NCBI GenBank assembly: GCA_965112155.1
Contig: OZ218101.1
From: Podarcis liolepis
Lineage: Eukaryota
Strand: one strand, 5' to 3'
Length of the DNA: 64,000 bases
Under the pieces are notes generated by a model. It did no database searches and was not told the origin of the DNA. It was given only the letters and a program-made list of their open reading frames with translations. The stretch's first letter is position 1; each line of letters begins with the position of its first letter. Shown piece after piece: positions 1 to 64,000 of this stretch. The position numbers were made by a program, and so were the translations under genes.

Positions 1-2232
1 AACGTATTCAACAAGACCAGCCAGTGCTCTAGATAGATCCATAGACTGAATTGCAAAAATAGTGTCAGCTAAGTCAAGGCTTATGTGAGCAACTTGAAGT
101 GCTTAGCAGAAGGTCACAGCATGAGGGTTCTACACCTTTGTGGGTCATGTTGAAAGAAACCCCTATTTGGAAATGATGAACTGGATGATAGGCATGTGCA
201 TCAACCACATGATTTGGTTCAGATTCCATTCAACACTTTGTAAATTAGCTTGATTTGGCTTGGAACAATTCAGAGGCTATTTGAATCCACTTCTTTTCTC
301 CATCCTCATGTACTACTGAGAAATTTTCAGTTGCCTATCGCTTTTTTATCATTTTGACAAAAGTGAATTAAATTTAGAGACATACTAGCCACTTCAAATT
401 ACAGGTATATAGGTTCAGGGACTTTTTTTTGCTGAAACCCTCTAAAATATTATTCTCTCTCACCCCAAAAGGTATCACATATGCCTTTTTTATTTTTTTG
501 GTAGATTTGACTAATTTTGCAGGCAAAATATCCCTTCAGAGGGCATGAATTCTGCCAAATTTTAGAAGGCTATCTGAATTGGCTGTCATGCAAGGTTAGC
601 CATTACAGTTTGGTGGTGGATGAAAAAGGAATCTGTTAAATCTCCCCGAGTGTTTTGTGAGCAGATATTTCAGTTCATTTCCTTCATCTACCCCAAAAAT
701 AAAAAAATATGTCAGGAGCCTTTGTGCTAGGTACCTCTAAAGTTGACTTGGGAGATCTTAAAGGCATTCACTTCCCAGGTAGATTTATTTACTCTGATTA
801 CAAATAGGCCTGTCAGTCATGAAGGCACTGTCCCTTGCCTCTCCCAATCTTAGTATCTTCCTCAAGTTTGGAGGTGTATGTTTCATTCTTGCAAAGCTGT
901 TCCATCCCTCCAACCAATGAGACTGGAGGACACCAATAAACTAGCTATTTTTTAGATCCTCTACCCCAGAATTCTCACCAGAGTAGATGAAAGTGAAATT
1001 TGTGGGATTCTTTTGATAGTCAACAACATTTATAGTCCGAAGTGTTACCATTGCCCAATGCTGTGAATTTTGTTGAATGAAGTTTTCATGGTCACCAATA
1101 CAGCGTCCCATCAGATACATCAGATATCAGGAATGTCTAGTCTAGTTGTATTTTATGAGTACTGCAATGGCCAATGAAAGAGTGAGGCAATTAATTTCTT
1201 CAACCAGATAAAAGCATCTACTTATTTTGAAAGAAACAATAAATGGGATATGCCATTTTGTTTCCCAATTAATATGTACAATTGCTATTGCTGATTCTTT
1301 AGATGTTGATACCTTAAGAGTGGATTCATCATTGTCCACAAGCATAGGAATGTTTTAAATCTATGAGGAAAGACACTGAAGCTGAATTATGAAATAAATG
1401 AGATTTCCAGCTAGATTTGTATTTTGCCTATATTTTGGGAAGCATTAACCTTGGTATGGGAGTTTTATGCCCCATAATTACACAGTCAGCTTATTTTCAA
1501 AAGCTTCTAATCAGATGTTCACATAGCAGTGAGCATGGAAAACATACAGATAAAAGGAGGGCATGCCTTTACATTTACATGGACAAATAGTACTTTCAAG
1601 CCTTCCACACAGATTTTTCTGTTGACATTGTAGATGGGAGGTTTATGTGATCTAGGTCAATGACCTCCTTGTTTCAAGAAAAATGGTTTCTTTTCCTGCA
1701 GTGTTTAACAGACATTGGTGAAGATTAAACACAGACTCTTACATAATCTTTTCATTTATATGGTAAGGAGAGAAACACAGACAATGCATATAGAATGGAA
1801 TTTGAAGGTTTCTAACTGGTATGTTAGTGGCAGTAGAAACTTAGAAAGCAATTGCTGTGCTTATACTGTATAGCGATTTGTGTTTAGTTTAAGTTTAGCA
1901 GGCTAAAATGCTTTTTCAAGTATTTCCAGTATTAGGTTTATGGAAAAAGAAAATACGTTGCAAATCTCATTTGACCATTGAAATTTGTCCTATGTAGTCA
2001 ATGGGAGATATTATCTTTTAGTGGAAACTAGGCCAAGTTAAGGTCAGCAGAATATCAAAATGTTCACAGCCATGGATACCAATCATGAGCCTTTACGGAA
2101 AATGTCTTCATCTTGCTATCTTTGTGCTGTTAGGTATCTTCCACTTTTTGCAGGTAGAATGTTGTCCACTCTTTCAGATAAATATTGGCTTGATCAGTAC
2201 ACAGACAACAGCTTTACATTCATAATGCCACT

Positions 2233-3418
2233 GTTATTTTATTATTTTTATTTATTAAATATTTATACTGCCCTTCGGCTAAAGATCATAGGGTGGCTTA
2301 CAACATAAAAATACAAAATACATAATAAAAAAAAAACAAACCAATAAACTTCCGCCCACAAACACATTTAAAAGTCCATAAGTGTTAATCAGCCAAACGC
2401 TTGGGTCTAGAGAAACATTTTCACCTGACAACTAAAGATATGTAATGAAGGTGCCAGGCAAGTCACCCCGGGGGAGAGCATTCCATGAACTGGAACCTAC
2501 TGCAGAAAAGGCCTGTTGTCATGTTGCCAACCTGTTGCCTAAGATGATGATCGCAGGGTCTAGGTTGGTTCATGTGGGGAGAGGCTGTCCCTGAAGTATT
2601 GTGGTCCTGAGCCATTTATAGGTCAAAACCAGCACTTTGATTGGGTCCAGAAATTAATTTAGAGCCAGTACAGCTGGGCCAGGATCAGTGTAATATGCTC
2701 AAAGTTGTCTTGCCCCAGTGAGCAACCTGGCCACCCAATTCTTCCGAACCATCTTCAGAGGCAGTCCATGTGCATATAATACATTGCAGTAATCTGAGCA
2801 TAGGCAACAGAAATTAGGATATCCCTGTCCACATAGGGGTCAGCTGGGCCACCAGCCGAAGCTGATGGAAGGCACTCGCCACCACCAAGGCCACCTGAGC
2901 CTCAAGTGACAGGAAAGGATCCAGGAATACCCCCAAGCTATGTACCGGCTCCTTCATAGGGAGTGTAACCTCATCAAAGGCAAGCAACCTCCCATCAATC
3001 CAGTCTAGGGAACCACCCACTAACAGTGCCTCACTCTTAAATGGATTGAGTATCAATTTGTTGGCTCTTATCCAGTCCATTACCAAGGCAAGACAATGGT
3101 CCAGCACACCCACTGCCTCACCTGCAGATTTAAGGATATTTAGAGCTCTGTAGTCAGCAGATTGCTGGCAACTTACTCCAAATTTCAGGTGACCCGACTC
3201 AGCATTTTCATGTAGATGTTAACAGTATAGTGGATAAAAATGAATCCTGAGGAACTCCACATTGAAGCTCCCTTGGGGCCGAAGAACACTCCCCAAGCAT
3301 CGCCCTCTGTAAATGCCCATCAAAGTAGTACTGAAACCAAAGGGAAGCAATGCCACTTACCCACAACTTGGAAAGTCACTCCAGAAGGTTACCATCATCA
3401 ATGGTGTTGAAAGCCATG
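2233..3418 (-). mobile_element. Degenerate L2/CR1-superfamily LINE (RT C-terminal half and 3' end)
   Basis: Minus ORF 2814..3113 (WIRANKLILNPFKSEALLVG...VHSLGVFLDP) is homologous to the L2 at 37518-38685; AT-rich tail near 2235. Confidence 0.85.
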
Positions 3419-5791
3419 GCCTAAGGACCAAAGGCCTTTCTCATCTAACATCCTGTTTCCCACAGTAATCAACCAGGTGGCTTTGGGAAGCCCACAAGCT
3501 GATGACCTAAGTAGCTGAACTCTCCAAATTATGGGGAGAAATTGAGATGAGTAAGCGTTTCTAGTTCTGTCCCACAGACAGGTGCAAGGAATTTAGCAAA
3601 CTTGGGCATGAGTATTTTCTAGGATCTACTGCCTGAAAAACCATTCTGTACTGAATATAATTGAGACCATTATTCCCCAGTAACTGTGTCTCTGTGTGTG
3701 TAAAGCAAAGAAAAGCAACAACAAATATTTAAATAAAACTGCCAAATTTTGTGCAGCAAACTCCTGCTAACCAGGAACAAGTACGTTTGGTGAGTGTGTT
3801 GTATTTTAAGTAGAAAGCCTGTTGATTCAAGAAACTTCACTGAATGACAAATGGCTCAATGGGTTATCATTAAATATCCTGACAAGCTTTCTTGCTTACA
3901 TGAATGTGTCATGCAAATTACATTATTAATAGCACAGATTTCTTTCAATCTAGATACTATTGGTTTGGGGGATGGAGAAGTACTGATTTAGCTCACACTA
4001 CCCCTTTTGTTTCTTTAACTGGACAGTTCTATTCATCTGTATTTTCAAAGTATTCCGTAGTGCTTTACCTCAGCAGTTCTCACTTAATCAATGGCAGCTA
4101 GAGGTTAGGACCTCTGCTTTGAAAATGTACTTTGTAGATTTCATTTATGTGTTTGCCAACTTTCCCCCCTCTTTTTAATGCTCATGGATTTTGCTACAGA
4201 AAATGCTGACTTTTCTGTCATGGGAGTGAGAGAACAATGCAAAAATATATGTCTGCATAAAGGTTTTCCTTATGGATAATGTTGCATCTAGGATAAATGT
4301 CAATTAAGTAAGATGTTATAAACTGTTTAGAGGGCCTCTAAATGGAAAAGCAGCCTATATATTCAATTAAGAAGAAGAAAGTGATAGGACTGTGGGACTA
4401 TTTCAAACCACACTAGAAATGCCATCTTAAACCAAGGGATTCCAGGTACTGTGATGCATATTAAAATGGACTACCACTGCATGTGGAAACTCTCTTATAA
4501 AATGTGCAGAGAGTTGTCCACATTATGAAACATTATAATTTTATTTTAGTACTGAAATTTCAATTAAAATTACCAAATACTGTTTTCTACGGACATTTGT
4601 CACACAATATGTTTAATTGTGTTGTGCTGGCAGTAGCAAAAACAAAAACAAAAAAGCCATGTTTTTTAGCTAATAAATGGCATTTATTAGCTAAAAAGCA
4701 CACTATTTTATTTTTTGCTATATTTAAAATGCCCACTATGCTTTTAATTTTTTTTTTTACTATATTTGTTTTATTAAATACTAAGTACACTTTCATAACT
4801 CACAATTTATAAAGTATACTATACATGGGGAAAAGTGTGGAATAGAAATTTAATAAATAAATATTATAATTATATTGATTTTAAAAATATCACCATACAA
4901 ACCCAATATACAGAAAATATTGACAAACCTTACATTCTTCTATACTCTCATCTAGAATAATGTTATTTATCCATTTCCACTGCATGTCACATCTTATCAG
5001 ATATTTCTTATGATGCAATACCAAATTTGATTTACAATAGCTGGCATAAGCAATTGTTGCCACTGAGAATAAATTTATAGTTTAAAAGTGTACTTTATTG
5101 ATAGCCAGGAAGAATACCCAATAAAATCTGCTTCATTTCCTTTCTGAGCCTACAATATGTCAATTATTATTTTCCATAATAATCTCCTAAATTCCTGAAA
5201 TATGTGGTCCTGCCATACATTCTCCAGTATGTATTACTTATAGCATATTTACAGTTGTGAAATGCATTCTGACTTATAAATCCTATTTCATTGTTGTGGC
5301 AGAAGGTAACAACTCTAAATAATCTTCAGCTGAGTTTTCTTTAAATGTAGATAACTTGGGTGGACCCATTAAAAGCAACGGCCATTACTAAGATTCATTA
5401 ATCTTAGTGGGTCTACTCTGAGTAATACTCAGATGACTACCACATTCTTTATCTATATTAGGAAGGCAAAGCTTCAATTTGTCTGCTCTCACATCATAAT
5501 TCTCATTCAGTTGTGCAAAAACCAGTATAGCATTGTTGGAAACTGCCCAGGGTGGCTGGGGCAACCCAGTCAGATGGTGTGTGTGTGTGTAATTAAGCTT
5601 TATGCCTCAATAGTGAACAAAATTATGTGTGCTCTATACCATTGAATCTGGCCACCATACTCCTGTCTCTTCACAACACAATCTTCACAAACACAGCAAT
5701 CTCCAGAGGAATAACCATGTTACTCTGTTGTACCAAAAACAACAAAGAAAGTTGTGACATCTTGAAAGACTAACAATTAATATAGTATAAT

Positions 5792-6175
5792 TGTTTATAA
5801 GGACATTTCACCCTGATGTCTGCGCATCACTCAAGGTAGCTTACACTAATTAAAATTACAAATTCGCAAAACCACAGCATCAATAAAATGCAATAGAATC
5901 AGGCATGAGAGATAGAAACATCATTCCAATCAAAATATTATATACCTGACAAAAGCCTGAGGGAATGGAAGATCTTCACTGGACAGCAGAATACAGTGAA
6001 ATGGTGCCAGCCAAACCTCATTAAGCAACTTGGGTATATCCACTCCCTCTAGTAACGGACAACAGCTTTCACCATAAGTGGAACACAGAGAAGGGCCTCT
6101 CCACCAGATAGGAACAAGTTGATGACTGGCATGGGAGGAGGTGGTTCTCAAATTGCATCCAGGAATATCCATTAG
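5792..6175 (-). mobile_element. Old L2-like 3' fragment nested in the Penelope-like element
   Basis: Similar to the 3' ends of other L2 copies here (aaaagcctg..., cacagagaagggcctct, ...gtggttctca). Confidence 0.5.
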
Positions 6176-6191
6176 TTACAAGATGAAGTTA

Positions 6192-6360
6192 CCGTATTTT
6201 TTGCACCATAACACTCACTTTTTTCCTCCTAAAAAGTAAGGGGAAATGTCTATGCGTGTTATGGAGGGAATGCCTACGAGTGGCATGCCTACGGATTTTC
6301 CTCCTCTAAAAACTACGTGCGTGTTATGGTCGGGTGCGTGTTATAGAGCGAAAAATACGG
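6192..6360. mobile_element. Tc1/mariner (pogo/Tc2-like) MITE
   Basis: Terminal inverted repeats (TIRs) ccgtatttt...aaaatacgg with TA on both sides (6190-91, 6361-62); CpGs retained. Confidence 0.85.
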
Positions 6361-6899
6361 TATCTTATATCTGAAGATGTGGACTCTACACTATGAAAAC
6401 TCATGCCACAGTACATTTGTTAGTCTTTCAAGTGCCACAAGATTCTTTACTGTTTAAAATACAGCATTATTCCTTTTGCTTAACAGTCTCACTGCTTCAC
6501 CTTAATTTTATTCTACAGACATCACCTCTAGAGTAGAGAGAGGCAGTCTTCATGCATTGTCATATACTTCTGTCTGTCAGAACAAATGGTAAGTATGTCC
6601 TCTAGAGATTTCACTGAAACTATTAATTACTTTCACTTTCCCCTTGTAATTTTCATCACTGCTAACATAGTTCAGCTAAAAAAAGAGAGAGACTCTAATC
6701 AATACAACACTGACATATGAAATGGGGTTGCTTGTTTTTAGTTAAAGGGTTTCATAAAATGATCTTGTAATTGTTGAGTTTACTAAAAATGATCTCGTAC
6801 TTGGGGTTACATAAAAAATATATCGTATACCTCTCAAAAAACATCTCAAAGAACAGCTAGGAAAGGGGACAGAAAGGGTATTTGTTTGTGATTAAAGGT

Positions 6900-7730
6900 A
6901 TCAAATGCTGGAAAGTCGGTTTAGAGGAAAGGCAAGTAAGGGGTAACATGATAGAAGTGTATGAAATCATATGCCATGGAGAAAATGAAAATGTTTTCTC
7001 TCTCTCTTTCATAACATTAGTACTCAGATATGAATGTTGAAAGACTCAGAACAAACTAAAGAAAGTACTTCTTCACACAGTCAGGGGCATAGAAAGGAGG
7101 GTGCGGGGGTGCGGTCCACCCCGGGTGTCATCTCTGAGGGGGTGACAAAATGGCATGGGGGCGGGGGCGGCACTTACCGTGAGGCCTGGCCTGCAGCATA
7201 CCCGAGCCATGCGTCTCTCCTGGGAATGACGCGGCAGCTCAGGGCCCTGCGCTGCCCGAAATGGCATGGGGCTTGTGCACGCCAGGCGGACGCCATGGGC
7301 AGCTTGCCATGGCGCCCCCCTGGGCGGATCACTGCGGCGTCCCCCTGGGTGGATCACCCTGCCCCCAAGGGGTGGCTCACCCCAACCCCACCACTCTGGG
7401 TGCTGGAGCAGCTAGCTATGCTCCTGCACACAGGACATAGTTTAACTATGGAATTTGTTCCCACAAAAGTCTGTGATAGCCACATTTAACATAAAATTAG
7501 ATAAATTCATGGAGGATGAGGCTACCAGTGACCATTAAACCTTAAGCCTTTGTCTCACCTCCACTGTCAAAGGCAGTATGCTTTTACATGCCACTTGCTG
7601 GAAACTGCAGAAGAGAACAGTGCTGCTGCACACAGTTCCTGGTTGCAGGCTTCCTATAGGCATCTGGTTTGCCACTAGGAGAACAGGATGCTGGGCTAGA
7701 TGGGTCAAGCAGGCTCTTCTTATGGTCTTT
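6900..7730 (+). mobile_element. CR1 LINE 3' portion, interrupted by a hAT MITE
   Basis: CR1-type sequence (aggggtaacatgatagaagtgtatgaaatcat; aaagtacttcttcacacag; aacaggatgctgggctagatgg...tcttcttatg). Confidence 0.8.
7082..7426. mobile_element. GC-rich hAT-type MITE inserted in CR1
   Basis: TIRs caggggcatag / ctatgctcctg (10/11); 8-bp TSD cacacagt / cacacagg. Confidence 0.85.
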
Positions 7731-9889
7731 AATAGTACAATTTAAGGTAATATCATTGTATGGAATCCACTGCCAGTATCACACTGACATTGCATATCCA
7801 TTCTCTAGTCAGTATAGATGCTTGTGTTTGTGTATGCATAGATGTGTTCACCAATGTACTGTAGCATCAGTCTATTCTCTGCACCAGTAATTTCGGTTTG
7901 GCAGATAGAAAAGGCCGGCAAGAACTTTGACTCCTATTTCCTGCTTCCTTGAAGTGGTTGTGTTACTCTTTGCCAGATTTGGTCAATTTACCATGGTACT
8001 GCGTTGTACATTTCAACATTCCAGAACCCCACACGTTGACCAACTGCTTGGGATACATATGGGGTAGATTTGAAGGCTTTTCTGTATAGGAATGGCATAA
8101 CTGTAATACAGCAAGTGTGAGATGGTCTTCTTGTACACACATACTTCCCATCACTAATTTGTATTCAGACCTTTTTTTCCTGTGTCACACCAGCTGCGTA
8201 TAACTTTAAATTATACTATTTCAGTTACATTTTAGCTTAATTAAGTGCTAAGTGCAAAAAAAAGCAAAAATAAGTGCTAGGGCAAGTACTGTCAAATTTA
8301 AATTTAACAAGTCAAGGTGACTACAAGAGTATTATCTGCAATGGTTCCCAGCTCTCAGTTTTTTTGATGACTTAATCATGAAATATTAAGCAAATGTTAT
8401 TGGGAATTACTTCGAGCTTTGGAACACCTCTGAGACTAGTGAGGCTTATTTTACCTTTCACTGCAACTGCTTCTTAATAATTTTACCTTATGGCTATTTA
8501 TTACGGGTAAACAAAGAACAATGTCTACTTTTGCATAGTGATATAGCTTAAATAAGCATTTTCTTGAAATATTATGATCAATTATACATATTTTAAAAGA
8601 TTGGCTTGTAGGAGTAGAAATGAATACATTTCCTGGAATGTTGAGAAAGAGATCAATCTGCTCCAGTAAGATTTGAATTTTTGATGAAAGATCTGTTTTT
8701 AGAAAAGTGATCAGAATATAGACACTTTTCACAAACAGTATGCAGGATAAGTCCATGTTTCTAACTTTTTGTTTTTAACTTCGTGCAGTGTGGGATATAA
8801 CCAAGTAAAGTGATGTGTTCTTAAATATAGCGAATCACCCTTCTTGCCATACAGAAACATAGCATGCAATCTTCACACACTCTTCAGAGGAACATAGACA
8901 CTCCAGTGTTGTAACCATGGTAGGAACAGCTTTTGATGAGCATAGCATTCTTAACATTTAAAACATTCATAATATGAGTCAGATGTTGAGATGCTGTTTA
9001 GTAACTTTTTAGCAACATTTACTTAGCCGCAATCCTAACCATGTTTATGCAGAAACGAGTCTCACTGAATTCAATGGGGCTTACTCCCAGTCTGAATCTA
9101 ACTACATTGGCTTGTAATTGTTTATCAAATGATAATTGGTGACAATTGGTTTCATATTATCAAGCAATAAGTCTACTTACCTAACCACACATAAACAACA
9201 CTTACAGAATGTGATATTATTTAGGTGAGACGGTTAAATAATAATTCCGTGAAACATTACAGAATATTACGGTAGACACTGTGACTGCATTTTGACATTT
9301 TTAAAAAGAGCAGATCAATGTGAAGTGCTACATTTAACAGTTAGAAATATTTCAGTGGCTCCCAATAAAAAGTATTAAAAGATATCTTATTACAGATTTA
9401 TTGACATGCATTCCCTTAAAGCATTCATTTGCCACTGAAGAGTATATTCCTCACTTCCTTTAAGTTCCTGAAGTGCAAGTGACAGGGTTCCTCCTGATTC
9501 ACTTAATGGGTCCAGACTATTAAGTAGCCCTTTAAGTCCTGTTTCCCTTTGTAATACAAAGGCAAAGCAACAAAACTAACAAGAAATGTTAGTTTCGGTG
9601 TTTCAGGATTCAAATGTAAACATTTGTTGTATAAAATCTCATAACTGCAACACATTATATTGTACTTTACAAACATATGCCTCTGCTTTCTTGAACAATG
9701 ATGCCGCGGGGGGCTGGTTGCAAGGGGGCAACTGTCCCCCAATCAAGTAAATAGATAAAAATACTTAACTAACTGACCAGTTGTGTCACAGATACTCAGT
9801 TCTGCCTCCCCTAACATAAAGCCTGCCCCCACAATAAATCCTGGCTATGCCCATGTTCATTATATATAAACTATGTACAGTACTCCTTC

Positions 9890-10690
9890 AGTAATACTTG
9901 TGGGATCACCTTATTCCCAATGTGTCCACTCAGCCACTTCAATCTAAGCCACAGGCACGGTTACAGGTGCCACATGATAGTCAGTCTGCATCTGTGAGAA
10001 ATAGATATTTTAACATGGCAGCACTTTGGAATTCACTGCCTATTGACATCAGGCAGGTGCCTTCACTTTTCAGCACCTCCTTAAAACATTTTTTCTTTAA
10101 GCAAGCCTATCAGACACATAGATGTTGCAAAGTTTTTATTTTTTGGTCTATATCAGAGTTTGTTTGCATGGGTGTTGAGGGGGGAAGCAGAAAAGTAGGC
10201 GGACTTCCATAGAAGAGACAGAAGAAATGAAGACGGTCTTACAACAGAAGCCTCTGGAAGTAGCTCCACATGGTAGCCATAATAATGTATAAAGTTGCTT
10301 GATTGGATAGTCTCCATGCAAATGCCAGCTATCATTCAAACCTACAAGGCTGCTGTGAAGACTCTCAACCCAACAGGGTGATCTGCATGGTGAACAATTC
10401 CCCAATTATGGCATGCCCTCCCTAATAAGGCTAGTTTGTCACCTACATTGAGATCCTTTCAACACCAATACTTTTTTGTTTATTCTCCTAGGACTTTTAG
10501 GACCTTTCTTCTCTCTTTTTTATTGCCCTTGGGACAGATTATTTCTGCTGGGTTTTAAATGTTCTTATGCTGCCTGTGCTGGTTTTGGGACAATGATGTT
10601 TTTTTAAGAAACATTTTAAATGCTTAATTTGAACTCTGTGAGAAACTGGCCAGATGACTTTATTGACTGGGCGGTCGACAAATGTACTAA
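9890..10690 (+). mobile_element. Two adjacent degenerate L2-like 3' fragments
   Basis: ORF 9898 contains ...FNMAALWNSLPIDIRQVPSLFS, similar to the L2 C-terminus (APALWNALPSDVKE); a second decayed 3' end follows from ~10270. Confidence 0.55.
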
Positions 10691-11354
10691 ACGCAATCAT
10701 TCCACCAAAAAGAGGAAGCTTCTGCCTGGCAGTACTAATACAAGAACTAGCATAAAGCCTTGTCCAGTTCTAGAAACTTGGCTCCTGGCCACATTACTCA
10801 CCAGCTCAAAGAGATGGAAAACATGCACACTCACCAGAAGTCACAGTCCAGCTGCTGCCAAAGGCCAGACTCCCCTCCAGTGACTTCATCATTTCCCAGA
10901 AATAAGGTAACTGGTAGCCTGTAAGGGCTGGCAAAGATAAAGGAATGATAATGGAACTTCTAGGCCCCAGGAGTTAAAACATCCTTTCTCTTTGAGAATA
11001 ATGGCAGCAGGAGGCACAGTAGCAGCGGATAGCAGGAAATGAGCTCCCACTTAACATGCTATAGGAAGCAAATAGGGGATAATCTGTGCTGAGCAGCAGT
11101 GCCATACCAAGAATCTGACTGCATCTTCCACCCCTGCCTGACAGTTCTGCAAACCCAGGTGGTATTCGTCCTGCAAGGTTGGATTTTTGTATTCAAGTTT
11201 TGTGGAACTGCTCATATTGCCCTTTCCATGGCATGACTGTCAATCTACAGAAGTAACAAGAGTGTGTGAGTTACAAGACAAAATATAAGTTCACAGTTAT
11301 CAGCTTTTTTCCTGAAATATGTTCCAGGGAAAGCTGGTATGTGCTTTATGAATT

Positions 11355-11540
11355 ACTTGGATGAAATTTGCAGATGATACCAAACTGGGAGTGGTAGCTG
11401 ATACTGCAAAAGATGTGATCTTAACAAACTCAAGAACTAGGCCAAAACTAATAAAAATGAGTTTCAACAGGGACAAATGTAAGATTCTGCAATTAGGCAG
11501 AAATAATCAGATGCACAAATAAAGGCTAGGGGACACACTA
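11355..11540 (+). mobile_element. CR1 RT fragment
   Basis: aaatttgcagatgataccaaactggga encodes KFADDTKLG; FNRDKCK motif downstream. Confidence 0.8.
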
Positions 11541-13809
11541 TTAGTTCCCTTGATCTGGACACTATACTTCTGTCTCTGCCTCAATACAGTACAGGGCATC
11601 CAAGGATATGTACTGCCTCAGTACAGGGCATCCAAGGATATAAATGAAAGGTAATAAATAAATTACAGTAAAACCCCTTTAGTGTTTTTCTCACCGAGAA
11701 ATAAATATATTGTACCATTTTGCAATGACATTTCCTACATTTAAATAGTTATAGGCTTCCTGATTACTTCAATGATTTGTTTCTTTAATTTTAACAGTAA
11801 TTAACAAAGAGGTATTTTTTCCATTTGTGAAATTAAGCAAGCATAATTTATACATTTATTTTCAAACAGCTAAAAGAACTTTAAATCTCATCTCCCTTCA
11901 GAAGTCAGCGTAGCTTCCTTGATTCATCTTAATGTTAATTTAATTTACTGGATTGCTCCACCTGGCTGATTACAGTTCTTTTTTTATTTCCAAGTCAGGT
12001 GCTCTAGGATGTATGACATTGCAGGCTTCCCCTCAAGCCGTGAGACTTTATCCGTCCAGAACAGCATCTTGCTAGCTGTTCTTGGCATCACTGACTATCA
12101 TGTTTCCAGAATGTAGCTTACTTCTGTGAAAGTTCTGAACTAATTCTTAACTGAAGGACATTTCTCACCACAGTACTAGTGGACTGATAATCATGTACCT
12201 CTCCCTCAAGTCAAGGACTTACATATGTAAAATTAAGTGTGTTTCTTACAAGATGATCTGCCCTTTGAGAATGCCAATCCTTTCACAGTTCTTACTTTTG
12301 AGTATTTAAAAGGGTTACATCTTGGTTTACAGATGCATGTCCTTCAGATTTGATGAGAGGCATGTGCTTTGTACCTCTGTATGAAAATATAACTTGAGGA
12401 CCCGTCCTGGAAGCCAATAAAATCTGGTGGCACGTTGTTGAATCAACATTCAAAAATCTGACTACTGCCAGACCTCATTGGTCACACCCAGACAACATGG
12501 GTTCAACTCCCTTATCAGCTAAAGACTCAGTGGATAACCTTAAGAAAGTTACTTGAAAACCACAATCTTATTGGTTGTTGTGTGAAGATAAGTAAGATAA
12601 GACTTACAAAGCATTTTATGCTTTCATCCAATTCCAAATATCCTCCCATGGTAGTAAATTTGACTGCTACAGTCAGAATGAGTAACTTCCAAATAAAACT
12701 TTATGAAGATTTGGCTACCACGGTGCTATACACAAACATTTCTCAGTTAAGTTGCACATTGCCTTTTAAACTAAATAGATATCCTGCATGTCCATCTTGC
12801 CTAGAAGCTTCACTGGGTTTACTGGCTAATACATTAACACTGAGCTACCTCCTATACAAACACGCACCCGGTTTCATACACCCCTTCTCCTTTTACACTT
12901 TATTTACAGCTGTGGACTCACAAAATTTGAGGACTCATAATCTCACTACTCCATAACTGACAATCTTTAATTATCCTAGACTGTTTTTTGAAAAAGAAAA
13001 GTCAAATAGCTTAAACATACACATAAAACAGGCTAGTCTCTCATGGATCTGCCTGTCTGCCAAATATAAAAAATATGACTATAGAAAATAAATTGTGTAT
13101 CCTGCATGAAGAATAAATGTTTTGTTCAAATCATGGTACACAGTATTTCTCCCTTCACTTGTTTTTAGTATCACAGTTTTTAAAAGATAAATCATAAAGT
13201 CATATAAAAAATTTAGGCAGAAAACCGAATTACACTGGCAGTGAAAAATTGTATGGCCAACACATCGATTCTAATTTGAAAGCATTTCTGGAGACAATGC
13301 AAAATGTAATTCTATTGCTGAAGTGAGACAAGGCCATTCTCAGACAAAACTAATACAGAAGTCCTACAAATAATATTGTTAATAATCCACTGATATGTAT
13401 AACTGATGACAATAGTGTTGACAGTATTATATTGGAAAATAGAACCATAGCTTGATGGGAGCATTCAGTCCACTAGTAGAGGCAGAGCAGCAGCTCTAAT
13501 GCTGTTAGAATTGCAACTGCATTGTAGGAAGAATTCATATGAACTGACATCTTCATAAATCAGGAACTTCATGGAAGAGCACTTGGGCAATAAACTAAGG
13601 AATTAAGGAATTACCACTAAGGAATCTTAAAATGAAGTGAACAAATATATGGCTGCATAAATATAGCTATGAAAGCAACAGTGACATACAGGTGGGTTAA
13701 TTGTTTTACATGGGAGGAACTACGCATAACAGAACTTACGTGTATCATTTCACAAAATGTCCAGTATTTCTGTCTACATTGGACTTTGCTTACCACTGAA
13801 TTGCAGCTT

Positions 13810-13940
13810 AGCAACCATAAAGCTCACTGGGGTAGGCTTGGGCCAATCACAGCCTCTCCATATATCCTACCTCACAGTTGATAATAACACAGGAAGTAAA
13901 ACCTGAGTTCCTTAGAGGAAAGGTGAGTTACAGATGTAAA
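13810..13940 (+). mobile_element. Degenerate Squam3/MIR-like SINE fragment
   Basis: ccataaagctcactgggg...cttgggccaatcacag...ctacctcacag...tccttagaggaaaggtg resembles the copy at 28589. Confidence 0.5.
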
Positions 13941-16900
13941 TGGGAATCTCTTTTCATAGCAGCACTTAGCTCTTGAGACATGTGAAGTAAAAATGTCAGG
14001 AAATGTCTCTGAGAATGTGCATCACTCACAATATAGCTTATTTCTCTATATCTGCAGTTAGGGGCAAGAGCATTTAGGCTAGAGTGTCATATCCAAAAAG
14101 TCTCACTGCTTTCAATGATTCATAATTTTAAGTACGTCCAAATGAAATCAGTGTGATTACAGGACTATTTTCAAGAAATGGTTAAGAAACTATGCCTTTT
14201 GATTCCATTCTGCAAACTTCTTGTACAAATGCTAGGGTTGCCATATTTCAAAAAGTAAAAACCAGGACACCCCTAACATCTGCTGAGGTGTTCACAGTCC
14301 ACATGCTTGTAATGGGTTCTCTGTTTAGTCTATATCAGTTTACACTGATGTGCAAATTGTACCACTATGCTGAATTGCAAAGTCTGTGCAACACACCATT
14401 GATGTGCATATCATAGCTTTTGTGTTCCTCAAAGTAAAAGCTATACTAAGGATTGTTTTGAATTATGTTTTACTCAAAAAGACCTATTGGAATTAATGAC
14501 CTAAGCTAGCCATATCTATTAATTTCAATCAGTTTATTCTAAGACATACAATGAATACAATACTAAGTACTTTTAACATATTTGAAAAGTTCAAAGGTGC
14601 TATTTGATTATATAAGCATTTTATAAAATGCACATTAATAAACAAGCAGTAATTGTCACATATATTGAATCCTTGAAATGTCTACTATCCAAGAGAAATA
14701 TTGCTTAATATTTCACATTCTGTTATGCATATGCCAGAATTGCTAATTCACAAGAACATGAACAAAGAGGGCTATTTTGATCACCTCACCCTCATTATCC
14801 TTAATTGTAGCCTCCTATATGAAAAAGTCTGTTAGAAATGTATCAGAAATATATTTATCTGTGGGGCATATTTTGAAAAGAGAATAATATTGTTTCCTGT
14901 TTTACATAAAACAAGCTTGGAGCTGTTGTACAGCTATGCAAACATTGACTAACTTGTATAGAGAAGGCAAATGGAAAGAATTATATTGTAAATATATCTA
15001 CAATATCACTTTCTATAGCTGTTGTATAGTTATTGCTGTAAATCTAGGTTGCAATTTGTCTAAATCTTTCATTAACAGATCTAGTGTAATTTAATAAAAG
15101 AACAAATAATAAAAAATATATTTGACCTGAAAAGAATATTTGGGGGGGGGACAACATTTCTGGATCTTGCTTGAGTTTGCTGATTATCTATACTTAGTTC
15201 CCATATGGATGCTAATCATACTCATATTATTTTAAAATGTTATACTTAGGTAATTTGTATAAAATACACAAAGTGCAGTATATTGTGTATGATTTCAATA
15301 CACTGGCAAGTATTTTTTTAAAAAAATAGAAGGCCTTCTCTCAAAGGCGCTATACATAGAACAACACAAACAACCTGCTATGAAAATCAGAAACAAAAAC
15401 AAAACAAAAACCTGAGCCACAATTTTTATTCAACAATTTTAAAAGCCTAGATTTGCTACAAGTAAATTTACTAGGAGCAAATTCCATTTAACTCAGTTCT
15501 AAGAAACACACTGCAATGGGCTGCAAAACAATGTTAAATAATTCTGAGTGATCAATAGGAATAATGAGCAAAATGCACATGTTTCAACTTCAAGCAGTGT
15601 TTGAGAAATAGGTTGAAAGTTCAAAACAAGTGGTCTTAACAAAACACAAAAGATTAGCTATATAACAAACCAAGAACAGCTGTTTCCTGTTATATTCCAG
15701 TAGGGGGAACTAAAGATTCACCATCTAACATTGCTTTTGGCTTACAGACCTGTGTATATTCCTCTAACCCCCTGTCTAATCATCAGTGCTAACATCAAAT
15801 AGCTAGTAGCTACTCTTGTGATCACTCACGGCCTCAGCTGCACTTTATACACTAAAGATATTGCAAGTATTCAGACATACACCTTTGATGTAGCTATTCC
15901 TTTACTTGATCATCCTCTTTATGCTTATTCTTCAGTTTGTGCAGTCTCATTTGTCTTCCCTTGTTATGCTTTTCCCCCAACACTCCTACACACAGAATAT
16001 ATATAGCTTAACTGAAAAGGGAAAACTCTCTCTCCACACCCCTTGCTGTAGACATCCTTTTACCTCATGAGAGACCCCATATACTCTATCTTCTTCCTGG
16101 ATTGCATACATTGTAAGGGCTTCAACAGTTTAGAAAGAAAGGTGTTATTTTTAAGAGCTTAAGGTATTAGGTAGGTTGAAATGATGAGCACGGAGTTGTT
16201 TATAAAATACTGATGTGATATTCTGTGTTGTGTTTTGTGTTTTGTTTTAGTCAAAACATGAAAAATGAAAGGTCAGGGAAACAGAAAACAAACAAAACAA
16301 ACACCTATGGTTGACCCCAATTTACTACAGCTAATTTATGCACAATGCAAAACACAGAAGAAGGGTTCCTCACGTTCAGGTTAGCTTACCATTCCATAAA
16401 CATGAAGAAAGGGTTGCAACCACAGCTACTGTGTGCAAGAGAGTTGCTTGAAGGGCTTGTGAATGGCTTCTATGTCAATTCCATACATGTACTCTTCTGA
16501 ATGTGCAGAGCTGATCACATCATTGCTTTCACAGATGCAGAAACTAGAATTCTGCTCAATTTGCATTCTTGGTAGAATGCACATTTCAAACTAGTTTGGG
16601 AATATGATGTTTTGTTTGTACAAGACCTCACCATAAGTTCTGTCAGGTAGCAAGGTGGGATAGGGTGGTCATCCTGGAACAGAAATTACATTGGCGGGGG
16701 GGGGAGGGGGGCTTCCTCCCTTACCACAGTGGTATCCTACGAAATCCCAGTGTTGATAAGTACATACATATAACCTGTGTATATGTATACATAAATAAGT
16801 CAACCCAATTTTGAAAGCCACAATGCACAAGGGCAGTGCAAATAAGAACTGAGCTGATAGTTCAGTCCTACTTGTGCTTACTCAGAAGTCTCACTGTGTT

Positions 16901-17248
16901 CAGTGTGCCTTATTCCCCATAAAAAGATGCATAGAATTGTGGCCTTAATCTTGCATATGATCTGTGCACGTATATGGTATAGGGCATCTGCATGTTCTAG
17001 GCAGCCACAATGTGGCATGTTTATACTGGAAGGAGGGTTGCATAAATTGGTTGTACACCCATCATATAATATACAGAGCCCAGCTTGCGGCAGGATTCTG
17101 GAATCTAACTGCAACCTTGTATTAGAGTAGGTCTGACTATATACACTGGAAGTAGTGTATACACTGTACTATACAGTGTATACACTGGACTATATACAGG
17201 AGTAGGTCTGACTATATACACTGGAACTTGTGTGAGTAAATAAGTATA

Positions 17249-17494
17249 CAGCGGTACCTCTAGTTATGAACTTAATGTGTTCCGGAGGTCCGTTCTTAAC
17301 CTGAAACTGTTCTTAACTAGAGGCGTGCTTTCGCTAATGGGGCCTCTTGCTGCCGCTGCGCTGCTGGCACACGATTTCCGTTCTCATCCTGGGGCAAAGA
17401 TCTCTAACCTAGAAGAGGTAACTCTTCTAGGTTAGTGGAGTTTGTAACCTGAAGCGTTTGTAACCTGAGGCGTTTGTAACTCGAGGTACCACTG
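17249..17494. mobile_element. Tc1/mariner (Tigger/pogo-like) MITE, CAGTGGTACCTC family variant
   Basis: TIRs cagcggtacctc / gaggtaccactg, TA TSDs; homologous to copies at 21987, 25006 and 38960. Confidence 0.9.
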
Positions 17495-17949
17495 TAACTT
17501 GTATTTGCATAAGGCAATGCTGACTTGCCTGCATTTTCCTTTTAAAAGGAGTTGGTACCTTTTTTTTGTTAGCCATCTGTGGCCCTCCTGAGTGGCTGGG
17601 CAGGCTTTAAGCAACTACAAATATTACGCCGTGATTCGGGAGAAGGGGTCTTTGAACATGTGCAGAATGTCATAGTTCTCTCCCTACTAAGCAGCAGCTG
17701 CGTATCACTACACACCTGGAATTAGGCAACATGATCGCCTTCCTGCACCTCCCTTTTTTAGAAAGTACCAGCACATGAAAGCTAAGTGAGAAGAAGAGGT
17801 TGAAATTGCCGTCTTCTTTCAAAGGCCTCCCTGTGACAGAGAGAGAGAGAGAAGAGGCGAGGAAGACTGAATAATTAGGGAAGAGACTTCCATGAAATCG
17901 CTCGTCGAGAAAATTACCTGCCCATTAAATGAGAAGCAGTGAGAAGCAA

Positions 17950-19238
17950 TCATGTTAATGTTACCTATAGCCAACAGTAAAGAGGGAAAAGGGGGCTTGG
18001 GAGAGAAATGGGATGGGCGGGGGGGGGGCAGAGAAGCAGCGCTGCTCTGTGCCCCCCCCAGTCTTCTCTTCAATCCTTCAGCTGCCTCACGTTGTGTGTG
18101 TGTCTGTCTCTCCCCCCTCCCTCCCACCGCGATCCCTGAGGGGAACATGAGAGTGGGTGTGGTGTTTTACAGTGCTTTAATCCACACCCCAGCTCTTCCA
18201 ATTCCGGCTCTCCTCCCCCCCCCCCCACCTCCGTGTTTGCTCTACGAAGAGCAGCAACAGCAGCAGCAAAACGAGCAGAACGAGCCCAGGCTGTGGGGAG
18301 GCCGCCCGGGCGAGCTCCAGCAGGAGGGTGCTGCGCTCTCTCCCCTCCTCTCCCTCGCGCGCACACCCCGCCGCGCCTGTCGCTTCCCGCCTCTCTCGAC
18401 TCCTTCCATAGTGGGAGCGACACCCCCCCCTCACCGCCGCGCGCGTTTACACAGCAGCGGCGGCCGCCTCATCCAGCAGCAACAACCGTGCCCACCGCCA
18501 CTCGCTCTTTCCTCCAGCCCCAGCGGCACGTTGGGAGTTTATTCTCCTCAAGCAGTTTCTTCCCGCGCTGAGGGTAGGGGTGGCTGGGTTGCCTTTTTTA
18601 ATTTTTAATATTTTTGAGGGGGTGCTGTGGAGAGGGAAGGAAGGAGCTCGCGCGCCAAGATGTTGCTCAGGCGTCCCTCTTATGGAAGTTAAGGGAAGCA
18701 ACTCCGCAGCTTGAAGTGATTTTGAGGAGGGGGGGGAGGTTGGAAGAGGAAGAAAATGAGAAGCAGGAGAGTTAAGCCAAGCCCTTGATTTTGCTCCCTC
18801 CTTCCCCGCCTTTTCCTCAGAGCGCCGAGAACTTTGAGCGAGGTGGTGGCGGCGGGAGGGGACGCACTTTCTAGGAAACGTATCTGCTTTCAAAGTCTCT
18901 CGTCTGCCGAAGAAATCCCCGGGCTCTGGATTGCAATGGAGAGTCTTAGCCACACTTGAACAATTCCTCTGCCTCCGCTGGATTGGTGGGAATTTCGGAA
19001 GCGGAGCCAGCGCGCCGAGCTGGGAGCGGTGCCCCCTCTTCCTCCCTCGCTCTCCCCCTCGCGCTGCTAATCTGCATGGAGCTCAAAGTGTCCCATTCAA
19101 GCCTCTTTCTCGCCGCTGCTCTCCAGGCTCCTTCCACGTATCCTTAGGTTGTAGGAGAATCTCAACTTTTGGGACTACTCCCCCCCTCTATTTTTTTCTC
19201 TCTCTCCCTGGAATTGGATTGCCTTTGAATATGTTAAA
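17950..19238 (+). promoter_or_regulatory. ROBO2: CpG island: promoter and 5' UTR of the ROBO2b-type transcript
   Basis: Sharp rise in GC and CpG content (cgcgcg, ccgccgcgc, G/C runs, short CAG tract) against an AT-rich background, directly upstream of the ATG and free of recognisable TEs. Exact TSS cannot be read from sequence. Confidence 0.85.
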
Positions 19239-19293
19239 ATGGGGCTGCTGACGCCACTCCTGCTGCTTGGATTTGTCTCTTTTCAAGTTGATG
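19239..19293 (+). CDS. ROBO2: ROBO2 first coding exon (ROBO2b-type), signal peptide MGLLTPLLLLGFVSFQVD(G)
   Basis: ATG in strong context (aaaATGG), hydrophobic 18 codons + 1 nt ending ...VD-G, then GTAAGT donor at 19294. Phase 1 joins the 50861 exon in frame (G|GA = Gly, then SRLRQEDF). Resembles the recalled human ROBO2b N-terminus MSLLMFTQLLLCGFLYVRVDG and lies at the 3' edge of a CpG island. Confidence 0.93.
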
Positions 19294-19482
19294 GTAAGTT
19301 AAAGTGTTGTGTTTTACTGTCATTTATTTGGAGTAGAGCACGCTTGGATTTTGGGGCTCGAAATCCTGTATAATGTGCATGGGCTATGGAACGATGGAAG
19401 GAAGGGATGGATATGAACATGCTATTAATAAAGCAAATCTTCTTTTCTAACTTAGTAGGAAAATAGTTAGCATAAGCTGTAA

Positions 19483-19483
19483 A

Positions 19484-19529
<46 letters not shown>
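19483..19529. repeat. Compound (GT)n(GA)n microsatellite at the start of intron 1
   Basis: Directly visible dinucleotide runs. Confidence 0.95.
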
Positions 19530-19532
<3 letters not shown>

Positions 19533-21986
19533 AAATCAGCTGCACTGGTAAATCTCGACGCACCAACAGATTTCTGTTGCTTCTATTTTTACCCCATGCT
19601 GAACTTTTTAGGTGGAAAATCGACTGATTAAATGGGGTAATTGTGCTTCTGATTCAAGAGAGGTGAATGGGAAATTTACTACCGTGAGGTTCTCGCTGCT
19701 GCATTTGTAAGCAATGCACGCAGAAAAATGCAGTAATGTGTGGAATGCGCTAAAAGGTGTGAAATAACTATGCCTGTGAGATGTGTCAGGTGGAAAGTAT
19801 ACAAAGTAGGGAGTGTGAAAGAGAGTCGTGTCTGTGGAAGTCTCCCAGTACAGCAGAATCTCACAGCCAGCTTCTGCCACAGGGAGAAGCTAGGCTTCCA
19901 CTGTTTAAAGACAATGGGGAATTTGAACAGGTGCTGTAGGTGTCTCCCCTTCTGTAAAGGCAGTCTCCCTTGTATAGGGGTTTGTCTTTTGTTCAGCTTG
20001 CTTAGCCCTCCCTAAAGTAAAACCAAGACCTCGTCGTTTAACCTAGAAGCACGTTGCAGGGAATTTCATGTTGATATTTAAGAGCTAAGAACACATTGTT
20101 GATTTCAGTGTTTGAAATGAAGGAAATTGAGAAAAATCAAAGGAACGATGTTTGTACTGCCTATGGTTAGAAGGTATAATTTTTACAGAGTAGAGACACC
20201 AATGGCTATGAATACATATATACTGTATGTGTTTTACCTCAAACGTGCAACATACATCATAGTATTTTGGGCGCACAAACTGTTTACATGGACAGTCATG
20301 CTGAGTCTTTATGAGAGCATTGGTGGTGGGGAGGCTTGATATGGTACCTGATCTCTTTGGCTATTGTCTTAATTTGGAGGTTTGGCATTATATTTTTACA
20401 GAGGTGTCTTTGGGGGGCGGGGTTTGGACTCTACCTTAATTTACTGGTTGATGCTGGATATGGGCAGGATCTGGGACTAAACTTAGTTCCAGCAGGAAGC
20501 TGGTGCTAAAAGCCTGGTATCCATATCAACGAGAGGCCACTCTTGTAAACAGAGAGTGATATTGTATTACCTACAATTATTGCATGCAGTTGTGTGCTAC
20601 CCATCCCTCCCTCTCTCCCTCCCACCACACCCTTAGCAACACAGGAGACAACAGAGAACCTTGCTAAAAGCTGGGAATTGAGAATATGTAAGTATTGGTT
20701 CACAAGTTGTATAATGAGTGTATCACGTAATGTGCCCTGCAGTTTCAATTTTTTTTTTTTACAAAGCATTGTGGTTCACATAAGTCACGTTGGAAATGTA
20801 CATAAAACCTGGAAGCATCAGGCTGCAGAAATGTAGTTATTAGCCAGTGTTTAAAATTGTAGGTAGCTAGAAGGAATACAATTAAAGTGCTCAGTGGAAG
20901 TGACAGAGTGAATCACAGGAGCCTGGTGTTACAGAATGTAATTAATGTACCAGGCTGTTTGGAGATATAGGAAACAAATGCAATTAACCAGCTTGCTAGA
21001 AGGACAGGAGCAAGGCATAATTTATTCAAGTTTTCTTCCATGGAGAACACAACTTGAACCTTAAAAAGAAAAACACCATTCTTTTACAAGGTAGGTCTAT
21101 GAGCAAACTTATGGTCCATCTTTGACAAATATGGACTTGCTCAAAATCTGTGAAAAGCACTTTATGGGAAGGTTTTGACTAGACTATGATAATCTCAGTA
21201 GATACAATCCTGTACATAGAATTGCAGTCAATAGTTGTTGCTGTTCTTCTGAAACATATTCATATCTACATTGTTCTGAAACATAAAATGTAGATCTGTA
21301 TCTTGGAAGCCTATTGTATTTTACATTAGCTTAGTGATGTCCCTATCTTCCCAGAAACACAGAAATGAAAGTTGCCACATAACACGAACAGTATGCCATT
21401 AAAGGCAGCTTCACATGTTACCCTTTCCTTAAAATTTTGGAAAATGCTAATATCACATGTTTGCAGGCATGCATCATACATATAAGGAAGGCTGCCAAAG
21501 GTACACTCAGTAGCAAACCTGAGTCCATCATGGTTTGCCCACCATACATACTAAGCTATCTTTCCCACTGAATATAATATGTGAAATGATCCTAAACTGC
21601 TTTAACATATGTTTTATTTTTTCTGTATTATGAATAAAACAGTAAGCATGAAGAAAGCATAACTGAGGAAGAAAGACCCTTTGTTGAAACTCAAACCAGC
21701 TGTTCTTTTTTTCCTCCTTAAAAATAGGTCATCCCTCACTCACAAGCTAAGGCTTTGAGCTTCCAAGAGCTCTTCCTTTACATCATTATGATTTTTGTAT
21801 CTTTTGGGTATGAATGCAGTCAGAGAAAAGCAAACCATGTGTTTTTGAGATATAATGTCAGGAAGATATACTCCATGCCTATCTCTGAGTACCCAGAGAA
21901 ACATGAGTGGCCTACAGGTGATATTACATGGTGGTATGATGCAGATTCAGATGGTGAATTGTCTTAGTTCTTGTGCCTTCTTAGTA

Positions 21987-22220
21987 CAGTGGTACCTCAG
22001 GTTACATACACTTCAGGTTACATATGTTTCAGGTTACAGACTCCGCTAACCCAGAAATAGTACCTCGGGTTAAGAACTTTGCTTCAGGATAAGAACAGAA
22101 ATCGTGCTCCGGTGGCAGCAGGAGGCCCCATTAGCTAAAGTGGTGCTTCAGGTTAAGAACAGTTTCAGGTTAAGAACAGACCTCTGGAACGAATTAAGTA
22201 CTTAACCCAAGGTACCACTC
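21987..22220. mobile_element. Tc1/mariner MITE, CAGTGGTACCTC family
   Basis: TA-cagtggtacctc...ggtaccactc-TA; near-identical to 38960-39185. Confidence 0.93.
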
Positions 22221-22489
22221 TATCATGAAATTTTAGAGTTCGATGAAAATGGGACAAAATGTGCCATTTGTGTTGTGAATGTGGATTTATGGCAGTTCAG
22301 ATCACATCCTTTGCCATCTATTTAGGGATAACTGTAATTCCAATCTTCCCAGCATTCTACCTTGATACCAGTCTTTTTACCATTTCTGAAAGTTAAAAAG
22401 GGCTCTTGTCATATCACACACCCAGCTGAAGTAATGGTTGAAAAAGTAATTTTTGTTCATTAATTTCTTTGACTATTTTGTAAGAAGGG

Positions 22490-23790
22490 TGGGCCTCTGG
22501 ATCAGACATAATGCCCATTTAGTCCAGCAGCCTGTTTCTCACAGTGTCCAACCAGAAAGGTGAGGTCATTAGCACTTTCCCACTGTTCCTTAGTATTCAG
22601 AGGCATCGGGACTGGTAGCTATTCATGGACCTATTCTTCAAGAATTTGTCTATTCCAGCTTTAAAGCTATCCAGATTGGTGGTAATCACCACAACCTGTG
22701 GTAGGAAGCACTTATTTAGGAGGTGTTTAGTCATGTCAGACTCTTCGTGATGCCGTGGACCAGAGCACGCCAGGCACTTCTGTCTTCCACTGCCTCTTGC
22801 AGTTTGGTCAAACTCATGTTAGTAGCTTTGAGAACACTGTCCAACCATCTCTTCCTCTGTTGTCCCATTCTCCTTGTGCCCTCAATCTTTCCCAACATCA
22901 AGGTCTTTTCCAGGGAGTCTTCTCTTCTCATGTGGTGGCCAAAGTATTGGAGCCTCATCTTCAGAATGTGACCTTCCAGTGAGCACTCAGGGCTGATTTC
23001 CTTAAGAATGGATAGGATTGATCATCTTGCAGTCTATGGGACTCTCAAGAGTCTCCTTCATCACCATAATTCGAAAGCATCAATTCTTTGGCAACCAGCC
23101 TTCTTTATGGTCCAGCTCCCACTTCCATACATCACTACTAGGAAAACCATAGCTTTAACTATATGGACCTTTGTCAGCAAGGTGATGTCTCTGCTTTTTA
23201 AGATGCTGTCTAGGTTTGTCATTGCTTTTCTCCCAAGAAGCAGGCGTCTTTTAATTTTGTGACTACTGTCACCATCTGCAGTGATCATGGAGCCCAAGAA
23301 AGTAAAATCTCTCACTGCCTCCATTTCTTCCCCTTCTATTTGTCAGGAGGTGATGGGACCAGTGGACTTATTTAGGTAGGAAGTATTTATTTTTGTCTAT
23401 CTCTCCTGCTGTGATTGGATTACCGCACATTCTAGTATTATGAGAGAGGGAGGAAAAACAAGTTTCTCTATCCAGTTTATTTACATCGTGCATAATATTA
23501 TAAACCTTTGTCAAATTCCTCCCTTGTCAACTTTTTTCAACACTAAAATCCCCATATGTTGTAACCCTTTCTCTTAAGGGAGTCTGTCTATCCACCTGAT
23601 CATTTTGGCTGATTTTTCCCCTGGACCATTCACAGATCTACAACATACTTTTTGAGATATGACAACCAGAACTCTACACAGCATTCTAACTGTGGCCACA
23701 CTATTTGTTGTAAAGGCGTTATACTCTTAGCTTTATTTTCAGTACCTTTCCTAACAAACCCTAACATGGAATTTACCTTTTTCACAGCAA
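22490..23790 (-). mobile_element. Old CR1 LINE 3' region, interrupted by BovB
   Basis: Reverse complement of CR1 3' sequence (gtccagcagcctgtttctcacagtg; accagaactctacacagcattctaactgtggcc) on both sides of the BovB insertion. Confidence 0.75.
22721..23365 (-). mobile_element. 5'-truncated BovB (RTE) LINE
   Basis: Minus ORFs DFTFLGSMITADGDSSHKIKRRLLLGRKAMTNLDSILKSRDITL...RIDAFELW and LQYFGHHMRREDSLEKTLMLGKIEG...AWRALVHGITKS are the typical BovB C-terminus; 11-bp TSD acttatttagg at 22710-22720 and 23366-23376. Confidence 0.95.
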
Positions 23791-24260
23791 CCACACACCG
23801 ATCAATTGTGCTAAAAGAAGATTAAGTTTGATATAATGTTTTCTAGTTGTTGTCAAACCTCTTGCCTTTAGTGGAAGATAAATCACAGACAATCACAGAT
23901 ACAACTATGGAATAGTCCTGTAAACAATCCAAAATACACTTGTTTTCAGCAAATCCCCTTTGAGTATAATAGACTTTCTCTGGTTCAGGTTTGTGTTTAT
24001 CATAGACAAAATATCAGCCAAACTTATAACATGCTGGCACAATAAAACAGTGGATTCTAAACTTTGTTCTGTCTAGTATAAATGCCTTTTGCACAATAAA
24101 ATATAAATATTAGGATAATACAGCACATTGAAAACTCACTATGGACAACTCTGCATCTTTATTTCTTAACACCCAAAGGTTACTGGAGGATAACATACAT
24201 TACAAAAAACTACAAAAGTCATTACTCAGTAGAGTAATCAAAGAAAGATGAAGGGCAGTT

Positions 24261-24526
24261 GAAGAAGAAGAGGAAGAGGAAGAGGAGGAGTTTGGATTTG
24301 ATATCCCGCCTTTCACTCCCTTTAAGGAGTCTCAAAGTGGCTAACATTCTCCTTTCCCTTCCTCCCCCACAACAAACACTCTGTGAGTTGAGTGGGGCTG
24401 AGAGACTTCAAAGAAGTGTGACTGGCCCAAGGTCACCCAGCAGCTGCATGTGGAGGAGCGGAGACGCGAACCCGGTTCACCAGATTACGAGCTACCGCTC
24501 TTAACCACTACACCACACTGGCTCTC
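24261..24526 (-). mobile_element. Young tRNA-derived SINE (Squam3B-like)
   Basis: Minus strand starts gagagccagtgtggtgtagtggttaagagcgg (A box) ... gggttcgcgtctcc (B-box-like) and ends in a (CTT/CCT)n tail; CpGs intact. Confidence 0.85.
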
Positions 24527-25005
24527 TTGAAAAAGTTCCACAGCCCATTGTGTGTCCGCGTTAGCAAGATGTTGTACTGCACACCTTGAGAAACAATACT
24601 AGGACATACATAGATAACGTAATTTCACAACTGAAATTTCTCGTGTCTTCACATCTTATTCAATTCAGGGTGTTAGGACACTATTTCATAAATAAGTGTT
24701 GGCACAATTCATAGTTTCAAATAACTCCTCAAAGTTTTTCTCAGTGGGAGTTACTATTTAGCAAGTGTAGTCTTTGAAATGTTGTGAAAACATGCATCAA
24801 GGATCAAAGTACAGTGATGCTAAATTGTATGTCGTTTTAACGTTGATCAATGTTGATCATAATTATAATTTGTATTACTTGTTGCAGCATTTACTTGAGC
24901 GCAGGTTTTTCCTGCAACTGAGTTGACTAGCTTAAATAACAAAAACAAACATCCAAACACAAGCTCGATTCATTTTGTCTATTTCTTACATTCCACATTG
25001 CTATA

Positions 25006-25231
25006 CAGTGGTACCTTGGGTTAAGTACTTAATTCGTTCTGGAGGTCCATTTTTAATCTGAAACTGTTCTTAACCTGAAGCACCACCTTAGCTAATGGGG
25101 CCTCCTGCTGCTGCCGCGCCGCAGGAGCACGATTTCTGTTCTCATCCTGAAGCAAAGTTCTTAACCCGAGGTAATATTTCTGGGTTAGCGGAGTCTGTAA
25201 CCTGAAGCGTATGTAACCCGAGGTACCACTG
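25006..25231. mobile_element. Tc1/mariner MITE, CAGTGGTACCTC family, inverted relative to 21987 and 38960
   Basis: TA-cagtggtacctt...gaggtaccactg-TA; internal sequence is the reverse complement of the other two copies. Confidence 0.93.
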
Positions 25232-26714
25232 TACAAATATTAATTACAAACGAATAATGATGTATTATGGAGTTGGACTAGATGTTCCTCAGGGTCTCTT
25301 CCAACTCTATGATTATAAGAGATATGATGTATTCAGCAGTGCACATTCTGCCCCTTTGGTCTGAAATAAGGCCTTTTGTTGTCTTACTGCTGTTGGAAGG
25401 ACTAGTGTGCCTTTGATGGTCACCTGGGTTCCCACCCCTTATAACAATTATGTAAAAATGCCAATGCCTTGGTTGGCTGGCTATTTAGAAATTATATTCA
25501 TGATTTCCTGCCAGCAGGCTAGCTTTTGGAGCTAGTTTCTGCATGTTTGTGGGAATCTCTGTTTCGTTCTGTGGGAAGCAGATGGTGTTCATACTTTTCA
25601 AAAATTAAACACTACATGTTATTTGTTCAGGCAAAAATCCCATTACACATACATGTGAGCTAGCATTAGATGAAATCCAGGTTTCATGGGGGGTTTTTTT
25701 TGGAATCATTACAAACAATATTTATACCTAATGTTCTCTTAATGATAAAGGTTCCTTTTGTATTTCAAAGGCATCAGTACAATGAGGGTGAGACTTCTAA
25801 GGTTTGACAAACAGCTACATCCCACACCTCTTGACTTTTACAGCTTATGTTCTTGATGCTGCTTTTAAAGCTAGGCCATGTATTGAGCAAGTGGGCATTT
25901 GCTTAGGGACACTGGTCTGAAGATGAACCTTTGGAGCCATTGCTTCTGTTCCCTAACCTATTTTTACAACTACCTGGAATACAATTAGCCCAGCTAGAAA
26001 ACGGCTAATTAAGAGTAAATTGGGCAACTATGTCTCAGAAAAAGCAGCTATGTTTTGTGAGAGAAACATTTTTGTGCAGGCAAGATGGCCCATCCGAGCT
26101 GTTTCAAAGCCAACCCACGTACATGAACATGAAAATCATGTACATATTCTTAAGTGGGACATTTATATTTATTTTGCTAAAAGAATACAAGCTAGGGAAC
26201 CAACAAGATATACTTGTACAAACAAAAACAACCCCCAACCCCCCCAATACAAATTTGTGCTGCACTTCACAAGCGACTGTGTAAATAGTGTGTACAAAGC
26301 AGCCCTTGGCAATACAAGTACTAATTTTATTACTTCAGGTTAAAGAGGAAAAGTTTTGTGTTCTTTTAAAGGAAGTAGTAAATACAGCCATCAAGTACAG
26401 AATTGGAATGGTGAAAACGGTCTTTGAGACTGTTTTTCAATCTTCTTTATGAGCAGAGCATACTTGATGCTGCATCTCTGAAGCTGTGGCAAACATGTTA
26501 GCACTTGTGTGTTCCCTTTGCATCAGGTGCTTAAAATAGACTAAACAAAGGGCTCTCAAAGGAATAGTATTTGGACTTAAAGTGCTACACACATTACAAT
26601 ACGTTCTCTCTCTTTTTGAAAAGCTGCTACTAAGAAGGGCATTTTGCTTTTTGCTTTAATTTTGTCTAGGCTGAATTTGATTTTTTTATTTATTTATCAC
26701 TCTTCTAATCTCTC

Positions 26715-26860
26715 CATTGGAGGTTGCTAAGCAGAGGTTAGATGGTCATCTGCCATGGATGCTTTAGCTGAGATTGTGTGTTTAGTTGAGATTCCTGCAT
26801 TGCAGGGGGTTGGACTAGATGACCCTTGGGTACATTCCAGCTCTGTGATTCTATGATTCT
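26715..26860 (+). mobile_element. CR1 extreme 3' end
   Basis: gggggttggactagatgacccttggg...ttccagctctgtgattctatgattct terminus; shorter relic at ~25270-25315. Confidence 0.8.
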
Positions 26861-27278
26861 GATGTAGTAAACATTCCAGGAAAAGAGCATGATATTACAA
26901 TGAAAAGACACCAGATGGGTCTCTTCCCTCGCCCAGGTCTGTACTCTGTTTTACCCTGTATTTGGGTAATATGCAAATAGGTTTCCAGTGTAATAAGGGA
27001 ACCATATTGTTGGAACAGGCCCTCCCATGGATTGCTAACACTAAAACTGTCCCCCCAAAGGAAAGTGAAACTGAGTAGCTGTCTTCAAATTCTCACATGA
27101 AAGCCCTATCAAATTCCCAGTTGCCGAGAATTGTTCTGCACACTGCTCCTTAAAGGGGGCGATCATAGGCCTAGTTCTCCAATTTGTTAAAGTCACATCT
27201 TTTGCAGACTGGAAGTGGCCACCGAGACCATATAACACCAGGCCTGAAAGACCTACATTGGCTTCCAGTATGTTTCTA

Positions 27279-27681
27279 AGCACAATTGAAAATGTTGGTG
27301 CTGACCTTTAAAGCCCTAAACGTCCTCGGCTCAGTATACCTGAAGGAGTATCTCCACCCCCATTGTTCAGCCTGGACACTGAGGTCCGCCTCCAAGGGCC
27401 TTCTGGCGATTCCATTACTGTGAGAAGTGAGGTTACAGGGAACCAGGCAGAGGGCCTTCTCGGTAGTGGCACTCACCCTATAGAATGCCCTCCCACCAGA
27501 TGTCAAGGAAATAAACAACTATCTGACTTTTAGAAGACATCTGAAGACCCCCCTGTTTAGGGAAATTTTTAATGTTTGATGTTGTATCGTGTTTTTAATA
27601 CTTTGTTGGGAACCACCCTGAGTGGCTTGGGAAACCCAGCCAGATGGGCGGGGTAAGAAGAAGAAGAAGAAGAAGAAGAAG
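27279..27681 (+). mobile_element. Young L2-family 3' fragment with (AAG)n tail
   Basis: Highly similar to 38385-38760 (gtgctgacctttaaagccctaaac...agccagatgggcgggg). Confidence 0.9.
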
Positions 27682-28029
27682 TTAGTTGCCTGAATTATCT
27701 GCTTCCAGAGTACCATTGTCTGCCTCAAATTACTAGTTCGTTTCGAGTAAGTGGTAAGTGGACCAGAGAGTTTAGGCTAATGACTACATTTAGCATGTAG
27801 CATGTAGCAAGTGGACCAGAGAGTTTAGGCTAATGACTACATTTAGATACTTGAGGATGGTGTGCATGGGAATTTTGTTGCAAGAAGTGACTTTTTTGTA
27901 GTAGTCTAAAGTTTGGTGGTTGACACTGGCAGTTAGATAGCTATATGGATTGATTATATGTAGCTTGATTTTTCTGTACTGTGACTTCTGGAAACCTATT
28001 TTGTGTTGGGTCAAGGGGAACATCTACAT

Positions 28030-28532
28030 CAGGGGTCAGCAAATTTTTTTTGGAGGGGGCTGGTTCAACGTCCACCAGACCTAGTGGTGGGCCGGAATGC
28101 GCACGCGGTGGAGGGGGCTTCTCTCTCCCACCCAACCCCTCCCCTCCCCTGCCTACCTCCTCTGCTGCTCTGCCTGCGATTGGGAGCGGTACCTCTCCTT
28201 TTTGGGCCAGCTTTCCCAGGCGGGGAGCGAGGACCTAGCAGGTGCGCCAAACTCCAGCCCATAGCGCGGCCATGGGGAGAGGCGGGAGGGCAGACGGCAA
28301 GGCTTCCTATCAAAGCCCAGCCCCCTTCCTCTGCAGGGCAGGGAGAAGCCAGGAAGAAGGAGGGAGGAGACAACAATGCTGCGGTTAGAGAGGGGGGGGA
28401 TTGCAAAAAAATTGCGCCTGGAAAAAAAAAAGCAATCGCGCTGATTCAAGCAGTGATTGCAGAACCGTTCGCAGGCCGGATCCAGAGGCAATTGGCCCAG
28501 ATCCGGCCCGCAGACCTTCGTTTGCCAACAGG
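28030..28532. mobile_element. GC-rich non-autonomous hAT-type element
   Basis: Starts caggggtcagcaaa and ends ...ggccggatcc...ccggcccgcagaccttcgtttgccaacagg (decayed TIR); TSD poorly conserved. Confidence 0.65.
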
Positions 28533-28588
28533 TTTACAGTACTTTTCAATGCAACTTTTCTGTCTACTTTAGCAGATGGTGATAAGTG

Positions 28589-28805
28589 AGATACTGTGTT
28601 GTGTAGTGATCGGAGTGTCAGACCAAGTCCCAGGAGACTTACCGGTAGTCCTACTCAGCCATGAAGCTCTCAACTGGGTGTTCTTCAGTCTCTGCCTCTC
28701 AGCCTAAACTGCCTCATATGGTTATTGTGGGGATTAAACAAGGAGGGGGAGATATGCCACCTTGAGCTCCTTGGAGGGAAAGGTGGGATATAAATGCAAT
28801 AAATA
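28589..28805 (+). mobile_element. Older Squam3/MIR(Ther1)-type SINE
   Basis: tgtgttgtgtagtgatcggagtgtcagac head, agccatgaagctc...ctctcagcctaa core, gagctccttggagggaaaggtgggatataaatgcaataaata tail. Confidence 0.75.
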
Positions 28806-31800
28806 TAGTTTTTTATTTATTATTTATTAATGTCCAGTGTTTTTCGGGGGGGGGGAATTACTAAGGGGCAAAATAAAGCACATACAAACACACACAAACA
28901 TGTATTAAAAAGAATTTTATAAACAACTCAACAGTTGCCAGTATAAGTCAAAAGTATGAGCATGAAAAACAGTCTTACTGAACTCTCACTGCTAATGACT
29001 TATCCTATGTACCTATTGCTCTATCAGTTTGACACAAAAGTTAAAATAATCATGCATTGTATACACAACTGCTTACCTGGCACTAAATGTGTAGATTTCC
29101 AGTGAACTGCTTGTCATAGTTGTGCTGCCAAGGATTGAGACTAAGAATTAATGGTCAGCAGCAAGAGACAGTAATCTCTGTAGTGCACTACTATTTAGTC
29201 ATTTGTCATTGATTACAGGAGAAACTTCATGGAGGAAATTAACCTTTTAAAACTAAAATGTCACGTAGCATGCGTCAGATAGCATCTTGTTCTGGTGGGC
29301 TGGAGGCAAACCTTTATGGAAAGGACAAGATCTGCTTTCCTGCTGCTGTGTAAGTGTCAAGAGTCAAGAACCAGTTATGAGATATATTTTACTGGTACAT
29401 CTGCTCTATAATCATAGATCTTCAGGCAATCATTCACTTGTTTTCAAAGAGTCTCATCTTTCAAGAGCCACTATGTCTGTGTGAAAACTGCTTCGTGCAA
29501 ATTAAGTCTAAAGTGAAAATAATAGATGCAAGTAACTGATTTTATACCTGCTTCCAGATTGGTTGCTTTAGAGACCTCTCTATCAAATGTTCCATGTTTT
29601 AGACGTAATGATTTAATTCTCAGCCAGACTATTCCTTGGTGTGTTTATGTGCTAGCACCTTTTCCCTAGCTTGGTGTTCCATGACAGTGCAGATCATGAC
29701 ACGTATGGGATCAGTGCAATCACGTGCCATAAATAGTGTACACTGATGTGTTTTAAAACTACCTGCATTTTTTCCTTGAGCTTCTGGTTTCATGTATAAG
29801 TGCCAAAGCAAAAGTAGATCAAATTGATTTCTGCATGCTCTTCAGTTCAATACTTAAAGGATAGTTTTCTCTGTGCATCTGCCGGATATTATTAACAATT
29901 TAGTTATCTAATACATATGTTGTCATTGATTTTAATGTTGGGGAAATATTGTGGACAACAATTGCAGTCTTTTCATAACTAGCCTTTCTGTAATGTTCTC
30001 CAACTGGATTTTGAAAAAAATAATTCAAAATGTTAGAATCTGCCAGTATGTGTCTATTTAAGTGAGTATATGAACTGTAGAGTTATTCTGCTTTGGTCTT
30101 TCATGTGAACTTGTTTTATCATTATGAGTACCAAATTGTGACAGGGATTTAATAAGATCAGCCAGTTTTTTTAAAATTCATCCCGTAGAAGAAACAATCC
30201 AAGTGTTTTTAGACTTTGTTTCCAAACAACCTGTCCACAATTAGATTAGCTTTAAAACTCTTTGAAATTCTCCTGCATTTTTATGTACATATGTAGAAAT
30301 ATTCAGGGCAAAATATTTTAACATAATAATGGAAATTGCCAGAGTACTTCCTCAAAAGAAAAAATGTCTAACATATTGAAACATATATTTGGTTAAAATT
30401 AATCATTTTGACTAATCATTTGCTGTTTCCTGAATACATTTTGACAATCAGTTTTTAGGATCAAATGCACTAGGAACATGTATCTGGCTTTGTATGACCC
30501 CAAATTCTTCTGTTACCATTTTAGCAGACAACATGCCTTTTTTCCTAAGTGATATTAGTTGCTAGGAGAAGTGCAATGGTCTGGCCTCCTCTTATCCTTC
30601 AGTGAAACCAAAGAGCATATTGAGTTGAAGAGAGAAATAGCACAGTATGAGCCATGAATCACGAGTTGTCTCCAATATGTCCACTTTGTTCCCACTTTTT
30701 CTTCCTGAAACTTTTGTTTTTACTGATAGTGCTTCTTTTCATCATCTCTTAAAAGCCATTCAAGGAAAGGGAAAAATGTGCGGTTGACAGTCCACTCAGA
30801 GTAACAAAAAAAAAGTGTAGAGAGTTATTCATTGGCCACATTAGTGACAGTGCATGACTTAAAGAATAGCTTTAGTCAACTTTCTTTAAACCAGAGTGAT
30901 TAATACCTTCTGTTTTTACCAAGAAGGACAAGGAGAAAGGTCTGGTTCTGCCAGTTTTCAGCTTAGATTCTGGTTGCAAATAATAGCACTGCAATTGTGG
31001 ATTTAAATGGAATAGGAAAGGGCATTAGTTTTCTGTGAATAGTTCCCCTTGTTTCCCACCCAAACTGCTTTATTCTAAAGCTTTTCTCTTTTCACTCCCT
31101 TCCCCTTCTTTTATCAACTGAAATTTTATTTATTTAAGGATTTTAAGAAACATTACTTGTTTCCTATTTCCCATCAAAACTGTGGCACCGGGAGCAGTTT
31201 AGAATGTCACAGCATTTTGAAAACTGAAATAGCAGTTTAAAAATAATACTATAAAACACAAATGGAAGGCAGGCAGTATCAACCATAAATTCCATAGTCC
31301 AGTAATGAGTCTGTACAGGAAAGACGATGTGGTATACTACCGGTTCCTGAAAAAGGCCCTTTTAGCCACATCCACTACCTGAGAATGAAGCAGCAGAGTT
31401 TGGTTTATAAACCGATTTTTCTGGGGAAGCATAACCACATTCAGAACAGGCCTGATTGAGCTTGTTTGTTGTCCATCATCCATCCAAGGCACTCAATCCA
31501 CTGCCTTATGGAGATTGAAAACATTTTGCTGTGCACTACATTTTAGTGCAGTTCAGAGATTACAGTTAAGTTGCCTAATACTGATCATTAAACTAGCATA
31601 TGAAAAGTTAATATGTGGATGCAGAATTTTGTTATCTGCAAGGTTATTCATAGCAAGCTATAAGAGTGGTTTGAAATTCAGTTAGTTCAAAGTGTAGTAG
31701 CCCATCTGATTAAGGGAGCAAATGGGAGCCTATTACATCTGTGCTAAAGCAACTGCATTGTCTCTTTATTATGAATCTGCCAAACTCTCCATAACACATT

Positions 31801-31823
31801 CTTCACACCATTCATATACAGTA

Positions 31824-32068
31824 CAGTCGTACCTTGGTTGCTGAACACCCTTCAACTCATACGTTTAGGCTCCCGAACACCTCAAACCCAGAAGTGATTG
31901 TTCCGCTTTGTGAACGTTATTTTGGAACATCCGATGGGGCTTCCATAGCTTCTGATTGGCTGCAGGAAGCTCCTGCAGCCAATCAGAAGCTGTGATTTGG
32001 TTTTTGGACATTTTGGAAGTCAAATGGACTTCCAGGACGGATTCCTTTCAACTTCCAAGGTATGATTG
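31824..32068. mobile_element. Tc1/mariner MITE, CAGTCGTACC family
   Basis: TA-cagtcgtaccttgg...ccaaggtatgattg-TA; internal hairpin ctgattggctgcagga agc tcctgcagccaatcag. Confidence 0.85.
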
Positions 32069-32069
32069 T

Positions 32070-32330
32070 ACATCTTTATCATGCTGTCCTTACCTTTTTT
32101 CTAAACTAAACTATGACCTTTTTTTCTTAGGGAAGTTGTTCCAGCTTCCTGCTCATTTTTCTTAAACTTTTCCAGCTCTACAATATGTTTTTAAGGTGTG
32201 GGAACCAGAACTGCTACAAGTATTTCACCTGTGGTCTCACCACATATTTGTATAACAGCATTATGATATTGGTTTCTTTTTCAATCTCTTTCCTAATGAT
32301 CTCCAACATGGAATTCGTCTTTCGAGAACA
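32070..32330 (-). mobile_element. CR1 fragment
   Basis: ggtgtgggaaccagaactgctacaagtatttcacctgtggtctcacca...ttcctaatgatctccaacatggaatt; homologous to 23600-23780. Confidence 0.65.
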
Positions 32331-32389
32331 TACATTATCTAGTCCTGTTCGTAGTCCAGGTTCAGGCATAGTTTTAGAACTGTATTAGC

Positions 32390-33520
32390 TTGATGGGTTA
32401 ACCTTATTAGGAGAGGATGGGAAGGCGTGACACTATCAGTTCTCCTTGATATATCTATGGCTTTTACTACCATCTGCGATGGCATCCTGCTTGCGAATTT
32501 GGAATTGAGGGCACAGTATTGCTTTAGTTCCACTGCTGAATACACAGCCATTACCAGAAAGTACTACTGGATGGTGCCTGCTTGACCCCTAGGCTTTCAG
32601 GCTGTGGGGTTCCACAGGCTTCTATTCTGCCCTCATTGGTTCTTAACATCTATGTGAATTGGTTGGGATCATTCATTAGGACATTTGGAGTGAGGTATCA
32701 TGGAGTGAGTATGTTGATTACCAGCAGTATGCTGACAATACTCTGCTCTATTTCTTTGTATCAATTGAATTAGTTAAGGCTGTGCAGGTCTTGGACCAGT
32801 GCTTGGATGTAGTGGTTGGCTGGATGAGGCCAAACAAGTTGAAACTGAATCTTAACAAGATGAAAACCCTGTATGTAGGTACTTCCCAGGTCTGGGAACT
32901 GGAGAGTTTCCTGCTCTAGACAGCATTGTACTCTATCTAAGACCAGGTGCATAGTCTGGGGTTGCTCCTAGAGTCAATGTTGTCATTGGAAGCTCAAGGG
33001 GTCTCTCTGGCAAGGAGTGTCCTTTATTAGCTCTGGGCTTTTTCCTGGACAGGGAGAACCTTCTCACATTGATCTATGCATTAGTAACTTCTAGATTGGA
33101 CTACTACAATGCACTGCATGTGGAGCTGTCCTTGAAGCTGGTTTAGAAGTTACAGCTAGTGTAGAATGATATGGCTTTTTGGATTGGCCTACCACACACA
33201 AAACTGCACCGATTGCCTACAAGCCCACTTTAGTTACCTTTAATGGCTTAAGAAGTCATATACAACTTGGGGTCAGGATTCCTGAAAGAATAGCTCATTA
33301 GGATCTACCTGGGAAGACTTTATTGGCACAGGGAAGAACCTTCTTGGTTGTAGTGCCCCAGTTTTTGACATTGCACCCACTGTGATAATGCTGATGCCTA
33401 CTCTTAAATTTTAGATGCCGTCTGAAGACTTGGTTATTCTTTCAGACTTTGAGTAGCATATAGTGCCAATATTGATGTTTTTAGTAACTGTATTGTTAAT
33501 TTGAGTTGTAACCTGCTCTG
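32390..33520 (+). mobile_element. Highly degenerate L2 RT region
   Basis: Relic motifs CGVPQAS, NIYV, YAD (cagtatgctgacaata), NKLKLN and SRLDY in colinear order with the L2 at 37500-38685. Confidence 0.8.
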
Positions 33521-34145
33521 ATATTTCTGTGCAATGAATAACATGTATATGAGAGAAGTTAGGTAGCCAGCCATAAATCGACAGCTGAATCATTTCACGA
33601 TGAAGGAAACATCCTAGCTCTCTGATACTTTCTGACTCAAAACTTCTCCCGTGTTCTGGTTTTTTTTCTTTTAGTGCTAAAGTTCATCAGACTTATTGTG
33701 AAGCTTGTGGCAAAACCAACTTGATAATAGTCTAATCTTATAGTAATCTTACCCTTTTTAAAATTCAAATGTCCTTATTCGTGAGCTTTTCCATATTGCA
33801 TTTCTGCCATTGAGCTCCTGAACTTCAATAAGCTTCTGAGCTTCTTTTTTAATCTGATGAAGCCAATTATTATTAAACTATTTGTAAACGAGCAGTAGAT
33901 GCCTATCTTGAGGAATTTCAGTCAATTGTCATTATGCATACTATTGATTAGGTTTTCTTTGTTCAGTGATAGCCTGTCTTTACAGAATGTTAAAGTGCTT
34001 AGTAAACAGCAGTAAAATTAATTTTATAATATAAAATATTGCTATGAAATCTATGCTTTATAAAGAGGGGAAAATATACTTTGTAGGAAAGAACGATTTT
34101 GTATGCAGAAGAGAGAGGTTTGTGTTTATTATAAATAATGCACAT

Positions 34146-34432
34146 GGGGAGATGATTAGATTAAAGAACTGGCCTTTCACCTTGAAGGCCACAGTTCAAA
34201 TTAAACCTTAGGTTGTAAGTAAATTGAGATGAATGGGTTTAGCTTTGTCCCTGGCGTAAAGCAGTCTATATCTCAAAAATCACCATACATCTGTTTTTGC
34301 AAACTTGGCATAATTGGCATTCTCTTAGGACAGTGCTGGCATTGAAACTATTGCTTATCGCTGAGGAAGATGGTCTCTCCAGGTCAGGGTTAAGATCATT
34401 GGCAGGTCTATGAAGAAAACCTTGTTTGTCTG
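34146..34432 (+). mobile_element. LF-SINE-like ancient SINE copy
   Basis: Ordered blocks gcctttcacct, gttcaaat, aaaatcaccat, ttggcataattggcattctc, gatggtctctccaggtcagggttaagatcattggcagg match the LF-SINE consensus as recalled (GCCTTTCACCT...AAAACCACCAT...TTGGCACTAATTGGCACC...GGTGGTCCCTCCAGGTCAGGGTTGAGGCACATTGGCAGG). Confidence 0.75.
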
Positions 34433-35525
34433 TATTAATGATCCATTTTTCTCATATTAGAAATAATGCTAAAGGTGCTCATATAAAATTTATCCTCTTG
34501 TTTTAATATATTAAGGTAGATAAAAAGAAATAACACTTTTAGATAGTACATTTTCATGAACCTCAAAGTTCAAATCTTCACCAGCATTTTAAAAAGCAAC
34601 AGTGACAGTTATATTAAGGTTTAATCATGGGCATTTGATGTTTGTGATAATTCAGAATATAAAATGCGTATTAATTAGTTCAGCATTTGTTATTGTTTGT
34701 TGAATTTGAGGACTAGGTTGAATGTTTTTGAATAATGTCAGTGGGTTTTCCCAGGAGGCAATCTGGTTCTTGTCACTTCTTGCTTCATCATTACTTCTTC
34801 AAAGGAAAATAATGCATATCACCCTTTTTCTGGGGAGAGACAACTTTCCCTGTTACATTTTCCTTAGTTGGCTGATGGAGGGTTAGAATACCCCCCATCA
34901 ATGTCCATCTGTTGTAGCTTCTTTAATATAATGTGGCCCTAGTTCACCTTGTGTCTTCCCTCCTTATTCCAGTGTCTGGCTGCAATTATGTTTTGTTGTT
35001 TTACATTGTTTATATATCTAGACAGTACTAGATGTATATGCACAAATCTATTAAACATTTGTAGACATATATGTGTATGAAACACAGTTGTGACTGAAGT
35101 TGGTCATTTGCGAATCCTACTGCCCTTTCATTTGCCACTTCGTTCCTTGTGCCTAGGGAGTTCTTTCTGCTTGCCTCATCCACGTGGTTTCACACAAGAC
35201 CCTTCCACGCAGTCAGTACAGTATTTCGGATGGGGAGGTGACTGGATAACTGTATAAATCTTTTTTTAGCAAAATGTATTCAGGCATAGTGGTTGAGTGA
35301 TACACTGCTTGTACCTTAAAAACCTTCAAAATATGTGCATTGTTTAACTTTGCTGGAGTGATGGTGGGTTTTTGTATCAAGTCTGAGTAAGATTCATGTG
35401 ATTTGTTCAAAATATATAGATATCTGTTATCCATTGAGATGTTGCTGTTGGAGTGTGATAAGGAACATAGATTAAATAAGAACATTCTTCACTTTCTCAA
35501 AGTCACCTGCTACCTTTGTACAGAG

Positions 35526-36580
35526 TAGGGCTAGATAATACTTGATTTTCAACATCATGATATATCACCAGCTAAATATCACAATATTTCAAGATAGCAA
35601 TATATATATCTGTGGCAGCGGAGGGCCTTGCTGGGCCTCCCCATGGCGGCAGGGGTCTTGCGGTACCTCCCCACGGTGGTGGAGGGTGCGCCATGCTTCC
35701 CCACAGCTGCAGAAGGGCTTGCCGTACCTCCCCTTGCCGGCAGCGGGTGTGCCACGCTTCCCTGCAGCAGCGGAAGGCCTTGACCAGGCTCCCTGCAGCT
35801 AGGGCCTTAAAATGCAATGTAGTAGATTTAATAAAAAATATTAAATAAACTTCTGTATAATATATGTAATATATTTCCAACTAATTTAAGAGTAGTTTAA
35901 CTGATTTACTAGTCAAGTTGCTATTGGGCATTTGAAACATGCCACAGAGTGCATGCAGAGGAGACCACACAGATGGAATCACTGAAGAGATGCAGAGAGA
36001 TATTTGCAAGGTTTAATTACAAAACTCATTTAACATACATCTTACATAGTGTCTATAATCATCACCCACCCATCCACCAGGGGGCAGAGTAAGGTACATA
36101 CTGCACATTATATACCATTCACAATTGCTGACACAGCTAATTACAGTGACTTATCAGCACCTGGTACACTACTACACAGTTGTAAAAAACTGGGTCAGGA
36201 TATGCACCCTGGCTTTTAAAGTGGTATACACCCTGTGAAACAATAATGAACCCTAACATTTAAATAAACCATTCAACAGTCGCATCTGCTTCCCCACTCA
36301 GAGGTGTAAGTGGAATCTATGCATGCACAAGCCACTCTTCTACTTTCCTGGGAGTAAGCCAGTAAGATACCAGTAAAGGTGAAAGAGTTTTCATCATTTC
36401 TTATCGGTTAGGAGGGTGGAGGGAGAGAGCAACAAAGCATGAGACAGGTGCCTGCAAATTATCTGTAAAGGATCTGTTCAGCTGAGCTACCCCCTGGGAC
36501 ACTGTCAAGTCTCAAACAGTTATCACAATGTTATTTCAATACTGGTATTCAACTGTATGGTGATTTATCACACAGCCCTA
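35526..36580. mobile_element. ~1.05 kb non-autonomous hAT element
   Basis: Ends tagggct... / ...agcccta with related subterminal tatcac motifs; 8-bp TSD gtacagag / gtacagaa. Confidence 0.75.
35612..35800. repeat. GC-rich ~30-bp-period degenerate minisatellite (~6 units) inside the hAT element
   Basis: Units such as ggcagcggagggccttgctgggcctccccat / ggcggcaggggtcttgcggtacctccccac / ggtggtggagggtgcgccatgcttccccac. Confidence 0.7.
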
Positions 36581-36629
36581 GTACAGAATAGGGGCTTTTT
36601 TTGCATGCCATTGCAAACTAATCAAAGAA

Positions 36630-38761
36630 TTGGTTATTCTTTCAGCTGATTCCCTGGTGGCATCCTGGAATGCGGAGTTAACCAGGGCTATTGACTGTCT
36701 GGCTCTGAAGCGCCCTCTCCAATTGCATGGAGCCCGGACAGCCCCGTGGTTTTCCCCGGAGCTGAGGGTGATGAAACAATCGTTGAGACGGCTAGAGCAC
36801 CGGTGGCGGAAAACTCATTTTGAATAAGACCGGGCACGGGCTAGAGCTCAACGTCGAGCCTACCAAGTGGCAATGGCGACGGTGAAGAGGGCCTTCTTCA
36901 CCGCCTCCATTGCATCTGCAGAAAACAGCAGCAGGCGACTTTTTCAGGTGGTTCGCAATCTATCGGAACCACCTGTACCACCGGGGCCTGGTAGGGACCC
37001 CAAGATCTCCTGCAATGCTTTTGCAAAGTTTTTTGCAGATAAAATTGCTCAGATTCAGAAGGAGGTAGACTCCACCGTGGGAGCAGGGCCAGGGCGGGAG
37101 AGTGCTAGAGTTCTGTCTGGTCCTGTTACATGGGATCAATTCCAATCTGTTACCTCCGAGGATGTGGACAGGCTGCTTGGACAAGTGAAACCGACCACCT
37201 GTCTCCTTGATCCTTGCCCATCCTGGCTGATAAAAGCGAGCCGGGAAGGGCTGGGCGATGGGCTCTGCGGGGTGGTGAATGCTTCCCTCTGTGAAGGGAG
37301 CCTTCCCAGACCCGCTGAAAGAGGCGGTCATTAAACCGCTTCTTTAAAAAACATCTTTAGACCTGGCCAATTTGGCCAACTATCGCCCAGTCTCAAATCT
37401 GCCATTCTTGGGCAAGGTGATTGAGCGGGTGGTTGCTGAACAACTCCAAGCACGCCTGGAGGAAACGAACCATTTGGATCCCTTCCAATTGGGACTCACC
37501 ATGGGACTGAAACTGCCTTGGTCGCGCTGGTTGATGATCTCCGGTGGGCTAGGGACAAAGGTGAGAGCTGTTTCCTAGTTCTGCTGGATCTCTCAGCGGC
37601 CTTTGACACCATCGACCATAACATCCTTCTGGACCGTCTAGAGGGGCTGGGAGCTGGGGGCACTGTCATACAGTGGTTCCGCTCCATCCTCCTGGGCCGT
37701 GTCCAGAAAGTGGTGGTGGGGGATGAGTGTTCAGACCCCTGGGCTCTCACTTGTGGGGTGCCTCAGGGTTGTGTCCTCTCCCCCATGCTTTTTAATATCT
37801 ATATGAAGCCGCTGGGAGAGATCATCAGGGGGTTTGGACTGGGTGTTCATCAGTATGCAGATGACACCCAGCTCTACCTCTCCTTTAAATCAGAACCAGT
37901 GAAGTCGGTGAAGGTCCTGTGTGAGTGCCTGGAGGCGGTTGGAGGATGGATGGCGCCTAACAGATTGAGGTTGAATCCTGACAAGACAGAAGTACTGTTT
38001 TTGGGGGACAGGGAGCGGGTTGGTGTGGGGGATTCCCTGGTCTTGAATGGGGTAACTGTGCCCCTGAAGGACCAGGTGCGCAGCCTGGGAGTCATTTAAC
38101 TCTGCGCAGGTTAACTCTGTGTCCAGGGCAGCTGTCTACCAGCTCCACCTGGTACGCAGGCTAAGACCCTACCTGCCCGCGAACTGTCTCGCCAGAGTGG
38201 TGCATGCTCTAGTTATCTCACGCTTGGACTACTGCAATGCGCACTACGTAGGGCTACCTTTGAAGGTGACCCGGAAACTGCAATTAATCCAGAATGCGGC
38301 AGCTAGACTGGTGACTGGGAGTGGCTGCCGGGACCACATAACACCGGTTCTGAGAGATCTGCATTGGCTCCCAGTATGTTTCCGAGCACGATTCAAAGTG
38401 TTGGTGCTGACCTTTAAAGCCCTAAACAGCCTCGGTCCTGTATACCTGAAGGAGCGTCTCCACCCCCATCGTTCAGCCCGGACACTGAGATCCAGTGCCG
38501 AGGGCCTTCTGGCGGTTCCCTCATTGCGAGAAGTGAGGCTACAGGGAACCAGACAGAGGGCCTTCTCGGTAGTGGCGCCTGCCCTGTGGAACGCCCTCCC
38601 ATCAGATGTCAAAGAGATAAATAATTACCTGACATTCAGAAGACATCTTAAGGCAGCCCTGTTCAGGGAAGTTTTTAATATGTAACGCTGTACTGTTTTT
38701 AACACTGATTGGGAGCCGCCCAGAGTGGCTGGGGAAACTCAGCCAGATGGGCGGGGAATAA

Positions 38762-38813
<52 letters not shown>
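36630..38813 (+). mobile_element. Young 5'-truncated L2/CR1-superfamily LINE; RT-containing ORF2 broken by frameshifts, (TTA)n tail
   Basis: NYRPVSNLPFLGKVIE, LLDLSAAFDTIDH, GVPQG, YADDTQLY, SRLDYCN, LHWLPV motifs across ORFs 36630-38685; CpG-rich; short 3' UTR then ~17 TTA units. Confidence 0.95.
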
Positions 38814-38816
<3 letters not shown>

Positions 38817-38959
38817 GTAGCCTAGAAAATTTATGTTGTTTGTCCTGATACCTGTTTCAACTGATCCTCCTAGAGGAAGGGAGCTGATGCTCACTACAGT
38901 AGCAAGCAACTTTAGGGAACTGATGTACCAACAAACTATATTAAAGATAAAATGTAATA

Positions 38960-39185
38960 CAGTGGTACCTCAGGTTACATACACTTCAGGTTACAGACTC
39001 CGCTAACCCAGAAATAGTACCTCGGGTTAAGAACTTTGCTTCAGGATGAGAACAGAAATTGTGCTCCGGCGGCGCAGTGGCAGCAGAAGGCCTCATTACC
39101 TAAAGTGGTGCTTCAGGTTAAGAACAGTTTCAGGTTAAGAACGGACCTCCAGAACGAATTAAGTACTTAACCCGAGGTACCACTG
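38960..39185. mobile_element. Tc1/mariner MITE, CAGTGGTACCTC family
   Basis: TA-cagtggtacctc...gaggtaccactg-TA with perfect terminal 12-mers. Confidence 0.95.
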
Positions 39186-41129
39186 TAATGTGTTGTGGAC
39201 AAAGTTTCATGCAAGGAAATTTCAGCTATTACAAAGTTACCAACAATTCTGCTAATGTTGGTATTACAAATAAGATATAAACAGTCTACTTTTTGGTTTG
39301 AACTGGCAGCTATACTTAATTTTGTTGTAGTCATTTATAGGCACAAAGATTTAATAAAATCATATCCCTTACTGGCAGCTACTGTATCACCCGTAGAACA
39401 TATTGGCAAGAATAGAGAACGGAAGCTGTGCTAAGCCCTAAAAAGCTAAAAGGGATTAACTTTACACAGAGGAGTTACTAATGAAGACATCATAAAAAAA
39501 GGATAAGAAAAATGGACTGCTGCATATGAAGTTTTTAAAGTTTTCTTTATTTTTCAGTGCATTAATGTTTTCGGTTGTCACTCTGAAATTACTGTCTGGC
39601 TGTTTCTTTAGCAGTGGCAGCATCCAAATGGTGTATAGATCATGTAGATATGATGACAGGTGCGTGTACATATATGTTCTTGGATCTAGCTTACTGCAAA
39701 ATAGAAAGAGTTGTAAAATTGTAATGTTGTATTTTACAATATTTCTGCAGATTAGTCTGAAGACCCAACAAAATTATGTTAAATTATTTTAACTATGAAT
39801 ATGCATGCAGAACAGTACTGTAGCTCTCATAGATTTTCAGATAGTATTGGATCCAGGACTGAGGAGGGCAGCACTCATGCCTTGCCTCCTGGCAGTGGAG
39901 TTGCTGATGTTTACTTGGAGGGGTAAAGTGTGAGAAGTCAGTGCTTGTGGGCACATTGGTGGAGCCAGTCCAGTGCTCCCAATGCACCTGAAAAACGCCA
40001 ACTTTCCCACTGTCTTCCTTCTGCCCTTCCCTCCTGGTAAGTGCCACTATCCCTGCTGCTGGGAGGCCAGACTGCTCTGACTGCTCCTGGCAGGGTCAGA
40101 TACTAAACTAATTTGCGGCCTGTGTTATTCAGCTAGGATTGGTGGTCTTACGATGTTGATTAAAACATCAGAAATTCAAATATTACAGCAGCATTTTAAC
40201 CTGTTGTCTGAAACTAAGTAGGGATGGTGCTATCCTAATTTCTAATGGGAAGGAGTTGACCCTGCTATGCTGAAGGCATGACTCATTGTCAGGAATCATG
40301 GTTCTGGTCCTTGGGAGACCACTAATACTGCTCTCAGATAATTTCAGTGATTGACTTGGGACATATCGGGTGAATGAGTTTAATTCTATGACATGTATGA
40401 TTTTGAGGGTAGCTTTGCACATTACAAGTTTAGAACAAAGAGAAAAAATAATGTTTTTTATAATTCTGTAAAGTATGAGAGAAGTGTTTTACACACAGTG
40501 ACTACGTAGACTGGAGTACTGATGTGCTATGCATTACCAACACTGAGAATCTGTGTCAAAAAAATTGTAATGTGTGAAGTGACCCTTGGTGAAGGTGAGT
40601 ATTTAAGGCATATATACTAGTGTGATAGGGAAAATGGTACCCTTTATCTCTGGTCTGCACTATCGCATTTAATGAGTAAAAAAAGCATCTATTTTCCATT
40701 CCCCCTAAGCTATTGCCTTCTGTTCCTCATGCTTCATTTCAAAATCCATTTGGACAACTGTTAAATATATTAAACCTATCCCCATCTCCATTTATCTAAC
40801 AATTCCACCATTCTTTGCTAGATTCCTCCTGTGTGGTTTCACTACAAATACCTGGTGTGGTGATGTGGGTATTCATACCCTTGCTCAGCAATGAGGTTGA
40901 CTACATTACATTTTCTGGTGGAAAATAATAGGTGGACATAAATAATCAAGAAGGGAAAGATTTAATGGGGCAAAATCTGAGCAGTTAGGCTAGGATGTAA
41001 TTTTTTTTTAAAGGGGCATGAATAGGCTAGATACTGTTCCTCTCACAACTTGATGCAATGTGCCACACAAATACACTTGAATAATTAATGCAAATTGTGC
41101 ATTATCACATGGACTGATAAGTAGCTGGT

Positions 41130-41320
41130 GGAAAGCTATAAATAGAGGGTAGTGATAGGCAGCAATATACACATTTGGAGAAAGATGTCAGTTGGTTTGA
41201 TATAGGGATTTTGTTTGGGCTCTGTTTTATATAACATCTTCATTAATAATCTCCACAAGCGGGTAAACTGCATGCTAATTAAATTCACAGATGACACTAA
41301 GTAGAGAGGTGTTACAAACA
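41130..41320 (+). mobile_element. Degenerate CR1 RT fragment
   Basis: ataacatcttcattaataatct...atgctaattaaattcacagatgacactaag (NIFINNL...KFTDDTK). Confidence 0.65.
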
Positions 41321-43527
41321 TAGGGTGACCAGATTTTCTAAGTGAAAAATCTAGACCACCTGTCATTGCAGGCACACAGAGCAAGTGGTGATTGAGGAAA
41401 GCCCACAAGCATTTGACAACTCTGAATGCGAAAGAAGGAAGGAAGGAAGGAAAAAACAGGCATTCAGTTGCTTTTAAAAAATGTTATTATTTATCATTAC
41501 CACAAGGGCATGATGTGTTAAAAACTGTATTTATTGTGCGCTTGAAAATGGGGAATCATAAATAAGTTTTCAAATGCATAGGATAAGCAAGTGTTCTTTT
41601 TTTATATATAAAAAGAAAGGGCTTGATGCAAGTGTACTATTCCAACTGTGCAAAAGAGAGATAAGGACATGTAAATGCTCACAGGAATCATGTGAAGTGC
41701 TGAGTAATCTGAAATATTCAGCATGGATTTTGTGATTGCATGGATTGGAGCACATTTGTGTGTGTCTCCCTTTGTGGAATGTTGTGCATGGCTCTTTTCC
41801 ATGTGAGCAAAACTTAATGTACATTCAGTGGCATTGCAATGAAAGTTTCAACAATATTACAGAAAGAACCAGAAAATGAAGTCATAGAGTTGTAGTCAAT
41901 GCTGCTGTTCTGCTTATGCAGCAGACTTCCACTTGCATAACTGAACTTCCCTTTCCTTTAACCTGTAGCTCTCTGGAGAATTTTTTTTGGGTGGGATACT
42001 TTGCGGGGAGACGCTAAGAAGGGAAAGCCACATTGCATGAGTGCAATTCCATTTGCACAGTGTTGGGTGCAAGCCTTTGCTTTGGAAACATGTACAGTTC
42101 TGCTGTGTGTTAGAAAGTGTTCACCCCTTAAAGCTAAGAACTTGAAATATCGAACTTATGTTAGGGAACATACAGTAATATGTATAGAGACATTACAAGT
42201 TACAAGTGATTAGATTAGTTGTTTTTTTAATTGAAAACTTATTTGTACAATATTAAAATAAGAGAAGATATGGAACATTTATTAGGTTATTCAAGTACTG
42301 TTTTATCACAGCAGTGTGACAGAATAGCGGTATAATGTGTCCACTAGTTAGATAATGATTGCCTAAATTGTAAAACATATTGAAGATTGGGTTGGCTTTT
42401 CCTGATTCTCCTCTCTATTTAAATGCAGAACTTTATATAATCAAACCTAAGTATAGTTTTCTCCAAAAGCTTACAGCTAACCCTCCTTTGTTAGGTGTTT
42501 GTCCCCCGAATATATTTTGCAAATTGTTTTTACAATTTTCATTTCTGTGTATTACTTGATTACCTTTTCCCTGTATAACTGCTACAATTGCATTATAACA
42601 CAATACAATTGATTTTCTACTGGAATAATTTCTTACTGCAGGTTGCATATTACTAAATATTGAAAATGACTGTTATGTGATGAGCCATGAATGTGGATTC
42701 ATGCTCTGTGTTTTAGACTTTCACCCAAAGTTTGAGGCATTATTACCATCATTTTAGACTTTAATTGTAACATACAAACATCTAAAATTTTAAACTGTTT
42801 TATTTCCCACTGCCTTGAAAAGGAAGTAATTTGACAGATTACCCTGAACCCGTGGGTTAATCAGGACCAGGAGGACATAGCTGAGTTTTAACTGTATTTT
42901 TATTGCTTCTTTTGTTTCTTCTATTTTAATTTATTCTATGGAATTCAAATTGTAACACAATAAAGCAAAATAGAATCGGTGTGTGAGAGAGGGTGGGGAG
43001 AGGGAATGAGAGAGAGAGTAGCAATAAGAATACAGAAAAATCATATGGCTCTAGCAGAGCACATTACAGTTCCTACAACAGGCAGAAAAATCATTAAGTG
43101 GTCAGGCAATACACTCAGCAATTTTCAAGTGGGGTTAAAAATATTTGGGAACTACTAGTGTAAAAGACAATTTTTTAGGGGAAATATTTACTGACACTGA
43201 TCAATATTGATCAGAAACTAGTTTAGTTATACAAACAAAATAAAGTTGGGCATATGTCCTCCAATGTTTTTATATGAAAGGATTGCTGCGCCCTTTCATA
43301 TTTCAAATGAGCTGCTATCATGTTAACTTTCAGTTATTGTTCTGAAGAAATATTATGCAGATAGCCAATTAGTGATGGACAAAATGGCCTTCATGCATCG
43401 CCATGTTTGTAACAAGAAGGGCAACAGTGGAAGTCACGTTCCTATTGAGAACGTTCTGTAGGCCACTGCTAGGCCATGATTAGCCTGACTGTGGAAGACA
43501 ATTGTAGAGGCATCTGCTCAGTTAATT

Positions 43528-43667
43528 NNNNNNNNNNNNNNNNNNNNNNNNNNNNNNNNNNNNNNNNNNNNNNNNNNNNNNNNNNNNNNNNNNNNNNNNN
43601 NNNNNNNNNNNNNNNNNNNNNNNNNNNNNNNNNNNNNNNNNNNNNNNNNNNNNNNNNNNNNNNNNNN
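43528..43667. other. Assembly gap (140 N)
   Basis: Run of N. Confidence 1.
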
Positions 43668-44613
43668 GCAGTGGATTATGGGAGAAGCAGATGCTCCAAT
43701 GAGATAGGAATTAATGTGGCTTTGACAGTCCATCTGGGAAGGCCTCACTATCAAGTACATCCCTAATCTCTCTCTCCATTTATCAATGCCATAATGTTAA
43801 TTAGTACTTCATTCATTAAGTTACTTACAGAGGGGGGAAAAAATCTCACCCCTAGTCTCTCTCTGCTTGAGTATTTGTAATTGTGCCAGGAAACAGGAAC
43901 CTCTCTCTAGCTGAACTAGCTACTGTTGACTCTTATGTTAGACCCATGTAGTTTTCTTCAAGCATGTGACTGCTTTTGGCACAGAGGAAATTTACTAGGC
44001 TTTGTTTTGCAATAAATTTCTCTTCATAAATCCAGCTGCATAGTTATTTGAAGTCCTGTCTTGATCCCTAAAGCACATCAATCCCGAACTACTACTAACA
44101 ACCACCCCGTTTCCACCATTTTAATAAGGTTCTGTATATACTCCACTGTATATAGTTGAATAATATGTTGTTTTATGGCCAAGATGTAGCAATCACATTA
44201 ATGATGAGAGGCAGGTTCTTCCCTGAGGGGTGGAAGGGGGAGCAAGAAAGATTTGTGCATGTGCATGAACACACTGTTGGATAGTTATATTTACTGCACC
44301 TGAAATTCATGACTGATGTTTGCACTGGTCTGCCCTAATTCTGTAGACTAGGACTAACATAAGCGTAGCTGACTTTCTGATGCATTATTTCATCTAAGCA
44401 GCATGCTGCAGGACAAATACTTGCTTTTAGAGAGCCTTAGAATCAGCCAGTTGGATAACTGTGAACACTTGAAAGTAAAAACATGCCCTGAAAAAGAAGC
44501 CACAAATTTTGCTTTGAAAGTCAACTAGTTTTCTGCTTGAAATTTTCTACAAGCTAAAACAGTGTGCTGAAAAGAGCAGCACTTTTTAGAGGCTTGAGTG
44601 GTTAGAAAATGTA

Positions 44614-44619
<6 letters not shown>

Positions 44620-44652
<33 letters not shown>
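44620..44652. repeat. (AC)n microsatellite
   Basis: Directly visible. Confidence 0.95.
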
Positions 44653-44655
<3 letters not shown>

Positions 44656-47600
44656 GCATTTTACAATCAAAGTGTTCCTGAGTAAGATAGACATGGCGAA
44701 CAGTTGCATGCGAGTGGTTGAGTTTCAATAAGCAGCTGAATGGTGCATTCTTCTCAAAAGTTTTCAAGATGCATCTCTCCTTTTGCGGCACCACAGATAA
44801 AAAAAAGCCAGAGTCTGGTTTGTCATGTTTTCCAAACTCAGGCTTAATGTTTGTTTTCCACAAGCAAACCACACATGGTAGTCAATGTTTTCTACTCATT
44901 GTTTGTGTGGAGGCAACAAAATGTGAGCCTAGGTTTGGACAACATAATAAGCTAGGCTTGCGTGACCTGTGGTTTAATGCAACTTGTAACCTTGGCCAAT
45001 GTGTGAGCAATGTGAATAAAGAGTCATTCATTTTCCCATTAATAAATACTGAATTAAGCTCATATCACAATGAAACTACATTTGGAATGTGGACAATGCA
45101 AAATGAACTATTCTCTAATCTTTTACTACATTCCTTCATTGATAAATCATAAGCAGGCTCTTGAGAAAGAGAATAAAAGTGTTGAGACACTGTAATGAAC
45201 TCTGTCATTATATAGTATGGCTTTACTTTAATTCTGAAATTTTACCTTTTGAAAGTTCAAATTATTATCTTTTATTTGGTTAAGATAAAGCCAGTGTGTT
45301 AAAATAAAGAATATTGGTCAAAAGTGCTCCCATATTTTTGAAGACCTGCAGGACTATCTTAATCTTGTTTGAGACAGTGATCTGCCATCATCATTGATCC
45401 CCTTAGCTTCAGTTGCATGCAACATATGTGAATTGTGAAAAGTTTAAATATTGTTATTTTATTTGGGGGCAGAAACAGACAGCATGCATTATGCTTACTG
45501 AAAATATGCAGTCAGTTAATGTTTATGACCTGAAATGGTACCATCTGTTTCCTCAGCCTATCCCTTTCGCTTTACTACTACTTTTAGATCTTATTCACAG
45601 ATTTATTGCCATGGTGGTAAACATGAAGACTGCTTTCCTATTCTGTCACCTTTCATTCCTGTGTCCTTGTGCACTGCTGCTCATGGTGGAACAAAATGGA
45701 TTAAATAAATCACACCATGGGTAAAAGCTTTTAAAGGAAGCTTTGTCATAGCTGTACACTGAAGCATTATACAATTTCTGCTTTGTGATGGCACTGTGGT
45801 GTACATTAATGGAAGCAGAAAAGATATTAAGTCAATTTAAAAAATTAAGACAAAAACATTGACCTAGAAGATGTATGAAATGGTGCCACCTTTTGAACAG
45901 AACAAACAAGATACCAGGCTTAGAAAAAAGAAATGTTATACATACATGCTGTATAAGTAAGATTATTGTCATTCTTCAGAGAAATCTGATGTGCTTAGTG
46001 AAATAGAAATTGTAACCTGGAACATTCATCAAAAACTCCAGTGAGACACTATACTAGTGCTTTCAAATTGAAGTTATTACATGTGACATTCCTGGTATCT
46101 GCCAACCTTGACTGTAACTCAATGAAGCAGGAGAGCTGAGGAAAAATCAGTAAGTACTGTCTAAACAAGTGCCAAGAGTTGGCATAGTGAATCAGTGTGT
46201 GTGTTCTGTCATCAGGCCCAAGGGCATTCCATTTAATCCTGATGGCAGAAATGAGTGTTAAGAGTTGAGCATTACAGGCCAAAAGAATAAATAACTGGGT
46301 TTATATTGAATAGGCAGTGGTGGGAGGGCATCATCAGCAAGAAAGAATCACATTGACTGTGAAAAGAGAAGAAGAAAGATGGTGGTTCCAGACTGAATAA
46401 AGAAATGCAGCACTTGTTAGCCCAGGTCCTGGCTGCTGAGGAAGCTGGCAATATTGGCTTGTCATCATAGCAACATCAGAAATGATTAAAGGTGATATCA
46501 TTCAGCATTCTGATTCCCACAATGACCACATAGAGTTTTCTCGGAAGCACAGAATCAGCACATGAAGGCAGTTTTACTGTAGCAAATCACAGAGGAAGCT
46601 TGTATAGAACACCTGGAATACATCTGTCATGCAGTTTCCCCTATAAGTCTGCTTTCCACATTACATTTTTAAAACATGAGAGTTTTCTCTGAATCATATT
46701 CAGAACCATATCTAGAAATCTCTTGGTAATGCTAATGATATTTTTAAATAGTGGCATCAGATGAGCATTCTGCCAGATACTGAATGGGATCTGTAATCTG
46801 AGGTAATTAGGCATATCAGAGTTGTTGTAAGACATTTTCAGTGTAAAATATGATTCACAGTAAAGTTGTAGTGTTTCCATATTAGATATGCATTCATTGT
46901 TGAGCACTGTCAAATACTCAAAAGTTACTTTATATCTTCCTGAACTATATGCTGTCTTCTACCTAGCAAACTATTGTCTTTACTAATATGCAACACTTGG
47001 TTCTTTTGACTAGAAAATGCATTACTGTGATAGTGACTTTCAGTGTTGGGCAAAATATTCAGCTCATAACTCCAATACTTTGCTGATAGCAACTTAGCAC
47101 CCCTGCTTCTACAGTTTTCCACAGCAGATTTGGCTGTGTAGATTCCTGTTCCATAAGTGTATTGTTTCCTTGGTAGTCGGAGTTTCATTGATTGGTTCCC
47201 TGTCATAAGGTATATTTTCCAGAAGTATAACCATTATTCAATGTCTTTCATCTGGACATGTGAAGTGTGACATTTGAAAAGTATAGACTTCCAGTTGACC
47301 TTGGATAATACACATGTTTTATCCATGAAAATTTCACATGTGGAATTCACCACTTGATGCTGTAGTCAGTGCATGATGAATGTGCCATTCTGAACAGAAC
47401 CATTCAGGTAACCTTTCTATCTGCTTGTGTTGATTTACCAGTTAATTTAAAAATCAGTTATTTACATTTATTTAAAGTTGAACTGCTGTTAGTGGTTCCA
47501 TTAGGGCAGGAGACTTCAGGACCGAACAGCCCTAGGAGATGCTTTACACTAGCAAGAATTACAGGACAATAGTAGTTGTGCCTGTCACTATCTTAATTTC

Positions 47601-47726
47601 CCCAGAGTGGTTTCCACTCTGGAAAACAAAGTTAGCAGCAGATGAGTATGACTGGAGGCAGTTGGGTTGGCACTTGGTTCCACAGTACTAGCTGCTGTAA
47701 CATAACTGGTGTTAGAATAAGAATAA

Positions 47727-47732
<6 letters not shown>

Positions 47733-47787
<55 letters not shown>
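47733..47787. repeat. (ATT)n microsatellite
   Basis: About 18 perfect units. Confidence 0.95.
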
Positions 47788-47788
<1 letters not shown>

Positions 47789-48783
47789 CCAGTTCCTGTC
47801 AGTGCCACCTATTAAGTGTGCCGGAAAGCAGATTGACAGGGTGACTATGGTAGTTGTCCCACCAGTTCCCTGCCTGAACTGAACAGCTCACCTGCCGCTA
47901 ATGACTATAGGCCATCACTATCTACATCACTATTAAGTAGTGGGTATAGGTTTACAGCTTAACTATATCCTACTACATTAGTAAAACAGGGCAACAAACA
48001 TACACAACAAAACCAAAACACTCCAGTTCAGTGTGCATCATCAGTGTGAAAGATGCATATTTGAAAGATATGTTGATGTTGATTTCAAGTGAAAACTGTC
48101 TACTTTGGTTGCATGTGGTTTTTATTGTTGGAAGGAAAACATAGTAGTTTCACCCTCAAGGCAAGCCATCTGCTACCTTTGGATACAAAATGGAACAAAA
48201 AGGCATCTTCAAGTTTATTTTTTCCTCAGATTTGGAGCAGGAAGGAAAGAGTTGGCATGGCAGAAGGCTCTTATCAATAAAAGTGTTTACATGAAGATAG
48301 GAATGGAGAGATTCACATTTTTAATTTGTAACAACATTCAGTTGATGAATTTCTGCATTAATGAATTGAAATTTGAATGAAGTGTGTATGTTAGTAGGGC
48401 CTCTCTCGCACATGCAAATTTGCTGCTCCCTATACCTTAGAGCCTGCTATGTTCATGGGACACTGGGGGCCCACTGGCTCTGGTGATGCGTCTTGCTGCT
48501 CTGGTTCTCCTCGCCATGCTCCATCACCCTGTGAGAACTTCCTTCCCCATCCCCTGCTTGCCCTGGTGTGCCCTAGTCCCAGCTCACTAAGATCCCCTTC
48601 CTCCTCGCTGTTGTCCTGCCAGTTCATTACATCAGTGTATGTTGGTTTTTCAGAACTCAACCTATGAGAAGAAAAGGTATATTTGTATTGAGCAGACTGG
48701 CAGCATTTTTCAACTGTAACAACTGCTCTAAACATGCAATATCAGTTCTCATATAGTTCTAAGATTTTTTATGATGCTGTATG

Positions 48784-49204
48784 TGTCAGGGAAGAGTTAG
48801 AAGTTTTCAGTTTATCAGAGGGAGAAAGCATTCCCCAAGGGGGGAAGGAGAGCAGTGAATCTAATAGAAGGGAGCAAGAGGAACAACAGGGAGGGACCGG
48901 CTGTTCCCAGGAAAGGCAAGGGTTAAGTTCTAGCTCAGATTCGGAGGAGGGGAGATACAGGCCAGCTCTAGCCAGGAGGTTAGAAAAAAGAGCGGGAAAG
49001 CGAAGGGAAGGGCGCCTTCGCCATTTTGAGAGTGGCTGGTCATGGAGAAGCAGAGCTCAGAAGGTATCTGAAATAAGTGACTCTGAGGAATAATAGTTAA
49101 GAACCGTTTATAGGAATGTTTTGTTAATACGCAATAAAATTTTTTATAAAAGAACAAGAAGCGTTTGTGTGGTGATCTGAAGAGGACAACGACCAGTCCT
49201 GACA
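48784..49204 (+). mobile_element. Solo LTR (421 bp), probably Ty3/Gypsy-type
   Basis: TGTCAGG...CCTGACA inverted termini, perfect 5-bp TSD GTATG (48779-83, 49205-09), AATAAA at ~49133 on the + strand. Confidence 0.88.
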
Positions 49205-50510
49205 GTATGGGTTGCACAAATATTAGTAATCAGCCCAGGGAACTTTGGTGACTGGGTTGTCTAGAATTGGTATAAATAAATAAGTACTATTTCTCCCAAA
49301 ACTGTTATAGCCACTCAGAAAACATTAATTTTAGCCTTGATGCGACAAGTGGGCATGCCTTAAGTCAATTTCTAGATGTTTGAGCCAATCTGCCCTTGTG
49401 ATTAAGTATCATTGAATCTAATTACCGTATATTTTAGAAAAATATGTGAAGTTATGGTCATATTAACTTGCTTTTTGTTATTGCTGTTAAGATGTAATAG
49501 ATCTCTGGTTTCCAGAAGATGTTACCAGTAAAGAAGCTTAATAAACCAAAGTTTTATCAAATAAATTGGAAAGGCACGAAGGTTTTTAAAAGCAGTTTAT
49601 TAGAATGAATAAAATGGTTACCTTTTCTCTCTGATACAGGTTAAGTATTTGAATTGGCAAGATGCACAGCCACTTGTAATGCCTTTTCAGTATACATTTA
49701 ACAAAAAATAATGTGTTTGAGTTTTCATAAATGAAATATGCAATGAAAACAGTTTACATTTCAGGCTGCAAGAGTAAGTTATAAATAAGTGTTAAAACCT
49801 AACAATTTATTTTTGCCTTTCATGTGAAATCTTACTGCTTTTGTGTATAGGTGCAGATTCTTGCTTGTATAGCAAATGAGTGTGGTGGGGTTTTTTTTTT
49901 TAGTATCCTGCAAAAGTGTGATAACAGTGCTGCAATTTTCCTTTCAAAATAAGAGTCTCGATAGAGAGTTGGTTAGCAACAGCTAGGGTGTGCATATCAA
50001 GTTAATGCACCTTACAATAAGCTTGATTAGGCTAGCCCATAGTCCGCAAGGATATATGAGCAATACATATTTCAAATATCAATAAAAAATGTGATTCTTA
50101 ATTGAAGTCACTTAAAATATTACTAGCATTATTCAGAAAACCAATACTAGAAACCAAATATTTCTTAGAAGTGGACATGCCCCTCAGATAGTAGTATCTG
50201 AGACTTATTCCTAGTCTCTGATATTTGGGAAAGACTGCTATGAAGTTGCTGTCTAGTTTCTATCATGTATTAATTACAGGGATATGTGACGAAATAGACT
50301 ATAAAGAGGGTTGCTGGGGAAAGCTGGTTTCACCTAGTGATTGTTTGCTTTGTATGTAGTTTTCCCTATTCCCAAATATATACACAAATTTGTTGTTTTG
50401 AGTTCAGTGCCAGCTGCACTCCTTTATACCATTGAGCAACTTTCTGACCTTGAGGTATTTGTGTATGACTCTATCAATGTGGCAAATAAGTGCAGTCCTG
50501 AACACAGCTA

Positions 50511-50671
50511 CAGTAATACTTCTGCAAATGTCCATCTTGTCTAGTGTCCATTCCAGTGAACGTCCGTGGAAAATCCGGAAGTACCGGAATGGGGTACTTC
50601 CGGGTTTGCCGCATGTGCAGAAGTATTCCGGGCTCCGGAACAGATCCCGGCCGCAGAACGAGGTACGACTG
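50511..50671. mobile_element. Short Tc1/mariner MITE (CAGTCGTACC-type end) 190 bp upstream of the Ig1 exon
   Basis: Right end gaggtacgactg-TA; degenerate left end TA-cagtaatacttc (9/12); CpG-rich interior. Confidence 0.65.
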
Positions 50672-50814
50672 TATTCAGGTGTTAGACATGTTGAATTCTG
50701 TGGTACTTACTCCCATGAAAGTGTTTGCAGGCCAGATTTTCAGCCTAAAATATTATTGAAAGCATCTGTTTTATTTCTAGTGTAGAAATGCTTTAGAGAA
50801 ACTAGTGAGTTTAA

Positions 50815-51192
<378 letters not shown>

Positions 51193-52179
51193 TAACCCCT
51201 ACACTATCTTAATGTCATGAGATAATGTGTAGTTACCTTGATTCACAATAGAAATAAGGACATTTTCCATTAAGCATTCCTATATACTTTAATCTGTTAA
51301 ATTTGAATTACTCATAAAGTATGTGGGGATGCTGAAAAGAAATGTTCCTATTTCTTAGTCTTTTATATGCACATGTATTCAGTGCAGCGGCCATACATAA
51401 TGTGCAATTGGCACTAAGATATGTTGTGGTTCATGTAGTCATGAATGGTGCTACCATGGAAGAAGCCTAATCTTTCCTTCAAGTATAATGTCCTTTTGAA
51501 TTTGGTTTTGTTGCGCCTAATGTCAAAATATAGCTGTCATTTTATATATACATCACTGCCTATTTATTTCTTTTTATCAAGACATCTTGTCAAGTTTTCC
51601 CATGTATTGTTGGAAATTTCAGAGCCTTCATATGCTCATACCATAGTCCGTACATTGTGCGTGTGGCATGTGACAATACATAAGGAGTAGCTTTTTTAAA
51701 AGTTGACACTGAAGGCATCTATGGTGTTTTTGATAACCACTGTTTGCACTGAGGGAGAACCTATTCATGAAAGCAAATTAAGGAAGAATTTTACTATTTG
51801 TATAGTATAGTAGAATTGACTTTAGGGTATCATAGATATATAATGTGGGTTGGGTTTTTTTTTTTAATCTGTTTCCTCTATTGATTATGTGCATTATCCA
51901 GCCAAGGTTAAGAACCTAATTGTAAAGGAAGAATTAAGCAGAGAGGATTTTCAATGTGTACCTTGGAATAGATTTTGACTTATGTGAGATGTTTATGTGA
52001 CATAAAATTATCAGAATATCAGGCGATTGCTAGGATAAAAGTAGCATTTTTATTTAAACTATGTGAAATTTGTTCTTGTTGGCATTGGTGATTTTTGTCT
52101 ATTTGTGTGGTAGATTTGTATTAGTATTAGCATTTATAGTAGAAGCGCCAAACAAGATGTACTTTGTACTTTGTTCTTT

Positions 52180-53700
52180 TGATTTTTGGTAATAATATTT
52201 TATTGAAAGAATTTCAGTTATAAAGAAATAAAGTGATACAGAAACAGAAAAATAAGGAAAGAAAAAAGGTGCAGAAAAAAATACAATGTAATATACCCCC
52301 ATACATTCTTACATAAATAAATATGATATTATTATCCTAATACATATGTAGATATTAATAACCTACTACATTCTGTATAAACTCATTCCAAATGTTGTCA
52401 TATTTATCCAAGCAAAGTCTACATATATAAGCAGTCCGTTCATAAGTTGTGAGTGTTGTCATATTGTCAATTCATTGATTAAAGGGGATTGTATCTTTAT
52501 TGCTTCATTTCATCAGTATCAGTCTCTTGGCCACCATTAGGGTCCATATAATCCTTTTTCATTGTCCCATTGTTAACTTCTATATAGTAGGTGCTTCACT
52601 GGACTTACACAGTCCAGCACTTTCTGCCAAAATTTAGTTTAGAACGTTGTATGAACATGTGTTTCAAAGAGGCACTGTCCTTACCACATCTCCAGCATAG
52701 AGCTACCTTAGTCCTTTTTTATACAAACGTAAAGGAGTCCAATAAATCCTGATCATTATTTTTTGCTGTGTAAGTCTCAATTTAAGGTCCATTGATACCT
52801 TTCCCACTGTCTAGGTAATACTGAAAGTTACAATTCTTTATTCCAGCCATTTCTTAGACTACTTATGCAACTTAGTGATCATTAATATATATCTATAAAT
52901 AAGTAACCACTGGCTTTTAAGTTTCAAATGAGTTATCAAATTGTTCCAATATCTCAGGTGTCTCAAAAGCTGAGAGGGCTGCTGGCCCAAACTCACTTGC
53001 TAGAGGTTGTAACTGAAGATATTGCCATTGAGTTGCATCTGATAGAGGATATTAAAACATCATTGGTGTAAAATTCATCTTCCTCATCTATTAGTTGGTC
53101 CAAAGTCAACACACCTGCTTCTGTCCAATTTTTCCATGTCACTATATCCTCCCCCAAATTTTTAGAGTAGGATTTCCCCACAAAGTAAGTTTGGCATGTG
53201 AGAATGGATCAAATTTGTTTTTGATAGACAATATATTCCATATCCTTCTAACTGACTTAGTTGTTTCCAGAGTCAACTGGGATTTCAAATATTTTGATCC
53301 TACTATTGTCTAACCAACTAAAGGTGTGTATATTCTAGGGTTGCCCACATCAGAAAATTAAGACCAACAGTGGGTTTCCAATATTTAGTACTTGTCAATA
53401 AATAGGCAGAGTGATATAGTTCCAAATTCGGAATTCCAAAACCACCTTCTTTAATTTGTAACTTCATTCTTTGCAACGATATTCTAGGTGTTGTTGATCC
53501 CCAAAAACATTTCCTAAACAGAGAGATTAACTTTTGGAAATATGATCTTTTTATAAAAGGTGGGAATCCTCTCAGAATATAAATAAATCTGGGAATTTTA
53601 TTCATTTTGAGAGCATTCATCCTTCCCCAAATGGTACCTTGTTGATATACATAAGAAGCCCCGTTGATCACATTTTCTCACTGCTCAATGTTTGCTAATT
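52180..53700 (-). mobile_element. L1-clade LINE 3' fragment (ORF2 post-RT region and 3' UTR)
   Basis: Minus ORF WGRMNALKMNKIPRFIYIL...FWGSTTPRISLQRMKLQIKEGGFGIPNLELYH is typical of L1/Tx1 ORF2; AATAAA on the minus strand at 52199-52204. Confidence 0.85.
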
Positions 53701-54912
53701 TATGAATTTAGATAATTGTAATAAATAGGTAGTGTAAAAGTTAAACATATCAATATTACTATCATCATAGCCATCATCATGTTATAATTTTTAACTAAAT
53801 TTGGTTTTACTCCATAAATTCATGTGTTAATAGACTAAGAATTATTTAGCTCTTTGATCTAGCCTTTCCTCATCATACCAGAAAAACTGCTTGTTTTTTG
53901 AAAACATAAAAGAATACTTTATTATATTGAATATCACTGATCTCTTCTTCAGAGACTGCTGTGAGTCTCCAGTTACAATATGTGCAATCTCCCGAGTTAA
54001 ATTCTTAACCACTGCAGCTGGTGGTAGGTCATGCATGAACTGCAAGTCAGTTTTAAAAAAGTCCTTGGGGAGGGGGAAAAAACCTTGGATTCACTGTAGA
54101 CAAATAAAAAAACCAACACACCAAAGATCAGAGAACATGAAATCCAAGGCAAAAACTATAGAGAAGAGTTTTTGAAATGTGATCATGCACCTGATACTAC
54201 ATTATTTTACAGTTTTTATAGCCTTGAAGTTTCATAGTTTGCATTTACCAGTTAAACTCTTTGGGTCTTAAAGGTAAGATTCCTAGCTATTTAAATTGAG
54301 AGGCTGTTTGCCTTTCCTTTAAGATAAATGGTGGTATGTTTATGTTAAGATGTTCCATTAAGATTGATGGAATTGAGTTACAAACTTTCACAGATAACAG
54401 AGTGCTTCTATTGAAAACTTTGGTCTGGTTTCATGAAGGGCTTCAGAGTTTTCCCCCATCCTCTTCATTGCAATGCCATGCACCACCTGTCAACCTCCGC
54501 ACCACAACAGTGTCAGGTGTGGCATAGGGAGCTACATCAGCAGAACTCAGGAAAAACCTTGTTTGAGTAGAAATGCCTTTTCACTCACACAAGATGTATT
54601 TGACTCCAATACATTGATTTTAGAATAAACGGAAATTTGCACATTTACTACATATATTCAGATAAAATTTAGTAGTGTACTAGATTAATTACCACCTTTG
54701 GAAGTAGAGTTACGGAGTTTGAAGTATTGTCTCTATCCTAGAAACTTCAGAGACAATTGACTAAAAAATAAGTTATTTAAGGAATATTTATAAATAATGC
54801 AGGGTGCATGATTTGTGGTGCATGATTTTATTCTACTTTAACTGAGGCTGATTATAAATCATCTCACCTTCAGTTTTCATACGATTCAGACATTTTCTCA
54901 TTCACCTGATAT

Positions 54913-55675
54913 GCCCCCTTTCAACTAAAGCATGGTGGGCTGCCCTGAGATACTGACTCAAGATCTCAGTCTTTGGCCTAGGGAAGGGGCTACTCCCGCA
55001 CCTAAACAACGAGGAGTTTATCAGCTCATGGATGAAAACTATGATCAGAAAAGCCACTTCGATTTGAATGCCACCTTCACTATTGTACCATCTGGGCTAT
55101 GATACTGCCCTTGAATCTCCAAGGCAAAGGGTCTGGGACCATATCAAATAGCAATCTCCTAATCTCAATCTCATGTTATCTGTGGCCTGATAGTAGTAGG
55201 AATTCATTACGGGTACGATTTTCAGATACCTGCATATCTTAGAAATCTGTCTGTACCAATTTATTGGTATCTCTTTACCAAAGCCAGATTAAATGTATTT
55301 CCATCAGAAGTTCTAAATGGCAGACTGAGAGGCATCCCTTATCAAAATAGGCTCTGTGTATGCTCTCAGGATGTCGATTGTATGAGGCATTGTGAACAAT
55401 ATGAGGAAGCTAGGGATCTATTGATTAAACCCCTACTGGCAAATCGGCTGGGTAAATCTGAAGCCTACTATACTAAATATCTTCTGGATGACAAGTCTAG
55501 TGATATCACAGTGGCCATGGCAAAGTTTCTTTCGGCAGTCATATGTATCAAAGATCATCATACTTAAAGACTAAACAAATATCGTCTCGGTCTCCCTCTT
55601 CCAGGGGGTTGTCTGAATGAATCTGCATTTTATTCTGAATCTATGTTACAGGTTTTTGGACCGCAATAAAGATTA
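54913..55675 (+). mobile_element. 5'-truncated RTE-X-like LINE 3' end
   Basis: Frame FTKARLNVFPSEVLNGRLRGIPYQNRLCVC...HCEQYEEAR...AKFL (Cys/His-rich C-terminus), ends ggaccgcaataaagatta; perfect 14-bp TSD cattcacctgatat at 54899-54912 and 55676-55689. Confidence 0.8.
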
Positions 55676-58600
55676 CATTCACCTGATATTTTTGGCTTGT
55701 TTTAAGCTTAATTTTGGATAAGCTTGTTCTGCAGTCCTATGTTTATATATTTAGATATAAGTTCAATTGACTTCAACAGAACTTGCTCTGATGTACATGT
55801 ACATATCATTGTAACCTTAATAAATAGTAAGTAGAATATGGAAAAAAATATTCTTAATTGACCGTTGACGCTAAATAAATAATATGCTGCAAGGAAAGTA
55901 AAGAAATGGTTGCTTGGAATAGTTACAAATTGAAAGAGAATGAACAAAACTAAAACCAGGCATAACTGACACATGTTTGAATTCTATGGCTGCTAATCTC
56001 TTATTTTTTTAAGTAACAACAGCCATGGGGCCCCTTAATCTAGATTAGGTCCAGGACGTAGCAGAGAGGGATTTTGTCTCTTTCCCCCACCTGAAGCTAC
56101 CTGTCCCCAAAGCTTAATGCCCTATTTTCTTTATATGTTCAATAACTTGTAAGTTGGGGCTCATATCTTGTAATAAAAGAAGGGTGAACTCCCCCAAGTT
56201 CTGCTCAGAATAACTTGGAAATGAACACATTTGTTTCTAGAACAAATCTGAAACGCATTAGTTTATCTCTCAAGCCAATCTGATGAAATGAAGAAACACC
56301 CTTCTGCACCCAAATCTCAGTCCCCAAAGTACTCCCAATGGTAAACCGCTTTTTTAGTCATAATGCACCGCACAGCATGTTAGGACCACAGAGAAGAAAG
56401 GGAACGAAGAAAGCTGATACCCTACTGGCAGTGCAAGAGGATTGGTCTGGTTCTTTGAGAGCTGCCAAGGAAGGGGAAAGTCAATCTAGGAACTTTATTC
56501 CAGTTTGGAGATTAAAACAAGCCAAATCATTCATTCATTCAATTTATTTGCAAGCCACTTTTCCACAAAAAAGAATGCTCAAAGCAGATTCCAACAAAGA
56601 GAACAGGAATACATTTCAAATAAACACTGCAAAACAATTTCATAATAACACAGCAAAGCAGTAGCAAATATAGTAACAAACCAATAAGCCACATTCTGAT
56701 ACTATAAATATAACAAGATGACTTAAACAACATGCAGCAAAAATAACAAGGGAGCTTCACAGTTAACCTTAATCATAGAAATACTCTTTCCATGATGTTA
56801 CTCATAGTCCCTCTTCTGCAGCAGTTTCTTATACAATTCCAACACGCTTCTCATGATGAAACATAAGATTGATCCATATGCAAGGACCACCCTGCCCCAC
56901 CCCCGGCCTGGCTGTATAGCAATTATCCTGTAGATGTATCACACCCTGGTAACAACATATAGTTGTATGTTCTGGTAGGATTCATGGGGCCCTACAAATC
57001 ATGAAGTCCACTTTTATAACAATTTGCTAGTGATGCCTATTTTTCTTTTTTCATAATGTTTTGTGGCAAACATTTTGCATGTCCTTTTTAAAGTCTTCTC
57101 CACACTTTTGTACGGATTATGAAGTTCCCAGAACTGTCAGGTTATACTTACATTTTAGTAATAGATCAAGTATACCTGTGATTTTTTTTCTTTTAAAGTT
57201 TTACATATTCCTACTTGAAAGACTGTTTTAAGTTTTAGGGAATAAAATCCTCTGATTTTCTTTTAAAGAATTTGCAATTTGTTTAGAAGCAATTTGCATA
57301 AACCTTAATAAGGTTAGGACTTGTTTCAACCTTTAATTTACTCAAATCCAGTTGAAACGATCATAAGACACAGCTTGAAGAAGTTGCAAAGGTAAGATTC
57401 ATACCTGCACTTAGAATAGAGAGAACGCCTAGCGCTGGCTGAGACTGTCTCAGATCCAGAGCACTATCTCTAATCCAGGCAGAGTTGGTTGCAGTACTAG
57501 AGATAGCAGCTGTAGCCCCAGGTGTTGAATATGAGGCAGCCGCTTGATCTATCGACCACTGTAAGAGGGGCTCTGGCCTAAATGAAAATTCATGAAAAAT
57601 TGATGAAGTCCCCAGATTATTTTTTTCCCTTTTCTTTTTTCAGCACTGGGCCAGTGTAGTGAGGAGAGAGATTAAATGAGGTGTTGAATGCTTTAGTAGC
57701 AAGAAGGTTGTGGTTCAGAGGTCAAAAGTCATGCAAAAACTGATCATTTCCCTCCTACCCTTTCTTTTGGAACAAAACACAAGTCACTTATTTAGCAGGG
57801 CTTCCCTACTTTTTTGTGTTTGCGTACAGTATATTAAAAATTAGAAACAATTTATATAAATTCACTTTTTCCAGTAAAAAAACGAGGCTTGATGCTGATA
57901 AAATAATGAACAATATCCTTCTTTTTAATTTAGTCAAGATACTGAAGAATATAGCTAAAGGCTGTATTTTGGCCACCATCTTTCAGGGTGCTTGCCTGAT
58001 TTCATTTAAAGAGAGGAAATGGTCTTGCATTATTTATAGGTCACAGATTGCTGAAATAGCAAGCTCTGGACCACTCTCCAAACATAATGATCCTGTTTGC
58101 TTTAAAATCTAGAGTAAATTGATGCTTTTATCTGTCAGAATAAGAGATTATGGCATTTACTGAATTTAGCAAGGGCATCACTCTAAAACATGAACCAATT
58201 TTTTTCACACAATATGTCTAATCTTGTTTCATGTCTCTCTAGTTTGTACCAATATAAGGATTAGATGAAAAGACCCACCATATTATAGACTGACTAACCA
58301 TCCTATAAGATTGCTGATAAAATTAAATTTGATCAAAGGTACCTAAAAATCCAAGTATTTTAATAATAATAATAAAAATATAGTATACCAAATTCAGTGG
58401 GTTTTTTTCAGATTTGGAAGTATAGATACTAGCTGGCTAGATGCAACAATTTTACATCTCTAAAATACCTTTTAAAAAAATTAAGATTTCTCAAGGTGTA
58501 AGTTAAAACAGGAATTGTGGAAAGGAAGGAGTGATCTCATAAGACTCAACTTTATGCAAACTATATTATCTTGAGTTGAGTTGAAGGAGCATGGGAAGTG

Positions 58601-59099
58601 AAACTGAAAAGGGGTGAGATTGGAATATAGTAGATAACCTCCAGGGAGTCAGTTAAGTAAATTCAATGAAATTTTGAGTTTGGGAAGCGTAGATCTAATA
58701 AGTTTGTTGGAGTGGAGAATTTGATATGATTAGAAATATTGCTTTTGGATCTGTTATTATTAACCCTTTTTACATGACCACCATTTATTTTTTTAACCGA
58801 ATGTGTAAAATTGCTTATGCCATACTCTGCAGTTACACTACTGCAACCCATTGCAGGGGGGACATAGCTTTGTGGCAGTGCAAACACTTTCCATGCAGGA
58901 AAATCTTGATTCAGTTCCTAGCATCTCAGGTGATTTGCCCCCCGCCCCCCACTTAAAATATGTATATACTATCCTTCAGCAGAGTTTCCAGGACAGTATA
59001 CAAAACCAATATAAATTATTACAATAGTGCATTGAGAGACAGCAAGAGACCATTATGATACAATAAAAGCACTATCCTTTGAGGGTTGTTTTTTTTTAC

Positions 59100-59420
59100 T
59101 ACTTTATGAAATAAAAAATGAAATAAAAAGTTTTGACGATAAAAATGACATTGCCTGAAAGGAATACAGTGCCAAAGGGATAACAACGTTGACGCTGGGT
59201 GGGTCAGCCCTGGAAAGAGAACTCCACAAATGAGGCACCCGCACTGAGAAGGCCCTTTCTCTCCCGGCCTCCATCTACCTTTCTTTAAATGGTTGAGGGA
59301 CTAGAGGAGAGCCTATGAAAATGATTTCATTATAGAGTAAGATTGATATGGTAGCAGGTGTTCCTTCAGATACTTTGGTCATAAGACCCATATGACTTTA
59401 AAGGGAAGCACAAGCATTTT
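59100..59420 (-). mobile_element. Degenerate L2 3' fragment
   Basis: aactccacaaatgaggcacccgcactgagaaggccctt...ccttcagatactttggtc...ttaaagggaagcacaagcatttt is the reverse complement of the L2 3' region. Confidence 0.65.
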
Positions 59421-61764
59421 GCATGAGATGTGACCTGAAATCTTTGAGGGTCACTGCCAGTCAGAGTAGACAGTATTAGGATGGATGGACAAAGCAGTAC
59501 TTCTCTTGTGTGGAGGGGATGGGTGTTACATGCTGTTTACTTATTTTTCTATGGACAAGTGCACTTAATAGTCTGTACTGATTCATTGTAGCTGCATCAT
59601 ATATTCAATAAAACTGAATCTTCAGTAACTTCCTAACCGTAATAATATGTGGCACACTTAGACTAATACTGACAGCAAAAACAAATAATTATGAGTTTGC
59701 TTCAGCAGAGACATCAGACATACAGTTGTATCTCTCTTGTGCATTGGAGGCCAGATTTCACATTTCTGAACATCCACCTTTAACCACTGAGTGAATGCAA
59801 AATCATGCAGCCTAAGGTTGTTTGGCTCTTGCCTTGAGCATGAATGCTTTATGCGGAAAAGGGATACTTCCTGAAAATGAATGCTACACCAGAAGTTTAT
59901 ATATTACCATGCAAGTAGGGTTGAACCGTGGGGAGTTTTCCATGGCTGACATACTACTTCAGTAATATGAAACCAGGCTTCATTAGCTGGATGATCATGT
60001 AACTTTGTGATTTAATGAACTATTATTCATCATTGGGCTAAACATACTTGAACTGGCCCCATTTCAATGTCACTGATTTTTGTTGAGAAATATTTTTTAT
60101 TCTACTATATATTTTGGATTGTTTAATTTTTAACAATGTTTCAGATTACAGCAAATACATTTCCACCATATGCCAACTATGTATTTTCTGTAATGTTTGA
60201 AAGGCAGGAAGCACACATGCAGACACATCCTCTTCACACTTTGTAGAGAAGGCGTGGCTGGCATGCTGTGTGAAATTCTACTTTTTGTACAGTTTGGAAA
60301 GCTACTGAAATGTACATATTCTTCTTGAGAGAGTATTTAAAGCTAAGCATCTTATAGTGCATCTTATATCATTTTTATTCTAACAGTCTGATGCTGTATA
60401 GGTTGATTACTGTTGTTCTCTGTTCCTTGTACTTTTGGCATGCTCAGTATTTTTCTAATTTTAGTCAGTTGAGAAAACAGCATAGCTGATCAAGATAGCA
60501 CATCATATTATTTAACACATTTGCATTTCCACACCTCTGTTCTCTCTGTATAGAAACCCGCAAGTGCTATTTGAATATTAATTAAAATACTGGCTATTGT
60601 TGGCATATGCCTCAGACATGTTGTACAATTTATGATGTCAGATGAGATAAAAAAATCATTTGAAGCAGCACTCCAAACCATTTACAAAACACTACATGAT
60701 CTCAATACTAACAAAGCACATTGAACTCCTAATTGTCAGAAATCATTGGGGTAAAGTTGGTGACATTGATGGGATTTCATTACTAGTAGTTACTTTTGTT
60801 TATAGAAAGTAGAATTCTATCACTTTCTTTTTTGTAACCCCAAGAGATGAAAACTTCTGCATTTTTCATGTAGGGAGTCACTTCACAATATTTGAATAAT
60901 TAAGTATCTGATGCCTGTTCAGTATTCAGAATGACTGGAGCCAGTGGTTTCAGTCTAGTAAGTAACAGGCAAATATCTGAGTTATATAAAGAACTGGTGC
61001 CGTTACCATGACTTCCGTAGATAATATTTGACAGTATTCTCTTAAATGAGTAGAATTGTTGTTCTTTGATATACATGTTGCTAAATATTCTTGCACTGCC
61101 ATGTCCAAGTAGAGACAATGGCCTTGACACATTAGCAAGCAGTCACAATATTTTCTTCCCCCATCTTGCTTGGATATTTCCTTCTTGTTGGACATAATAG
61201 ACACAGAGAACAATAGCAGGGTTAAGTCTTAAAGCCATCACTAATGTGATGACTGACCTATTGATTTCAAAATGGTGCATAAATACAGTTTGCTTTCAAC
61301 ATCCTTACCATATTTTCATTGGGGATTGGTTTGTGTGTATATATATTGAATGGTAGGTGTTTTGTGTGAACTTTTAAAATGGCATAATGTATTTATGTTT
61401 ATGTTATTAAATGTGTTGTAGGCTTATTGATAACAAGTGACTAACAAGTAATGTGATTGTGCTTGCTTAAAAAACAAATGAAGTAGTTACAGTTCTAATT
61501 AAATATTTAGGCATTACTTTTTTTCCTCCATTTGAGGTGGAAAATAAGATACACTTTTAAAAATCACGCTTAAAAAAACCCCAGGACTTGCCTATCTAAT
61601 ATGAGAGTTTTCCCAACAGTTTGGACTCTCAGGGCTGTTTTTCCTATTATACCATCTTCCATCAGTTGTTTTTGCCCCCTTCTCTTCTATCTTAATGAAA
61701 CATTTTTATATACACAAAGGAAATCTCTTGTCAGTTCTGACGATACTAACATTCAAGAGAACTT

Positions 61765-61880
61765 CCAGAAGTGTAGCCATGTTCATTCGTTCCTGCAAAA
61801 ATTAAAAGTCTCATAGCACCTTGGAGATGAGCAAATTTATTGAGGCTTGGGTTTTTGGAGGTTACAACTCACTTTGTTAT
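61765..61880. mobile_element. Penelope-like terminal-repeat relic
   Basis: gtagccatgttcattcg...gcaaaa...aagtctcatagcaccttggagatgagcaaatttattgaggc resembles the 5710-5790 arm. Confidence 0.45.
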
Positions 61881-62534
61881 TTGGGAGATGTTTTAGAAGT
61901 TGGTAGAGGAAAATGTGTAAAGGTCGGGGGAGCTTGAAGATTAAAAACTTTAGAATTTATAGAGCTTTATTATATGAAGCGAAAGTAACAAAATATTAAG
62001 GAAACCTGATGGTCCATTTATCTTGACAGCCTTTAAATTCACTCAAGTGTTTTTCTAGCATGTGCATGGTAATTTGGGATTTGCACAGAAAAAATTATGA
62101 AAATCATGAATTTTTTAAAAATTATTTCCACAAGGGGAAAACACTCATCCCTAAAGTGAGTGTCTTTTTCTTCAGCTTTCTTCAGTGCATCACCAAAAAA
62201 GACAGGAAAAGAAGGAAAAGGTTTACATCAAATTTGCACATTCTAATTTTTATGTGCAGATCTAGATTTTTAAATTATTTAATTTAAATAGAAATACAGT
62301 ACATCTCACCATAATGCAAACAGGTAAGCTGTTTGCCTGTTCTATCTGCTACCCAGGTGCTGTTGATGGGCAGCTTCAAAGTCCCTGCTTCTGCTTCTTG
62401 TGGTACTTTATCTTCAAATCAGACTTTAAATAGCTCTTCAGATAAGTGACAACTTCAAATAGAGGACTGTCCTTTGACAGCTCTTCACATAAGCAGCTGT
62501 CCTCAGTAAAGTAGGATGTATGGAAGGACTCCCC

Positions 62535-63275
62535 AGTGAGAAAACATTACAGCATTTGGGACTTTTTAGTTTAGAGTAAAGGCAAACAAGAGGGAATGTG
62601 ATGCAGTTGTATAAAATTACGCATGTTGTGGAGAAAGTGGACAGTTTCCCCCTTTCACTTATGATACTAGAAATCAGGGACGTCCAATATAGCTAAATGT
62701 TGGAAACTTCAGGACAGGTGAAAGTCCTGCTCTTACACTGCTCTTAGTTAAACTATGGAATTCTCTCCCACAAGACGTAGTGATGGCTACCAACTTAGAT
62801 GTCTTTAAAAGAGGAATAGACAAATCCATGGAGGATGAGGCTTATGTTCCAACTCCACTCTAGGAGGCAGTATGGCTCTGAACTGTTGTGGTCAGAGACG
62901 GGCAGCACTTGTTTGGTCTCAGGTCACTGGCATCTCAGTGGCATACTGGAAGGCAGAGATGGAGGGGTGAGGCAGCAGCAAGTTGGGTGCAGTACAAATG
63001 TACCAGCAGGAGCACCATGCCAACCTCACCACCACCCTCTGCTTTCTGGTAAGCCACAACAATGTTGGGGACAGGATGGTCAGGTAACCACATCCACCCT
63101 ACTGATCACTATTGTCTCTGAATACCAGTAGCTTGGAATTGCAGGCTGGGAGAATGCTATTGTGCTTGGGTTCTGTTTGTGTACTTTCCATGGGCACTGG
63201 GCTAGCCACTGTGAGAACAGACTGCTGGACTCATTGGAACTTTGGCCTGATCCAGCAGGACTTTTATGTTCTTCC
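62535..63275 (+). mobile_element. CR1 3' portion, interrupted by a decayed hAT-like insert at 62883-63114
   Basis: Colinear with the CR1 at 6900-7730; the insert has degenerate TIRs (9/13) and 8-bp TSD gctctgaa / tctctgaa. Confidence 0.75.
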
Positions 63276-64000
63276 TTCAACTACCGTGTGACAGCAGCTT
63301 CAGAAAATGCTGCACAGTAACCCAATTGCCTTGTATCCTTGCTTCTTTTTCTCAGCTTTTTTCTTTTTGATTGGACCTGTCTTTCATTTTGAGCATTTTA
63401 GTGTCTGAAGAATTTAAAATATAAAGTTTTATAAAACTTTTAATAAAAGCATCGCAACATTGGGAGTTTTTTGTCAGCAAGTTCACTCAGTCTCACTGGC
63501 ACAAATGAACAACCAGGAGAGTTTGTCTGTCATAACTCTTTCCTATATGAAAAACAGCTGTGTTCATATGGTCTTCTGTAACCTTAAAATACGGTGGGAA
63601 AGTATGTGTGTGTCATCTATTTATTTATTTCGTTTACATTCCAATTTTAAATTAGAGAGACAAGAGTTAATGTGTAAAGACAGAGAGTGAGCATGCACAG
63701 CTATGCAGTTGAACTTCTGTTTCTCCTAGTAAGGTAAAGGTAAAAGGTGAGTTGGTTTGCAATTTTTTTAAAAAATAATAATAATACAGAACTAGTCCTA
63801 CGTCCTGATTCCCCCCCCCCCCCGTTTGTGTACTTTTGTTGCTTTTCAGCTATTTTGCTTTGACATGTGGAAACAAGCTTTAAACAATTGGTGTTAAAAT
63901 GAACCAACATATTGGGCAGGTTAAGGGCAAGCTGAGGGAATGCCCTTATTTCAATATATGTGATATCAACAGCAGGATTAAAAAAAAAAATGAGCGCATG

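Follow-up and report, generated by a model that had tools for sequence, protein, structure and literature searches.

A worn LF-SINE relic in the first intron of the ROBO2 gene of Podarcis liolepis

Introduction

LF-SINE (LFSINE_Vert) is a tRNA-derived SINE of 481 bp known from Latimeria, according to the available parts of the papers that describe it (PMC5063351, PMC2315648, PMC5753468, PMC9148063). Amniote genomes are reported to retain hundreds to thousands of copies (PMC3649676), and many more faint relics than those already known have been described for the human genome (10.1101/2025.03.14.643233). One LF-SINE corresponds to a tested enhancer of Isl1 (PMC3649676, PMC9148063), and an exon of human PCBP2 is derived from the same element (PMC9148063).

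Here, an LF-SINE relic in a ROBO2 intron of the lizard P. liolepis is compared with these cases. It is like the ISL1 distal enhancer (PMC3649676, PMC3899998, PMC9148063) in coming from the same element, in being non-coding and in lying near a neural-development gene, but it is heavily decayed and is known here from sequence alone. As a candidate cis-element in an intron of the same gene, it can also be compared with the Hoxa2-bound element in intron 2 of mouse Robo2 (PMC2422855). The mouse element is more than 90% conserved, carries a Pbx/Hox site, was tested by ChIP and, in the portions of the source that were available, is not described as derived from a mobile element (PMC2422855). The literature on ROBO2 together with LF-SINE or LFSINE, including PMC5753468 and PMC6470263, shows no link between both in the accessible text, and the published copy lists (Bejerano 2006, Lowe 2007) may already hold the human ortholog. 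Likewise, no LF-SINE element was found in the accessible text of the literature on ROBO2 intronic enhancers.

Materials and methods

The window, that is, the whole stretch of DNA that was analysed, comprises 64 kb (C4:61008001-61072000), and the genome searched amounts to 1.57 Gb in 290 contigs. Coordinates are window positions unless a contig or a copy is named. Family copies were collected with two seeds. One was a 21-nt motif of the window copy with at most 3 mismatches, which gave 83 matches versus 41 in the control. The other was a 5' motif taken from the copy L042 and not from the window, which gave 38 pattern matches versus 3 in the control. Among the 30 loci retrieved in the 5'-motif search, L064, L065, L068, L070 and L072 were removed by eye as chance matches, and one was removed as a duplicate of L042. 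L036 was left out as redundant, and the final set contained 34 copies. A search with a 3' motif returned 7 places, every one of them already in the set. A profile HMM of 430 positions was built from the 34 copies with the window copy excluded. A consensus obtained by star alignment was discarded, as it was biased towards L033. Neutral decay was simulated in 300 runs at each of six distances (0.3 to 0.8), with assumed indel rates and no large deletions. Splice sites were scored with a splice matrix.

Results and discussion

The ROBO2 locus: ROBO2 is encoded on the + strand of the window. The gene also has a distal leader, and intron 1 is numbered here from the proximal leader exon. A CpG island at about 18001-19000 precedes the coding part of this exon, which holds the signal peptide and lies at 19239-19293 (+). 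The Ig1 exon lies at 50861-51187 (+), and 107 of 107 residues agree with those of the ROBO2 chain 6iaa. Both exons are joined by GT-AG splice sites in a single frame, and the relic is located between them, 14.9 kb past the leader exon and 16.4 kb ahead of the Ig1 exon, which confirms the position in ROBO2 intron 1 proposed in the sequence-only reading. Short peptide motifs of the next ROBO2 exon gave no match in the 200 kb past the window.

The locus is poorer in younger repeats than 40 background tiles (16% vs 28%) and has a lower GC content (0.395 vs 0.438). Around the relic itself, 3.2 kb (32324-35525) are free of younger repeats, and the same window has five longer stretches of this type. 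A broken, young-looking LINE is present in the same intron at 36600-38900 (+), 2.2 kb downstream of the relic, with a match to RVT_1 (Pfam, E 2e-26). Another LINE fragment with open stretches, presumably of the RTE/BovB type, is found at 22700-23350 (-). Positions 43528-43667 are 140 N, and the letters beneath them are unreadable.

Recovery of the family: In pairwise alignments, the 29 other loci matched by the window seed did not resemble the window copy significantly in the sequence preceding the seed. Three of them (L004, L007 and L009) appeared family-like on reading and have a longer body in common, and most of the others are other repeats. BLAST with the best of these three copies gave 11 places, including the query itself. 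Alignment, pattern search and BLAST revealed copies scattered over unrelated loci with their block order in common.

The identity of the family comes from PCBP2. The locus L036 (C5, about 82.70 Mb) is a processed retrocopy of PCBP2 with about 190 codons open, and it includes the LF-SINE-derived exon, showing that spliced PCBP2 mRNA of this lineage has carried it. Its 91-nt match leads to L033, where the acceptor and donor of the PCBP2 exon are present and the next PCBP2 exon is nearby. Since the human PCBP2 exon is described as LF-SINE-derived in the available text of PMC9148063, and L033 belongs to the family recovered here, the family could be named LF-SINE.

Evidence that the relic is LF-SINE: When the 64-kb window was searched, the profile matched positions 34216-34408 with 43.6 bits (E 1.9e-13), and the best match in the reversed-window control had an E of 6.9. 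Three of the profile copies owed their discovery to the 21-nt motif of the window itself. This motif was therefore masked for a retest, and the profile still matched 34216-34349 (E 9.4e-5). L033 alone matched the window copy with an E of 0.011. The pairwise alignment with the consensus extended the element to 34140-34412 (+, same strand as ROBO2), corresponding to model positions 8-324 of 430, with a score of 100.5, and 2000 Markov nulls did not exceed 63. A noisier model built only from the 5'-seeded copies gave the window copy an E of 0.25, and the score of the 5' head alone was equalled by 158 of 12,967 background tiles and is not significant. BLAST of the genome with the relic itself returned only the self match, ARAGORN detected no tRNA in the relic, and an Rfam scan of 32000-36500 gave one chance match (mir-297, E 0.58) in an AT repeat outside the element.

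Regarding these data, 34140-34412 very probably belongs to the LF-SINE family. The alternative, a fortuitous resemblance or an old SINE of another family, could find some support in the lack of significant upstream similarity among the 29 seed-matched loci, but it is highly improbable given the E of 1.9e-13 against a profile that excludes the window copy and includes the PCBP2 exon copy, and given that the controls for the profile searches were empty. The ordered LF-SINE-like blocks had been proposed for 34146-34432. Their family and order hold, whereas the last 20 bases (34413-34432) do not align to the family, and 83% of random tiles score equally there. Both blocks quoted as evidence are in place, TAATTGGCA at 34311-34319 and CCAGGTCAGGGTT at 34379-34391. 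As a relic, this copy is ordinary: a real LF-SINE member of a catalogued family.

Parts of the relic: Like the rest of the family, the relic has the same block order, a low-copy scatter and a location near a developmental gene; a tRNA-type head is putative here. Unlike a full LF-SINE (about 480 nt), it is 67% identical, internally deleted and without the 3' quarter. The putative remnant of the tRNA-derived head, proposed from the sequence and its alignment with other copies, occupies 34140-34202 (+) with a decayed A-box region. It contains the family block GCCTTTCACC at 34172-34181 (+) and a stretch, GTTCAAATT, at 34194-34202 (+), whose bases are nearly intact and which we take to be B-box-like. 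About 45 bases behind the head, a middle stretch and the 3' quarter have been deleted; model positions 325-430 are absent, and the relic is thus truncated like most copies found.

Two blocks stand out in the body. In the TTGGCA-TAATTGGCA block at 34305-34319 (+), a TAATTG core lies between two TTGGCA half-sites; we take the core to be of homeodomain type and the half-sites to be putatively of NFI type. The exact TAATTGGCA is intact in the relic and in 2 of the 18 other copies covering this position. The best-kept block, at 34371-34391 (+), agrees with the consensus in 20 of 21 bases. It includes AGGTCA, presumably a putative nuclear-receptor-type half-site, and a splice-donor-like CAG/GTCAGG.

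Decay and neutral simulation: Against the rebuilt consensus, the relic shows 67.4% identity over 258 aligned columns with 13 gaps, and a Kimura distance of 0.43. With a GC content of 0.41, it stands between the consensus (0.51) and the flanks (0.35), and the base changes comprise 43 from GC to AT versus 18 from AT to GC. In leave-one-out scoring, 27 of the 34 other copies scored above the window copy. This ranks it with the most decayed copies found, in a comparison that leans against it because the other copies were found through well-kept seeds.

In the simulation, with its assumed indel rates and without large deletions, the observed pairwise score was reached by 51% of neutral runs at 0.6 substitutions per site, and the HMM score of 43.6 bits by 30%, 4% and 1% of runs at 0.5, 0.6 and 0.7, respectively. 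Hence, a distance of about 0.5-0.6 substitutions per site would account for the divergence of the relic. Between the amniote ancestor and a lizard, neutral sequence would be expected to accumulate a distance of this order or somewhat more. A block of 20/21 appeared in 14%, 10%, 4%, 4%, 0% and 2% of the neutral runs of like identity at distances 0.3 to 0.8, and the best-kept block does not appear exceptional by this measure.

Clustering of relics at ROBO2: Four matches of at least 8 bits were found in a 464-kb region of ROBO2, versus none in the background, sampled as 118 tiles of 10 kb (1,180 kb in all), where the 95% upper bound of relic density is 2.5 per Mb. Apart from the relic described here, they are a weak fragment upstream of the leader exon (6499-6558, -, 13.2 bits, or 9.2 in leave-one-out scoring), another weak fragment behind the Ig1 exon (60905-60985, +, 13.1 bits) and the copy L042 (L042:1406-1734, C4 about 61152690-61153020, -), which scores 99 bits in leave-one-out scoring. 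L042 is located about 80 kb past the window end and antisense to ROBO2, has both ends present and is better kept than the window relic; as exon-type splice sites, its donor and acceptor score poorly, at about 3 bits each.

The cluster has a P of 0.0063 with all four matches, 0.0225 without the window copy and 0.080 if L042 is also left out. Against 20 AT-rich tiles (GC up to 0.41), a comparison of low power, it is not significant (P 0.24-0.49). Part of the cluster may reflect slow turnover, given the AT-rich sequence of the ROBO2 region and its smaller share of younger repeats. The survival of relics may in itself be partly a sign of selection.

Comparison with LF-SINE exons: The LF-SINE cassette exons of PCBP2, SMARCA4 and GRID1 (L033, L035 and L240, all in this genome) belong to the same family as the ROBO2 relic. 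The original LF-SINE list reportedly includes the SMARCA4 and GRID1 exons. In this genome, L035 sits between exons of a BRG1/SMARCA4-type gene. Exon-type splice sites are found at L033:1762-1852, L035:1571-1669 and L240:1772-1990, and these three are among the best-kept copies found. All three exons are antisense to their host gene and derive from the 3' part of the element, with acceptor and donor kept, whereas the ROBO2 relic is in sense orientation and has lost both that part and the exon donor. An antisense cassette exon of the PCBP2 type was considered and rejected, because a relic on the sense strand without the acceptor end cannot form it.

A vertebrate contig in a metagenome collection contains a single family copy (L239, 171.5 bits) beside a GRID1 exon. 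This shows the family, not this locus, in another vertebrate, and it was the sole match of the metagenome scan for a ROBO2 ortholog of the relic. L239 and its ortholog L240 agree in 90 of 100 bases in the best bin of the SINE, in 88 in the coding bins and in about 50-55 in the flanks, the 3' part of the SINE being as conserved as the adjoining GRID1 coding exon. This conservation, far above that of the flanks, indicates that LF-SINE survivors can be under selection. The GRID1 copies are a different case from the ROBO2 relic, because they are antisense to their gene and L240 keeps the donor.

Possible explanations for the relic: We consider it rather probable that this is a worn LF-SINE copy which has decayed at nearly the pace of neutral DNA, selection having acted weakly, if at all, on two short blocks. 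The RNA of a tRNA-headed SINE would have been copied into the ROBO2 intron by LINE reverse transcriptase, a step established for the family, and the insertion probably predates the amniote radiation. The loss of about 45 bases behind the head, of a middle stretch and of the 3' quarter would have followed, with a drift in GC from 51% to 41%, as seen against the consensus rebuilt from the other copies. The relic probably remains recognisable thanks to the character of the ROBO2 region (AT-rich, with few younger repeats and presumably a slow turnover), and not through preservation of the whole copy. The low identity, the 27 of 34 copies with higher scores, the drift towards AT, the simulation that reproduces the scores at 0.5-0.6 substitutions per site and the lack of significance of the cluster against AT-rich tiles all agree with this near-neutral decay, as does the small part of the LFSINE bases covered by Lhx2 peaks in mouse (1,371 of 122,727, about 1%, in the available data of PMC10257727). 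Some results fit it less well: the four relics in 464 kb versus none in 1,180 kb (P 0.0225 even without the window copy), the intact TAATTGGCA, the 90% identity between the GRID1 copies over their best 100 bases with flanks at about 55%, and the 1% of neutral copies that would reach 43.6 bits if the true neutral distance were at least 0.7. On the other hand, the sequence-only reading proposed a neural enhancer of ROBO2, and the relic could be a co-opted intronic enhancer or silencer of this gene, which we regard as possible but doubtful. In this model, a LIM-homeodomain factor of the Lhx2/9 or Isl1 type would bind TAATTG, perhaps assisted by NFI on the TTGGCA half-sites and by a nuclear receptor on AGGTCA. 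In developing neurons, the element might then contact the CpG-island promoter, 15 kb upstream, through a loop. This co-option is suggested by the cluster of relics at ROBO2, by the two short blocks kept while the rest decayed, by the repeat-free stretch around the relic and by the precedent of the Isl1 enhancer. Moreover, Lhx2 peaks in mouse show a 2.8-fold enrichment of LFSINE copies, with an Lhx2-like motif mapped close to one position of the LFSINE consensus (both in the accessible text of PMC10257727); a title on the regulation of Robo1 and Robo2 by Lhx2 appears in the reference list of PMC8900194. Nevertheless, the same study reports that LFSINE accounts for 3 of the 930 TE-derived peaks with an Lhx2 motif in mouse, and its authors found no Lhx2 motif in the LFSINE consensus (PMC10257727, available text). 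The divergence of the relic is not low compared with that of the other copies (67.4% identity, 27 of 34 scoring higher), its decay and AT drift are strong overall, and the kept blocks both appear unexceptional and are the same ones by which the relic was noticed. Five longer repeat-free stretches lie in the same window. In mouse, the candidate Pbx/Hox sites of Robo2 outside the second intron, intron 1 included, were without Hoxa2 binding in the portion of PMC2422855 that was available; these sites may lie at places other than that of the relic. On balance, a function as a regulatory element, judged from the internal evidence, seems rather improbable.

Two further explanations concern features in and around the relic. 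It could supply a 54-nt sense 'poison' exon, predicted at 34329-34382 (+); through a stop in frame, this exon would expose ROBO2 mRNA to nonsense-mediated decay. The donor-like CAG/GTCAGG scores 8.8 bits, among the top 10 in the 31.5-kb intron and comparable with the true donors (9.9 and 8.1), the length of 54 nt keeps the phase with TGA as the sixth codon, and an early stop is present in 11 of 19 known LF-SINE exons in the accessible part of PMC9148063. However, the acceptor scores 5.9 bits versus 8.6 for the true one, with 146 sites as good in the intron, which also has 8 comparable pairs with 5 donors; the donor-like bases are ancestral family sequence, and the exonised copies in PCBP2, SMARCA4 and GRID1 use the opposite strand and the 3' part absent here. 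We consider such an exon very unlikely. Equally remote is a much later re-insertion, in which the internal promoter of an LF-SINE already decayed elsewhere would have driven a transcript ending at a T-run, and its insertion here would have left a young target-site duplication of 15 nt. The relic is flanked by a direct repeat of 15 nt with 14/15 identity, at 34127-34141 (+), where the repeat overlaps the head alignment by a few bases, and at 34455-34469 (+), just past a T5 run at 34446-34450. This geometry was reached at about 13 of 7,692 other locus positions and at none of 27 other copies, the B-box-like bases are nearly intact, and the T5 run lies just inside the right repeat. If it were a real target-site duplication, it would be hard to reconcile with a long neutral decay, since a 14/15 repeat is too well kept for so decayed a copy. 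Against the re-insertion, neither BLAST (E 10) nor a 27-nt pattern with 3 mismatches, both of which can miss copies, found a source or sister copy in the genome; the sequence lacks both an A-rich tail and a cut site of the L1 type; the repeat, itself AT-rich, came to attention only in hindsight; and the one recent LF-SINE insertion of the coelacanth tabulated in the available part of PMC4255032 has a 2-nt duplication. Given the lack of a tail and of a sister copy, chance is the preferred reading of the flanking repeat.

Conclusions

The probably near-neutral relic described here comes with two useful by-products: a ranked set of LF-SINE copies for this genome, and L042, a better-kept copy that suits a functional test more than the window relic does. 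If the enhancer were true, ROBO2 would become one of the few genes for which an LF-SINE enhancer has been tested and would add a reptile example, with a mechanism of a known kind. A broader and unlikely scenario is that ROBO2 holds up to four co-opted LF-SINE regulatory modules, with the window copy as a LIM-homeodomain/NFI enhancer tuning ROBO2 in developing reptile neurons. In that case, the regulatory wiring of a LIM factor gene (ISL1) and that of an axon-guidance receptor would both go back to one ancient retroposon.
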